This document shows positions 1 through 64,000 of a DNA stretch of 64,000 nucleotides, piece by piece (positions within the stretch are counted from its first letter, which is position 1; the number at the start of each line of letters is the position of its first letter). The stretch comes from an uncultured Acidobacteriota bacterium (GTDB lineage: Bacteria > Acidobacteriota > Blastocatellia > RBC074), in NCBI GenBank assembly GCA_963796275.1, contig CAWCKY010000001.1, positions 544,001-608,000 on the forward strand, given 5' to 3'. A model generated the notes under the pieces. That model made no database searches. It saw only the letters and a list, made by a program, of their open reading frames with translations, and had not been told where the DNA came from. A program made the position numbers and the translations under genes.

Positions 1-551
1 ATGACCGACACGCACACGCCAACGACTATCATAACGGATGAGGGGATCTTCATTTTCAGGAATATCTGGTTAAACGACGCGCGCAGCCGGCAGTCAAGGG
101 CATCCGCTTCGAGCATATCGAAACTGCGCGACCGGCTCCGGGCGTCGCCGAAGCCATTCTGCAAGCTGCGGCGGTAGTTATCTGTCCCAGCAACCCTCTC
201 ATCAGCATCGGTCCGATTCTGGCTGTTCCCGGAATTCTCGACGCGCTAAAAAATACCAAAGCCCTTCGATTGGCGATAAGCCCGGTCGTCGGAGGTGCAT
301 CGCTCAAAGGCCCCACTGATCGGATGTTAATCGATCTGGGGATGGAAGTGTCAGCGAAACAAGTGGCCAAACTTTACGCTGAATTCCTCGATATATTCAT
401 CATCGACCGGCGCGATGAGGATGTGAAAGCCGAAATCGAGCGGATGGGTGTTAAAGTAGTAGTCACCGATACCGTGATGGCCGATGCCGACAAAAAGCTG
501 GCGTTGGCTAGGGACGTTATGACTGCTATCGACAGATGCGCTACATACTGA
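1..551 (+). CDS. cofD: 2-phospho-L-lactate transferase CofD (F420 biosynthesis), 5'-partial, apparent 1-bp frameshift at ~42-45
   Basis: Frame 1 gives MTDTHTPTTIITDEG. Frame 3 continues DLHFQEYLVKRR...VICPSNPLISIGPILAVPG...ISPVVGGASLKGPTDRML (CofD HFQEY, PSNP-SIGPIL and KGP motifs). The stop overlaps cofC. Confidence 0.9.
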
Positions 552-1204
552 TACCTGTCAAAGACCTTTCTTGCGCCAAGCAGAGGCTCTCAGCGCTGCT
601 GACACAAGAGGAGCGGACGCGGCTCGCGTGGGCGATGCTCGAAACCACTTGCGCGGAGGTCGCATGTGTGCGTAACGTTGATCGCCTCGCGATAGTGACC
701 CTCTATCCTCCGGCCATATCTCTCGCCGATAAGTATGGAATGGAGGTGATCCTCGAGGAGAGGCAGACCTCTGAAAGCGCATCGGTCGATTTCGGCTCTT
801 CTGAGTTGAAAAAACGAGGCGCGCATGCCGTCCTGCGACTGCCGATAGATCTGCCATTGATCAAAACGGAAGACATCGAATTGATCCTCGAATATGGAGA
901 GTCACGCCACCAGGTAGCGATAGTCCCGTCTCGTGACGGCACCGGCACAAATGCGATCTTGCGCAACCCCCCAGATCTTTTCCCGTCTCATTTTGGGCCT
1001 GGTAGTTTTTTGAAACATCTACAGGAAGTTGAAAAAGCGAAGGCGAAATGTGAAATCATACACTTGCCCCGCATCGCTCTCGATATAGATGATCCGGGGG
1101 ATTTGAAAGCCATGATGGAACAGGGAAGCGGGAATACGCTGGTGTGGGACGTAATGAGGGAACTGAGAATTACCCAACGGCTGGAAAATGCGAAAAAGGA
1201 GTGA
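536..1204 (+). CDS. cofC: 2-phospho-L-lactate/PEP guanylyltransferase CofC
   Basis: ILIPVKDLSCAKQRLS, DLPL, DGTGTNA, FGPGSFLKH and LDIDDPGDL motifs; adjacent to cofD. Confidence 0.92.
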   Translation: MRYILIPVKDLSCAKQRLSALLTQEERTRLAWAMLETTCAEVACVRNVDRLAIVTLYPPAISLADKYGMEVILEERQTSESASVDFGSSELKKRGAHAVLRLPIDLPLIKTEDIELILEYGESRHQVAIVPSRDGTGTNAILRNPPDLFPSHFGPGSFLKHLQEVEKAKAKCEIIHLPRIALDIDDPGDLKAMMEQGSGNTLVWDVMRELRITQRLENAKKE

Positions 1205-1213
1205 TCTGAAAAG

Positions 1214-1254
1214 TGAAAAAGATGCAAAGGAATCAAATCTTTGCATCTTTTTCA
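1214..1254. terminator. Perfect 16-bp inverted repeat between convergent cofC and lolA, probable bidirectional terminator
   Basis: TGAAAAAGATGCAAAG (1214-1229) / CTTTGCATCTTTTTCA (1239-1254). Confidence 0.6.
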
Positions 1255-1277
1255 TATTCGCGTCTCTGAATTGCGGA

Positions 1278-1982
1278 CTAGATTTTGTCGACTATTTTTG
1301 TTCCGTTGGGGATATTCACATTGAACGCGCTGTCCGGGATGTTCGAGTTCAGCTCCAATTTCTTGAGCGTGATTATGGTATGGTCCCCGTTTCGTTCTAC
1401 CAATTTCCATTGGGAAGGCAGCCCGTTCTGTAAAACCCAAATATCGATGCTGGCATATTGCTGGCCATTCGATTTCGGAATCAACCTCAAAACAGTCGTC
1501 GATTGCCCGTTGATCTCCTCATCCCTCAGGATGTCTATGTTATAACTATTCACCAAAGACTTGAGAGAGCCGTCGAGACCGTAAAGAGGGTACCCGTTCG
1601 ACCTGCCTTTCGAAGCTTTGGCAATTGTAGATTTGAACGCTTGATTGATACGCGGTTGATAGAAGGTGACGTTTTCACCAACCAGCGCAAATATCTCCAT
1701 GCTGGGTTTGTTGTAATCGATGCGGAGCCTACCCTTGGTCTTTCCTTCTGCTGGCTTATAGAGGATTGCGCCGAATAATTTGTCGGTGATTCCGATCTGG
1801 GAGTTGGTCTTTTCCTGAACCATTTCAGCCTTTAGGCTCTTCATATCTTGATGGGCTTTCTCCATCTTGTTAAGAATTCCCGTTAAAAGTTGGGGCTTTG
1901 TGTTGGCATCCGCTGGACGATCTGCTCCCAGGAGCATCATCAACATTCCAGCGATCGTCACAATCGTTAAAGCTTTTTTCAT
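1278..1982 (-). CDS. lolA: LolA-family outer-membrane lipoprotein carrier protein
   Basis: Signal peptide [12 protein letters not shown]..., [28 protein letters not shown]-terminal [21 protein letters not shown] typical of LolA. Start 1982 (SD GAAGG) or 1997. Confidence 0.8.
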
Positions 1983-2016
1983 TATTACCTTCTCCATATC
2001 TGTATGGCCTGACTAC

Positions 2017-2406
2017 CTACTTGAATGTTACGTTATAAACAAGCTGCCCCTCTGAGTCGATGAATGTTTCGTGATTCACTTCGGTGATATCTCGCTGAAA
2101 CTGATCTCGCAAATATAGGCGCAACGCAATCTTCGGCGAGTCCATTAACGTAATCTTGTTTTCCTTTTCCAAATAATCGCGCAACACACTTCTTTTAATC
2201 TCAAGTGTACTCCAGACAGCTTGAGATGCAATCTGCTTGCCACCATTTGCCTGCGACGCAGGAACCCGGTCACGATCTCCAAAATAGCTGCTCGGCACCA
2301 CGAAGATCGTTGCCACGATCAAAAGACACAAAATGTCGTATTGCCACGAGCCGCGCTCGTGCGACCAGAGAAGGACATTTTTAACGGCATTTAAAAATGG
2401 CTTCAT
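2017..2406 (-). CDS. Conserved hypothetical single-pass membrane protein (WxxERGSWQYD motif)
   Basis: WSHERGSWQYDILCLLIVATIFVVP N-terminal motif plus TM helix; inside the Lol-like operon. Confidence 0.7.
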   Translation of the reverse strand: MKPFLNAVKNVLLWSHERGSWQYDILCLLIVATIFVVPSSYFGDRDRVPASQANGGKQIASQAVWSTLEIKRSVLRDYLEKENKITLMDSPKIALRLYLRDQFQRDITEVNHETFIDSEGQLVYNVTFK

Positions 2407-2476
2407 AAATACTGCCTTCTCTTGATACAAGCATTTTCCACTTTAATCTTGTACGTTGCGAGCGGCCCCGATGGTT

Positions 2477-3160
2477 TCAATGATCTTTAATGATCATCCC
2501 ATCACGCATCTCAATCATTCGTGATGCGACAGTTGCGGCATCAGGATTGTGAGTGATCATGACAATAGTCTGTTTCAACTCCCGATTGAGTTGCTGCAAC
2601 ATGTTGAGGACGATCTTTGAATTCTCGGAATCGAGATTGCCCGTAGGCTCATCGGCTAGGATTATCGCGGGGCGATTGATGATGGCGCGTGCAATTGCGA
2701 CTCTCTGTTGTTCCCCTCCGGATAATTCCAGAGGTTTATGACTCATTTTATTTTCTAGCCGCAATAATTTCAAGATCTCATGTCGTGTTTTGCTATCAAG
2801 TGTCGTCTTGCCATTGCCGTGAATCTGTTCGGCGAGGCGAAGATTACCTTCGGCCGTCAGCGTCGGGAAGAGATTGAAGCGCTGAAAAACAAAGCCGATT
2901 TTTCGGCGTCGCAAATCGGTACGTGCGGCGTCGGTCATTGAACTCAAGTCTTCTCCATCGACCATCACTCGACCGGAGGTCGGCTGCAGCAGCCCGCCGA
3001 GAATGTGCAGTAAGGTAGATTTACCGCAGCCCGATTGTCCCATTATTGAAATGAACTCGCCGGTAGGGACAGATAGATCGACGCCGCGCAGCGCATGTAC
3101 ATCTACCTTGCCGACATGGTAGGTCATTGACAGTTTTTCAGTTTGTAGTATTGCGTTCAT
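2477..3160 (-). CDS. ABC transporter ATP-binding protein (LolD/MacB type)
   Basis: Walker [44 protein letters not shown]. Confidence 0.93.
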
Positions 3161-3186
3161 TTATAAGGCTATAAGGATTTTTCATA

Positions 3187-4284
3187 TTATTCATAAGCCA
3201 GCGTTTTAACTGGGTCCTGATTGGCAGCACGGATTGCTGGATAGAGCGCGCCCAAGACGCCTGCTCCGAGACCGATCAAACCGGCGATCAAAATCCAGGA
3301 CCAGTGAAACTCGATCAGCAGGGTCGTGTTACTTTCGATCGCCCAGGCGGCGACGAAAGCGGTGATCAACCCGACGAAAACACCGATCAGGCTTATCGTG
3401 ATCGCCTCTTTTTCGATCACACCTATGATGTAAGTTTTCGAGGCGCCGAGCGATTTCAGTATCCCGATCTCGCGCGTCCGTTCGGTTATCGTCGTATACA
3501 TCGCCAGGAGGATGACCAGCGTACTGACGATAATCGAGAGCGTCAGCACTGCCCTCTGGAAACCCTTTATCCCTGGGATACTTTTGGTCAACCCTACCTG
3601 AAGCTCTCGGCGCAGTAGCACGACGTTTCCTGGCAGTTCCGCGATAATGCGTTGTTGCACTTCTTCCTGCCTGCTCGGGTCTTTTACCTTGACCATGATC
3701 GAACCGCATTTGTTCGGCGCGTTGAGGTAATTTTGCAGCGCTTCCAATGAAATTTTGGCACGAGCGCCGACTTCTGGGGAGTAGATTCCTGAAACTTTCA
3801 ATTGCTGACCGAAAATTGGAATCGTGCTGCCCACGGTCAGCTTGCTGCGCTCGGCCTTGAACCGGTCGATGATTACCTCATCTTCGGCCTGGAAGATGCG
3901 CCCTTCGGTTATCCGAATACCGCTGATCGGCGCATATGAAGCGAAATCGATTCCTTCAACAAGTTCGAAACCGAGGCCGCTATTGCCACTCTGAACGTAT
4001 CTTCCCAGGGGGCTGACGCTCTCCACCCCCTCGATATTTTTCAACCGGTCCAGATAGCGCATATCTACCGACATTATCGACTGGGGCGAGAGGATGCCGC
4101 CGGAACTACGGTGGAATTCGATCTCGGCCCCTATGCCCTGCTCGCGGCGCAGACGATCATTGAGAACCCCTTCAATGAGTCCGGTATTGAGCGCAATAAG
4201 TATGACGCCCAGCGCTACACCGATCACGCTGATCAATGTCCGAACCGGGCGTTGGCGAATATTCGAGATGACGAGGTTATCCAT
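3187..4284 (-). CDS. ABC transporter permease (FtsX/MacB/LolCE family)
   Basis: RPVRTLIS + TM1, periplasmic domain, [15 protein letters not shown], three C-terminal TMs, [18 protein letters not shown]. Confidence 0.9.
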
Positions 4285-4293
4285 TGCAGAGAA

Positions 4294-4371
4294 TTGGGTA
4301 TGTCAGGTTGAGATCTGAGGCTTGAGTTCAGCGAATCGAACATCTCAATACCCAGAACTCAAAATAACTCA
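4294..4371. repeat. Degenerate heptamer inverted-repeat element
   Basis: TTGGGTA/TTGAGAT/CTGAGGC/TTGAGTT units followed by complementary ATCTCAA/TACCCAG/AACTCAA units. Confidence 0.55.
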
Positions 4372-5334
4372 TGGCGTTATCGGCTTGTCCAGATCCGTCT
4401 CGGGCAGACCTTCGGTGTTTTCCAGCGTGAAAGCATTGGCGGACAATTGCGGATTGATTTCGAAACGGTCCTCGCTGAATGTCAGGCGCGCAGAGTAACC
4501 GTCGTGCGGGCGGCTGACCAGAATCACGCCCGGCCATATACCCGCGTTTTCGCTGTTCAATTTCTTGTAATCCGAATATGAGACCTCGGTTGTCAGTTCT
4601 CCCTGGTTGTCAAAAATCTGTTGCCGGGCAAATCGCGCTCCCATCGTGCGGTCGAACCAGAAGCGGCGACGCACGCGCGCGGGACCGTTCTCCTGAGACG
4701 GCTTCTCCAGTTCTGAAATTACATAAAAGCTTCTGAGGGCGCGCGCGCCTTTTTTGGCGCCCTTCTGCGGATCGGGTTCTTCCACGATCGTTTCCTCGAT
4801 TCCGCAAACAATACGCGAACCGCCACAATCCAGCGGGCGCATCATGAGGGCTTCCGTAAAATGAAATGGGCGCGCGGAGATCAGAGCGCTCCTTCCTTTC
4901 TTTCCCAATGTCGCACGCCAATTGCTGTAATCGGCATCGTTGGTCCCCACCAGGAAGCGTTTGTAGTCCGAAGGGTAGACCGCGACTTTGAACCGGTTCG
5001 ACTCGGATACCATCTCGGCAACCTTCGTTTTGACGACTGGTGCCTGGACGATCATACGGATCTTGTCAGGTCTCATCAGAACGAGGATCGCCTCCGCCTC
5101 GCGATATCGTTCGGCCGCCTCCGCGTCATTGAATCGGATATAGACGCTCCAGGATTTGAGCGACTGCAGATCGGTGTATGGTTGCAATTGCTTGGTCAGG
5201 TCTTCGAATTTCGCTTCAGCCAGGGGTGTCAGCAGTCGAGGAATTGAGCTATCACTCGTTTTCACCAAACTGGAGCAAGCACAACTCAGAATTACGAGCG
5301 CCAGGATAAAGATTGCTTGTTTGGTCCGTATCAT
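4369..5334 (-). CDS. Hypothetical lipoprotein, possibly LolA/LolB-like beta fold (DUF4292-like)
   Basis: Lipobox-like LVILSCAC; beta-rich segments [39 protein letters not shown]; C-terminal [12 protein letters not shown] resembles LolA-fold proteins. Confidence 0.6.
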
Positions 5335-5669
5335 CAGGATTCCAACGCTTCCAATTCTCCCGCTTCCAATTTTTCATTTCACCGAGGGAAACGGGTTATC
5401 AGGGTGCGGGACATCACCGGTAATAGTACCTTAAACAAAGTGGTGACGCTAACAGATGCATTTTTTCTTGTCAAACAAATTGTCAACTTGACGCCATTTG
5501 TGTGACTCGCGTACACTTTCGTCTACGCGAAACCTTCCAACTCGGTTTTGATGGAGTGTCTCGAGAAATAGACGGAAAAATGCGGCAACAATTTGCATCG
5601 CAACCGTTCTTATAATGCCTGTTTGCCAATAGGGGTGATCTGATTATTAGTGAAGGGAGTTGATTCATA

Positions 5670-7340
<1,671 letters not shown>

Positions 7341-7374
7341 AACCGCTGGTTGCGGATTGAAAGCTGATAGTTAT

Positions 7375-7419
7375 AGGGTCAAAGTTGGTAACAGAAGCCA
7401 GCTTTGACCCTTTGTTTTT
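7375..7419 (+). terminator. Rho-independent terminator of the GWxTD gene
   Basis: AGGGTCAAAGTTGG (7375-7388) / CCAGCTTTGACCCT (7398-7411) stem followed by TTGTTTTT. Confidence 0.8.
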
Positions 7420-7475
7420 GGGGTTAGGCGGAGCGGCGGCGGAAACTTTTCGGGCACCTCATTCAATACACCCTG

Positions 7476-7914
7476 CCAGTAACCCTCAAGTTGTACATCC
7501 AAGTTCAAGCGGAGCCTTTGGTGTCCGTAATACTTGTAATCGCTTTGGCGGTCATTTCCTTAATTCGCAGTTTCCAGGGTCGGGAAGGTTCGTGGTCTGT
7601 CCATCTCCATCTTTCAGGCGCGTCAGCCATATCACAATATCCCATCGTCTTTGCGGATGACTGACTGCCAGGTACTGATAATCAAGGTATCAGTGAAGTA
7701 GAACGAAGTGCCAAAGCGGTCCCTGGAGATACTCTGCTGGCGAACTCGAGTATTGCTTACCTGAGTATTGCAATCCCCCTAACGGCATGCCGTTGGGGGA
7801 ATTCGAACTTAATTTTTTATGCGCCCTAAACCTTTTAAAGGGGAGTTTGCCAGCCGGAATCCCGGGAAGGCCACTCCATAGGCTCCGCTTGAATTTTGGG
7901 TATATTGAGACTGG
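7476..7914 (+). ncRNA. Candidate ~440-nt structured non-coding RNA (or structured MITE-like element), family unrecognised
   Basis: Ends pair through a perfect 14-bp helix (7504-7517/7880-7893) extended to 7476/7914. At least seven internal helices, one apparently crossing. Most non-canonical pairs are G-U on the + strand. No credible ORF. Confidence 0.5.
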
Positions 7915-7916
7915 AT

Positions 7917-7958
7917 AAAAAAAAAGAACCACGCGAATGTTCGGCTTTCGCGTGGTTC
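7917..7958 (-). terminator. Rho-independent terminator of ftsH
   Basis: GAACCACGCGAA (7926-7937) / TTCGCGTGGTTC (7947-7958); A9 tract at 7917-7925 is a U-tract on the - strand. Confidence 0.85.
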
Positions 7959-7982
7959 GATTTTTACTTTCTGTTTTTCAGA

Positions 7983-9893
7983 TCAGGCGGGTGCCGGATT
8001 GCTTCCGGTAATCGGCGGCAGGATCGGTTTCAGTACCGGCTCCTTGTCCGCTGGCTTACCCGGGTGCGTCTTCGGCGCCGGGCTGTCGTCATCCAACGGC
8101 AATCCCGCTACCACACGGCGGATCTGAACCGAATCGAGCGTCTCGTTAGCCAATAAAGCTTGGGCCAACCGGTCGAGCGCATCCTTGTGGTCCAGGATGA
8201 TCTGGCGCGCTCGCTCATATTGCTCCATGACGATTCGCTTGACCTCTTGATCTATCTTGATCGCCGTGTCTTCGCTGTAATCCTGATGCTGAGCGATCTC
8301 GCGCCCGAGGAATATTTGTTCTTCCTTCTTGCCGAAGGTCAGCGGTCCAAGATTTGACATTCCGAACTCACATACCATACGGCGCGAAAGTTCGGTCGCG
8401 CGTTCGATGTCGTTCGAAGCGCCCGTCGTAATCTTGCCGAGGAAAATCTCTTCGGCTAAACGACCTCCCATAAGGATCGCGATCGAACCTTCTATGTATT
8501 CGCGCGTATGTGTGTAGCGATCGCCTTCCGGCAATTGCTGAGTAAGGCCGAGCGCCATACCGCGCGGGATGATCGTCACTTTGTGAACCGGGTCGGCGTT
8601 CGGAACTTTGAGGCCGACAATCGTGTGCCCAGCTTCGTGATATGCCGTAGTTTGCTTTTCTTCGTTGGACATGACGGCGGATTTGCGCTCCGATCCCATC
8701 AGTACTTTGTCTTTGGCCCATTCAAAGTCGTGCATAGCCACGACCTTCTTGTTATAGCGGGCGGCGTTGAGCGCAGCTTCATTGACGAGATTCGCCAGAT
8801 CGGCGCCTGTGAAACCGGGCGTACCACGTGCAATGACCGAGATGTCGACGTCTTCGCCGAGCGGTATCTTGCGCGTGTGAACGGCCAGAATCCCTTCCCG
8901 ACCCTTGACATCTGGGCGATTGACGATGACGCGACGGTCGAAACGTCCCGGACGCAGAAGCGCCGGATCGAGCACATCGGGACGATTGGTCGAGGCGATG
9001 AGGATGACGCCATCGTTCGATTCAAATCCGTCCATCTCAACCAGCAACTGGTTGAGCGTCTGTTCACGCTCGTCGTGGCCGCCGCCGAGCCCGGCGCCGC
9101 GATGGCGTCCTACCGCATCAATTTCGTCGATGAAGATGATGCAGGGAGCGTTTTTCTTGCCTTGTTCGAAAAGATCGCGGACGCGGCTTGCGCCTACTCC
9201 AACAAACATCTCGACGAAATCCGAACCGGATATCGAGAAGAATGGAACGTTCGCTTCACCTGCGATCGCTCGCGCGAGCAGTGTTTTTCCGGTGCCCGGC
9301 GGGCCCATCATAAGCACGCCTTTGGGAATGCGGCCGCCGAGTTTCTGAAATTTCTGAGGCTCCTTGAGGAATTCGATGATCTCCTGTAGCTCCTCTTTCG
9401 CTTCTTCAACCCCGGCGACATCTTTGAACGTCACCCGCTTCTGCTGATTGGTGAGGAGTTTTGCGCGGCTCTTCCCGAATGAGAGCGCTTTGTTGCCGCC
9501 CGATTGCATCTGGCGCATCATGAATATCCAGAATGCAATGATCAGGATAAACGGCGCGTACATCACGAGCATATTTGCCCACAAACCGCTGCTCGATGAA
9601 GGATCGAATTTGACATCGATCTTATTCTGTTTCATCAAACTCGCGAGATCGCGGGCGACATATTCATTTCCGAGCTTGCTCGTGTATGTTCCCTGACTGG
9701 TTAATTTTCCGTGGATTTTTTCACGTTCGATAATAGCGGTGGCTATCTGACCACTCTCGATCTTCTCAACCAGATTAGAATAGGAAAGCTCCGTTGGTTG
9801 AGTGGCACTTGGATTGTGGAAATATCGATACAGCAGGATCGCTCCACCGATAATCACTACCCAGAATATCACTTGTCTGATTGTCGAGTTCAA
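7983..9893 (-). CDS. ftsH: ATP-dependent zinc metalloprotease FtsH
   Basis: Two N-terminal TMs, [16 protein letters not shown], second region of homology [24 protein letters not shown] zinc motif. Confidence 0.98.
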
Positions 9894-10134
9894 AACAATT
9901 TACCTCCGTTGAAAACTGTTTCCCATTCTAGCCTATTTCATCGAAATTCGCTTGCCATTTTCGCCCGGTAAAAATGATGACGGCGTGCATTTGTCAGAGG
10001 TTTCAACATTGTCTGAAATTCATTCTTTGTGGAACTGAATAGCGTGAGCGCGAAGAAGCCAAACTGACAAGGGGCAATAGCCATTGAAAAATACTCTTCT
10101 TATCACGACACGGCTGATCAGGAGTTTTACAATT

Positions 10135-11532
10135 CTACAGTTTCTCAGCGGTAACCAGGGCACACAAAGATGTACGTACATCATTCACGTCAACGGCAAA
10201 TTCCTTGGCAACCGGCAACCCCGGCGACCAGACGATTTGCCCCTCATCGGTTACGAGCACCGGATAATTTTCACGCTCCGAAATAGGGATTTTCCGTTTG
10301 ATCATCAATGTTTTAAGCTTTGTTTTACGGCTCCTCCCTTCAGGCAAGTATTCATCGCCGGGCGTTCTGACCCTTAAAATTAAGCTATCCAACTCCGCAC
10401 ATTCTCGAATAAGCGCTTGAAAATGCTCGCTTTTTCCTTCCATCCGGGAATTACGACATGGAAGCTGTCGCTGGATTGAAAATTTGAATCTCCCGAAAAT
10501 AACGGCATTCTCTTGACCTAAGCTGAGAGGGTTCAGGGGGCCTGACGGTGTCACCTTCAGGCGGGCAAGAGTGATGTGATTAAATTCTCGCCGGGCGATC
10601 CAGCCCGATGGCAGATGGGCGCTCTGGCCGCTTTGATTTCGTGTGATCAGGTCTTCCAGCGCTTTGAGATGCGAGAACTCGATACGTTGTAAACCTCCCC
10701 GCACCTCACGAAGCCACATGCGTAAAATTGATCGTCGAATCGCGGGATGGGCATCGCGCAGAGGTCCGAGCTCGAGTTCCGGACCGTTATGAACAACAGC
10801 GTAGATTTGTGAAGAAAGCTGCTTTAGATAGTCTTGATCGTCTGTTACCAGCTCGGCGGTGCGAGCGAGCGTTTCATTGAACCGGTTATTGAAGCTCCGC
10901 AGCAGCGGCAACAATTCGTGGCGAACACGGTTGCGTGTCAAGCTGGCGAGCATGTTCGAGCTATCGTTCCGAAAGGCGATGTCGTAATGCTTGCAATGTT
11001 CGATGACTTCCGCCCGCGTGATGTCGAGCATGGGCCGGATCAATTTCACTGTCTCACTGATCTGTCTAACTTGATGTATGCCGCGCAGACCGTCTGTGCC
11101 GGCGCCTCTGAGCAGACGCATAACGATCGTTTCAACCTGATCGTCCTGTGTGTGCGCGGTCAATACCATTTCGCTATTCCGGTTCTGGGCGATCCGCCGC
11201 AAAAAATCGTAACGCAATCGTCTGGCTGCTGCTTCGAGGTTTTCTTTTCCCGCGCGCGCATTTCCTGCGACATCGATCCGCTCAACAACGCAATACAATT
11301 TCGCCCGGGCAGCAAGTTCGATCACGAATTTCTCATCCGCATCCGATTCTTTGCCGCGCAAACTGTGATTGAGATGGGCCACGAGCAGGGCCTCCCGATT
11401 GTGAAATCGGACCAATGCATCGAGCAGCGCGGTCGAGTCTGCGCCACCGGAGACGGCAACCACCAACTTCGCCTCCTCTCCGATTTCCAATCGTCGCAGT
11501 TCAGCCCTCAATTTTTTCTCGAGTGTTGTCAT
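10135..11532 (-). CDS. tilS: tRNA(Ile)-lysidine synthetase
   Basis: PP-loop VAVSGGADS, HLNHSLR, EAAARRLRY, AHTQDDQVET, RPML, DSSN, RNRVRH; upstream of ftsH. Confidence 0.95.
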   Translation of the reverse strand: MTTLEKKLRAELRRLEIGEEAKLVVAVSGGADSTALLDALVRFHNREALLVAHLNHSLRGKESDADEKFVIELAARAKLYCVVERIDVAGNARAGKENLEAAARRLRYDFLRRIAQNRNSEMVLTAHTQDDQVETIVMRLLRGAGTDGLRGIHQVRQISETVKLIRPMLDITRAEVIEHCKHYDIAFRNDSSNMLASLTRNRVRHELLPLLRSFNNRFNETLARTAELVTDDQDYLKQLSSQIYAVVHNGPELELGPLRDAHPAIRRSILRMWLREVRGGLQRIEFSHLKALEDLITRNQSGQSAHLPSGWIARREFNHITLARLKVTPSGPLNPLSLGQENAVIFGRFKFSIQRQLPCRNSRMEGKSEHFQALIRECAELDSLILRVRTPGDEYLPEGRSRKTKLKTLMIKRKIPISERENYPVLVTDEGQIVWSPGLPVAKEFAVDVNDVRTSLCALVTAEKL

Positions 11533-11543
11533 ACAATCGATAC

Positions 11544-12080
11544 ATGAAACTAAATTTACTCCTTATTCAACTAATCCCGCTACTCATCATCGGTATGGTC
11601 ATGGCCGGATGCGCACGGCGCGATCCGGAGACTGAAAGGGAACAGGCTTTCAGTCAGACGTTAGAGAAATTGCAGTCATGCGCTCCCGAGCGAAATGAAG
11701 AGGACAAAATAAAAATTGCCATTGCCGGCATCACAACCGATTCGGATGAGACGGCGGTGAGAATAGTCGCCTATACGCTCGATGAGGACATCGATTTCGA
11801 TCTGCCTGTATACTGGATGAGCAGAGGCCGTTGGCTGATTAGCGAGCAAGCCCGCGCATATTTGTTAGATGAGCGCTGTCGCGAGTACAAACTCAAAGAT
11901 AGAAGATCATCGACGAAGGAAGCATTACCCCCCGATGGGCGGATCCGATTAAATCGCGGTCAGGCCTTCGAGGCAATTCTCAGCTTTCCACGTCTGCCCG
12001 ATCAAACACAGATCGGCATCCTGGTATACGGAGATCGAACCATACCTTTCTGGTATATGAATAAACAGCAGCCGCAATAG
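11544..12080 (+). CDS. Hypothetical lipoprotein
   Basis: Start re-assigned to ATG 11544: MKLNLLLIQLIPLLIIGMVMAGC (lipobox MAGC). The longer 11415 start overlaps tilS. Confidence 0.7.
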   Translation: MKLNLLLIQLIPLLIIGMVMAGCARRDPETEREQAFSQTLEKLQSCAPERNEEDKIKIAIAGITTDSDETAVRIVAYTLDEDIDFDLPVYWMSRGRWLISEQARAYLLDERCREYKLKDRRSSTKEALPPDGRIRLNRGQAFEAILSFPRLPDQTQIGILVYGDRTIPFWYMNKQQPQ

Positions 12081-12767
12081 TCAGGTCTGAGCCGAACGGG
12101 AGGATTCCATGATTGATTCGCTTTCCGCACCGACCCTGGCATAAAACGATGCATCGCAGGAACGACAAATAAAAGCTTTGTGATTTGTGAGAGCAAAGAC
12201 TACGCGTTCCAATCCACTCCTTTGCCGTCGTCTCACCCAATTTGATCCGCATTCCGGGCAGTTGGCGTTTGATTTTTGATTCTCCCTCAACACATTGATG
12301 CCATTCGCCTCTATCACACCTTTAACTTCGTGAAGCTTGGTAATCTCAGAGCGCAAACCCGATCGAATCGGTTCAACCGCGCCATTTCCGTTCTGATGTT
12401 GAGGTTCGTTTATGGGCGGGACAGACGGGACACCGATAAGATCGACTTTTATCTGCTGCTCCTGATTTGCCTCGATGCTGAGAGATAAACGCGATGCCGC
12501 CAACTCCAGCCTTATTTGCTCTCTACTGGGATCAGTCAGGTTCTGTTTATTCTGATTGAGCTGATGGCTGACAGTATGCGAGATATCAAGTTTGCGCCCG
12601 TTCTCCCTTGAAGCGCGTGTTCGAGGTGAGGCCGGCGAGAATGCGCGGAATTGGCGGTTGCAGTAATCGCAGAGCAACGCTCTGACGCCGATCGCACGTA
12701 GGACGAGCGGCGCTGGCTTGTAGTCATTACGAATACGCGAACTTCCACAAGATGGACAGACAACCAT
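12081..12767 (-). CDS. Hypothetical protein with two terminal zinc-ribbon-like domains
   Basis: CPSCGS...CDYC at the N-terminus and CPECGS...CRSC at the C-terminus; low-complexity linker; SD AAGGAG. Confidence 0.75.
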   Translation of the reverse strand: MVVCPSCGSSRIRNDYKPAPLVLRAIGVRALLCDYCNRQFRAFSPASPRTRASRENGRKLDISHTVSHQLNQNKQNLTDPSREQIRLELAASRLSLSIEANQEQQIKVDLIGVPSVPPINEPQHQNGNGAVEPIRSGLRSEITKLHEVKGVIEANGINVLRENQKSNANCPECGSNWVRRRQRSGLERVVFALTNHKAFICRSCDASFYARVGAESESIMESSRSAQT

Positions 12768-12954
12768 ATCTCGATCTCCTTATTATCCACAGTATTGTGG
12801 GGGTTAACTGAGGAGTCTGTTTAATTGTCTGAACCAAGATTGAGGAGGGCAATCTTGATGTTCAAATAGCGGGGGATCCCTGTTAGTTATTGCTTGTATT
12901 AACTTTTTGCGAATCCGTACTTTATCATTTTCGTGCCCCTTGGGGAAGGGGGTT

Positions 12955-14856
<1,902 letters not shown>

Positions 14857-15052
14857 CAGTTTCCCTCGGGGAAATGACAGGATTTTTATGAATCGGGGGC
14901 GAATTTTTATCTTGAAAAATCCGGGAGATCCTGTCTGAATACTCATTTCCGGGAGTCGTTCGACTGTGCGCCCGAATAACTCCGCTAGAAACAAACAGTA
15001 TGTCACAATTCGCACGGCCAGAGCGATAGGTCGTCAAACTAATATTATCGGC

Positions 15053-15793
15053 ATGAAATTCTCAGAAGCTGTCCAACTTATTGCAAGATCAAATCGCCTC
15101 GTAGGATTCACCGGCGCAGGTATATCGACCGAATCAGGTATTCCCGATTTTCGCAGTCCGAACGGCGTGTGGGCCAACAACCGAATGATCGAATACAACG
15201 AGTTTATCAGCAGTCGTCCCGGGCGCATCGAGTACTGGCGGCAGAAAGTGTCGATGTGGCCTGAAATGCGAGATGCTCAACCTAATGCCGGCCATCTGGC
15301 TTTCGTCGAGCTGGAACGCCAGGGCCGGCTGCGCGCGATGATCACACAGAACATCGACGGGTTGCACCAGCGGGCTGGCAATCGATCTGAGCTGGTAATC
15401 GAACTGCATGGCACAACGGCCGAAGCTGTTTGTTTAACCTGCGGAGACCGCATAACAATGGATGAAGCCGTGAAACGCGTTGAAGCTGGTGATCTAGCGC
15501 CGGAATGCGATCACTGCGGTGGTCTGCTCAAGCCGGCGACGGTATCGTTCGGCCAGGCTATGCCTGCGCGTGAAATGCAACTTGCCTCCGAAGCATCGAA
15601 AGATTGCGATGTGTTTCTGGCTGTCGGATCGTCGCTCGTCGTATATCCGGCAGCCGCGCTTCCCGAATTGGCGAAGCGCTACGGTGCGGCTTTGATCATC
15701 CTCAACCGGACTCCGACTTCGATGGATGCGCTCGCCGATCTGGTGATAAACGACGAAATCGGTAAGGCGCTTCCGCAGCTCATCGGAGGATAG
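15053..15793 (+). CDS. cobB: Sir2/CobB NAD-dependent protein deacylase
   Basis: TGAGISTESGIPDFR, TQNIDGLH, ELHG, CxxC...CxxC, GSSLVVYPAA, LN; start re-assigned to MKFSE. Confidence 0.9.
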   Translation: MKFSEAVQLIARSNRLVGFTGAGISTESGIPDFRSPNGVWANNRMIEYNEFISSRPGRIEYWRQKVSMWPEMRDAQPNAGHLAFVELERQGRLRAMITQNIDGLHQRAGNRSELVIELHGTTAEAVCLTCGDRITMDEAVKRVEAGDLAPECDHCGGLLKPATVSFGQAMPAREMQLASEASKDCDVFLAVGSSLVVYPAAALPELAKRYGAALIILNRTPTSMDALADLVINDEIGKALPQLIGG

Positions 15794-15884
15794 TCAGGAC
15801 TATCAAACCTGGCTCGCCCTTTCGGCAAAGGTCGATCTGGCATTGAGCTTAATGGCCAAGAAGCAATAAGCGATCGCTCATAGG

Positions 15885-17213
15885 TTAAGTCATGGCGGGA
15901 ACTATGCGGCCGCGGCACTCGCCAAACCCGATTCGTCTAAACCCTTCGCGCTCGCAGTAACCGCGAAAGATCACTTCATCTCCATCCTCCAGAAATCTGC
16001 GCACTTCACCGTTAGGCAGTTGAACCGGTTCGTTTCCGCGGAATGTCAGCTCGATCAGGCAGCCGAAGCTATCCTTCGTGGTCCCCGACACGGTGCCGCT
16101 CGCTATCAGATCGCTCGGGCGCAGATTGCACCCGTTGCTCGAGTGGTGAGTGAGCAATTGAGCGAGCGTCCAATAGAGGTCTTTCGTGTTGCTGCTGCTC
16201 AGGCGATGCGGCTCGATTTTTTTTTCGCGCATCTGCCGTGTAGCAAGATAGGATTCGAGTTTGATATCGAATCCGCCTCTGTTGCGGTTCTGGATCGAAT
16301 CGAGATAAGCCAACGGTTCCGGATCGCCTTCGGGCCGTTTAAACGCGGGCAGGCGGAAGGGGGCGAGCGCCTCCCGCATCACAATCCACGGTGAAATCGT
16401 CGTGGCGAAGCTCTTCGATAGGAATGGCCCCAGCGGCTGGTATTCCCATCGCTGAATGTCGCGCGCTGACCAGTCGTTTATCAGACAGAGACCGAAGATA
16501 TGGTCCTCGGCCTCGCTAATCTTTAAGGGCTTGCCCAGATCATTACCGTATCCCACGAAGAATCCGACTTCGAGTTCATAGTCGAGAACTCTGCTCGGAC
16601 CGTACGATGGCGCTTCTGCGTTATCGTCTTTGGTCTGGCCGGACGGACGATGGATATCTGTGCCGCTGATCACGATCGAAGACGCGCGACCGTGATAGCC
16701 GATGGGGACCCATTTGTAATTGGGCAGTAGCGGCTGATCCGGACGAAACATCCGGCCGATGTTGGTCGCGTGAGAGATCGAAGCGTAGAAATCGGTGTAA
16801 TCCCCTATCTCGGTCGGTACCAGCATTTCAACTTCGTCCATGGGGATAAGGAAGTCTTCGATGATGTAACGTTCATCGCTGTAATTGTCTGCGCGCAGCA
16901 GGCGGCTCACGCGTCGCCGAAATTCCGACTGCAATTCGGGTTCGAGCAACATCAGGAAATCGAGCGATTCTACGGAACAGGCGTCAGCGATCATATCGTC
17001 GAAATCGCCCTCCCATAGCTCATCGGCCACATCGGTAATATTGAGTATCTGATCGCCGATGGCCACACCGATGTTGGGAAGTTCGTCTATATCTTTTCGG
17101 TAGAAGAGTCCGAGGGGTAAATTCTGAATAGGGAAATCCGACTTCGGATCGTTCGCGGATTCCACCCAGCTCTTGAGATTCGGATCGTGACTTTCGTTGA
17201 TCGAGAAGGGCAT
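15885..17213 (-). CDS. fahA: Fumarylacetoacetase
   Basis: DFPIQNLP, GDYTDFYAS, PIGYHGRASS, LDYELE, NDWSARDIQRWEYQPLGPFLSKSF, GTVSG. Confidence 0.96.
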   Translation of the reverse strand: MPFSINESHDPNLKSWVESANDPKSDFPIQNLPLGLFYRKDIDELPNIGVAIGDQILNITDVADELWEGDFDDMIADACSVESLDFLMLLEPELQSEFRRRVSRLLRADNYSDERYIIEDFLIPMDEVEMLVPTEIGDYTDFYASISHATNIGRMFRPDQPLLPNYKWVPIGYHGRASSIVISGTDIHRPSGQTKDDNAEAPSYGPSRVLDYELEVGFFVGYGNDLGKPLKISEAEDHIFGLCLINDWSARDIQRWEYQPLGPFLSKSFATTISPWIVMREALAPFRLPAFKRPEGDPEPLAYLDSIQNRNRGGFDIKLESYLATRQMREKKIEPHRLSSSNTKDLYWTLAQLLTHHSSNGCNLRPSDLIASGTVSGTTKDSFGCLIELTFRGNEPVQLPNGEVRRFLEDGDEVIFRGYCEREGFRRIGFGECRGRIVPAMT

Positions 17214-17221
17214 AACAATCC

Positions 17222-18109
17222 TCACATTAGATTTATTTTCTTCATATCTTCGATCGGCTCTTCGAATGAGCACGAACCGAATGAGATTGCGAAAAGATTG
17301 CGCGCGTTCCGCAATTGCCCTCTGACGACTATCTCCCCACGCCAGATGACGCTACCGGCTTCAAATTGAAACGAATGGGGAGACCTTTCTTCAAGCAATT
17401 GAGCGAGCTGCTCGACATCCATTCCATTATATGAATACGCGGCTGCGAGAAAGACGTTCAGGAACCCGTGCATCAACGCCTGCCCGCTGTCGGGCTCATA
17501 AGTCAGGTTATTGAATGAGCGCAGCGGATGGTGTAAGCCGGCGGTAGCTTTGAATGGAACATCCTCCTCCGCACAGGCTTTGATAAAACGAGCGAGGTCG
17601 ATCGACGACGGAAACGCATCGGCAGTTACGCCTCCGGTTCGCACTTTGGCGCGAGCGCCTGTGGCTCCGATGGCCTTGACCAGGTCATGCGGGTCTTCGG
17701 CAATGGGGATCTCAAAGTATGTTTTCAACTTTTCAGGTATCAAGTTCATCGCCCTTTTAATATCCCTCTGATGCGCGACCTTGATTTCAAGGGTATCGAT
17801 CGAAGCGTCTCTCGTTTTGGCAATGCTTTCGTTGAAATTATCTATATTCTCCAGGTCAGAGTCGAGTCCGTCCCCCGAAAGCGCGCTCAACAACCAGGGC
17901 TCTTTTCCGCCTTCGAGTTGAACGGCAGCTCGCTCGAACTCGTTCAGCCTGGCGATGGGAACGATAAAGCGGCCCAGATACCGGGAATATTCGCCATTTT
18001 GATAAACCGCGTAATTTCTGACAGCCGCAGCCATATCCAATGCGGCGGGCGGAAATATCCCCGCATAATCGATCAATCCCGTCATTAATTCCTGGAGTGA
18101 AAGGAGCAT
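17222..18109 (-). CDS. Conserved hypothetical protein between hmgA and fahA (DYAGIFPP / KVRTGG / FKATAGLHH / HGFLN / FGSCS)
   Basis: Clean 295-aa ORF ending 8 bp before fahA; enzyme-like motif set; function unknown. Confidence 0.85.
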   Translation of the reverse strand: MLLSLQELMTGLIDYAGIFPPAALDMAAAVRNYAVYQNGEYSRYLGRFIVPIARLNEFERAAVQLEGGKEPWLLSALSGDGLDSDLENIDNFNESIAKTRDASIDTLEIKVAHQRDIKRAMNLIPEKLKTYFEIPIAEDPHDLVKAIGATGARAKVRTGGVTADAFPSSIDLARFIKACAEEDVPFKATAGLHHPLRSFNNLTYEPDSGQALMHGFLNVFLAAAYSYNGMDVEQLAQLLEERSPHSFQFEAGSVIWRGEIVVRGQLRNARNLFAISFGSCSFEEPIEDMKKINLM

Positions 18110-18112
18110 AAT

Positions 18113-18227
18113 CAGAAGACAGTAGTCAGAAGCCAGGAGACAGAGGGTGGCAGTCAGAATTCAGAAGAAATGACAATTTTCTCGACTCTTTAAACCGCAT
18201 CTCTAGTCTTCTGACCTCTGACTGCCA
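18113..18227. repeat. CAGAAGA-type heptamer array with inverted copy
   Basis: CAGAAGA CAGTAGT CAGAAGC CAGGAGA CAGAGGG...; 18148-18168 pairs with 18207-18227 (19/21). Confidence 0.65.
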
Positions 18228-19534
18228 TTTTCTATCTCTGCTTGGAAATGTTTCGGCAATCCCTGCCAGCAATCGAAATAATCCTTCTGCAATGTAGGTA
18301 ACTCCATCGCGAATTTCGTTGGCCGGATGACGAGGCGCGTTTCAAACATAAACGCCAGATTTTTTTCGTAACGTTCCGGCTTGAGATCAGCCTCCCTGGC
18401 CTTTGCGAATGCCGCGGCATCTGGCCCATGCGCCGACATGCAATTATGCAGACTTGCGCCACCGGGAACAAAACCCTCAGCCTTCGCGTCGTATTGCCCG
18501 AAGATCAAACCCATAAATTCGCTCATCACGTTCCGATGAAAAAAAGGTGGGCGGAAGGTATGCTCCGCTACCATCCAGCGCGGCGGGAATATGACGAAAT
18601 CGACATTGGCCGTGCCCGGTGTATCCGAGATGGAGGTTAGAACCGTGAAGATCGATGGATCGGCATGATCGAAGCTCACCGTGTTGATTGTATTGAAATT
18701 TGCCAGGTCGTATTTGTACGGCGCATAGTTTCCGTGCCAGGCGACAACGTCGAGTGGTGAATGACCGATAACCGCTTCCCAAAGATTGCCCTGGAATTTG
18801 GCGATGATGCGCAGATCGCCTTCTCGTTCGTCATAAGCGGCAACCGGTGTCAGGAAATCCCTGGGATTCGCCAACCCATTTGCGCCGATAATTCCAAGTT
18901 CTGGCAGATTGAAATGTGCGCCATAGTTTTCGCACACGTAGCCGCGGGCTTCGCCATCGGGCAGGTTGATTTGGAATTTCAGCCCGCGTTGCAAAACACA
19001 AATTTCACCCGGCGCGACTTCCAATATTCCCAGCTCGGTATGGATCGATAAACGGCCGCGCTCGGGCACTATGAGCAATTCACCATCAGCATTATAGAAG
19101 AAGCGGTCGCGCATCGGCGCATTAGCCGCGTAGATGTGGATTCCCGCGCCGGTGGACATGCCAACATCGCCGTTGGCGCCCATCGTCACGAGACCATCGA
19201 TGAAGTCGGTGGGTTTTTGCGGCAGCGGCAGCGGATCCCACCGCAGCTGATTGGGCGTCGTCGATGGATTCTCATCGAAAGGCGCGGTGCGGATGAGGCC
19301 GTTTGCGATGCGCTTGAACGGTTTGTGCACGACCGATGGGCGAATGCGGTACAGCCATGAGCGCCGGTTTATCCCGCGCGGCGCAGTGAAAGGCGACCCG
19401 CTGAACTGCTCCGCGTAGAGACCGAGGGGCGGCTTCTGCGGAGAGTTTTGCCCTATCGGCAGAGCCCCCGCACGCGCCTCCGTTGCGAAATCGTTGCCGA
19501 AGCCCGATTGGTATGGAAGTTTGGCTGATGACAT
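18203..19534 (-). CDS. hmgA: Homogentisate 1,2-dioxygenase
   Basis: [71 protein letters not shown]. Confidence 0.97.
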
Positions 19535-19635
19535 GACAATTTAAGATTACCAAAAATCAGGAACGCTATCGAGCAGGCCATGTCAATGGCCATTTATTCA
19601 AACAGATTCGTTCGCTCCAGCTCGCGTTACTGAAT

Positions 19636-20727
19636 TCATACCAGATTTCCCCGCAATGCCTGCTCGCGTTCGATCGCTTCAAACAATGCTTTGAAATTGC
19701 CCTTCCCGAAACCCTGGCATCCTTTTCGCTGGATGATCTCGTAAAAGAGCGTCGGACGATCTTCGACAGGCTTAGTGAATATCTGCAGCAGATATCCGTC
19801 TTCATCGCGATCCACCAGAAGTTTCAGGTTCCGCAATTCTGCGATCCGCTCATCTATCCCGCCGGAGCGATCGGATAGCCCTTCATAGTAAGTATCCGGA
19901 ACCTCGAGAAACTCCGTGCCGTTTGCGCGCAGTCTGCTGACCGTCGAGATAATGTCAGTCGTGAGCAGCGCGATGTGTTGTACCCCTGGGCCATGATAGC
20001 ACTCGAGGTACTCTTGAATCTGACTCTTGCGGCGGCCCCAGGCGGGTTCGTTGATCGGGAATTTGATGCTGCGCGAATCGTTGGCCATTACCACGCTATT
20101 GAGTGCGCTGTATTCGGTCGAAATATCCTTATCATCGAACGTCATAAAACGGTTAAACCCGAACACGCGACTGTACCAATCCTCCCATTCGGACATCTTC
20201 CCCGGTTCGACGTTGGCGACGAAGTGATCGATCCGCAGCAGCCCCGCCTCGCGGCCCGCAACATTCGATTCGACAAATCCCGGCAGAAAAGGCCCTTTAT
20301 AATCCTGGCGCGCGATGAACGAGTGGATCGTATCGCAGTAGATCTTCACGCTGGCGCGTCGCACCGCACCAAACTCGTCTTCCAGAGTGTGCGGCGGTTC
20401 GTTGGGCGTGGCGCCCCGCGAAGTGGCGAGCTCGTATGCGCGATCGGCATCGTCGACTTCGAGCGCGATATCTTTAACTCCATCGCCATGTTTTCTTACG
20501 TGCTCTGCGACTTGAGATTCGGGATGGAGCGGCGAGGTCAAGACAAACCTGATGGTCCCCTGGCGTATAGCATACGAGGCTTTTTCGCGGTCGCCGGTCT
20601 CAAGTCCGGCATATGCGATACGCGAGAAACCGAAAGCATTGCGATAGTAATAATCGGCTTGCTTCGCGTTACCGACAAAAAATTCGATATGATGGATTTG
20701 TCTGATGTTGAGGGATGCGGTACTCAT
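19636..20727 (-). CDS. hppD: 4-hydroxyphenylpyruvate dioxygenase
   Basis: [69 protein letters not shown]. Confidence 0.97.
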
Positions 20728-20756
20728 TTTGACACCTCCGATAGAATGCGAGCTGC

Positions 20757-21614
20757 TCAAAAACTATCGATAAAATCTCGAGTCACTTCCTTTAAATAGC
20801 TGTAAGACGGTATGACAAACAATACCGGCTGCATATCCGAGTAATCGTAGTCGGTGTTTATCACCTCCTTCAGGTCGAATTTGCGCCGGTCGACTTTATC
20901 GCTGAACGCATATTCGAGTTCGCTGTAGGAGGACAGCAGCCCCGCTCCGAAAGCTTTGATTCCGGCTCCTTCTTCGACCAGACCGAATTCGACGGTGAAC
21001 CAGTACAGACGTCCCAATTGCCTCAACTGCTCGTCGCTGGCGACGACGGCGCCCTTGCCGATGAATTGCGAAAAATCAGCGAAATCGGGGTTGGTGAAAT
21101 TTGGGATATGGCCGATGATCTCGTGAACGATATCGGGTTCAGGCGTGTAATCGGGCCGCGAATGATGGCGCAAGTACTGAGTGCAGAGCATCGTCCGCTT
21201 CCCGAGCCAGCTCAGGAATGCCCGGGTCTCGACCAGCCCCTCGATTGGTGCGAGCCGAAAGTTCGAGACCTCGCGCAGCTTCGGGTCGAGATCACGAAGT
21301 TGTGGAATGAGATTGCGGCTGATCCCGAGTTTGCGCTTAGATTCGAGATAGAGAGAACAGGCGCGACGCTCCTGCGTTTCTCCGAGCTGATCATAAACGT
21401 GTCTCCAGATCGCCGTCTCTTCCGCCGTATACTCTACGTTGGGAATGATGTGATCGGGGTCCTCGCGGTAACACTTGGCCAATTCCGCGATGAAGTTGCG
21501 GCGCGATCGATACTCCGCGTCCTGGGCTCCGGGATGGTCGATCGGGAGCATGCTGATCTCCTCAAACCCGATGTCACTGTTCAAAAATTCTTCAGTCGTG
21601 ATCATTACTTTCAT
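20757..21614 (-). CDS. phhA: Phenylalanine 4-monooxygenase (biopterin-dependent aromatic amino-acid hydroxylase)
   Basis: [47 protein letters not shown]; start re-assigned after SD AGGGAG. Confidence 0.93.
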
Positions 21615-21673
21615 CTCCCTTGTGCGCTTCGCCGACTTGCGACCGGGGAAACTGGGCGACCGGGCGAATTTAT

Positions 21674-23692
21674 TTAATCGCTCCGCCGCCTCGACTCCCC
21701 AGTCGTAAATCGGCAATCCGCAATTGCATTTACCGACGCCGGATTTTCCAGCGCGGTTAAATCTCCAGGCTCTTCGCCCAGATAAGCTGCACGAATTACT
21801 CTGCGCATCACTTTCGCATTGCGCGTCTTCGGCAATAGGGGGACGAAGAAAACCTTGGCGGGCCGTAGCGGTTTGCCCATTTCCGCAGCGACCATCAATT
21901 TTAAATCATCGGCCAGCTTTTCATTAGCCTCCGCGTCCGCTCTGAGGACGCAGAAAACGATAAGTGCGCTGCCCTTCATCGCATCCGGAATCCCGATGGC
22001 GGCGGCCTCATTAACGTCCGAGTGCGCCACCAGGACTGACTCGATCTCGGCGGGTCCGACGCGCTTGCCGGCAATCTTCAAGGTATCGTCGCTGCGACCG
22101 AGGATGTGCCAATGGTCATCGGCATCGATCATCGCCCAATCGCCGTGCACCCAGATATCCGGCCAGCGCGACCAGTAGGTATTTATATAACGGTCGGCGT
22201 CCTTCCAGAACCCGCGAGCCTGGCCGATCCAGGGTTTGCGTATTGCGAGTTCACCCACGGCGCCGCGCACCGATTCTCCGTTTTCACCGATCACATCGGC
22301 ATCGATCCCCGGGCAGGGCGCGGAAAATGCGCACGGTTTGATGGGCAGCAGGGGATTGTTCATCAAGATTCCGCCTGATATTTCCGTGCCGCCCGAATAG
22401 TTGATGATCGGAATATTCTTTTTCCCGACTCGCTCAAATAGCCACCACCACGGGTCCGGGTTCCACGGTTCTCCAGTAGACCCGAAGATGCGTAAGCTCG
22501 AAAGATCAGTTCCGTTTATCCATTGATCTCCGTTGGCGGCCAGGGCACGGACGAGAGTCGGCGAAATTCCCAGCACCTCGACTTTATGCCTCTCACAGAA
22601 TGACCAGATGCGATCCGGCTTCGGATAATCGGGCGCGCCGTCGTAAATCACAATTGTACCGCCCAGGATGAGAGTCCCATAGATCAACCATGGGCCCATC
22701 ATCCACCCGATGTCTGTCATCCAGGAGATGCGCGTGCCTCGTCCAACGTCCGTGCCAAAACTCATATCCTGTGCCGACTTAACGGGAAAGCCGCAGTGGG
22801 TATGTAAGATGCCCTTCGGGCGACCAGTCGTTCCTGAAGTGTAAATGGCGATCAGCGGGTCTTCCGCACCGGTTATCTCAGGATATCTGAATTTGGCATT
22901 CTTCGATCCGGTCTCCAGCAATTGGTCGAAATAGATGTCGCGGCCAGCCTTCATCGGAATGGTCATCGTTGACCGGCGGACAACTATGACGCGCACGATA
23001 TCGGGCAGATCTGCGGCGGCTTCATCAGCGGTAAGTTTTGCATCGACATTTTTGCCGCGGCGAGGGTAGCTGTCACATGTGAATAAGGCCCGGGCGCCGG
23101 CGTCTCTCAGGCGCGATTCGATCGCAGATGGGCCGAATCCCGAAAAGAGCGGCACTGCGACTGCGCCGATGCGATTGATGGCGAGCAGCGCGATCGCGGT
23201 TTCCGGAATCATCGGGAGGTGAATGCCGACTGCATCCCCTTTCCGCAGACCGCAGGCGCGCAAACCGGCGGAGCAGAGACAGACTTCATTCCAGAGTTCC
23301 TGATAAGTCAGGGTGCGAGTCTCGCCTTCTTCACCTTCCCAGATGAGGGCAGCCGTCTGCGCCATCGCTTCGTCCTCGACCCAGCGATCGAGGCAGCTCT
23401 TGCTGATGTTCAGTTCCGCGTCGACGCACCATTTCGGCCATTGAATGCCGCGCGAGAGATCGACTATCTGGCTGTAGGGTTTATCGAATTGGATGTCGAG
23501 AAAACGCAGCAATTGTTCGGTGAACCATGCGAAATCGTCGATCGAGCGCCGATAAACTTCGTCAAAAGTTGTGAGCCCGCAAAATGCGATGAAGCGCGAC
23601 AGTTGCGCACGCTCGATTATTTCGCTGGTGGGCCGCCATGCTATTGCCTTGTCATTACGTACTTCATCAGACATCTTTTTCGATTCAAACAC
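21674..23692 (-). CDS. AMP-forming acyl-CoA synthetase (acetate/acetoacetate-CoA ligase family)
   Basis: [41 protein letters not shown]. Confidence 0.9.
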
Positions 23693-24635
23693 TTATGACA
23701 GCATCGACGCAAGCGGAGGATACTGGGTGAAGCCAGTGGCGATACCCCGGATTCCGGCCCCCCGCTATCTCGAAGAAGTTCTTTTGTATCGTTTCGCAAA
23801 TCGGCCTCGTTCTGCCATCGCCGATGATCAGGCCATCGACCTCGCGGATTGGTGCGATCTCGATCGCCGTGCCGGTCAGGAATGCTTCGTTTGCGGTGAA
23901 CAGATCATCGAGTGCGAGCGCGCGAATTTCAATCTTATAACCGAGGCCGCGCGCAATCTCGATGACCGAATCGCGTGTGATTCCGAGCAGAATCGAAGAC
24001 TTTTCATCATTCGTCAATAACTTGCCGTCGCGTACGAGGAAAATGTTTTCAACCGCTCCTTCCGACAGGTTACCGTTCAGATCGAGCAGAATCGCCTCAT
24101 CGAAGCCCTTCTTCGTTGCATCGCGGGCCGCCAGTATCGCGTTAATATACTGGCCGGTCGATTTCGCCGTCGTCGGAAGCATGCTCGAGTGGAATTTCTT
24201 CCACGGGGAGATGGTCACACGCAACCCCCTGGCCTTTTTCTCCGCATTCATCGCATGAGGCCATTCCCAGGCGATTATCGTAACGCTCACGGGGCAAACC
24301 GACCGTATCCCCAGACCACTGCTATCGAAATATGCTATCGGCCTGATATAGCAATTTTTGAAATTGTTGAGACTGATGCTCTCCCTGATCGCTTCGGCGA
24401 GGCGTTCTTTTTTGTAGGGAATCTCGATCCCACATATTTCAGCCGATGCATAGAGCCGATCAAGATGCTCTTTCAGACGGAAAACTACAGGGCCCTCTGG
24501 GGTCTCATAGGCACGGATCCCTTCAAATACACCCATCCCGTAATGAAGGCCGTATGCGGACGGGTGAATGTTCGCCTCTTTCCAAGTCACATGCTGCCCG
24601 TTGTGCCAAACCCATTCTGTCCGCTCGAATGACAT
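23685..24635 (-). CDS. ilvE: Branched-chain amino-acid transaminase (class IV PLP)
   Basis: [59 protein letters not shown]. Confidence 0.9.
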
Positions 24636-24838
24636 CGATTTTCTCCTCAGCCAATTTAAGCAGGTTATTCAGCCTGCCCGACTTTTTTAGGGGATAGAGC
24701 AGGTATCTTACCCCGCCCTACTACATAGTCTTCCGATCACCAATTAGTATGAAATGATATGACTGGCAAGATGGCGGATGAATATGTATTTTAAGGTATT
24801 GCTATAAATCCATTTAATATTTTAAGGTTGTTTGGATT

Positions 24839-25348
24839 ATGAGTTTAGAAAACGAAAAGCTACTTGACGATATCGGATGGCATATTTTGCAGGAGCTCCA
24901 GCAGAACGCGCGGCTCTCCTTTGCCGAGCTGGGGCGGAGGGTTGGGCTATCGATTCCGGCCGTGACCGAACGCGTGCATCGGATGGAGGACGCAGGGATC
25001 ATCACCGGATATCACGCCGATGTGAATCCGGAAAAAGTCGGATTACCGATTATTGCATTCATCCGGATGAACATTACGGGCAACGTATCATCTCAGATCG
25101 TGGGATTGATGAATGACCTTACGGAAGTGAGCGAGTGCCATCGCGGGACGGGCGGCGATTCATTTATCATGAAAGTTCGCGTCTCTTCGATCGCCCATCT
25201 CGAAAATGTAATTGAGAGACTTTTGCCATATGGCACTACTACTACTTCAATTGTCCTGTCCTCACCTGTTACAAAGCGGTTGATTGAACGAGTCAAGAGA
25301 CAAAAGGAAGATTCACCGAAAAAATCACCGAAGGAGATCAAACGGTAA
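24839..25348 (+). CDS. Lrp/AsnC family transcriptional regulator
   Basis: [30 protein letters not shown]...[24 protein letters not shown]; divergent from the aromatic catabolic operon. Confidence 0.95.
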
Positions 25349-25364
25349 ATAAGTAAATAAAGAA

Positions 25365-25385
25365 GGGCTTGATGGAATCAAGCCC
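25365..25385. terminator. Hairpin between convergent Lrp and cyclophilin genes
   Basis: GGGCTTGAT-GGA-ATCAAGCCC perfect 9-bp stem with A/T-rich flanks. Confidence 0.6.
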
Positions 25386-25415
25386 AGCCATTTTATTGGT
25401 CATTCTGCGTATGTC

Positions 25416-25871
25416 TCAGCTCATTTTGCCGACGACATAAACACGATTCATCACATCGCCGACCTGAATATTTCGCACAACATCCATCCCCTCGGTCACA
25501 CGCCCGAACACCGCATAGTTGTTGTCGAGAAATGGGGTCGGCGAGAGAGTTATATAGAACTGCGAACTCGCGCTGTTCGGATCAGACGAACGTGCCATTG
25601 CCAGCGCTCCCGCATCGCCGTGTTTCAGGTTCGGGCTGACTTCAAGAGGGATGTTCTTTCCTGATCCACCCGTGCCGGTCCCGTGCGGACACCCGCCTTG
25701 AATCACAAAACCGGCTTCGACGCGATGGAATTTTAAACCGTCATAAAACTTTTTTTCCGCCAGTTCGATAAAATTTGCAGTCGTGATCGGCGCCAGGTCC
25801 TCATTGAGAATAACCTTGATCTGGCCTTTACTGGTTTCAATAATCGCAGTGCGATTTTCAGTTACGGACAT
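25416..25871 (-). CDS. Cyclophilin-type peptidyl-prolyl isomerase
   Basis: [41 protein letters not shown]. Confidence 0.95.
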
Positions 25872-25915
25872 TTTACTCCTCTATAATTTCGGGGAACGTG
25901 GGCGCTCCCTCATTT

Positions 25916-26752
25916 TTACGAAATAATATATCGCTCGATGGCTTTCGCCACACCATCTTCTTCATTCGAAGAAGTTACAGCGAAGCCCAGGTCTTTCAGG
26001 TCTGCTTCCGCATTCGCCATTACGATGCCCAACCCGGCGTATTCCAGCATCGTCAGGTCATTATGATTATCGCCGATTGCCATGACATCCTCACGCGCAA
26101 TCCCGCGTTGATATGCGATCCGGGAAAGGCTATCACCTTTCGATGCCCGGCTGCTGACCGCATCGATGATAGTTATGTCGTATTGGGAATAGCGTGTTTT
26201 GAAGAGCCGAATACGCTCGCCCATCACTGCAAGCAACTGATCGGCAAAAAGCTCCATCTGAGCGCAGTGCCCCGAGAACATTATCTGGATGGTCGGCTCA
26301 ATGACGAAATCCAATAGATCCGGCACCTCCATCACCGAATCACGATACTTGTTCAGGTAACGTATCAGAGTTTGATTCGATTGGGATACACCCTCGACCA
26401 CTATTTTACCGAGCCCGCGCGGCTCATCGCTGCAGCAGATCATGTCTGCGCCATACTTGCGCGCCGTCAAGATGATGTCGCGCGAGGTGGCGTTATCGAG
26501 CGAATGGAGCTCGATAGTCTCAAAAGTTCTCGTATCTTTGTTCAGGGCCCCATTATGTGATATGAGAGGCACGTCGAGGCCGAACTCCTGCAAGACAAGG
26601 TAGGCCGATCCGAATCGCCGGCCGGTAACGAGCACAATATGAACCCCTTTTTCAATCGCCTCGTCAATTGCAACCCGGGTTCGTGGTGTGATCTCTCCTC
26701 GCGGCGTGAGTAGGGTACCATCGATATCTAACGCGAGTAACTTGATTGGCAT
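25916..26752 (-). CDS. Cof-type HAD-IIB hydrolase
   Basis: [33 protein letters not shown]. Confidence 0.93.
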
Positions 26753-26906
26753 AACTTCTCGGCCAATCTAACATCGGCATCTCGAAATTTCAAATTTTGA
26801 TTTTTCGCACCAAAGAGGCAAACAATAAATTACATTCTCCCGCCAACCGCGCTATACGGGCGTACTCAGTGGGAGAAAAGAAAATAGTGTCGCATTCGGA
26901 CTTAGA

Positions 26907-27677
26907 TTAATTCTTTTGTGAAGTTTGCTTCGTCTGTTTGGTGTTTTGGTTCGTATTCGAATTCGTATTCTGGTTCGAATTCTGGATCATCTGAGCGGAG
27001 AACTGACGCAGGGTTTGTGGAAATATCATAATCGGTTCAGGTGCGCGGGCCTTGCCGTCTACGAGTAGCTCCCGCGCGGATAGTTCTTGACCGTATACAA
27101 CCTGATTGGAACCTTTATCCTGAGTGATCACTGCACCTTTCAATTCAAGACCGGCAAATAATCCCTTACTGCGCGAATAAGAGAGAATCTTAGTGTTGAG
27201 CTGGATATCGGTGGAGAGCGTGGCATTGCGACCGACCGGTCCGGCCGCGGCCGCGGCTCCAGCTCCTACTTCGAATTTATTTTTAAGCAATCCCTGAACA
27301 CCGTCGTCATTTATAAACAGGAGCACCAGATCGACAGCTTGTCCCCCGATCTGCAGCCCGAAACTTCCGCCGCCGATGGTGAAATAGGCCGGCGCTCCCC
27401 ACGAGGCCTTATCACGCCGGCATGAGACCAGACCTTTCCCATATTGCCCGCCGAAAACGAATCCTCCCTTGATGACAGTAGGAAAGACCGCTACGCAATA
27501 AGCACGATCGAGCAGCTCCTGTGGAATCCCTTGATCGGGAGCTGACATTATTTCGCGTAATACCACTGCGGCCTTTTGCGCTCGCTCATGTGCATCAGCC
27601 TTTTTGTCCGCCCACGTTGGAGCGGGCGTATTCAAGAGAAATAGGAATCCCATAGCCAGGAGTGCAAGTTTTTTCAT
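26907..27677 (-). CDS. Lipid-binding SYLF (Ysc84-like) domain protein, secreted
   Basis: [51 protein letters not shown]; Q/N/T low-complexity tail. Confidence 0.92.
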
Positions 27678-27816
27678 CGAATTTCTCCAGTCTTCTTATG
27701 TTATGTTCCTAAAATTAATATTTATCGGTTTCAAGGGGGCACCATAATATCACTATTATTTCTATTCTGAGCGATAGTGTTTTTCAAGCAGATAGAAAAT
27801 CGCTTAAGATATACTT

Positions 27817-28914
27817 ATGAACCATCCTCTTGACTCCTTCACGCTCACGCCAATGTCAGCCGGTGACATCATTGATCGTGCGGTTCGTCTCTACCGTTAT
27901 AATTTTTTCGTCCTTTTGAGGATTGTTCTTGCTCCGAGCATCGTAGCGTTTGCAGGTGGCATTCTTTATACGATCGGATTTCGCAATATCTCGCTGGTGC
28001 GCGGAGATGCGCGACTGGTCGCGACCGGCTCCATGATCGCCCTTGGAATACTGTTGATGGTCATCGGTAAAGCCGCATTTTATGCCGTGCTCGGCGGCGC
28101 CTCACGCTCGCTCGTCCATCACTACTTTGATGGTACGCCACTGCGCGCACGAGATGTTTATCAGGCAGTCCGCGAAAGGCTATGGTCAATCATCGGAGCA
28201 ACCATCATTCTCGGATTGATAGCGATCTTTATCGCCGGCGTGATCTTATTTATAGTTGGGTTTCTCTTCTCTATCTATGCCATCTTGGCTGCGTTTATGA
28301 TCCCGAGCATGCCATTCTGGCTGCAGTCAACTTCGCATGTGATCTTTGGTGTATTCTTGATTGCGCTCATTGTTATACTGGCGCTGCTATCATACAGCCG
28401 CATCGTTTATGTGCCGCAGGTTTTGATGGTTGAGGGGAGAAGCGTATTCGGTTCAATCGGACGTAGCTTTTCGCTCGCCGGCGGAGCGGTCCTACGAATT
28501 GCCGCAATCATCCTTTTCTGGTTTTACGTGGCCTGGTCGCTGTTGCTGCTCTTGATGATTCCACTCGGATGGTATGCATATTGGACGGGGGTGGATATAA
28601 GTCTGTTCACCACGGAAGGCCCGTTCTGGTACAACATCGTGCAACAGACCTTAGCCCAGCTTAGCGAAATCTTGATTGCGCCCATTGTCATGCTCGGTTT
28701 TACCCTGCTCTACCTCGACAGTCGTGTTCGAAAAGAAGGCTTTGATATCGAGTTGCTGGCCAATCGGTTTCTTTCGCCGCCTCATGAAAGGTCGCATCCT
28801 GAAATAATAATCGAATCTTCCGGCGCGCCTCTACGTCCTGATCGGTTGGAAACAGTGGAGGTGGAACAGTCGAATATCGAAGAGTCGCCCGTGACGTCAC
28901 AGCCAGCCTCGTAA
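27817..28914 (+). CDS. Multi-pass membrane protein (glycerophosphodiesterase-membrane-domain-like)
   Basis: PMSAGDIIDRAVRLYR N-terminus, multiple TMs, LLYLDSRVRKEGFDIE C-terminal motif typical of genes in MoxR/DUF58/DUF4350 loci. Confidence 0.75.
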   Translation: MNHPLDSFTLTPMSAGDIIDRAVRLYRYNFFVLLRIVLAPSIVAFAGGILYTIGFRNISLVRGDARLVATGSMIALGILLMVIGKAAFYAVLGGASRSLVHHYFDGTPLRARDVYQAVRERLWSIIGATIILGLIAIFIAGVILFIVGFLFSIYAILAAFMIPSMPFWLQSTSHVIFGVFLIALIVILALLSYSRIVYVPQVLMVEGRSVFGSIGRSFSLAGGAVLRIAAIILFWFYVAWSLLLLLMIPLGWYAYWTGVDISLFTTEGPFWYNIVQQTLAQLSEILIAPIVMLGFTLLYLDSRVRKEGFDIELLANRFLSPPHERSHPEIIIESSGAPLRPDRLETVEVEQSNIEESPVTSQPAS

Positions 28915-28924
28915 TTGAAGCCGT

Positions 28925-29944
28925 ATGGAACATCTGCGCAATAATTTTTTCCTGTTTATATTCTTGCAGTTATTCTTCACTATCCCGGCTCCAGGCGCAC
29001 CTATTCCTTTCACAGGCTACGTGACCAGGATCGAACAGGCGCAATCCGCCGTAGGGGGATTAATCGAGAATGATAGCTCGGGAGAGAAATTGCGCAGGCA
29101 AATAGCGGCGATCAAGCGGTTCGTCCCGCCGCAGCAGGAGGTCCAATTCAAAGGTAGAGTGGTCCGCGTTGACAATTCCTGGCTGCACAATGCGATCGAC
29201 GAGGTGGCGAAGAAGCCCGGAGACGACGCCGAAGCCCGGCGAGCTGTATTGAAGGAAATATCCGACCGGTTATCTGCGCTTCAAGAAAGGTTTAGTGGCC
29301 CGCAGCGAAGCGCGAATGCCGATGACTCTGGCGTCCAATTGGATCGCATTCTCGCTCGCTCTGAGTATCGCCTGGACGAAGAACGAGACGCTACCGTCAA
29401 AAAATTTCTCAACAATCTGTGGGAAGACATACGCCGTTTGTTAAATAGATTGGTCGCTTCACCAGGCAGAGAACCGGAATTACCGGACACTGGCGGGTTA
29501 TTCCGTATCCTGCTCGTAATTATTGTGCTGGTCGCTTCTGCAACCGGCGCCCTTTATCTATCCAGCCGCCTGCGCCGCAGACGCCAACAGGAGAAAGAGA
29601 ATTATGCACGTGAGATTTTGGGCGAGCAGTTAGCCGGAGACATTACCTCAGGTGATCTCCTGGTTTCAGCGGCCGAGCTTGCGAAACAGGGCGATTATCG
29701 TACCGCGATACGACGCGTCTACATCGCGTTGCTTCTCGATCTGGAGCGGCGCGGCAAATTGCCCTTGCATCCTTCGAAAACCAACCGTGATTACCTGAAT
29801 GCCCTGCGGTCGGAGCGCTTGATCTACCCATCATTCTCTACCATGACCGGCACCTTCGAGCAGACGTGGTATGGGCAAAGAGGCGCGACCGAAGAGGAGT
29901 TCAACGGATTCGTCTCGCGCTACGATGAAGCAATAAGAAGTTGA
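28925..29944 (+). CDS. DUF4129 domain-containing protein
   Basis: GDYRTAIRRVYIALL...KTNRDYL...FEQTWYG C-terminal DUF4129 pattern; one internal TM. Confidence 0.85.
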   Translation: MEHLRNNFFLFIFLQLFFTIPAPGAPIPFTGYVTRIEQAQSAVGGLIENDSSGEKLRRQIAAIKRFVPPQQEVQFKGRVVRVDNSWLHNAIDEVAKKPGDDAEARRAVLKEISDRLSALQERFSGPQRSANADDSGVQLDRILARSEYRLDEERDATVKKFLNNLWEDIRRLLNRLVASPGREPELPDTGGLFRILLVIIVLVASATGALYLSSRLRRRRQQEKENYAREILGEQLAGDITSGDLLVSAAELAKQGDYRTAIRRVYIALLLDLERRGKLPLHPSKTNRDYLNALRSERLIYPSFSTMTGTFEQTWYGQRGATEEEFNGFVSRYDEAIRS

Positions 29945-29990
29945 TAGCAAGGATCTGAGAATACACCCAACTATCAACTATCATTCTGTT

Positions 29991-31349
29991 ATGCGTCGTT
30001 ACCTGGGCATTATCACCGCCTCATTGATCGTTATCGGCGTGCTCGTTGCTTTGAGCGCGGCCGGAAGCATAGAGCTCGACCGGCCAGAGGAGAGCGAAAT
30101 GCAGCCGATTCGTTCAAGCTACAGTACCGGAGCAACCGGAACGCGGGCCTTTTATCAGCTGCTCGAAGAGTCAGGCCGGCCGGTCGCCCGTTGGCGGGAG
30201 AGCTATCTATCACTCCGTGAAATGGCAGGCGATGCTCTGATCATAGCCGTCGGACCGTTTCAGGACGACGTGACGCTTCCCACAAACGAAGCGGAAGCGC
30301 TCAAGGATTTCATCGCATCCGGCGGAAATGCCTTGATCATCAGTCGTTCCCCGACCAAGCAGTTGGGCGACCCTGATATCCACTCTATTTCTATTGATTC
30401 AAGCATAACGGCCAAAAATCCTCCGTGGAATGCAGCGCCCGAAATGTTGGTCGACTCCAAGAGCAATGACCTCGTCGTCCAGCCGACAGAATTGACCAAA
30501 GACCTGGCAGAACTTGCTATTTCCAAACTCGCGTCACGCCTGAATTTTAATACGTCGGTGAGGGTGCCTCGTCCAACTCCGAAGGCTGAGAGCGAATCGT
30601 CGCAATCCGATTCGATTCCCGTTGATATCGAAGTTGCGGCGGAATTGAAGCCGGGAATAAAGCCTTTTGCTCCCGTCATTCATCTAGGCGATTCGGACGG
30701 CGCGGTCCTGGCCGATTTTAAGTATGGGGATGGAAGAGTCATCTTTCTCTCAGATCCGTTCGTTATCGCCAACAATGGCATCGCTCGCGGATCGAACCTG
30801 AGGCTGGCTCTCAACCTGATCGATTCGCTCGGCGCTGGCCGCGACGCCACTAGGCGCAGGATTTACTTCGACGAGTATCATCACGGCTACCGCAGCCAGA
30901 ACAACCCGCTCGTCAATTATTTTCGCGGCACACCGATGGTCTGGTTGCTCCTACAGGGGTTGATCCTGAGCCTTTTGATTGTCTATACCTTTGGCAAGCG
31001 GTTCGCGCGGCCATTGCCGATGCCGCAGGTTGATCGCCATTCCCCGCTCGAGTTCGTCGGCTCAATGGCCAATCTGCAGCAGGTCGCGAAGGCGCGCGAC
31101 CTTGCTATCGAAAATATTTTTCCGAGATTCAAGGCTCAGCTTTGCCGCCGGATCGGACTCTCTTCACGAGCCCATCCCGAGGAGATTATTGCGGGCGTGC
31201 GCCGCCGGCATTTGCCGGTTTCCGAGATGGAGATTAGACAGGCGCTGAGCGAAAGCGAGTTGATCTTGCGCGGGGAAGAGCTGGATGATGCTCAAATGGT
31301 AAGGATCGTTGCGCGCATGCGAAATATCATGGCGAAGCTTAAACTGTAA
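29991..31349 (+). CDS. DUF4350 domain-containing protein
   Basis: SSYSTGATGTRAFYQLL, FIASGG, GDGRVIFLSDP..N, IYFDEYHHG, RFARP, EFVGSMANL. Confidence 0.85.
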   Translation: MRRYLGIITASLIVIGVLVALSAAGSIELDRPEESEMQPIRSSYSTGATGTRAFYQLLEESGRPVARWRESYLSLREMAGDALIIAVGPFQDDVTLPTNEAEALKDFIASGGNALIISRSPTKQLGDPDIHSISIDSSITAKNPPWNAAPEMLVDSKSNDLVVQPTELTKDLAELAISKLASRLNFNTSVRVPRPTPKAESESSQSDSIPVDIEVAAELKPGIKPFAPVIHLGDSDGAVLADFKYGDGRVIFLSDPFVIANNGIARGSNLRLALNLIDSLGAGRDATRRRIYFDEYHHGYRSQNNPLVNYFRGTPMVWLLLQGLILSLLIVYTFGKRFARPLPMPQVDRHSPLEFVGSMANLQQVAKARDLAIENIFPRFKAQLCRRIGLSSRAHPEEIIAGVRRRHLPVSEMEIRQALSESELILRGEELDDAQMVRIVARMRNIMAKLKL

Positions 31350-31366
31350 GCGTCATCGAAGCATTT

Positions 31367-31603
31367 TTATACTTTCTCGCCGCGCGCGCGCATATCAGCG
31401 AGCACTCTTTCAATGCCTAATTTATCGATGGTCTTGATCCCGCGCGCCGTGACGCGTAATCGCACCCAGCGGCCCTCGCTCGGCACCCAGAAACGGTGAT
31501 TCTGCAAATTCGGCTCGAAGCGGCGTTTCGTTTTGTTGTTTGCGTGCGAAACGTTGTTACCGGACATGGGCTTCTTGCCCGTCACCTGGCATCTTTTTGC
31601 CAC
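31367..31603 (-). CDS. rpmB: 50S ribosomal protein bL28 (78-aa single-Cys type)
   Basis: [34 protein letters not shown]; GTG start with SD AGGAGG. Confidence 0.97.
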
Positions 31604-31688
31604 TGTAATTTCCTCCTAAGTATCTTTGCATTACCGCGAAGCCTGAAAAAATAGCACAAAATAACATCGTTACGCCAGCGGATTTCGT

Positions 31689-32861
31689 TTACTTTTCGGC
31701 CTGCAGGCGGATATAGCTCAAAAGACAGCCGAAATGACCGAACCTCGCGAACCAAATCTTCTTTTCCTGCCAGTTTAGCTCTTCGGCAATTACCCTGAGT
31801 AGTTCTGATCCTGCGATCAGCTGCTGAGTCGATAAGGCGTTTCTCAACTCCACCAGATCCTTTTCCACCTCCTGGCGCACCTTTCGTTCGCTGATCCCCG
31901 AGAGGTCGGGGTTCAGCAGGGTTTGTGGATTTCGCGATGCTTGAGTCGCGAATGCCGAAATGTCCTTCATCGTGATCGGGACAAAAGTCTGTCGCTCCGC
32001 CGGGAAGAGAAGAGTCGACAGCGCCCAGATGATGCGACCTGTGAGGTAGACGCGTTTGCGATTGAACAACCCCGGCTTACCCTCGATTTCATTTCGCAGA
32101 GCATCCCGGACCGTACCCGCTCCGAGAGCCCTTGCCTGTTGGATCAGCGCGGTCCAGTCGCCGTTCACCCCGATAGCTTTAATCGCCTCATCAGTAAAGC
32201 TGACTGACCCATGTGAGAGATTCATGGTGACGAAATCGTATTGGGCGGCCGGGGCATACCTTAAAAGTTCGTAGCCGCCTTTTGTGTTGCGGTCCCCCAC
32301 CTCGATTAGCACCGAAGCGCTGCGGTTATCGATCTGCGTATTACCGACTCGTTCCCGCTTCGGGATGATTCCCACGATACTGAGTTGAGTCTCGGTCGCT
32401 TGATCAAGAAAGACGACCGTCTTCTCCGTGCGTCTTTTTATGGCGCTCTCAAGTTGCTCCCGGAGTCTGGCATCCAATCCACTCCTGCCTATGATAAATA
32501 CCTGCTCGGCCGGCACTCGATATTGTTGTTGTAATTGCGACTGAACTTTTGCGACAGTGGCGGCGGCGTTCTCAGCTACCCGCGCCGCATCTATCACACT
32601 TCCGATGGGCTCCAGGGACAGCTCGATCATTTCAGAATTTATGAGCCTGATGCCGGATCCGTCTTCGCTATTCGAAATCCGGATTGTTATGGCTTTTATC
32701 CCTTCGCCGCTGAGTTCGATGCCGGCGAAGAGTTCCTTGGTTGTGATCGAAGATTGTCCCCCCGCGAACGCCCCCAGGACAGGAAGTATCAAGCTCAGTA
32801 TCAGGGCAGTCTCCAGGATTTTACGAACTTTGAAGGCGAAATCACCGATCCGTTGAGTCAT
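31689..32861 (-). CDS. Secreted ASKHA-fold (Ppx/GppA-like) hypothetical protein
   Basis: Hydrophobic N-terminal segment; FAGIELSGEGIK (phosphate-1-like), LIEVGDRNTKGG (phosphate-2-like), VYLTGRIIWA. Confidence 0.6.
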   Translation of the reverse strand: MTQRIGDFAFKVRKILETALILSLILPVLGAFAGGQSSITTKELFAGIELSGEGIKAITIRISNSEDGSGIRLINSEMIELSLEPIGSVIDAARVAENAAATVAKVQSQLQQQYRVPAEQVFIIGRSGLDARLREQLESAIKRRTEKTVVFLDQATETQLSIVGIIPKRERVGNTQIDNRSASVLIEVGDRNTKGGYELLRYAPAAQYDFVTMNLSHGSVSFTDEAIKAIGVNGDWTALIQQARALGAGTVRDALRNEIEGKPGLFNRKRVYLTGRIIWALSTLLFPAERQTFVPITMKDISAFATQASRNPQTLLNPDLSGISERKVRQEVEKDLVELRNALSTQQLIAGSELLRVIAEELNWQEKKIWFARFGHFGCLLSYIRLQAEK

Positions 32862-32867
32862 AGTCTG

Positions 32868-33797
32868 CTATTGATTGAATGGATCGAATATCAAGGTCAA
32901 GCTGCTCTGAACTTTGACCCGTGCGCCATTGATTCTCGTAGGTTTGAATACCCATTTGCGGATCGCATCCAGTGCCGCGGTGTGCAGCATTGGATGCCCG
33001 CTCACTGCTACTGCTTCGATTACCCGGCCTTCCTCCGAAACGACGAAATGGACCTCGACCGGACCGGAGGCGTTAGCGTTTAGGGCGAAGCGCGGATAAA
33101 CGGGCCTGACCTTCTTTCTGGCGATCCCGCGAATTTCCCCTTCGGTAACCTTTCGTATCGATCTTAGCGGAATTACCAGACTCGGCCTCTCCTCTACCTC
33201 CGCCAAGATGTCCGGATCTAGGGTGATGCCGAAAGAGGCGGGAGTGAAGTAATCGAGATGAGCTGGAATGGCGAGCGAAGGTCGATTCCATGAGAGCTTG
33301 TTGATAGATTCCGAGGAGATTGTTGGAAAGGAATATTCGGGCGACATTTCCGGGGTGACGAAACGTAAATTCTGAGCCAGACGCACCATCTCCGGCAGGG
33401 AGCGCAAGCGGCGAACCTGGTAGAGTTGATTATCGTGTTCAATCACTGCGTGAAAGAATGACGGCGCCCCGGTCACTCCTTTTTTGAATGTTCCGACGGA
33501 GATTGCGACTACTACCTTGTTTCCGTTCGACAGAACAGCATTTGCTTCCGTACACGCAAGCAGGTCTCGATCTGAACCAGGCCGCTCGCCACATTCGGTA
33601 AGCTGCCATAGTATTCCGGCGTCCGGGCCTGTCAAATCCTTAAACCAGTCGGCGAAAGGGCGTTCCGGTAATCCTTGATCGAGCGTCGACGTCGGCATCC
33701 GTTGTACCAGCGAAATTGCTTGCTTCTCGAACGTTATGATCTGAGATGCTCCACTTAACCAGATGAATAAGCCTGTTAGAATAGCTGATATCTTCAT
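32868..33797 (-). CDS. Secreted protein with C-terminal TonB domain
   Basis: PVYPRFA...SGPVEVHFVVSEEGRVIEAVAVSGHPMLHTAALDAIRKWVFKP; signal peptide. Confidence 0.85.
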   Translation of the reverse strand: MKISAILTGLFIWLSGASQIITFEKQAISLVQRMPTSTLDQGLPERPFADWFKDLTGPDAGILWQLTECGERPGSDRDLLACTEANAVLSNGNKVVVAISVGTFKKGVTGAPSFFHAVIEHDNQLYQVRRLRSLPEMVRLAQNLRFVTPEMSPEYSFPTISSESINKLSWNRPSLAIPAHLDYFTPASFGITLDPDILAEVEERPSLVIPLRSIRKVTEGEIRGIARKKVRPVYPRFALNANASGPVEVHFVVSEEGRVIEAVAVSGHPMLHTAALDAIRKWVFKPTRINGARVKVQSSLTLIFDPFNQ

Positions 33798-33807
33798 ACC
33801 ACCTTCA

Positions 33808-34271
33808 TTAAAATCAACCTTAAAATCAACCTTAGTTGAATTATCCGCGGTTCAGCGGCATAGGAAATTTGATGCATCGCGGGGTAATCCATCATCTCCG
33901 GAAAAGTGGAACCACCTCGTTGGCTCCGGGAGAATTGATGCGAAAAGGCATCAGATAAGCTATACATTTTGTCGTGGGAAGTCAATGGGTTGCACGTCTC
34001 GCCCGTAAGAACAATTCATTTTCCATTTTCCATTTTTCCCTTTCGAATCAAGTACATTATCAATGGTCGAAGAAAGTGAAAATTGAGATTGGAAATGTTT
34101 TTATCGAAAGGTTATGAGTACAACTAGTATTGACTACCCCGTCATATTAATGATTTACTTGAACCGTAGTAAAATATAAATACTCTCTTGAGTATTTCTT
34201 CTTGAGTATTTCTTAGTGATACTTACCCTGTGCCCCCATCTTCAAAACGAAGTCGAATTTAGAAGTCGAAT
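33808..34271. repeat. Three separate short tandem duplications in a divergent AT-rich intergenic region
   Basis: TTAAAATCAACC x2 (33808-33834), TCTTGAGTATTTCT x2 (34186-34214), GAAGTCGAAT x2 at 13-bp spacing (34249-34271). Confidence 0.75.
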
Positions 34272-34419
34272 ATATTGAAATCAGAAGATAGCTTAAGTAT
34301 CGTTGCTATATATATCTCCTTGAATATGTCGACCTGTCCCAGGACGGCGATTCTTCCGTCAAGGTTTGGTAGATTCTTCGATTCCATGTTTCACCCATAA
34401 CTTCTAAGGAGCTGCACCG

Positions 34420-35949
34420 ATGCCCAGAGACAAAGCCAAAAAGATCGAGCCAGAACCCAACAATTTCTCTTCAATAATTCCTATCGAAGATGACAAGAAT
34501 GCGGGTAAGAGCAACAACAAGGTCCTCCCGCTAGGATCCTCCAGGTATGGCTTCAACGTGCTGGATCAGAATGCTAATCGGGAAGGGCGTGGGGAAACGG
34601 GGGAGGCTCCGCCCGAACAGGGTGTGGAAGCGATGTCAGAGATCAAATCACGTGTTGAGGCGGTGCTTTCGCGCATCAAAGCCGAGACTTCCGAGATGGG
34701 ACTCAACGAAGGGCCGGATTATAAGACGGCGGAATTAGTGAAGCCCGCGGAAGTCCGGGTAGAGGCCAGAGTGGATTATCCGCCAGAGCATCAAGGCTCG
34801 GTCACCGGCTCTTTAAGCAACACGGGTCCCCTGGGTACGGGATCCTTAGGCACAGGGCCGTTACTCAAAAGCCTTACGAATGAACTGGAGCGCCGGCGGT
34901 CAGAACTTTTCGCGCAGGTGCGCATCGCGGAAGCCCGAGCGCAGGAGATCGAGGAAAGGTATAGGGAAACGGAGCGCAGGCTCGAACAGGAACTTGCTAT
35001 GCGCCGTACGGCCGAGCAGCGACTCAGGGAATTGGAGGATGAATACCTCCATCGCTTGACGGCCGCGGAAGAAGAGGAATTGAAGCGGCTCGACGCCGAA
35101 TCGGCGCGTGAAAGGGCCGAAGCCCAACTGCGCGAATTTGAAAAACGCGTCAAAGATGCCGAAGACACGATGTTGGTGGAAACCGAAGCGCACGTGCAGA
35201 GCGAGAAGGCGATGAGGGAAGCAGAGGCGAGGGCTGAAGCCGCCTCGCTCGCAGTCGCCGATGCCGAGCGCCGTCGGTCCGAAGCGGAAGCCAGGGCACA
35301 ATCGGCGGAGGATAATGCGCGAGCAATTGAAGGCCTGATAGATGAAGCGGAATCGATCGCGAATGCTGCCAGGGATAGATACAAGAACGCCGAAACCAGG
35401 ATGCAGCAGGAAGTTCAGCTGAGGGGCGAGGCTGAGGAGAAGCTTAAGACGTTAGAAAATGAGCTGAGTTATTATCTGGAAGTTGACTGGAGCAAGGTCG
35501 AGCCCAGATCAGACGACGCAGTGAGCGATCAGGCTGCGACGCACCTCAAATCACAAGTTGAATCGGAGCAGAAGGTGCGTGCGGCCGCCGAGGAAGCTCG
35601 CACGGCTGCCGAAGTCAGGGTTCGCCAGCTGGAAGAAGAGCTCTTCAAGTATGAGGAGAAATACCGCCAGGTGGAGGAGAAGCATCGCCAGGCTGAAGCT
35701 GGTTTCAAGAAGATATTGCGAAAGCAGGAATCGGAATTACGCTCTATGTCGGAGCAGGTCACCCGCGCGAATTCCACAACCACCGATCTTACTCTGGTTA
35801 AATCGCCCGGGAAAAATGACACGCATATAACTATCGCGGCAATGACTCGGAATGCGAAGCTCAAGCTGGTGGGTTACGGCGTCGTAATCTCATTTCTAAT
35901 ATATGGATTAAGCTACCTCGCCTACCAGATAATCATGCAGTTGACATAG
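34420..35949 (+). CDS. Long coiled-coil protein with C-terminal transmembrane anchor
   Basis: ~290 aa E/A/R-rich heptad region; TGSL/TGPL repeats; C-terminal LVGYGVVISFLIYGLSYLAY; SD AGGAG. Confidence 0.85.
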   Translation: MPRDKAKKIEPEPNNFSSIIPIEDDKNAGKSNNKVLPLGSSRYGFNVLDQNANREGRGETGEAPPEQGVEAMSEIKSRVEAVLSRIKAETSEMGLNEGPDYKTAELVKPAEVRVEARVDYPPEHQGSVTGSLSNTGPLGTGSLGTGPLLKSLTNELERRRSELFAQVRIAEARAQEIEERYRETERRLEQELAMRRTAEQRLRELEDEYLHRLTAAEEEELKRLDAESARERAEAQLREFEKRVKDAEDTMLVETEAHVQSEKAMREAEARAEAASLAVADAERRRSEAEARAQSAEDNARAIEGLIDEAESIANAARDRYKNAETRMQQEVQLRGEAEEKLKTLENELSYYLEVDWSKVEPRSDDAVSDQAATHLKSQVESEQKVRAAAEEARTAAEVRVRQLEEELFKYEEKYRQVEEKHRQAEAGFKKILRKQESELRSMSEQVTRANSTTTDLTLVKSPGKNDTHITIAAMTRNAKLKLVGYGVVISFLIYGLSYLAYQIIMQLT

Positions 35950-36027
35950 GGAAATGTTGATTTAAGACAAATAGGCCCAAATTATCATCTATCGTATCGT
36001 ATATCATCGCCCCCTATCGATCTGAGT

Positions 36028-36606
36028 ATGAAAACACGAAGTACGATTCAGATCCTTTTTACAGCGATCTTGTTCACAGCGGGAGCTCTCTCCACCGCTT
36101 ACTCTCAGGAACCGCTCCCCCCTGATAAGAAGAGAGCATTGCATAGATTCGATCCGGCCGATATTTTTCCTGAAGAGCGAGAATCTACGCGGGGGGCGGG
36201 TAGACGGAGGCAAAGGAGGGAAGGGCCCGCTGCATCCGCGGCTCCCAAGAATCCAGCGCCGTCATCTAACAGGCTGAGGTCGCTAACTCCGGCTCCGACG
36301 CCGCGGGTTTCTGCCGCTAAAGCGAAACCATCTCCGGCTCCTACTTTGGCGCCGACGCCTCAGGTAGAAGCTACGGCGACGAGTACCCCTGAGCTTGCAG
36401 CTACTCCTCAAATCGAGGCTACTCCTCAATTTGATGCGGTGGCGGCTGTCCAATCGTCAGGTATCTCGCCTCAGGTTCCCGGCGGAGATCAAGTTGGCGA
36501 CGGCGATGGGTTTCCCTTGTACTTCCTTCTCCCTATGCTCGGGTTGATTGTATTCGTTTTGATCGCTCTGATAATCAGTCTAAAAAAGCAACTACGTACT
36601 CCCTGA
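36028..36606 (+). CDS. Secreted Pro/Thr-rich protein with C-terminal membrane anchor
   Basis: Signal peptide, ATPQ repeats, C-terminal TM followed by KKQLR. Confidence 0.75.
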   Translation: MKTRSTIQILFTAILFTAGALSTAYSQEPLPPDKKRALHRFDPADIFPEERESTRGAGRRRQRREGPAASAAPKNPAPSSNRLRSLTPAPTPRVSAAKAKPSPAPTLAPTPQVEATATSTPELAATPQIEATPQFDAVAAVQSSGISPQVPGGDQVGDGDGFPLYFLLPMLGLIVFVLIALIISLKKQLRTP

Positions 36607-36988
36607 AGGTAGTTGTAAGATAGTTGTTAGTTAGTAAAGCGAAAAACGCCCTTTAGCAGAAAATAATGTATCCCCCCGATCGCAAGCGAAGAGCTTGCTT
36701 TTTATCACGTTTTTGGTCAAGATTTTGGCAGCGATCAGATCCATGATCATTGTAGTGACCGTAATCACAATTCAGGTCTTTAGGTTTAAGCCAGATACTG
36801 CCAGTCATGTAAACCCCGTGTCACAATCTGGCGTCATGAGGTATAAACCTACCAATCCTTCCAGCGCATAAAGTGATTTCAGTCGCGCGCTCCGTCCGCC
36901 TCACCACATGGACTGGGATTTGATTGAAGAGATGTTTGGTTAACCAATTGGTGCCCGGAACAAAGACATTGATGGGGGATAAAAACTA

Positions 36989-38104
36989 ATGAAGATCAAT
37001 TGTCCGAAATGCCAGTTCGAGAATCAGGCTGATTCGACACGAGTTGTTTGCGCGCGTTGCGCGACGATCATCGAAGTCAGATTAGATCAGGGTTCGAACG
37101 CAGATACCAATGGCAAGCGTCAGACTGCACGGCTGCCCTTTGGCATCAGCTCCGGCAACAATCAAGGGTCGAATAGCCAGCAATTGAATCAGCACCACGA
37201 CGTTTATGCGACACGTCTGGGCGAAGATTTCGATGATGTGCTCGATATCCCGCGCCCGGAACAGCCGAGCTATCAAACGGGTTATGAAACGCCATCTGTT
37301 TATGATGATGTCTTTGCCAGTCCGAGTTATGATTCATCGACGGCATATGATTATTCCTCAAACGATAGAAGGTCGAACCCGGTGGAGACTTTCCGGCCTG
37401 GCGCGTCACGGCAACGGGAGACGCAGGATTACATCAACGAGGCGGAGCCAGAGTTTATGGGTTGGCCTGTTCTGCCGGACGATTCGAAGGGTGCGGAAGG
37501 CGGCGAGCGAGTCTCTTCGAGCCGCGACGGCGTCTTAACCAGAATTGTGGCAACGGTCCTCATCTTCGGTGTGCTGGTCTCAGTCGCCTACTATTTCGTC
37601 AGCCTTCGAAAACCCGATGTCAAAGCTGCCAACAAAGCGCCTGCGACATCGACAGCGGCGGGCAGCGAAACGCAGAAGACCACCGATGTGGCATCAAATG
37701 CGGGAGCGGGAGAGGAAGCCAAGTCGGAACTCGCGACAGAAGCGCGATCCGAAGCTGAATCGCGCAATCCGGGCGAGGCTGTGTCTGTCCCCCCTGCTCC
37801 GGAGACTACTTCCAGCAATGTCACGCGGAGTCCGAGTCCTTCCATCCCCGTGATACCAAACAATGGCGAATTTACTATCCAGATCGCTTCCTTCAGCGAT
37901 CAGGTTCAAGCAAATGACCGCGCCGCGAGTCTACGACCTGCCGGCATCTCGGGTGGCAGCGTAGTCAGGGTTGATTTACCGAATATCGGCGTCCGTTATC
38001 GCGTCTATGTCGGCGGATTCGCGAGCAGGGAAGAGGCTGCGGGCGTTGCGCTGCAACTCAGGGCCAAAAACATAATTCAGGAATACCTAATAACAAGGAG
38101 ATAG
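36989..38104 (+). CDS. Zinc-ribbon / TM / SPOR domain protein
   Basis: CPKC..CARC N-terminus; single TM; FTIQIASF...YRVYVGGFASREEA SPOR pattern. Confidence 0.88.
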   Translation: MKINCPKCQFENQADSTRVVCARCATIIEVRLDQGSNADTNGKRQTARLPFGISSGNNQGSNSQQLNQHHDVYATRLGEDFDDVLDIPRPEQPSYQTGYETPSVYDDVFASPSYDSSTAYDYSSNDRRSNPVETFRPGASRQRETQDYINEAEPEFMGWPVLPDDSKGAEGGERVSSSRDGVLTRIVATVLIFGVLVSVAYYFVSLRKPDVKAANKAPATSTAAGSETQKTTDVASNAGAGEEAKSELATEARSEAESRNPGEAVSVPPAPETTSSNVTRSPSPSIPVIPNNGEFTIQIASFSDQVQANDRAASLRPAGISGGSVVRVDLPNIGVRYRVYVGGFASREEAAGVALQLRAKNIIQEYLITRR

Positions 38105-38197
38105 ATTCAGGATCGAATCGTTTCCTATTGCCGCATAGGTATATTTAGGTTACAGTAACCGGAACTTACGATTTTTTACCTTGAGAAGAGTTGAATC

Positions 38198-39787
38198 TTG
38201 AAGACTGAGATTATCGGTTTACAAGGCCAGCGAATATCGAAAGAGCAGGCGACGGTGAGAAGGATCAGTCCTGACCGGGCTCAGGTCTACGTGAAGATCG
38301 TCGAGCGGTATGCGATGCTTTTCGATAGGCCGGAAGTGCGCCTTCGCTTTCTCAATAACATGATCGCCAAGCAGGTTGTCCGGCAGAAGAAGCTGCAGCA
38401 CGCTCTTCGCCACTTTCGGTTTGTCGAGCGGACGCGGCTGTATGATATCCTGCTGGATGTTCGGTTTTATCGGTCGATCATGGAGGAACTGAGCGCATCG
38501 GCCGGGGCTGTCCCCATTCACCGCAGCAAGTATTTCCGTAACATCAGAATCCCCCTGACCGCCCGCACTGGGTTCTTCTGCTATCAATTCAGACATGCAA
38601 TCTACGGTACAGGCCTTATGCTTGCACTTCTCATGGTGTTCGGCATGTACTCGCTCGTCGGCTGGTCGGTCGGTCGGGTAGATAAATTGCTGGCCAAATA
38701 CTATCGACCCGGCTCATCCGAGGTCTTAAGGCAGGGCGAGGCGGCAGCAATGGTACGGCCACCGCGCCCAAAGGAAGCGGAGAAGACACCGGCCAAGCTC
38801 GAAAAGGTCTGGTTTCTCGATAAGAAGGGTAATATCGAGAGATGGAGTAACCGAGCCAGGATTCGAACCGAATTCGAGACTGAAAACCGCCCGCGCAGAT
38901 TCTACGCGATACCACGGGGCTCAGATACTGCCCCCGATAGATTACGATCTGACATCGTAGGTATCGTATATCACACTTCAGAAAGCCATATAGTTCCTTA
39001 CGATCCTGGTTATAGCGAGGATATAGTGAGAAGCTCGCGGGGTGTGATCAATTACATTCGAAACAACAAGCTGTATAACTATCTTATCGACCGGAGCGGC
39101 GATATCTATCGCATAGTCCGGGATGAGCACGCAGCCAATCACTCTGGCCATTCCATCTGGGCGGACAGTAATTATGCGTACGTCGGGTTGAATGAGAGTT
39201 TCATAGGGATATGTTTTGAATCGACGGTTAACGCCGATTCCAAAGAGATATTGACTGAGCCGCAGATCTTAAGCGGGAAAGAATTGACCGACGTGCTGCG
39301 CAACAAATACAATATCGATGATGCGAATTGCACAACGCACGGTCTCGTCTCGATCAAACCGGAACGAATGCTCGTTGCTTTCCATCACGATTGGGTTCGC
39401 GACTTCCCATTTGAAGCTATGGGGTTATCCGACAAATACAAGGTTCCTCCGCCCAACATCAGCGATTATGGGTTCACCTATGACGATGAGATATTGGCGA
39501 AGCTAAATGGTAAGTTGTGGGAGGGTGCGATTATCGCTGAAGCTGAATTCAAAAAACGGGCAGAGCAAGCCATCATCGACCCTCAGATTCTGCGCGAAAA
39601 TTTGCGTGACCGCTATTTGACTCAGTATTATGCACAGTTCAACAAATCGCCGATAGATAAGATCAGTTTTACCAGCGAAGAACCTCAAGATAAAACCAGT
39701 GGCCCGTCTTTCATCACACGATCAGCTTCTAGCAAGATGATCGTGGGATCATCCCGGAAAACCAAACCCGGCCGACGCCGGCGTTAA
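38198..39787 (+). CDS. Membrane-anchored N-acetylmuramoyl-L-alanine amidase (Amidase_2/PGRP-like)
   Basis: GIVYHTSES, YNYLIDRSGDIY, ANHSG, FIGICFE, THG; one TM after a basic N-terminal domain; start uncertain (TTG). Confidence 0.8.
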   Translation: MKTEIIGLQGQRISKEQATVRRISPDRAQVYVKIVERYAMLFDRPEVRLRFLNNMIAKQVVRQKKLQHALRHFRFVERTRLYDILLDVRFYRSIMEELSASAGAVPIHRSKYFRNIRIPLTARTGFFCYQFRHAIYGTGLMLALLMVFGMYSLVGWSVGRVDKLLAKYYRPGSSEVLRQGEAAAMVRPPRPKEAEKTPAKLEKVWFLDKKGNIERWSNRARIRTEFETENRPRRFYAIPRGSDTAPDRLRSDIVGIVYHTSESHIVPYDPGYSEDIVRSSRGVINYIRNNKLYNYLIDRSGDIYRIVRDEHAANHSGHSIWADSNYAYVGLNESFIGICFESTVNADSKEILTEPQILSGKELTDVLRNKYNIDDANCTTHGLVSIKPERMLVAFHHDWVRDFPFEAMGLSDKYKVPPPNISDYGFTYDDEILAKLNGKLWEGAIIAEAEFKKRAEQAIIDPQILRENLRDRYLTQYYAQFNKSPIDKISFTSEEPQDKTSGPSFITRSASSKMIVGSSRKTKPGRRRR

Positions 39788-39972
39788 TAACAGATTACAC
39801 AGCGTATCCGTAGAAAGCAGAAATGAAATTGCAGAAGAAATAGCCGTCACGCCAAATTCGAAGCTTTTTCACCTCGCAGTGCCCTCTTGCCGGCCATTCT
39901 GAATCTGTTTCCAGCATCTGCATTCTGAATAAACAATTCACAAATAAATAGATAGATCCGATATGGAGGAAT

Positions 39973-41010
39973 ATGGAAGAGAATAAGACAATGACGGTGA
40001 CGGTCGAAAAGGAGGTCGACGGTCCCGAGGTAGGGGCAGTGGGGCTAGATGTCGGCACCAGCCGCGTTGTCATGGCCGGTGGTCAGAGCGGACATAAGGC
40101 AGTAACTCAGCTCAATGCATTCGTCGGAGTCCCATACTCAAAGATGACTGAGGCCATCTTGCAGCAGAACAAGATGGTATACCATCGTAATGGGAAGGCG
40201 CTTTTCATCTTCGGTAACGACTCTGAGCGGTTTGCGAGCTTCTTCAATGCCGTCGCTCGCCGCCCTATGCAACATGGCGTACTCAATCCGCAGGAACCGA
40301 TGGGACAGCAGATCATTCAGGCGATCATCGAATCAATTGTCCCGCGCGGGCGTAAAAATCAGTTGCTTTGTTTTAGCACCCCAGGCAAAGGCGAGGGGGC
40401 GGACGCCAATCTCGTCTATCACGAAGCCGTCCTGAGAAATTTCCTGAACACCCTGGGATATGACTCGAAAGCAGTCAATGAAGGTCTGGCGGTTGTATTT
40501 GCCGAACTGCAGAACGAGAATTTCACGGGCATTGGAATAAGCTGCGGTGGCGGCATGTGTAACGTCTGCGTTGCTTTTCTTTCCGTCCCGATGTTAACTT
40601 TCAGCATCCCGATCGCCGGCGATTACATAGACTCGAGCGTTGCGGCGGTTGTTGACGAACCGGTCACGCGCGTCCGTTTGATCAAGGAAGAAGCGCTCGA
40701 TCTATCGCGCCAGCCCAGAGACAAAGTGACGAGCGCTCTGCAGATTTATTACGAGGAAGTGATCAATACTCTCGTCAGCAAACTGCGCGAGGAGTTCGAA
40801 AACTCCCGCCAATTGCCCAAGATCGACCGGGCGATGCCTGTCGTCCTTTCCGGAGGCACTGCCAAACCGCGCGGATTTCTGCAGAAATTCGAGACGGCGA
40901 TCAGAGCGGGCGGTTTCCCGGTACAGATCTCCGATGTTCGGATGGCCAGCGATCCGCTCACAGCAACGGCTCGCGGATGTTATATAGCCGCGATGTCGGA
41001 AGTCAGATGA
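39973..41010 (+). CDS. Actin-like ATPase, volactin/Mad28-like family
   Basis: GLDVGTS (phosphate 1), RRPMQHG, NEGLAVVFAEL, FTGIGISCGGGMCNV (phosphate 2), AGDYID, VLSGGT (adenosine), ARG; SD GGAGG. Confidence 0.82.
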   Translation: MEENKTMTVTVEKEVDGPEVGAVGLDVGTSRVVMAGGQSGHKAVTQLNAFVGVPYSKMTEAILQQNKMVYHRNGKALFIFGNDSERFASFFNAVARRPMQHGVLNPQEPMGQQIIQAIIESIVPRGRKNQLLCFSTPGKGEGADANLVYHEAVLRNFLNTLGYDSKAVNEGLAVVFAELQNENFTGIGISCGGGMCNVCVAFLSVPMLTFSIPIAGDYIDSSVAAVVDEPVTRVRLIKEEALDLSRQPRDKVTSALQIYYEEVINTLVSKLREEFENSRQLPKIDRAMPVVLSGGTAKPRGFLQKFETAIRAGGFPVQISDVRMASDPLTATARGCYIAAMSEVR

Positions 41011-41015
41011 TCGAA

Positions 41016-41087
41016 TGCGGATTGCGGATATCAGCGTGAGCAATAAGTTGAGTCGTAAAGATCGATTCGACGAATCCGCAATCCGCA
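41016..41087. repeat. AATCCGC heptamer inverted repeat
   Basis: TGCGGATTGCGGAT (41016-41029) / ATCCGCAATCCGCA (41074-41087), perfect. Confidence 0.7.
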
Positions 41088-41101
41088 GCTCATAATATAG
41101 A

Positions 41102-43183
41102 ATGGCCCCGTTCGATCCATTCGCCTTCTTATTTTTACCGCCAACCTCGGCGCCCGCATCTCTTTCTCCGTTCAATATCCTTGAGCTCGTAGGATTCGCA
41201 ACCGGCGCTTCTCTCTATCTATATCTTTGCTGGATGCTCTTTCAGCGATATGGCATTCGCCGCGTGGAGCGCTCCCTACTGGCTCTGGGTTTGAGCATCG
41301 GTTTGTGGCATCTGGGAAACTTTGCCGAATCGATTTACCTCCTGCTGATCGGCGCCAGAAGCGGGTTATGGTGGTTGAAATCGGCCAATGTCGTCTCCTA
41401 TGTCGCGCTCGCTTTTTTGCCTCCCACCCTCGCGCATGCTCATTTCAGGGTGTGGAAATGGTTCGACAAACGCGTTCCCACCCAGTTATTCAGGACACTG
41501 ATCATACTGGGATATTTGCCGCTCTTGATTCTCCCCTGGGTCGTGGCCAGGCTCTGGGATGATCCATATGAAGAGCCGATCCGAAAACTGTCTTTTCTTT
41601 TACTTCCATTTATCTTCTGGATCATCTTTATCTTCTTTGAATGCGCCGTGATCGATTGGCGGCTGGCTGCTAAATTGCAATCCGAGCGCGAGCGTAGATT
41701 TTTCGAAGTGTTCGGCGCTTCGCTCGTAATAATCGGCGGCCTGTTCCTGCTCACTTACGTCTTCGGTGCGAGGAACTGGGAGGTGCTCGGAAAATATCTC
41801 GATTTGATCGCGCGGCTCTCATCGATCGCGCCCGCGACAATAGTCGCTTATTACATCTATCGATATCGCTATCTGGAACTCGTTATCCGGCAGAGCTTCG
41901 TCTATGCGATTCTGGCGGCGATCATCATGATGGTCTACATCAACGGGATCCGCCGGTTGAGCATACTGCTCGAGGGGAATTACGGCGTACGCGCTGATGT
42001 CATCGAAGCTTTGCTGATCCTGGTCGTCATGTTTCTTGCGGGACCGCTGCGGCGCTTGACTGAGGGTTATCTGCAGCGGCTCTTCGCGCGCGAGGTGGGG
42101 CTGTATCGCGAACTTGTACCACAGGTCGGCCGTGCTGCTGCGAGCTATGGTGAGCTTGATCGTTTCGTCCAATTCGCCGAGAGAAGATTATCCGATGCAC
42201 TGGAACTGGTTGACGTGCGCATTATTCCCACCAATCTGGCAAGGAATGAGACCGCAGATGTGTGCCGCATAGCCGAGGAGCGGCAGCTAGCCGAGATCGA
42301 AGACAGATCGTTGCTCGGCCGTCTGGATGCGATTGCCGGATATTCGCTCTGGCGCGAAGGTCGCATAGTCGGTCTTATGATAGTAAAAGGCGAACCGCAA
42401 AGTTTGACTCCTGAAAAGCGGGAGGTGCTTGCGGTCCTGGCCGGACACATAGCCGTGGCCATAGAGAACTGTCAGCTTCTCGAAGAGAAAGTAAAACTGG
42501 AGCGCGAGCTGGCAGAGCGCGAACGTCTGGCATCGCTCGGCCAGATGGCGGCTACCGTCGCACACGAGATCAAAAACCCGCTCAGCGCGATCAAATCGAT
42601 CGCCCAGGTGATGCGCGAAGATGAAGGCGTGAGCCGCGAATATGGCCATGATCTGGACCTGATCACAGGTGAAGTTGACCGCCTCAATCGCACCGTATCG
42701 CAACTTCTCAGTTTTTCCCGTCCTGCCGCCGTTGCCTCTACCTCCGCTAGTCTCCGCGAAGTGGTTGAGAGCGTTCTCGCCATCACCCGCAACGAGGCCG
42801 AAGAGCGCAATATCAGAGTAACCATAAATCTTACGGCCGATCCGGACTTCGACGGCGAGACAGCCGCAGTGATCAAAGAGATCCTTCTCAATCTGGTCTT
42901 CAATGCTGCTCAGGCGATAAATCGCGAAGGCGAGGTAAACATTGAAAGCGAATTCAATGGCAGTAACCAATTGCATGTCTCCGTCACCGACGATGGAATC
43001 GGAATTCCGCTCTCTCTGCAAGAGAAAATATTTGAACCATTCTTTACGACCAAGCAGCGCGGTACAGGCCTGGGCCTGGCAATCGTCGCGAGGCGCACAA
43101 ACGAAATTAATGGGACAATCGATCTGAGCAGCCCGGTGCTTGAAGGACACGGCACGAGGTTTGATCTGAATTTCCCGGTATGA
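41102..43183 (+). CDS. Membrane sensor histidine kinase (multi-TM N-terminus, GAF-like, HisKA, HATPase)
   Basis: AHEIKNPL, NLVFNAAQA, DDGIGI, FEPFFTTK, GTGLGL. Confidence 0.95.
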   Translation: MAPFDPFAFLFLPPTSAPASLSPFNILELVGFATGASLYLYLCWMLFQRYGIRRVERSLLALGLSIGLWHLGNFAESIYLLLIGARSGLWWLKSANVVSYVALAFLPPTLAHAHFRVWKWFDKRVPTQLFRTLIILGYLPLLILPWVVARLWDDPYEEPIRKLSFLLLPFIFWIIFIFFECAVIDWRLAAKLQSERERRFFEVFGASLVIIGGLFLLTYVFGARNWEVLGKYLDLIARLSSIAPATIVAYYIYRYRYLELVIRQSFVYAILAAIIMMVYINGIRRLSILLEGNYGVRADVIEALLILVVMFLAGPLRRLTEGYLQRLFAREVGLYRELVPQVGRAAASYGELDRFVQFAERRLSDALELVDVRIIPTNLARNETADVCRIAEERQLAEIEDRSLLGRLDAIAGYSLWREGRIVGLMIVKGEPQSLTPEKREVLAVLAGHIAVAIENCQLLEEKVKLERELAERERLASLGQMAATVAHEIKNPLSAIKSIAQVMREDEGVSREYGHDLDLITGEVDRLNRTVSQLLSFSRPAAVASTSASLREVVESVLAITRNEAEERNIRVTINLTADPDFDGETAAVIKEILLNLVFNAAQAINREGEVNIESEFNGSNQLHVSVTDDGIGIPLSLQEKIFEPFFTTKQRGTGLGLAIVARRTNEINGTIDLSSPVLEGHGTRFDLNFPV

Positions 43184-43185
43184 AT

Positions 43186-43245
43186 AGTTTTCAGTTTTCA
43201 GTTGCTGAATTAGACCGTCCGACTGAAAACTGAAAACTGAAAACT
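43186..43245. repeat. CTGAAAA heptamer inverted repeat
   Basis: AGTTTTCAGTTTTCAGTT / ACTGAAAACTGAAAACTGAAAACT. Confidence 0.7.
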
Positions 43246-43270
43246 GTTGCGAAAGTGAGCTAGAGGAATT

Positions 43271-44731
43271 ATGGCGGATCTGAAAATCCTGATCGTTGAC
43301 GATGAAGAGGCAGCGCGATACGGAATGGTCCGCGCGCTCAAAAATTACGCGGTCCTTGAAGCGGCGAGCGTGGAAGAGGCGCGAAGAGAGGTCACCCGAG
43401 TTCGCCCGGCCTTGATCCTGCTGGACATCAATTTGCCCGGAGCGAGCGGGCTTGAATACCTGCGAGAGCTTGCGGCCACCATCGATGCGCCCCCCGTCGT
43501 AATGGTCACGGCGCACGGTTCAGAGCGCACAGCCGTCGAAGCTATCAAGGCGGGAGCTTACGATTACCTGGCAAAGCCATTTGAGGTCGATGAGTTGAGG
43601 CTCGTGGTAAAGAACGCGCTCGAAGCATCCAAACTCCGGCACGAAAACCAAAAGCTTCGAGCCGAACTCAAATCTGTGCGCGGGGCGGGCGAACTGCTGG
43701 GCGCCACCGAACGGATGCGGCGGATATACGATCTGATTGCCAAAGTCGCGATGACCGATGTGACGGTTTTGATTGCCGGAGAATCGGGCACCGGGAAAGA
43801 ACTCGTCGCGCGCGCCATCCACGACGAGAGCGCTCACCGACGCAACGGGGATTTCATCGCGATGAACTGTGCCGCATTACCCACGGAACTTATCGAGTCT
43901 GAGCTCTTCGGCCACGAAAAGGGCGCATTCACAGGGGCCGCGGGACAGCGGAAGGGGAAGTTTGAGCTGGCTCAAGGCGGCACGATCTTCCTCGATGAAA
44001 TCGGCGATATGAGCCTCAATACGCAAGCCAAGTTACTTCGGGTGTTGGAGGAGCGGAGAATCGAACGTCTCGGAGGTTCGCATTCGATCCCGGTCGACGT
44101 GCGCATCATCAGCGCCACCAACCGGGATTTGGCTTCGTCAGTGGCATCCGAAAAATTCCGCGCAGATCTTTTCTATCGCCTGCGCGTCGTAGAAATAAAT
44201 CTGCCACCCTTGCGCGAACGGAGTGAGGATATTCCGCTGCTCGCCGAAAATTTTCTCGCGATCTATGCCGGTAAGTACCGACTCAGTTGCGTAGAAGTCA
44301 GCGCGGAAGCGATGAAGATGCTCGTCCGGTACGAGTGGCCAGGCAATGTTCGCGAACTCCGCAATGTCATCGAACGAAGCGCGGTACTCTGCGACGGAAA
44401 GTCGCTGCGCGCGGATGACCTGCCGGAAGAGATAAGAGCAAACCGGCAAGCGGAAAGGTCTTCCGATAATTTCTGCCGCGCTTTCCCAACCGCCGCGAAT
44501 GAGGCGATAGAGTCCATGCAAATTCCATATCTCGCCGATTTTCGCGAGGCCCGGCGGGAATTTGAGCGCGCATATATCGAACGCGTATTGAAAGACACGG
44601 GGGGAAATGTGACGCGCGCTGCCGAAAGAGTCGGGATGCACCGCCAGAGCCTGCAGCAAAAACTGAAAGACCTTGGCCTCACGCGCCGCTACGTGGTGAA
44701 CGAAGAGGTGCAGGAATCGGATGACGAGTGA
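43271..44731 (+). CDS. Sigma-54-dependent response regulator (NtrC/AtoC family)
   Basis: REC domain (VDD, LLDINLP, KPF), [28 protein letters not shown], Fis-type HTH. Confidence 0.96.
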
Positions 44732-44980
44732 AAGATTTGGATGGCAGGCAAAGGTAAAGGGAGCTAATAGCTTTAGCGGTTTTTCATCTGCAATATAGGG
44801 ATGGCGTGGAGTTGGGAGTGCAGTAGCCCGGGAAGCCGCTGGGCAACTCATTTTGGACAGCGAATCAGCCCGCTGGCGGAAGCGTGCGTGGCTCTCGCAA
44901 AGGAGTTATTACGGGAGTAACGCTCGCTGCCGCTTACGGTTCTTCAGGTATAATTTCCTATCTACGATCGCAGTATTTAT

Positions 44981-44996
44981 TGGCACTCAGGTTGCA
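44981..44996 (+). promoter_or_regulatory. Sigma-54 (-24/-12) promoter
   Basis: TGGCAC-TCAGG-TTGCA with exact GG-N10-GC spacing, 123 bp upstream of the 45120 gene and just downstream of a sigma54 activator gene. Confidence 0.75.
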
Positions 44997-45119
44997 GCTG
45001 ATACGGCTGCAACCGTTGAGGACATTTGGATCTTGCGCCAAAACCGTCAGTGTTCAGTTAAGGTATGGTCTGCTGAATTGCCGGCGATTTTGGCGCAAGA
45101 ATTTTAAAGATAGATAACT

Positions 45120-46556
45120 ATGAAACTGAAAATATGGCGGCGTTCGATCCTGCCCATTTATCTCATTGTTTGCTTTACGATATTGCCGCTCAACGCGTGG
45201 CTCGAGACTCTATTTCATTCATCGATAACTCCAAACCATCTCATTCTAGTACTCGATGGGGTGCCTTACAAAACAATCGTCGAATTGCGCGCTGAAGGGC
45301 GTTTTTCGTACTTTCGCGATCCAGCACGGATGATCTCGACCTTTCCTTCATTGACTAATCCGGCGATGATCGAGATTTTGCAGACCGAGGATTCGCCGGG
45401 TTATGAGGATCATTACTACGACAAAACCCGCAATCGTCTGTTGGGTAATGTTCAAAATCGTCTGCAAGGCGAGAGATTCATTCAAGGTACATTTCGGGAA
45501 ACATTTGACTATCATGCCCCGGCTTTCAAGGGAGCATTGGCGTATGTCGCGGCTCCGATGGGCGCCATAGCAGTGGCTCAAATGGACCTGGCGGCTTTCC
45601 GCTCAGCCTTCCGGAGATCGAAGGCTCCCGTCTTCATTGGCTATATCGGTGAGACCGACACGCTGGCGCATTTGGGCGGAGAGCGTGCATTGAAACAGTT
45701 TTTGCGCACGCTCGACCGCGCGATCGAAGAATTCATCGCGGAATCGGAGGAGGATGGCGTGCGCCTGGAAGTGGAGATGTTCTCTGACCACGGCAACAAC
45801 TACGCGGAATACCGTCAGGTGAAATTGAACGACGCGATCAATCAGTCTGGGTTCGTGACTGAAAAAATGATAACGAGTGAACGAAGCGTTGTTTTGCCGA
45901 AATACGGTCTGGTCGGCTCATCGATGCTCTTTACCGCAAGTGAGAATCGGGCGCGTTTGGCCGATGTTTGCGCGGGAGTTGAGGGCGTCGATTTTGCCGT
46001 ATATCAATCGGGCGCCGATGTCATCGAACTATTGAGCAAGCGAGGGCGCGCGCGTGTGGTGCGCGACGGTGAAAATTACAAATACGAAGACCACGGCGGC
46101 GACCCGCTGGGACTCAACGACATTATGGGAGCGATGAAGGTTTGCGGTGTGATGGATAGTCAGGGGTTTGCGTCACGCGAAGATTGGTGGTGGGCGACGC
46201 GTCCACACCGTTATGCCGATCCGCTTCGACGCCTGTTCGATGGTTTCGAGAGGCATGTCAGAAATCGAGCCGATGTGATCGTCAGTTATAAAGACGGTTA
46301 TCAGCTGGGGAGCACTTTCCTGGGCTTCTTTGCGCGATTGCAGGCAACCCACGGCAATATGTTGCGGGGAGAGACCGAAGCCTTCGCTATGTCGACGCGC
46401 CAATCTCTCGGAGATTCGGTGAGAGGTTACGAATTGCGCCGCCTCTTTGGGATCGGCGATCAGCGGTCAAAGGTTGATAAATATTTCAGCGGCGGCGGGC
46501 ATTGCCGGATCGGGCCGGCGATCGCCAAGCGATTTGCGGAGATACCGGAACAGTAG
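45120..46556 (+). CDS. Alkaline phosphatase superfamily protein (nucleotide pyrophosphatase/phosphodiesterase-like)
   Basis: LVLDGV, STFPSLT, DTLAH, SDHG and HG metal/nucleophile motifs; N-terminal hydrophobic segment. Confidence 0.8.
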   Translation: MKLKIWRRSILPIYLIVCFTILPLNAWLETLFHSSITPNHLILVLDGVPYKTIVELRAEGRFSYFRDPARMISTFPSLTNPAMIEILQTEDSPGYEDHYYDKTRNRLLGNVQNRLQGERFIQGTFRETFDYHAPAFKGALAYVAAPMGAIAVAQMDLAAFRSAFRRSKAPVFIGYIGETDTLAHLGGERALKQFLRTLDRAIEEFIAESEEDGVRLEVEMFSDHGNNYAEYRQVKLNDAINQSGFVTEKMITSERSVVLPKYGLVGSSMLFTASENRARLADVCAGVEGVDFAVYQSGADVIELLSKRGRARVVRDGENYKYEDHGGDPLGLNDIMGAMKVCGVMDSQGFASREDWWWATRPHRYADPLRRLFDGFERHVRNRADVIVSYKDGYQLGSTFLGFFARLQATHGNMLRGETEAFAMSTRQSLGDSVRGYELRRLFGIGDQRSKVDKYFSGGGHCRIGPAIAKRFAEIPEQ

Positions 46557-46805
46557 CGTTCTCGATATTTGCCATCCTCAGCCAACTTCATACATAATCT
46601 TCAAAGTTTGGGCGGATCGCGCTATCATTTTAACGCGGATACGCGACTTTGGCATATCAGGATTGGCCACGGATATACAGGTAGGCAGCGGAAGCGTGGA
46701 TTCAATCTTTTGGTCCGTCGCAACGATGCGAATCCGCGGTTAATTTTATATGTGCCAGTCTTATTAGCTTTCGTCTATAAATCCAATAACACAAGGAGAG
46801 AGCGA

Positions 46806-47047
46806 ATGGCCGATAAGCGTAAATAAAAGCACAAGAAGACGCCCACAAGATCGCCGAGTGGCTCGTTCAAAACAGGACTGAGTTTGAGCACGAGGGTATA
46901 GGGGAAGCAAGAGTGACCTCGTCTGTCGGTATGCCGGAATCGGACGTGAGGTTAGCCCTGGATCATCTAGAGAATCGCGAGGAGATAGTGAGGGAAATAT
47001 GGATAACAGACTTATTATTGCAGGCCGCGAGTTTAACTCTCGTTTGA
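46806..47047 (+). pseudogene. Frameshifted small hypothetical gene (winged-helix-like), absent from the ORF track
   Basis: SD AGGAG + ATG MADKRK*. One extra A at 46821-46823 joins it to [25 protein letters not shown]...[17 protein letters not shown]; the 3' end overlaps thiG. Confidence 0.45.
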
Positions 47048-47775
47048 TTGTCGGAACTGGAAAATACCGCTCCAACGAACAGATGGTTGAGGCATTCGAA
47101 CGAAGCGGCTCGGGAATGATCACTGTCGCGGTGAGGCGAGTCAATATAACGGATCGATCACAACCCTCATTGCTCGATTTTATCGACCTGAAGAGATACG
47201 CGATCCTGCCTAACACTGCCGGTTGTTATTCTGCGGAAGAGGCTATCAGGACAGCGTTCCTGGCGCGTGAAGTCGGTCTATCCGATTGGGTTAAAGTAGA
47301 AGTCATCGGAGATCAGAAGACTCTCTTCCCAGATAACGAGGCGACGCTGGAAGCGACGACAACCTTAGTCAAAGAAGGGTTTACCGTGCTGCCCTATTTC
47401 AACGACGATCTGATTATGGCGAAGAAACTGATCGACGCGGGAGCCGCGGCGGTGATGCCGCTGGCCGCCCCGATCGGGTCGGGGATGGGTATTCAGAATC
47501 CCAACAATCTGCGCATCATGCGCGAGCAGATCGCTGAAATCCCTATCATTGTGGACGCCGGGGTGGGTACAGCCTCAGATGCCTGTCTTGCCATGGAACT
47601 GGGCATGGACGGTTTATTGATGAACACGGCGATAGCTGAAGCGGAAAATCCTGGTGAAATGGCCGAAGCCATGAAACTCGCGGTAAACGCCGGACGATTG
47701 GCTTATCTTGCCGGAAGAATGCCCAGGCGTTTGTATGCGAGCGCGAGTAGCCCGGTCGCGGGCGTGATCCGGTAA
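46999..47775 (+). CDS. thiG: Thiazole synthase
   Basis: [52 protein letters not shown]. Confidence 0.97.
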
Positions 47776-47925
47776 ATAGAAAAGTGGCTGATCCGCCTAT
47801 TTGAATACTGACCGGGAAACCGTAAAATATTCATGCACCGGCGCCCGACTCAGATTGTTATTCTTCCATCGGTGTTTGGGAGGTTCGACGAACGCTCACT
47901 TGTCTTCGATTCTTGGTGAACAGCG

Positions 47926-48684
47926 ATGACCAGCCTCTATACCATACTCGGTGTTAACAGAACCGCCACTCAGACGGAGATCAAATCCGCCTATCGCCGG
48001 CTGGCGCGCAAGTATCATCCCGATGTAAACAATGACCCATCCGCCGCCTCGAGATTCGCGCAGATCAATGACGCTTATCATACGCTCATCGATCCCGAAC
48101 GGCGTAAGGATTACGACCGTACCGGCAGGACGGTGACCACAACCGGGGAGAACAATTCTCCGCAGGCGCGTGCTGCGAGGCGCGCATACTACCAGTCTCG
48201 CGCGGATCGAATCGTAAACGAATGGCTTGAACGTGAGCGGGAAGAGACGCGTGCAAGAGGCAAAGCGGTTTACACGACAGTTACGCTTTTCTTCTCGACC
48301 TTTATGGTCGCGGTGATGAGGCCTTCAGTCTTAGAGATCAACAGTTTATTCGCGCGTATCGCTCTCGTAATCTTGTTTGCATTCGGCATCCGGCACCTGT
48401 TTAAAAGCCTGAAGGAGCATCTTGATCATTACACTTACAGACCGGAGAGGATATCGATCACTCGGACGAACAAGGCCTCGAAGCCATATAAACGCAGCGT
48501 TGCGTGGGGATTCGTCTTATCGGGTTATCTCATTTCGCTCCTCACAGGGATCCTCGTCGGAGTGCTGGCATACGGGAAGGATACGCTCGGCGATGCGGTC
48601 TTCGCTGTTCTCTTCTACCCGCCAATTGCAGTACTGATTGTGGATCTGGTTTATCGGATCAATCTGCATTTTGAAAACCTTTAA
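47926..48684 (+). CDS. J-domain membrane protein
   Basis: YTILGV...[11 protein letters not shown]...AYHTL J-domain; ~4 C-terminal TMs. Confidence 0.88.
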
Positions 48685-48690
48685 TTTCCC

Positions 48691-49485
48691 TTATCTCGCT
48701 TCTTCAATCTTTACTCCTGGCGCGTCTGAAGTTTTGTTGAACCTATCCTTCAAGTAAGCGGTAATAAGCCATCCAATACATATAACGACAATCAACATCG
48801 AGAACCACTGGCCATATTTACCGTCCGGAGACCATACTTCGGTCGCAGCATGCAGTGCCTCGCTGTTAGGCAAGATGCCGGCCTCGGAAAATTCGTGGAA
48901 CGTGTAGATGGCTACCTGTACAAGGAAGAGAATGAGGAAGATGCTCGTCACCTCGAAGAAACGCTTCATATTGATCAGATGGCCGTACCGCCCCCAGGCC
49001 AGCGCGAGCACGGTCGCCGCCGCAAGCCCGGTCAGTGCACCCATAAGTAGCATGCCCTGATCTTTTATCTGCAGGAGGAGCAGCGCCGTCTCCATTCCCT
49101 CGCGCGTAATCATAAGAACCGTGAATATGAATACGCCGAGAAAAGCCATCAGGCCCGACCGCCCCGTCGTAGCAACATCCAGCTTTTCATGCATCGTCTG
49201 TTTCATCCTCGGCGCAATGCGTCGCATGTGGACGATGAGTGACGCAACCAGGACTATGGCAACCAGTCCAAGTATCCCTTCCCATAGGGCCTGCTCGACA
49301 CCTTCCGTATCCTGATTGAGCCAATAACCGATCGAGGCGCTTGCCACCAGAGCAGTCGCAATCGCCGCATAGACCGCCGAAGCGAGCCATGTCTGCCCCG
49401 TTTTTCGAAGGTAGGAAAAAATGATCGCGACGATCAGGAACGCTTCAAATCCCTCGCGCAATACGATGATAAACGCATTCAACAT
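48691..49485 (-). CDS. FTR1-family iron permease
   Basis: Two RExxE motifs (REGFE, REGME); ~7 TMs. Confidence 0.93.
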   Translation of the reverse strand: MLNAFIIVLREGFEAFLIVAIIFSYLRKTGQTWLASAVYAAIATALVASASIGYWLNQDTEGVEQALWEGILGLVAIVLVASLIVHMRRIAPRMKQTMHEKLDVATTGRSGLMAFLGVFIFTVLMITREGMETALLLLQIKDQGMLLMGALTGLAAATVLALAWGRYGHLINMKRFFEVTSIFLILFLVQVAIYTFHEFSEAGILPNSEALHAATEVWSPDGKYGQWFSMLIVVICIGWLITAYLKDRFNKTSDAPGVKIEEAR

Positions 49486-49545
49486 CGGTTAGCCTCTCTT
49501 AAAGTAATGTTAGTCCGGAGCTCATTGATAGAGATTTTAATGAAG

Positions 49546-49562
49546 TTGAAAATGATTTTCAA
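49546..49562. promoter_or_regulatory. Fur-family operator upstream of FTR1
   Basis: Perfect 8-1-8 palindrome TTGAAAAT-G-ATTTTCAA, 60 bp upstream of an iron permease. Confidence 0.75.
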
Positions 49563-49621
49563 GAAATTTACAGCCGAATGAGCATAAGTAGACGTCATAT
49601 AGTGCGTCCGTCGGGTATTTT

Positions 49622-51193
49622 CTATTTAGTATTGATAGAGCTGGTCAGGATGAAGCGGAGTTCGCCGAATCGCGTGCGTGTAGCGATATATAGGGGGACT
49701 CTGGATGGGTCGTTTGACACCCAGGCTTGCGCGATGAGCGCCTGGCCGATAAGTAAATCTATTTGCCAGCTATCGCGCGGGCCGGTTGGTCCGTCGATGG
49801 TCTCCTGCTTGACCACTTTGGTGGTTATCACGCGCGGCCGATGATTGGCATCGAGGAAGGGAAAATTATAGCTGGCGCCGGTCTTGAGGTCGGACGCGCG
49901 AACCGTGTAGAAGAGCGAGACAAGGTCGAGCGTGCCCGGACTGATCGGTATCACCGTTCCGGTCGAAAGGGCAGCCGTATTATTGATCGAGTTATATGTT
50001 GCTGAGACCTGTTTGATGCGTTTTCCCTCGCGCAGTCGCAGATGGGTCAGCACGGGTGTGAGTTTATCGATGAGCGCGAAGCTGCTCAATTGATCATTAA
50101 CATTGATGAGCGTCTGTGCTGCGCCTCTGCTCGTGGCCTCGCCATAAAGTTCGAATACCCGGTTTCCTCCGAGCATCCCCTGTTGACGTACTTCAAAGCT
50201 AGCTTTACCGACGGAAGCGAAATTGCCCCAGGCTATCTCGTAGTTGAGCTTTTCGCCGATGACGAATGGCAAGTAAGCTTCGCGGCCGTGCTTTCCATTG
50301 GTGCCGTTTACCCCGGAGCTGCCTGATTCATCCGTCAGGAGTTTCAGGGTAGCGAGAGCCGGCGCTGGCCTGGTTGTGATCGTCGCGCTGGCAAGCTCCG
50401 CCCGCAAATCGCCCATTGGAAGCTTGGCTGCGAGCAGTACCGGTAGCTTCTTATTGTCGTCCGTTAGCCAGAGCGTGGTGCGGAACTTACTGAATCTCTT
50501 CTGCGGCGAAAGCTTGATGCAGATCGTATTGAAGGTCCCCGCCTGTGTGGTTATTCGCTCACGAGCTTTGACTTCGACATCGATTTCGACGATCTCTTTC
50601 CCGTAAATCGCGCTCAGCTTTATTCGCTCGCCCTGTGGAAGCGGTCGTAAACGCAAACCATAGAGAATTGAGGGGAGATCGTAAATTCCAGCCGGTACCG
50701 TGAGTTTTGTCCCGTCCGTATAGGTTGCCAGCTGCTCCGCTTGATCGAGAATGACGGTCTCATCGCTCTGCTTTTGCCCTTCTCGTGTCAGGTAGACTAA
50801 CCGGAACGGAATCGCGTTATTCGAATTGATATAGGTAGTATATTGATTATCGACCAGTGCAAATAGAGAACGGACGCGCCCCGTCGTTTCGACTTTGGTT
50901 TTAATTTGAAAACTCTCTTGTCCGAAAAACTGCCCCTGCTCGGCAACCTCCATCTCAAGGCGCGCCGCACTCGGGAAATTCAACCACGTCACATTAAATA
51001 AAAGACGCTCACCAACCCCGAAGGGAGCATTGTCTGCCGCCGTTGCAGCCGTTGCTGCCGGTGGCGTTGACGGTTTGGGTGGAGGAGTGAGACCGCCCGT
51101 TTGCTGAGCGTATAGCTTCAAGCCAAGGCTTATGGCGCCTATGGCAACCAATCCAATAACTAAAAATTGACGAACCGATCTCAGAGATAACAT
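49622..51193 (-). CDS. Tandem DUF3108 domain secreted protein
   Basis: Two PF.VGE.L.Y/F.V/I.W repeats, DL.S..Y..R, TLWLTDD..KLP and AWVSND...VP motifs. Confidence 0.82.
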   Translation of the reverse strand: MLSLRSVRQFLVIGLVAIGAISLGLKLYAQQTGGLTPPPKPSTPPAATAATAADNAPFGVGERLLFNVTWLNFPSAARLEMEVAEQGQFFGQESFQIKTKVETTGRVRSLFALVDNQYTTYINSNNAIPFRLVYLTREGQKQSDETVILDQAEQLATYTDGTKLTVPAGIYDLPSILYGLRLRPLPQGERIKLSAIYGKEIVEIDVEVKARERITTQAGTFNTICIKLSPQKRFSKFRTTLWLTDDNKKLPVLLAAKLPMGDLRAELASATITTRPAPALATLKLLTDESGSSGVNGTNGKHGREAYLPFVIGEKLNYEIAWGNFASVGKASFEVRQQGMLGGNRVFELYGEATSRGAAQTLINVNDQLSSFALIDKLTPVLTHLRLREGKRIKQVSATYNSINNTAALSTGTVIPISPGTLDLVSLFYTVRASDLKTGASYNFPFLDANHRPRVITTKVVKQETIDGPTGPRDSWQIDLLIGQALIAQAWVSNDPSRVPLYIATRTRFGELRFILTSSINTK

Positions 51194-51292
51194 GAAAAAT
51201 TTATTTTGCCTAACTGCGGAAAATAACGGCGATTAAGATAAGGACGCCGTGGGCGGACTTATCAATAACGTTCGTCGCGGCTTTCTGTTCAA

Positions 51293-52048
51293 TTACTTCT
51301 TGATTAAACTTTTTCTGAGGATTTCCGGCTCAATCTCCGCCAGAATGTTTTGGGCCGCCTTCAACGGATCATCGGCCGCCGTAACCGGCCGTCCTACAAC
51401 CAGATAATCCGCTCCCGCGCGTATAGCTTCAGCCGGTGTCATGACGCGGCTCTGATCATTTTGAGCCGCGCCTGCCGGTCGGACTCCCGGTGTGAGGATG
51501 ACAAACTCGGGACTTTTGGTTTTATTTCTTATAGGGATAATTTCCTGGGGCGAGGCGACTACGCCGTCGACCGCCGAAGCTTCGCATAACTGTGCCAGGC
51601 TCACGACTTCGTCTTCGAGCTTGCGCTCAATCCCCACTTCATTCAAAGAGGCTTGCGTGTGACTCGTCAGGACAGTCACCCCGAGTATCAAAGGACGATC
51701 GAGCTTTTCACGTGCTGCCGTTTCGTTGATGGCTTCGACGGCCGCCTTCATCATTTGTGATCCGCCGAGCGCGTGCAGGTTGAATATGCTTACTCCCAAT
51801 CGCATCGCTTCAACACCTGCCTGAGCTACAGTGGTGGGGATGTCGTGAAATTTCAGATCTAGAAATACACGTTCTCCCATCGCGATGATCTTCCGCACAA
51901 CGTCAGGTCCGGCCGCAGTGAAAAGCCGTTTGCCGACTTTGAACATTCCTGCCAAGCCATTCAGGCGTTCGACCAGGCTCAATGCCTGGCTGGCAGAATC
52001 GACATCGAGAGCGATTACAATCGGATTATGGATTCGCGAGTCACTCAT
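51293..52048 (-). CDS. pyrF: Orotidine-5'-phosphate decarboxylase
   Basis: IALD, FKVG, FLDLKFHDIPTT, VTVLTS, TPGVRP, VVGRP. Confidence 0.97.
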   Translation of the reverse strand: MSDSRIHNPIVIALDVDSASQALSLVERLNGLAGMFKVGKRLFTAAGPDVVRKIIAMGERVFLDLKFHDIPTTVAQAGVEAMRLGVSIFNLHALGGSQMMKAAVEAINETAAREKLDRPLILGVTVLTSHTQASLNEVGIERKLEDEVVSLAQLCEASAVDGVVASPQEIIPIRNKTKSPEFVILTPGVRPAGAAQNDQSRVMTPAEAIRAGADYLVVGRPVTAADDPLKAAQNILAEIEPEILRKSLIKK

Positions 52049-52124
52049 ACAATTCTACGGACGGAATTCGAAGACCGAAGTCGCTTATAAACTGACCGCC
52101 CTCTCCCGTCTCCCGTATGTGTTC

Positions 52125-53021
52125 CTATTGCATATTGAGCTCCAGCAATGTTGCGGGATCAACATAAATCCCCTGCCATCTCACTCCGACGTGGAGATGC
52201 GGGCCAGTCACTCTTCCGGTGGCTCCGCTGTATCCCACGATTTGACTTCTTTTGACGCGATCGCCCTCTTTCACATTTATATCGGAGAGATGCATGTACA
52301 GAGTCGCGAGACCGCATCCGTGGTCGATTACGACAAATCCGCCTTCATAAAACAGGTCGCGGGCAATGATCACTCGCCCGCTATTCATGGCCTTGACGGG
52401 AGTCCCGATATCGGCGCGAAAATCGAGGCCTTGATGGACGCTCTGCCGGACTCCATTGAAGGTTCGCTCAGTGCCGAATCGCTCGGTTATCACATTATCG
52501 ACCGGATTAACGAAACGTCCGGACCACAAATATTTCGCCGAGGTATGATCAAATAGCTCGCTCTTTAATGCCCTCTCTTGAACGATACGATCCAGCATCT
52601 CATCGTCAGGTTCCGTGTACTTGCGGGGAACTCTGAGGTCGATCGTGCGGTAATCCGTATCGCCTACCGTGACGAAGTGGCTTGAGGATATTCGCTTGCC
52701 GCTCGCTAATTTTGATTCAAGTTTGAGTTTGTGCTTCCCGGAAACCGTATCAATGCCTATGCCGGCGAAACCGTACCACGTCCTGCTCTTGGCGTCAAAA
52801 TGGAAAAACACGCGGCGTCTTTGCCAGAGACCGGTGAGCGATCTCAAGTTTCTTGATGCCCTAACCCGAAAAAGGCAGGGCGAGCCATTGACCAAGGCTC
52901 TTGGTGTCCAATTCACCGATAACACGGACGATGATCGAGTTTGCCTCGCTTCAGCCATACCCGTATGCGTCGCGAGCAGCAGAATCGAGAGTAGAAGCAT
53001 TTTTTTAAAGGCGCTCTTCAT
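52125..53021 (-). CDS. M23 family metallopeptidase
   Basis: HQGLD, IDHG, YMHLS, TGPHLH; signal peptide. Confidence 0.93.
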
Positions 53022-53947
53022 AGCTCAACAGTTCCGACCAATGCGCTGATATTCTCCAATCTGTTGCGCAAACAATAGTCAGCCAGTCCGTCGATGATCT
53101 TCATTGATACGGTCGGGTCGTAGAAATTGGCTGTGCCGACCTGTACCGCGACGGCTCCCGCAATTATAAATTCGAGCGCGTCTTCAGTCGTCGCAATTCC
53201 GCCAATCCCCATCAACGGTATCTTGACGGCGCGGAACGCCTGAAAGATGCACCGGACTGCTATCGGTTTGATGGCGGGCCCGGATAACCCCCCTGTGATA
53301 TTTGCCAGTCTGGGCCGCCGCGTGTTGATGTCAATCGACATGCCGACGGCCGTATTGATCAGCGACAATGCGTCGGCGCCGGCATCTTCGACTGCCCGCG
53401 CGATGGACGCAACATCCGTAACGTTAGGCGAAAGCTTAACGATGACTGGACGGCTCGATGCCCGTTTGACCGCTGCCGTCACCTCGGCCGCCTGCCGCGC
53501 ATCATTGGCGAAACTTTCACCCCCGGCTTTCACATTCGGGCACGAGATATTCAGCTCATAACCATCGATGCCCTCGCCGTCTTCGAGTATTTCGATGGCT
53601 TCAATGTACTCGTCGACCGTGTAACCGAAGACATTCGGAATGATGCGCAGGTCATACCTGCGCAATGCCGGAAGCTTCTCTTCAATGAACGCCCGCGCTC
53701 CGATATTTTGCAAACCGATCGCGTTGAGCATCCCACCGTGAGTCTCAACAATGCGCCAGGGCGCGTTGCCGCGCATCGGCTCCGCCGACAGCCCTTTCGT
53801 GCAGACTCCGCCAAGCCGGTTGAGATCGATCAAATCCGCCATATCCAGGCCGTATCCGCACGTCCCGCTGGCGGTCAGCACGGGGTTATTGAACCGTATG
53901 CCCGCTATTTCCATGGAAAGCAATTCCGGTTGCGGGTTGTTATCCAT
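53018..53947 (-). CDS. pyrD: Dihydroorotate dehydrogenase class 1B, catalytic subunit
   Basis: [39 protein letters not shown]. Confidence 0.96.
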
Positions 53948-54061
53948 CTCGACGACTCCCACTGGTCATTGGCTTTTGCATAATGATCATAGGCCTTGCC
54001 ATCTATGGAATGGGGATCGGAGAACAAAGGGCAAATCACGTTGGATGGTCGTCAATCTATA

Positions 54062-54472
54062 TCATTTCGAAATCTGATCGGCAAATTTTAGTAAAAAACG
54101 TTTGTCTTTGAGATATGTGAGGCGATCTACTGCCTCGCGGATTGTGAGCCATTCGCAACTTTCTATCTCATCTGTCGGCACAAAGTTCGATTCTCCCAGA
54201 GCCTCCATATGCCAGTAGAAGACAACTTTCGGTCTATCCCTGACGAGATATTTGGTGAACCCCGCGAAACCGATGATAAAGGTTTCGTATCCGGTCTCTT
54301 CCCACACTTCGCGCTGCGCCGCTACATCCCAACCCTCGCCATCGTCGATATGTCCCTTGGGAAATTTCCAGCCCCGATCGTTGCGGCTCCGGATCAGCAG
54401 GACTTCTCTGCCGTCCTGGGTATTTCTCCAAACGATCCCGCCTGCGCAGTAAATGATATCCTGACTCATCAT
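54062..54472 (-). CDS. NUDIX hydrolase
   Basis: AGGIV, WKFPKGH...[11 protein letters not shown] Nudix box. Confidence 0.92.
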
Positions 54473-54481
54473 AGTATCTAG

Positions 54482-55297
54482 TCACCAGTGAAGTTCATCG
54501 CTCCGGAACACAGGCCCGTCTGTACAGACCTTCTTGTAAACGAACCCTTCGGGGCAATCGGCCTTGACGGCGACTGCGCATCCTACACAGATGCCGAAAC
54601 CGCACGCCATTGGTGACTCGAGCGATAGTTCGGCGGGGATCGCGTGTTGATCGGCGATCTGGGAGACGCGATGCAACATCGCGTCGGGACCGCAGGCATA
54701 GATGATCATCGGATCGCCGCGATGCGACTCCAGATATTTTTCCAGCGGAATAGTGACAAAACCCATCTCACCATAGCTTCCATCTACGGTCGCCCCTACC
54801 ACTCGATCGATCGATAGCAGATCGATAAAATCATTGATCCCGCAAAGATCGCCACGATTTGCGCCGCCGATGAAAAGCCTGGTCCGTGTTGCGCGCGCAG
54901 CCAATTCTTCCGCCAGCATAAACAACGCGGCCGAGCCGACGCCGCCGGCCACCAGCAGAGCCTCGCGCCCGCGCGCGGCCTCGATGTCGTATGTGTTACC
55001 GAGGGACCCGAGAAAATCGACACCATCGCCAGGCTTCAGTGTACCCAGCATATGTGTGCCTCGCCCGAGAACCTGATAGATGAATTCGACGATTCGCGCG
55101 TCGTTCACCAGCTCGCTCCTGTAATAAGCCATCGCGCGGCGCAGCAGCGGTTCGTAATGCCCGTGAGGTTTGATCATCGCGAACTGCCCCGGTAATACGG
55201 GAATCGGCGGGTCGATCCGCAACCGCAGCTGTCTATAATTCCGCGAGGCAGACGCGATGGCAGCATTGCTTTCAACAGTGGCAATCGTATCGATCAT
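54482..55297 (-). CDS. pyrK: Dihydroorotate dehydrogenase electron-transfer subunit
   Basis: [31 protein letters not shown]...C.DGPVF [2Fe-2S] motif. Confidence 0.93.
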
Positions 55298-55460
55298 TGG
55301 CGGCATTCTTTTTATATATTCATAAAGAGGTAAGCCAAAGTTTAGCAGGAAGTAGACCGGAATGTAACGGAGGTGTTATATTCCAGTCTCACTCAAGCAT
55401 CAATAAATATGATCTGGCAAATACATCCGGACAGAGTGCCGGCATCTCCGGGAGTGCGAA

Positions 55461-56006
55461 ATGGACTTCGTTGAAAAAGCCTGTGTCATGACAGACGCGG
55501 ATATGGCCCGTGTGCTGGCACGGATGGCGACACAAATAGTGGAAAACAATCCTGATCTGTCAAACGTGATGTTGGTGGGTATCCGGCGCCGCGGAGTGCC
55601 GCTGGCTTCACGCCTCGCCCATAAGATCAGGGAGATGGACGGTGTGCAGGTGGTCACCGGCGCTCTCGATATAACGCTTTATCGCGATGACCTGAGCACC
55701 GTCGGTGATCGACCGGTCGTCAACAGGACAGACCTGCCGGCGAATATTACGGGAAAAACTATTATCCTGGTGGACGATGTGCTTTATACCGGCCGGACGG
55801 TGCGCGCCGCGCTTGACGAGTTAATCGACTTCGGTCGCCCACGCCGTGTCCAGCTGTGCGCCCTGATCGATCGCGGCTGGCGCGAATTGCCCATTCAGGC
55901 CGATTATGTCGGGAAATTTGTCACCACGACTGAAAATGAGATCATAAAAGTTATGTTGCCGGAGTTCGATGAGAAGGAACAGGTGTTGTTAGTCGAACCC
56001 AATTAA
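55461..56006 (+). CDS. pyrR: Bifunctional pyr regulator / uracil phosphoribosyltransferase
   Basis: [41 protein letters not shown]. Confidence 0.96.
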
Positions 56007-56152
56007 TTGCGTATTGCCATGCATACATCAGAAAAACGTAAAAAAGACCGCACAAAACACAAAATATGCCATTTGTGCTTCGCGGTACCTTGCACGATTT
56101 TTGTGGTGAATCGCTCGGCGATCCGCAATCTGTAATCCGCAATTTCTTAAGA

Positions 56153-57091
56153 ATGCCGCTTCATCGCAAAGACCTGCTTGGAATTTCCGACCTCAAAGTT
56201 GAGGAGATCAATCTCATCCTCGATACTGCTGAAACATTCCGCGACGTCAATCGGCGACAGATAAAGAAAGTCCCGACGCTGCGCGGCAAAACGATCATCA
56301 ATCTCTTCTTTGAAGCATCGACGCGTACTCGCACGAGCTTTGAAATTGCGGCGAAACGTCTGTCAGCCGATGCCATCAACATCTCGGCGTCGTCCTCGAG
56401 CGTAGTCAAAGGCGAGACATTGATCGACACGGCTATGAACCTGCAGGCGATGGCTCCGGATGCCATCGTCATTCGCCATTCATCATCCGGTGCGCCTCAT
56501 CAGATAGCACAGATCGTCAGCGCGGCAGTGATCAATGCCGGAGACGGGGCGCACGAGCATCCGACGCAGGCATTGCTCGACGCCATGACTATCCGGCAGA
56601 ACAAAGGCCGGATCGCAGGATTGAAGGTCGCAATCATCGGAGATGTGTTGCACAGCCGGGTGGCCCGCTCCAACGCGCATCTTCTCTCAAAACTCGATGC
56701 GCACGTCGTCCTGGCGGGTCCGCGAACCTTGTTGCCGCTGGGTTTTGAAAAACTGATAGAGCCATCCGAAGGCTCAGTCACCTTCGCCGCAAGCATCGAG
56801 GAGGCGATCAGGGATGCGGATGTCATCATGATGCTGCGCATCCAGCTCGAACGACAAGCCGGCGGATTCTTCCCCAGTCTGCGCGAATACTCGATCCACT
56901 TTGGTTTAAACCGCAGGCGCTTGCAGATGGCGAAGCCAGATGCGATCGTCCTGCATCCGGGCCCGATCAATCGCGGAGTCGAGATCGATTCGGATGTCGC
57001 AGATGGACCCTTCTCGCTCATTCTGGATCAGGTGAGCAATGGAGTTGCGGTGAGGATGGCAACCCTTTACTTGTTGGCAGGAGGAGACTAA
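56153..57091 (+). CDS. pyrB: Aspartate carbamoyltransferase
   Basis: [42 protein letters not shown]; start re-assigned to MPLHRK. Confidence 0.97.
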
Positions 57092-57191
57092 AGGGAGAGA
57101 AAGACAAAGGCAAGAGGCGAAAACTGGATTTATGTCCTTTTTTCTATTGCAGCAATTGCCGCTTTTTCTATCTCCATTCACTATTCTATTT

Positions 57192-58469
57192 ATGTCATCA
57201 ATCTTGATAAGAAACGGTACGATCATCGACCCCTCACAATCCCTCGAAGCTCGCCGCGATCTGCTCATCAAAGATGGTCGAATCGCAGCAATTGAAGACA
57301 ATATCAAGGTGGAGGACATCGAGATATTTGAGGCCGATGGGTTTATCATCGCGCCCGGATTTATCGATCTTCACACCCATCTGCGCGAACCGGGGTTTGA
57401 ATATAAAGAGACGATTGAAACAGGGGCAAGGGCTGCCCTGGCCGGCGGGTTCACCGCGGTCTGCTGCATGCCGAATACGAAGCCCGTGAATGACAACTCA
57501 TCGGTCACCAGCTTCATTATCGAGCAGAGCAAAGCGGCCGGACTCGCTAACGTATTTCCCATCGGCGCTATCACGCAGGGATCGAAAGGCGAACAGCTGG
57601 CTGAAATCGGCGAAATGAAAAAGGCCGGAATCGTTGCGATCAGCGATGACGGAAAACCTGTGTGCGATGCGGGTCTGATGCGTAGGGCAATGGAATATTC
57701 GCGCGATTTCGACCTGCCGGTCGTCGATCATTGCGAAGATTGTTCGATAGCCCCGGGCTGGTCTATGCACGAAGGCAAATACTCGGCTCTGCTCGGTCTG
57801 AAAGGTTTGAGCGGAGCCGCCGAAGACTTGCACGTTGCGCGCGATAGCAGGTTGGCGGAAATGACGGGCGCGCGTGTCCATATAGCTCACATCTCGACCG
57901 CGAGGTCGGTTGATATAATGCGAGATGCGAAACGGCGCGGCCTGAATGTTACCTGTGAGGTCGCCCCTCATCATTTCACCATGACTGATGCCGATGTTTA
58001 CACGCGGAATTTCGATACGAACACCAAAATGGCCCCTCCCTTGCGAACACAAGAAGACCTCGAGGCGATCATCGAGGGTCTGCGCGATGGGACAATAGAT
58101 GCCATCGCTACAGACCACGCGCCTCACCACGCCAACGAAAAGATGCTCGAATACGATCACGCCCCCAATGGCATCCTCGGCCTGGAAACAGCAGTCAGTC
58201 TGACACTCGATCGCCTGGTTAATCGCGGAGTCATCACCCTGACCCGTATGGTCGAATTGCTCTCTTGTAATCCCGCGCGGATATTCAATCTCGATCGCGG
58301 AACCTTGAAGGTGGGCCGCGTCGCTGATGTATCTATATTCGATCCTCAACTTCAGATCCAAGTCGATTCTTCCAAATTCCTTTCGAAAAGCCGTAACACA
58401 CCATTCGATGGCTGGCTATTGAAAGGTGCTCCTGTCGCAGCTATTGTCGCCGGCCGAACCTCTAGATAG
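57192..58469 (+). CDS. pyrC: Dihydroorotase
   Basis: [38 protein letters not shown]; start re-assigned to MSSIL. Confidence 0.96.
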
Positions 58470-58793
58470 GCTCTTTACCCGATGCCGGCGCTAATATCTA
58501 ATTCAACCAGATTTATTTATTCAAATTCTCACTTCTTCCTCTTTCAAATTTTCTCTTCCTTTATAATTATTTAGATTAGAATTCCTGTATCTTCACCTCC
58601 GGGCATCTTTCCGATCGACTAAATTCTCTTTTGACAAGAACTAAAAGATTAGCTTAGATATGCCTAGTTTTCTGAAACGCCCCTTTTGCCAAACTCCCCT
58701 GATGTGCCCCGTTTAATTTGCCCCGCGAGAAATCGCGCAGAGTCGGTTTCCCCCTCACTTAATCTTTAACAATTAATTAAGGAGTTTTTAGAT

Positions 58794-60383
58794 ATGCAGC
58801 AATTGGCACGTATTGGTGCATACCTGTGTTTGTGTCTCTTTTTATCAGTTAATTTAAATATCGATCGAGTATTTGGGCAATCAGCTGTTGATGGCAAGTA
58901 CGACATCGGTAATCCGACCGTAGTTGAGATATATCTCGATCCGGTCAACGGCAATGACACGAATGACGGGAAATCCAGGACGAACGCCTATAAAACGTTG
59001 AAGGCGGCTTGGGGAGTGATACCTGGCAACACGCAACTCACCAGTGGATACCGCATCAACATACTTCCAGGGGTTTTGAGTTGCCCAAGTAATTGCAATA
59101 ACTATCTGGCGCAAAAATATGGGACGAAACAATTTCCCATCATCTTGCGCGCGGCGGACGGAAGAGGCACGGTGACGATTCAGGGGGGATTGAACGTTTA
59201 TAAGGTGAATTTCCTATATCTGATCGATCTCAACATCGTAGCGGGCAACGGGGTTGGGGCATTTTCGAACAATGTGCTCCACTTCGAGAGGGTTTATCAC
59301 CTTCTTATGCGGGGCCTCACGGTGACGGGACTCAATCCCCAGGAATTTCAGGAAGTGATCAAGGCAAATCAATGTCAGGTAATCTATCTTGAAAATAGCG
59401 ACATCAGCGGATCGCGCAGCACGGCTGTCGATTTCTTCGCTGTTCAGTGGGGACACATCATCAACAATCGCATCCACAATGCTGGAACCTGGGGGATGTA
59501 TCTCAAGGGCGGGTCTGGATATTTTCGTATTGAGGGGAACGAAATCTACGACTCGATGTTCGGTTTTGGAGCTGGAGAAGGCAGCAACCTGTCGTATTTG
59601 GAACCCCCGTATCTGCACTATGAGGTGTACGACATAAAGTTCATCAACAATGTATTGCACGATATTCCAGGCACCGGGATAGCAGTTATGGGCGGATATA
59701 ACGTCCTGCTGGCGTATAACACGCTATACAAGATTGCCTATAACCAGGGACCGACTTATGGAATATTGACTCTCGGTTATGGGATCCGCATCTGCAATGA
59801 TGCGAACGGGTCGTGTAAAAAGATGACCGATATGGGCGCCTGGGGGGCGAGCGTTCCGCAGGATGCGTCCATATCGTATGTAATTCCGAACCGGAACGTT
59901 TATATTTACAATAACGTCCTCTATAACCCGACGCCTCAACAGACCACATATGGACACTTTGTGATCTATGGGCCTAAGGCGAAGCCCCCCACATTTCTGA
60001 ATATGCCGGAGACTCTGTCGACAGATCAGAACCTGCAAATCCGGGGGAATCTCATATGGAATGGGCCAACGAACCAGCAGCTTGGGATCGAATTGCCCGA
60101 TCGAGGCTGCCAATCTTCTAACTCTACCTGTAATTCCACGCAATTGCAGGTTGACAACACAATCAACGTGGTCGAGCCGAAACTGTTGAATCCAGCCCTT
60201 GGAGATTTCCATTTCGCGCCGGACTGCAATCTGGATAGAGCGAAGTCATATGCGATCCCTGATTTTAGCTGGGGCGATGCGCCAGCCGTAGATGTGGGGA
60301 ATTTGAGTAATGCCATCGCCAATGACCGTGACAGCCGATCTCGGGCGCGGACCAATGCGCCGGGGGCCTATATAAAACCCTAG
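58794..60383 (+). CDS. Secreted right-handed parallel beta-helix protein
   Basis: Signal peptide; GNDTNDG...YKTL, repeated I.NN.I/LH parallel-beta-helix turns, C-terminal DRD...R...PGAY; SD AAGGAG. Confidence 0.82.
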   Translation: MQQLARIGAYLCLCLFLSVNLNIDRVFGQSAVDGKYDIGNPTVVEIYLDPVNGNDTNDGKSRTNAYKTLKAAWGVIPGNTQLTSGYRINILPGVLSCPSNCNNYLAQKYGTKQFPIILRAADGRGTVTIQGGLNVYKVNFLYLIDLNIVAGNGVGAFSNNVLHFERVYHLLMRGLTVTGLNPQEFQEVIKANQCQVIYLENSDISGSRSTAVDFFAVQWGHIINNRIHNAGTWGMYLKGGSGYFRIEGNEIYDSMFGFGAGEGSNLSYLEPPYLHYEVYDIKFINNVLHDIPGTGIAVMGGYNVLLAYNTLYKIAYNQGPTYGILTLGYGIRICNDANGSCKKMTDMGAWGASVPQDASISYVIPNRNVYIYNNVLYNPTPQQTTYGHFVIYGPKAKPPTFLNMPETLSTDQNLQIRGNLIWNGPTNQQLGIELPDRGCQSSNSTCNSTQLQVDNTINVVEPKLLNPALGDFHFAPDCNLDRAKSYAIPDFSWGDAPAVDVGNLSNAIANDRDSRSRARTNAPGAYIKP

Positions 60384-60430
60384 GGCAAAGTGGGGTTAGC
60401 TTTATCCAGGGCCAGGCGTTAAGGACGGAA

Positions 60431-60468
60431 GAAAGAGGCAAAGAAAAAAGAGATTCTTTGCCTCTTTC
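60431..60468. terminator. Perfect 15-bp inverted repeat, probable terminator or REP-like hairpin
   Basis: GAAAGAGGCAAAGAA / TTCTTTGCCTCTTTC. Confidence 0.55.
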
Positions 60469-60614
60469 CTATTCTTACGAGTCTTAGCGGCATTGCGTGA
60501 TATCCGTATCTACGAGTGGATGGGGATATGAAGCTCCAGTATTGACAGTTGATGGTCATCCGGCCAAGACTATGCAGACCAATTTTCACTGTACTCATAT
60601 TGGGAGCTATTCAT

Positions 60615-61484
60615 ATGATCTGCACCCGGCGCAGCTTTATTAGACTAGGAGCGGCATCAGCGGTTTCGACCGTTTTAGCGGGCCGACATCTCATTGCTTA
60701 TGTGCAAGAGAAAGGTGTGAAATTCAAAGTCGGTGTAACCGATTGGAATCTCAGGCAGACGGCAAAGATTGAATCGGTTGCATTGGCTAGGAAGATCGGA
60801 TTCGATGGAGTGCAGATCAGTATAGGCAGGCAGATGCAATTGAAGGATGCGGCATTGCAACGGGCTTTTCTCGATGAAGCGAAGCGCGCGCAGTTTCCCA
60901 TCGCTTCCGTGTGCCTCGACATATTGCACGTCAATGGTTTGAAATCCGATCCGCTCGGTCAGCGCTGGGTTGCCGAGTCGATACCGATTGCGAAGGCGAT
61001 GGGAGTGCAAGTTATCCTGCTTCCTTTTTTCGGCAAGTGGGCGCTGCAGACGACAGATGAGATGGATTACGTCGGCGCTGCTCTGCGTGAGATTGCGCCC
61101 GAGGCAGAAAGAGCCGGGATAATTCTCGGGCTAGAAGATACGATATCTGCTAAAGACAACGTACGGATTATGGAGCGCACGAAATCACCCGCGGTGTTGA
61201 CGTACTACGATGTGGGCAACTCAACTCAGCAGGGCTTTAATATACTGGAAGAGATTCGCTGGCTGGGCCGTGAGAGGATCTGCGAGGTGCATTTGAAGGA
61301 TAACCCGAACTTCCTCGGTAAGGGCAAGATAGATTTTCCAGCCGTAGTCGATGCGCTGGCGGACATAGGCTTCGATAAATGGGCTCAGCTCGAGACCGAT
61401 AGTCCGACTCGTTCGATTGAAGATGATATGAATGTGAATCTCAAATATATTCGCGGCGTGATTGCAGACAGGGATAAGAGGTGA
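60615..61484 (+). CDS. Tat-exported sugar phosphate isomerase/epimerase (xylose-isomerase-like TIM barrel)
   Basis: TRRSFI twin-arginine signal; GFDGVQ, GLED, YYDVGN, VHLKD, G.G.IDF, QLE. Confidence 0.87.
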   Translation: MICTRRSFIRLGAASAVSTVLAGRHLIAYVQEKGVKFKVGVTDWNLRQTAKIESVALARKIGFDGVQISIGRQMQLKDAALQRAFLDEAKRAQFPIASVCLDILHVNGLKSDPLGQRWVAESIPIAKAMGVQVILLPFFGKWALQTTDEMDYVGAALREIAPEAERAGIILGLEDTISAKDNVRIMERTKSPAVLTYYDVGNSTQQGFNILEEIRWLGRERICEVHLKDNPNFLGKGKIDFPAVVDALADIGFDKWAQLETDSPTRSIEDDMNVNLKYIRGVIADRDKR

Positions 61485-62203
61485 CAGAAAACGGAATGCA
61501 GACCCCACCCTTGCTATCAATTCTGATGCCCGTATACAACGAGGTCAGGACGATCAAAGAGATAATCACGCGAGTTGGGGATGTCGAGCTCGGCGCAATT
61601 CGCAGAGAGTTAATAATTGTCGATGACTGTTCGACCGATGGCACTCGCGAAATATTGAAGGAGCTCAGTCAAAATCCGGCGCGCAAAATCTACTTTCACG
61701 GACAGAATATGGGCAAGGGGGCGGCGCTGCGCACGGCCCTGACCTATGCGACGGGTGATCTCATCATAATTCAGGATGCTGATCTCGAGTATGATCCCAA
61801 GGAATATGCTGAGTTGATCAAGCCGATCCTGGAGGGGCGCGCAGATGTCGTTTACGGGTCGCGACTCTCCGGCGCCAAGGTAAAGCGCGCATTTAATTAC
61901 TGGCATTATGTGGGCAATAAATTTCTGACCTTGATTACCAATCTGCTCTACAATTCTATCCTCTCGGATATGGAGACCTGTTACAAGGTATTTCGCGCGG
62001 ATGTGATCAAAAATATTCAGATAAAATCGAACCGATTCGACTTCGAGCCGGAGATCACTGCGAAAGTGCTCAAGCGCAAATATAAGCTTTATGAGATGCC
62101 GATTTCCTATTATGGACGCGATTTTTCCGAAGGTAAGAAGATCACCTGGCGCGATGGATTCGCGGCGGCCTGGGCCTTGATTAAGTACCGTTTTATAGAT
62201 TGA
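61481..62203 (+). CDS. Glycosyltransferase family 2 (DPM synthase-like)
   Basis: PVYNE, VDDCSTDGT, GKGAA, QDADLEY, DMETCYK. Confidence 0.94.
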   Translation: MTENGMQTPPLLSILMPVYNEVRTIKEIITRVGDVELGAIRRELIIVDDCSTDGTREILKELSQNPARKIYFHGQNMGKGAALRTALTYATGDLIIIQDADLEYDPKEYAELIKPILEGRADVVYGSRLSGAKVKRAFNYWHYVGNKFLTLITNLLYNSILSDMETCYKVFRADVIKNIQIKSNRFDFEPEITAKVLKRKYKLYEMPISYYGRDFSEGKKITWRDGFAAAWALIKYRFID

Positions 62204-62232
62204 TTTTGCCGTGGTAAAATTCGCGCCTAACT

Positions 62233-63216
62233 ATGACGCCAACCATATCAGTAATCCTCCCCGTCTATAATGAGCGAGAGACGCTCGAATTGCTCGCCTC
62301 GAGGCTCGTCCCGGTCCTCCAGGAGAACGCTAAAGGATCATTCGAGATAGTCTTCGTGGACGATGGCAGCCGCGATGGATCCGATCGGATCGTCGATTCG
62401 TTTCATGAAACGGATCCGAGAATCAAAGCGATCCATTTTTCACGGAACTTCGGGCATCAGGCCGCCCTGCAAGCAGGACTCGACGCAGCAACAGGCGATG
62501 CGGTGGTCTTAATGGATGCTGACCTCCAAGACCCGCCTGAGGTGCTCAATAAGTTTATCGAGCTTTGGAGAGAAGGCTACGATGTCGTCTATGCAGTGCG
62601 GAAAAAACGCAAAGAACGGATATTCAAGCGTGCTGCTTATGCCATGTTTTATCGCACTATGAAATTGATCGCCGAGATCGACGTGCCGCTGGATGCCGGT
62701 GATTTCTGCTTGATGGATCGACGGGTGGTCAACATTTTGACCTCTCTGCGGGAACGTAACCGGTTTTTGCGCGGATTGCGCAGCTGGATAGGCTTCAAGC
62801 AGATCGGCGTGGAATATGAACGTGATGCGCGCCATGCGGGCGACCCGAAGTATACTTTGCGGAAATTAATCGGCCTGGCGTTTTCCGGTTACATAGGGTT
62901 TTCGGCGATGCCGTTGCGGATGGCAGTCTGGTTTGGTCTGCTCGCCGCTGGTATGGGGTTTCTCGTGGCTGTCTGGGCGGTCTTCACCAAACTTGCCGGT
63001 ATCTACAGCCCGACAGGATGGGCATCGACGATTGCAGTGATCATGTTTATCGGCGGTGTGCAGCTATTGATGCTGGGTGTGATCGGTGAATATTTGAGTC
63101 GTGTTTACGATGAAGTCCGGCAGAGACCGCATTACATCGTCAGATCACAGGTGGGATTTAAACGGTCTGAAATCGAAGCTGACGAGAAGAGCGAATCGGC
63201 AGCTATAGCAACCTAA
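62233..63216 (+). CDS. Glycosyltransferase family 2 (GtrB/ArnC-like, two C-terminal TMs)
   Basis: VDDGSRD, SRNFGHQ, MDADLQDPP, GDF.LMDRRVV, GEYLSRVY. Confidence 0.94.
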   Translation: MTPTISVILPVYNERETLELLASRLVPVLQENAKGSFEIVFVDDGSRDGSDRIVDSFHETDPRIKAIHFSRNFGHQAALQAGLDAATGDAVVLMDADLQDPPEVLNKFIELWREGYDVVYAVRKKRKERIFKRAAYAMFYRTMKLIAEIDVPLDAGDFCLMDRRVVNILTSLRERNRFLRGLRSWIGFKQIGVEYERDARHAGDPKYTLRKLIGLAFSGYIGFSAMPLRMAVWFGLLAAGMGFLVAVWAVFTKLAGIYSPTGWASTIAVIMFIGGVQLLMLGVIGEYLSRVYDEVRQRPHYIVRSQVGFKRSEIEADEKSESAAIAT

Positions 63217-63248
63217 ATAAATATCAGCTTGAACGGTGAGTTTATCAG

Positions 63249-64000
63249 ATGAAGCGTCAGTTTGCGGAACAGTATGCAAATTTGGAGTCTTGGCATTGGT
63301 GGTTTCGTGGTCGCCAGCTCATTCTTGAAAGCGTATTGCGCTCACAATTGAATGGGAAAAAATCTTTTGCGATTGCTTCACTCGGTTGCGGACCCGCTGA
63401 AGGTTTGCTCTGGCTTAGACCATTCGCCGGGCCTGCCGGGCGCGTCGTCGGCATCGACGCCGAGCCCCTTCACGCACGCCAGAAGCCGCCAAACATAGAG
63501 TACGTCATAGGAAATATCGAGACTATTCCGATGGCTGACAGATCTTTCGATGCGGTCCTCGCCCTCGATGTGCTGGAGCATCTGGATGATGATGTTGCGG
63601 GGTTGCGTGAAGCCGCGAGATTGGTAAAGCCGGGAGGACTGCTGCTGATCACGGTTCCCGCTTTGCCGAGTCTATGGGGCGGGCAAGATGTAGTCAGCAA
63701 TCATCGTCGCCGTTACGTCAAGAAAACTCTGCGCGAAGTATTCAATCGCGCCGCACTCCCGCTCCCGCGAGTCACTTATTTCAATAGCTTGCTCTTCGCG
63801 CCGGTTGCCGGAGTACGATGGACTCGCCGATTATTGGGGCGGGAGGAGCGTGCGCGTAGTGATTTCGATGATTCTCGCCCTGGTCAGGTGAACAATATTC
63901 TAACCGGTATCTTTGCCGCCGAGCAGCATCTGGTAAATCGAATCTCGCTCCCCATCGGAGTCAGTCTGCTTGCGACCTTACGTATAGATGCAGCCAGATA
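63249..64000 (+). CDS. Class I SAM-dependent methyltransferase; the window ends probably within its stop codon
   Basis: MKRQFAEQYANLESWHWWFRGR, LGCGP, DVLEHLDDD, LVKPGG, TVPA...HRRRY. Missing from the ORF track because no complete stop lies inside the window. Confidence 0.9.
   Translation, partial: MKRQFAEQYANLESWHWWFRGRQLILESVLRSQLNGKKSFAIASLGCGPAEGLLWLRPFAGPAGRVVGIDAEPLHARQKPPNIEYVIGNIETIPMADRSFDAVLALDVLEHLDDDVAGLREAARLVKPGGLLLITVPALPSLWGGQDVVSNHRRRYVKKTLREVFNRAALPLPRVTYFNSLLFAPVAGVRWTRRLLGREERARSDFDDSRPGQVNNILTGIFAAEQHLVNRISLPIGVSLLATLRIDAAR

Follow-up and report, generated by a model that had tools for sequence, protein, structure and literature searches.

Introduction

The largest gene-free gap of the 64-kb stretch of DNA analysed here (referred to throughout as the window) lies at positions 7341-7982 and contains an element of about 440 nt (7476-7914) whose two ends can pair with one another. 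The question raised by this locus is what such an element might be: a functional RNA, a piece of mobile or invertible DNA, or a sequence that folds by accident. The initial annotation had read it as a candidate for a large, multi-helix non-coding RNA or ribozyme-like class, with a structured MITE or an invertible segment as alternatives. Our analysis indicates that it is most probably something other than a large non-coding RNA, and we tentatively favour, with rather less than even confidence, a reading in which the element is the mRNA of a small hydrophobic peptide that its own fold would make untranslatable, an architecture resembling that of the type I toxin mRNAs hok and aapA. The claim is limited to a likeness in how such an mRNA would work, and membership of the class is not established, because no homologue, promoter or antisense RNA was found and the frame has a low codon score.

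The model for such a mechanism is aapA3 of Helicobacter pylori. According to the part of the aapA3 study available to us, the full-length mRNA is inert, a 3' anti-site being paired with the ribosome-binding site through a long-distance interaction that joins the 5' end to the 3' end; transient local hairpins hide the ribosome site during transcription, one of them by means of a UCC-type anti-site within the coding sequence; and activation of the mRNA occurs by trimming at its 3' end (PMC6733600). For a ribosome site occluded over a long distance, and for a metastable hairpin at the 5' end, the same part of the study cites hok (PMC6733600).

Type I toxin families are described, in the available portion of a survey of their distribution, as each confined to a single phylum with the exception of SymE, the examples coming from Proteobacteria and Firmicutes; that portion mentions Acidobacteria for type II toxins only and reports no type I system from them (PMC5367252). 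The database T1TAdb covers 24 families and 218 species, and the word Acidobacteria is absent from its main text, so far as that text was available (PMC8594479).

Genomic setting of the element

The gap is bounded on its left by a GWxTD-domain gene (5670-7340, + strand) and on its right by ftsH (7983-9893, - strand), which is downstream of tilS (10135-11532, - strand), all three having been assigned by Pfam. The intrinsic terminator of the GWxTD-domain gene (7375-7419, + strand), which consists of a hairpin at 7375-7411 with a 15-pair stem and the tail TTGTTTTTGG, forms the left boundary of the element. On the right, a hairpin at 7926-7958 lies between a run of nine A and a run of five T (7917-7965 in all), and with these flanking runs (A9 and T5) it can terminate transcription in either direction, serving ftsH on the - strand and plausibly an element RNA on the + strand. 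The terminator tool gave no listing for this hairpin, an omission that probably reflects its 9-nt loop, which is longer than the 8-nt limit of the tool.

Upstream of 7476 no promoter of the sigma-70 type was found, and motifs of the sigma-54 and ECF type in the same region were rejected after inspection by eye. Other open frames of the gap (91 aa on the + strand, 80 aa on the - strand, and others) had no family match and were rejected because their starts fall within the terminator hairpins.

Relatives of the locus were collected by an FtsH search of genome contigs, which gave 80 loci with 10-kb flanks. The nearest of these, from Blastocatellia and Pyrinomonadaceae, have FtsH proteins of only 73-78% identity (the best, 78%, being from Blastocatellia), and the lineage is thus poorly sampled. 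The order tilS-ftsH is kept in most of the 80 loci. A GWxTD gene near ftsH was seen in none of them, so that synteny yields no orthologous spacer, and folP follows ftsH in 7 of the 12 relatives checked and not in the window, which places the element where gene order differs. The idea that the gap holds the relic of a gene was addressed by tblastn with 11 genes found downstream of ftsH in relatives, and none had a match in the window.

The end-to-end helix and the fold of the element

The core of the long-range helix (7504-7517 with 7880-7893) is perfectly paired at 14 of 14 positions, and the end repeat to which it belongs is 24 nt long and 88% complementary. In the minimum-energy fold this helix extends by way of bulges to 7476/7914, comprises about 40 pairs and closes the whole of 7476-7914. 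Its 5' arm (7476-7524, + strand) holds the motif GGAG (7511-7514) and the candidate start codons TTG 7518 and GTG 7521, and its 3' arm (7873-7914, + strand) holds the anti-ribosome-binding motif CUCC (7883-7886), which pairs with GGAG. The predicted energy of the duplex between the arms is -36.9 kcal/mol for the core and up to -49.3 kcal/mol. The end repeat is unique in the 64-kb window by the measure of arms of 20 nt or longer, with a complementarity of 85% or better and a spacing above 100 nt (14 pairs listed), and by our own arithmetic about 8e-4 repeats of 14/14 would be expected in 640 nt.

When 7470-7920 was folded as the + strand, its energy was -165.9 kcal/mol compared with -133.7 +/- 5.5 kcal/mol for dinucleotide shuffles (z -5.92), with none of 100 shuffles as good, and the - strand gave a weaker excess (z -3.43). 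The element therefore folds better than shuffles on both strands, as the initial annotation had asked to be checked, and because the excess is stronger on the + than on the - strand, a structured RNA of the + strand, closed by the pairing of its ends, is likely. The end pairing and all of the helices that had been listed for the element are present at or within 1-2 nt of the positions given, including the 14/14 core and the outer pairings CTCAA/TTGAG and CCAGT/ACTGG; so too is a 9-bp complementarity between 7571-7579 and 7721-7729, which is a candidate pseudoknot pairing.

The signal is not evenly distributed. With the end helix left out, the interior (7525-7872) gave z -2.35 on the + strand and -1.90 on the - strand, and its 5' half (7525-7717) was at chance level (z -0.60, 48 of 200 shuffles being as good). 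The 3' domain (7716-7874, 159 nt) gave z -4.72 on the + strand, with 0 of 200 shuffles as good, and -2.71 on the - strand; it is folded as a stem of about 27 pairs (7718-7747/7843-7872) around three hairpins, one of which is the G+C-rich hairpin 7774-7800. A scan in 100-nt windows detected local structure above chance only at the two terminators and near this hairpin. Several of the inner helices listed earlier are mutually exclusive and at odds with the minimum-energy fold, and since the interior folds largely like shuffles, many of those short helices are what 440 nt would yield by chance. Thus, from the picture of a multi-helix element, the end helix and the 3' domain stand as significant and the 5' half does not, and these two are the only significant structure of the element.

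A sceptical view would hold that the gap is filled by functionless leftover sequence, in which a chance inverted repeat and a G+C-rich hairpin make the fold signal. Consistent with this, conservation went undetected in the 80 loci, in plasmid and phage collections and in protein searches, no promoter was found and much of the interior does not exceed chance. However, the rarity expected of the 14/14 repeat, the failure of all 100 shuffles to fold as well, the significance of the 3' domain by itself and the coincidence with an open reading frame and ribosome site described below all speak against it, and we consider an absence of function quite unlikely.

A candidate small open reading frame starting within the helix arm

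A candidate open reading frame on the + strand (7521-7664) has 47 codons from GTG 7521 to the stop codon TGA (7662-7664), with alternative starts in the same frame at TTG 7491 (57 codons) and TTG 7518. At its N-terminus the peptide would have the hydrophobic stretch VSVILVIALAVISLI, with a polar tail after it. Its mean Kyte-Doolittle hydropathy reaches 3.21 over 15 residues; of the 682 frames from stop to stop with lengths of 40-90 aa that the 64-kb window offers for comparison, only 2 have values of at least 2.9. For a membrane helix, a hydrophobic stretch of about 15-17 residues is short. With 0.064 per codon, the frame has a codon score that is low among genes of the window (in-frame chunks score 0.233 +/- 0.09, and 4% of chunks are equally low) and close to the 0.061 of an adjacent frame judged meaningless.

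The motif GGAG at 7511-7514 sits 6 nt ahead of GTG 7521. Motifs of this type are also found 8 nt before the starts of ftsH and of the GWxTD-domain gene, and they precede 13 of 45 genes of the window when the start of the longest frame is taken. Both GGAG and the start codon fall within the 5' arm of the end helix, where the partner of GGAG is CUCC 7883-7886, and the predicted pairing probability of GGAG is 1.00 whenever the 3' arm is part of the RNA. There is, in addition, a weak local hairpin at 7509-7528 (7509-7516/7520-7528, + strand; -8.3 kcal/mol), in which GGAG is paired with UCC of codon 2 and GTG is covered. In all eight 5' fragments folded, with ends from 7560 to 7879, GGAG was predicted to lie in this local hairpin with a pairing probability of 0.80-0.91. 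A hierarchy of energies is thus predicted, from -8.3 kcal/mol for the local hairpin to between -36.9 and -49.3 kcal/mol for the long-range duplex, and the ribosome-binding site would, as a thermodynamic prediction, be sequestered by a long-distance 5'-3' interaction of the kind found in type I mRNAs.

How often such a combination occurs was estimated by a scan of the window and the 80 related loci (1.49 Mb, both strands) for a Shine-Dalgarno word and start codon ahead of a short frame with a hydrophobic stretch, the measure being the longest run of perfect complementarity of the ribosome site to the 450 nt past the stop codon. Under strict criteria 4 starts passed, 2 of them the adjacent starts of the target itself, and a complement of at least 10 bp was present in the target only; under relaxed criteria 67 starts passed, and the 65 others had at most 9 bp compared with 14 bp in the target, figures that are optimistic, because the features of the frame were noticed and the thresholds set with the target in view, and that are flattered by a base composition of the 80 loci which differs from that of the window. 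The helices and their energies, the open frame, its hydrophobicity and the rarity of the combination are all direct outcomes of computation, and the coincidence of GGAG, a start codon and a hydrophobic frame within a helix arm seems unlikely to be accidental.

A large ribozyme-like RNA with many helices is not borne out by these results, given that the 5' half folds like shuffles, that it carries a 47-codon frame and that the ribosome site of this frame lies in the 14-bp helix. A more restricted version, a structured non-coding RNA from a class not yet described, which would function through the end helix and the 159-nt 3' domain and have its open frame by accident, deserves more careful consideration. 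It would account for the strong excess of folding on the + strand, both of the whole and of the 3' domain (z -5.92 and -4.72), for the lack of a match to any Rfam family and for the existence of an independent unit between two terminators, and the mediocre codon score of the frame and the lack of a homologue for it also speak in its favour. It leaves the fold of the 5' 190 nt, which is like that of shuffles, and the local windows without structure above chance as awkward facts; GGAG, a start and a hydrophobic frame seldom come together in a helix arm (more than 9 bp in 0 of 65 comparable frames), homologues that might have provided covariation were not found, and nor was a promoter. We think such an RNA unlikely, although not negligibly so. 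It is in our estimate distinctly improbable that the end helix and the 3' domain (7716-7874) represent a novel class of structured RNA with a regulatory role in Blastocatellia-like Acidobacteriota, whether purely non-coding or with a dual function together with the peptide.

Searches for families, copies and relatives

The initial annotation had recognised no hallmark of a known RNA class, and the searches agree with it. Rfam 15, which includes RNase P, tmRNA, SRP, 6S, introns, riboswitches, ROOL, GOLLD, OLE, HEARO and raiA, gave no match in the window at the gathering threshold, and a permissive Rfam search of 7300-8050 gave nothing credible, the best being P15, which scored 23.6 bits where its threshold is 70. 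ARAGORN detected neither a tRNA nor a tmRNA. No antitoxin RNA family was matched in Rfam and no antisense RNA gene was identified; on the - strand there is a weak promoter-like match, TTTAAA-16-AAAAAT, with a start near 7805, and no - strand terminator was found within the element.

The peptide likewise stands alone. A word-index search gave no candidate, and a full HMMER search of 1.84 billion representatives gave 4 matches to long repeat proteins, which were judged artefacts, as each was matched in 1 to 12 short stretches. There was no match in the Atlas, no family in Pfam or NCBIfam at E values up to 10 (one meaningless match), and nothing better than E 2.3 by tblastn against the 80 loci. 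The peptide was assigned to none of the described type I toxin families (Hok, Ldr, TisB, Fst, Ibs, AapA and others).

At the level of DNA, blastn of 7420-7966 against the 64-kb window returned self-matches only, and the arm motif, with up to 3 mismatches allowed, was found in the window at the two arms only, which makes the element single-copy in 64 kb. Plasmid and phage collections contained no match to the element. In the 80 loci, blastn gave one 30-nt match at E 0.18, nhmmer gave none, the arm motif was absent, and a covariance model of the 3' domain (R1) matched only itself. The non-coding stretches past ftsH in four of these loci (L003, L031, L029 and L002) contain unrelated palindromes only, and Rfam searches of seven loci found solely an Acido-Lenti-1 RNA, which lies elsewhere. 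Enzymes that move or invert DNA were also sought, and neither the genes flanking the element nor 50 further ORFs of the window, all ordinary chromosomal genes, yielded a recombinase, integrase or transposase.

These results bear directly on whether the inverted ends belong to DNA and not to RNA. Bacterial MITEs of the Correia and ERIC type are short intergenic non-coding DNAs with terminal inverted repeats, which form long hairpins once transcribed, and the element is similarly intergenic with inverted ends. It could therefore be a MITE, or the relic of one, with terminal inverted repeats at 7476-7524 and 7873-7914 and an RNA fold that is a by-product. Such an origin would be in keeping with its size of about 400-440 bp, with terminal inverted repeats that are imperfect and 24 to about 45 bp long, and with its place in the window's largest intergenic gap, where gene order departs from that of relatives. 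Furthermore, GTACAT (7493-7498) and GTATAT (7900-7905) flank the near-perfect core and may be read as a 6-bp duplication (GTAYAT), although this candidate duplication is near-palindromic and is also part of the helix. However, a single copy is visible in 64 kb, with the arm motif at its two arms only, copies are absent from the 80 related loci, plasmids and phages, and no transposase accompanies it. The best pairing is not outermost, perfect pairing being internal and weaker outward, a pattern unlike that of transposon ends, and the fold is strand-asymmetric, with more structure on the + than on the - strand. We regard a mobile origin as doubtful.

Known phase-variable switches have inverted repeats of similar size around a comparable segment, those of the fimS type having repeats of 10-30 bp around 150-400 bp, and the inverted repeats of the element (14-24 bp around some 350 bp) fall within this range. 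Recombination between the 24-bp inverted repeats would flip a segment of 348 bp. Such a switch differs from the element in having a recombinase nearby, an internal promoter and a downstream gene to control: in our case no recombinase was found in the 50 further ORFs or the flanking genes, no promoter-like site lies within the segment, and the segment is placed between the 3' ends of convergent genes with a terminator on each side, so that there is nothing obvious to switch. An invertible segment is thus highly improbable.

A proposed self-locked mRNA and its comparison with known systems

We return to the proposal that the element is the mRNA of a small hydrophobic peptide which is locked by its own fold. 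Transcription, translation and processing of the locus, toxicity of its product and the existence of an antisense RNA are what we infer, and the scheme is conditional throughout. An RNA of the + strand would run from about 7476 to the hairpin 7926-7958 and would comprise, in order, the 5' arm with the ribosome site, the 47-codon frame, the 159-nt 3' domain, the 3' arm, an A-rich linker and the terminator. During its synthesis GGAG and GTG would be held in the weak local hairpin 7509-7528. Once the 3' arm (7873-7914) had been made it would pair with the 5' arm (7476-7524), GGAG and CUCC would be enclosed in the 14-bp helix and the full-length RNA would be inert. Trimming of the 3' end, or unfolding, would then free the ribosome site and allow a 47-residue peptide with a single membrane helix to be made. 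The 159-nt 3' domain may serve to stabilise the RNA, or may be the target of, or the coding site for, an antisense regulator. The contrast between a coding half at z -0.60 and a 3' domain at z -4.72 is the pattern expected of an open reading frame followed by a structured 3' UTR.

The mRNA of hok, a gene of plasmid R1 and of enterobacterial chromosomes, is about 400 nt long, is inert when its 5' and 3' ends are paired, is activated by 3' trimming and encodes a membrane peptide of about 50 residues. The element resembles hok/Sok in the size of its predicted mRNA, in the pairing of its ends and in a candidate small peptide of the membrane type. It differs in that its peptide has no Pfam match, even though the Pfam library includes a Hok family model, in that no Sok-like RNA was found in the Rfam search, in that no overlapping leader frame like mok was seen and in that the frame is at the 5' end and not in the 3' half.

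[quoted passage not shown] It differs from these systems in having no sequence similarity to them and no identified antisense RNA, in belonging to another phylum and in occurring as a single copy in the window. Moreover, the aapA1 RNA is about 250 nt long, whereas the element RNA would be about 440-490 nt, with a much longer 3' UTR (250 nt) that contains a structured domain of its own. Many type I loci are repeated, and the single copy in the window was counted against the proposed lock.

Type I toxin-antitoxin modules, in which a stable mRNA encodes a toxic and usually hydrophobic peptide of less than about 60 aa and a small RNA, antisense or partly complementary, pairs with that mRNA, are difficult to recognise from sequence. 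If our reading is true, this would be the first such module seen in Acidobacteriota, and a lineage of that group which is deeply separate and poorly sampled would have evolved, or retained, a lock of the ribosome site through 5'-3' pairing. The signature of a short hydrophobic frame, a ribosome site and a long-range anti-site could in that case be used in searches for genes that do not depend on homology. If the element is instead non-coding, it would be an orphan structured RNA with a well-defined domain of 159 nt. Either way, a single locus is a lead and not yet a discovery.

Other observations in the window and its relatives

A 7-nt sequence that holds the ribosome motif, GCGGAGC at 7509-7515, recurs 81 nt upstream at 7428-7434, just past the GWxTD terminator. 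In a read-through transcript the upstream copy could compete for the 3' anti-site, and read on the - strand it would be complementary to the ribosome site over a short length; by our own arithmetic a repeat of this 7-mer is near chance (about 0.08). An inverted near-identity of 15/16 nt also links 7573-7588 of the element with 8893-8908 in the coding sequence of ftsH, the two giving similar short peptides, one of which is QGREGSWSVH; as its blastn E value is 1.2 we judged this to be chance.

Elsewhere in the window, a 21-nt inverted repeat (95%) with tandem TTTTCAG units at 43183-43248 separates a histidine-kinase gene (41102-43183) from a sigma-54 activator gene (43271-44731), and may be a terminator or an operator. 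At 18137-18238 a 32-nt inverted repeat (81%) overlaps the start of a homogentisate dioxygenase gene (18203-19534, - strand) and runs into the adjacent spacer. The second-largest gene-free gap of the window (33798-34419, 622 nt) is upstream of an ORF at 34420-35949 that has no Pfam match. The ORF at 39973-41010 matches the Pfam family Volactin (PF25216, E 9e-78), which is notable in an Acidobacteriota-like window because Volactin is an actin-like protein described from haloarchaea.

Among the related loci, that of a Blastocatellia relative (L053) carries an Acido-Lenti-1 RNA (RF01687, 45.1 bits) at 21542-21588 on the - strand, about 10 kb from ftsH, which is unrelated to the element. A near relative (L003) has, downstream of ftsH, about 1.2 kb without long ORFs (12547-13728), with palindromes of 19 nt (perfect), 23 nt (91%) and 49 nt (71%) that have no similarity to the element by sequence or by model. 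Finally, five loci (L002, L009, L023, L025 and L077) that are labelled Clostridia, Bifidobacteriaceae, Verrucomicrobiae, Patescibacteria and Bordetella parapertussis encode FtsH proteins 63-75% identical to the Acidobacteriota-type FtsH of the window, and their bins are probably mislabelled or mixed.
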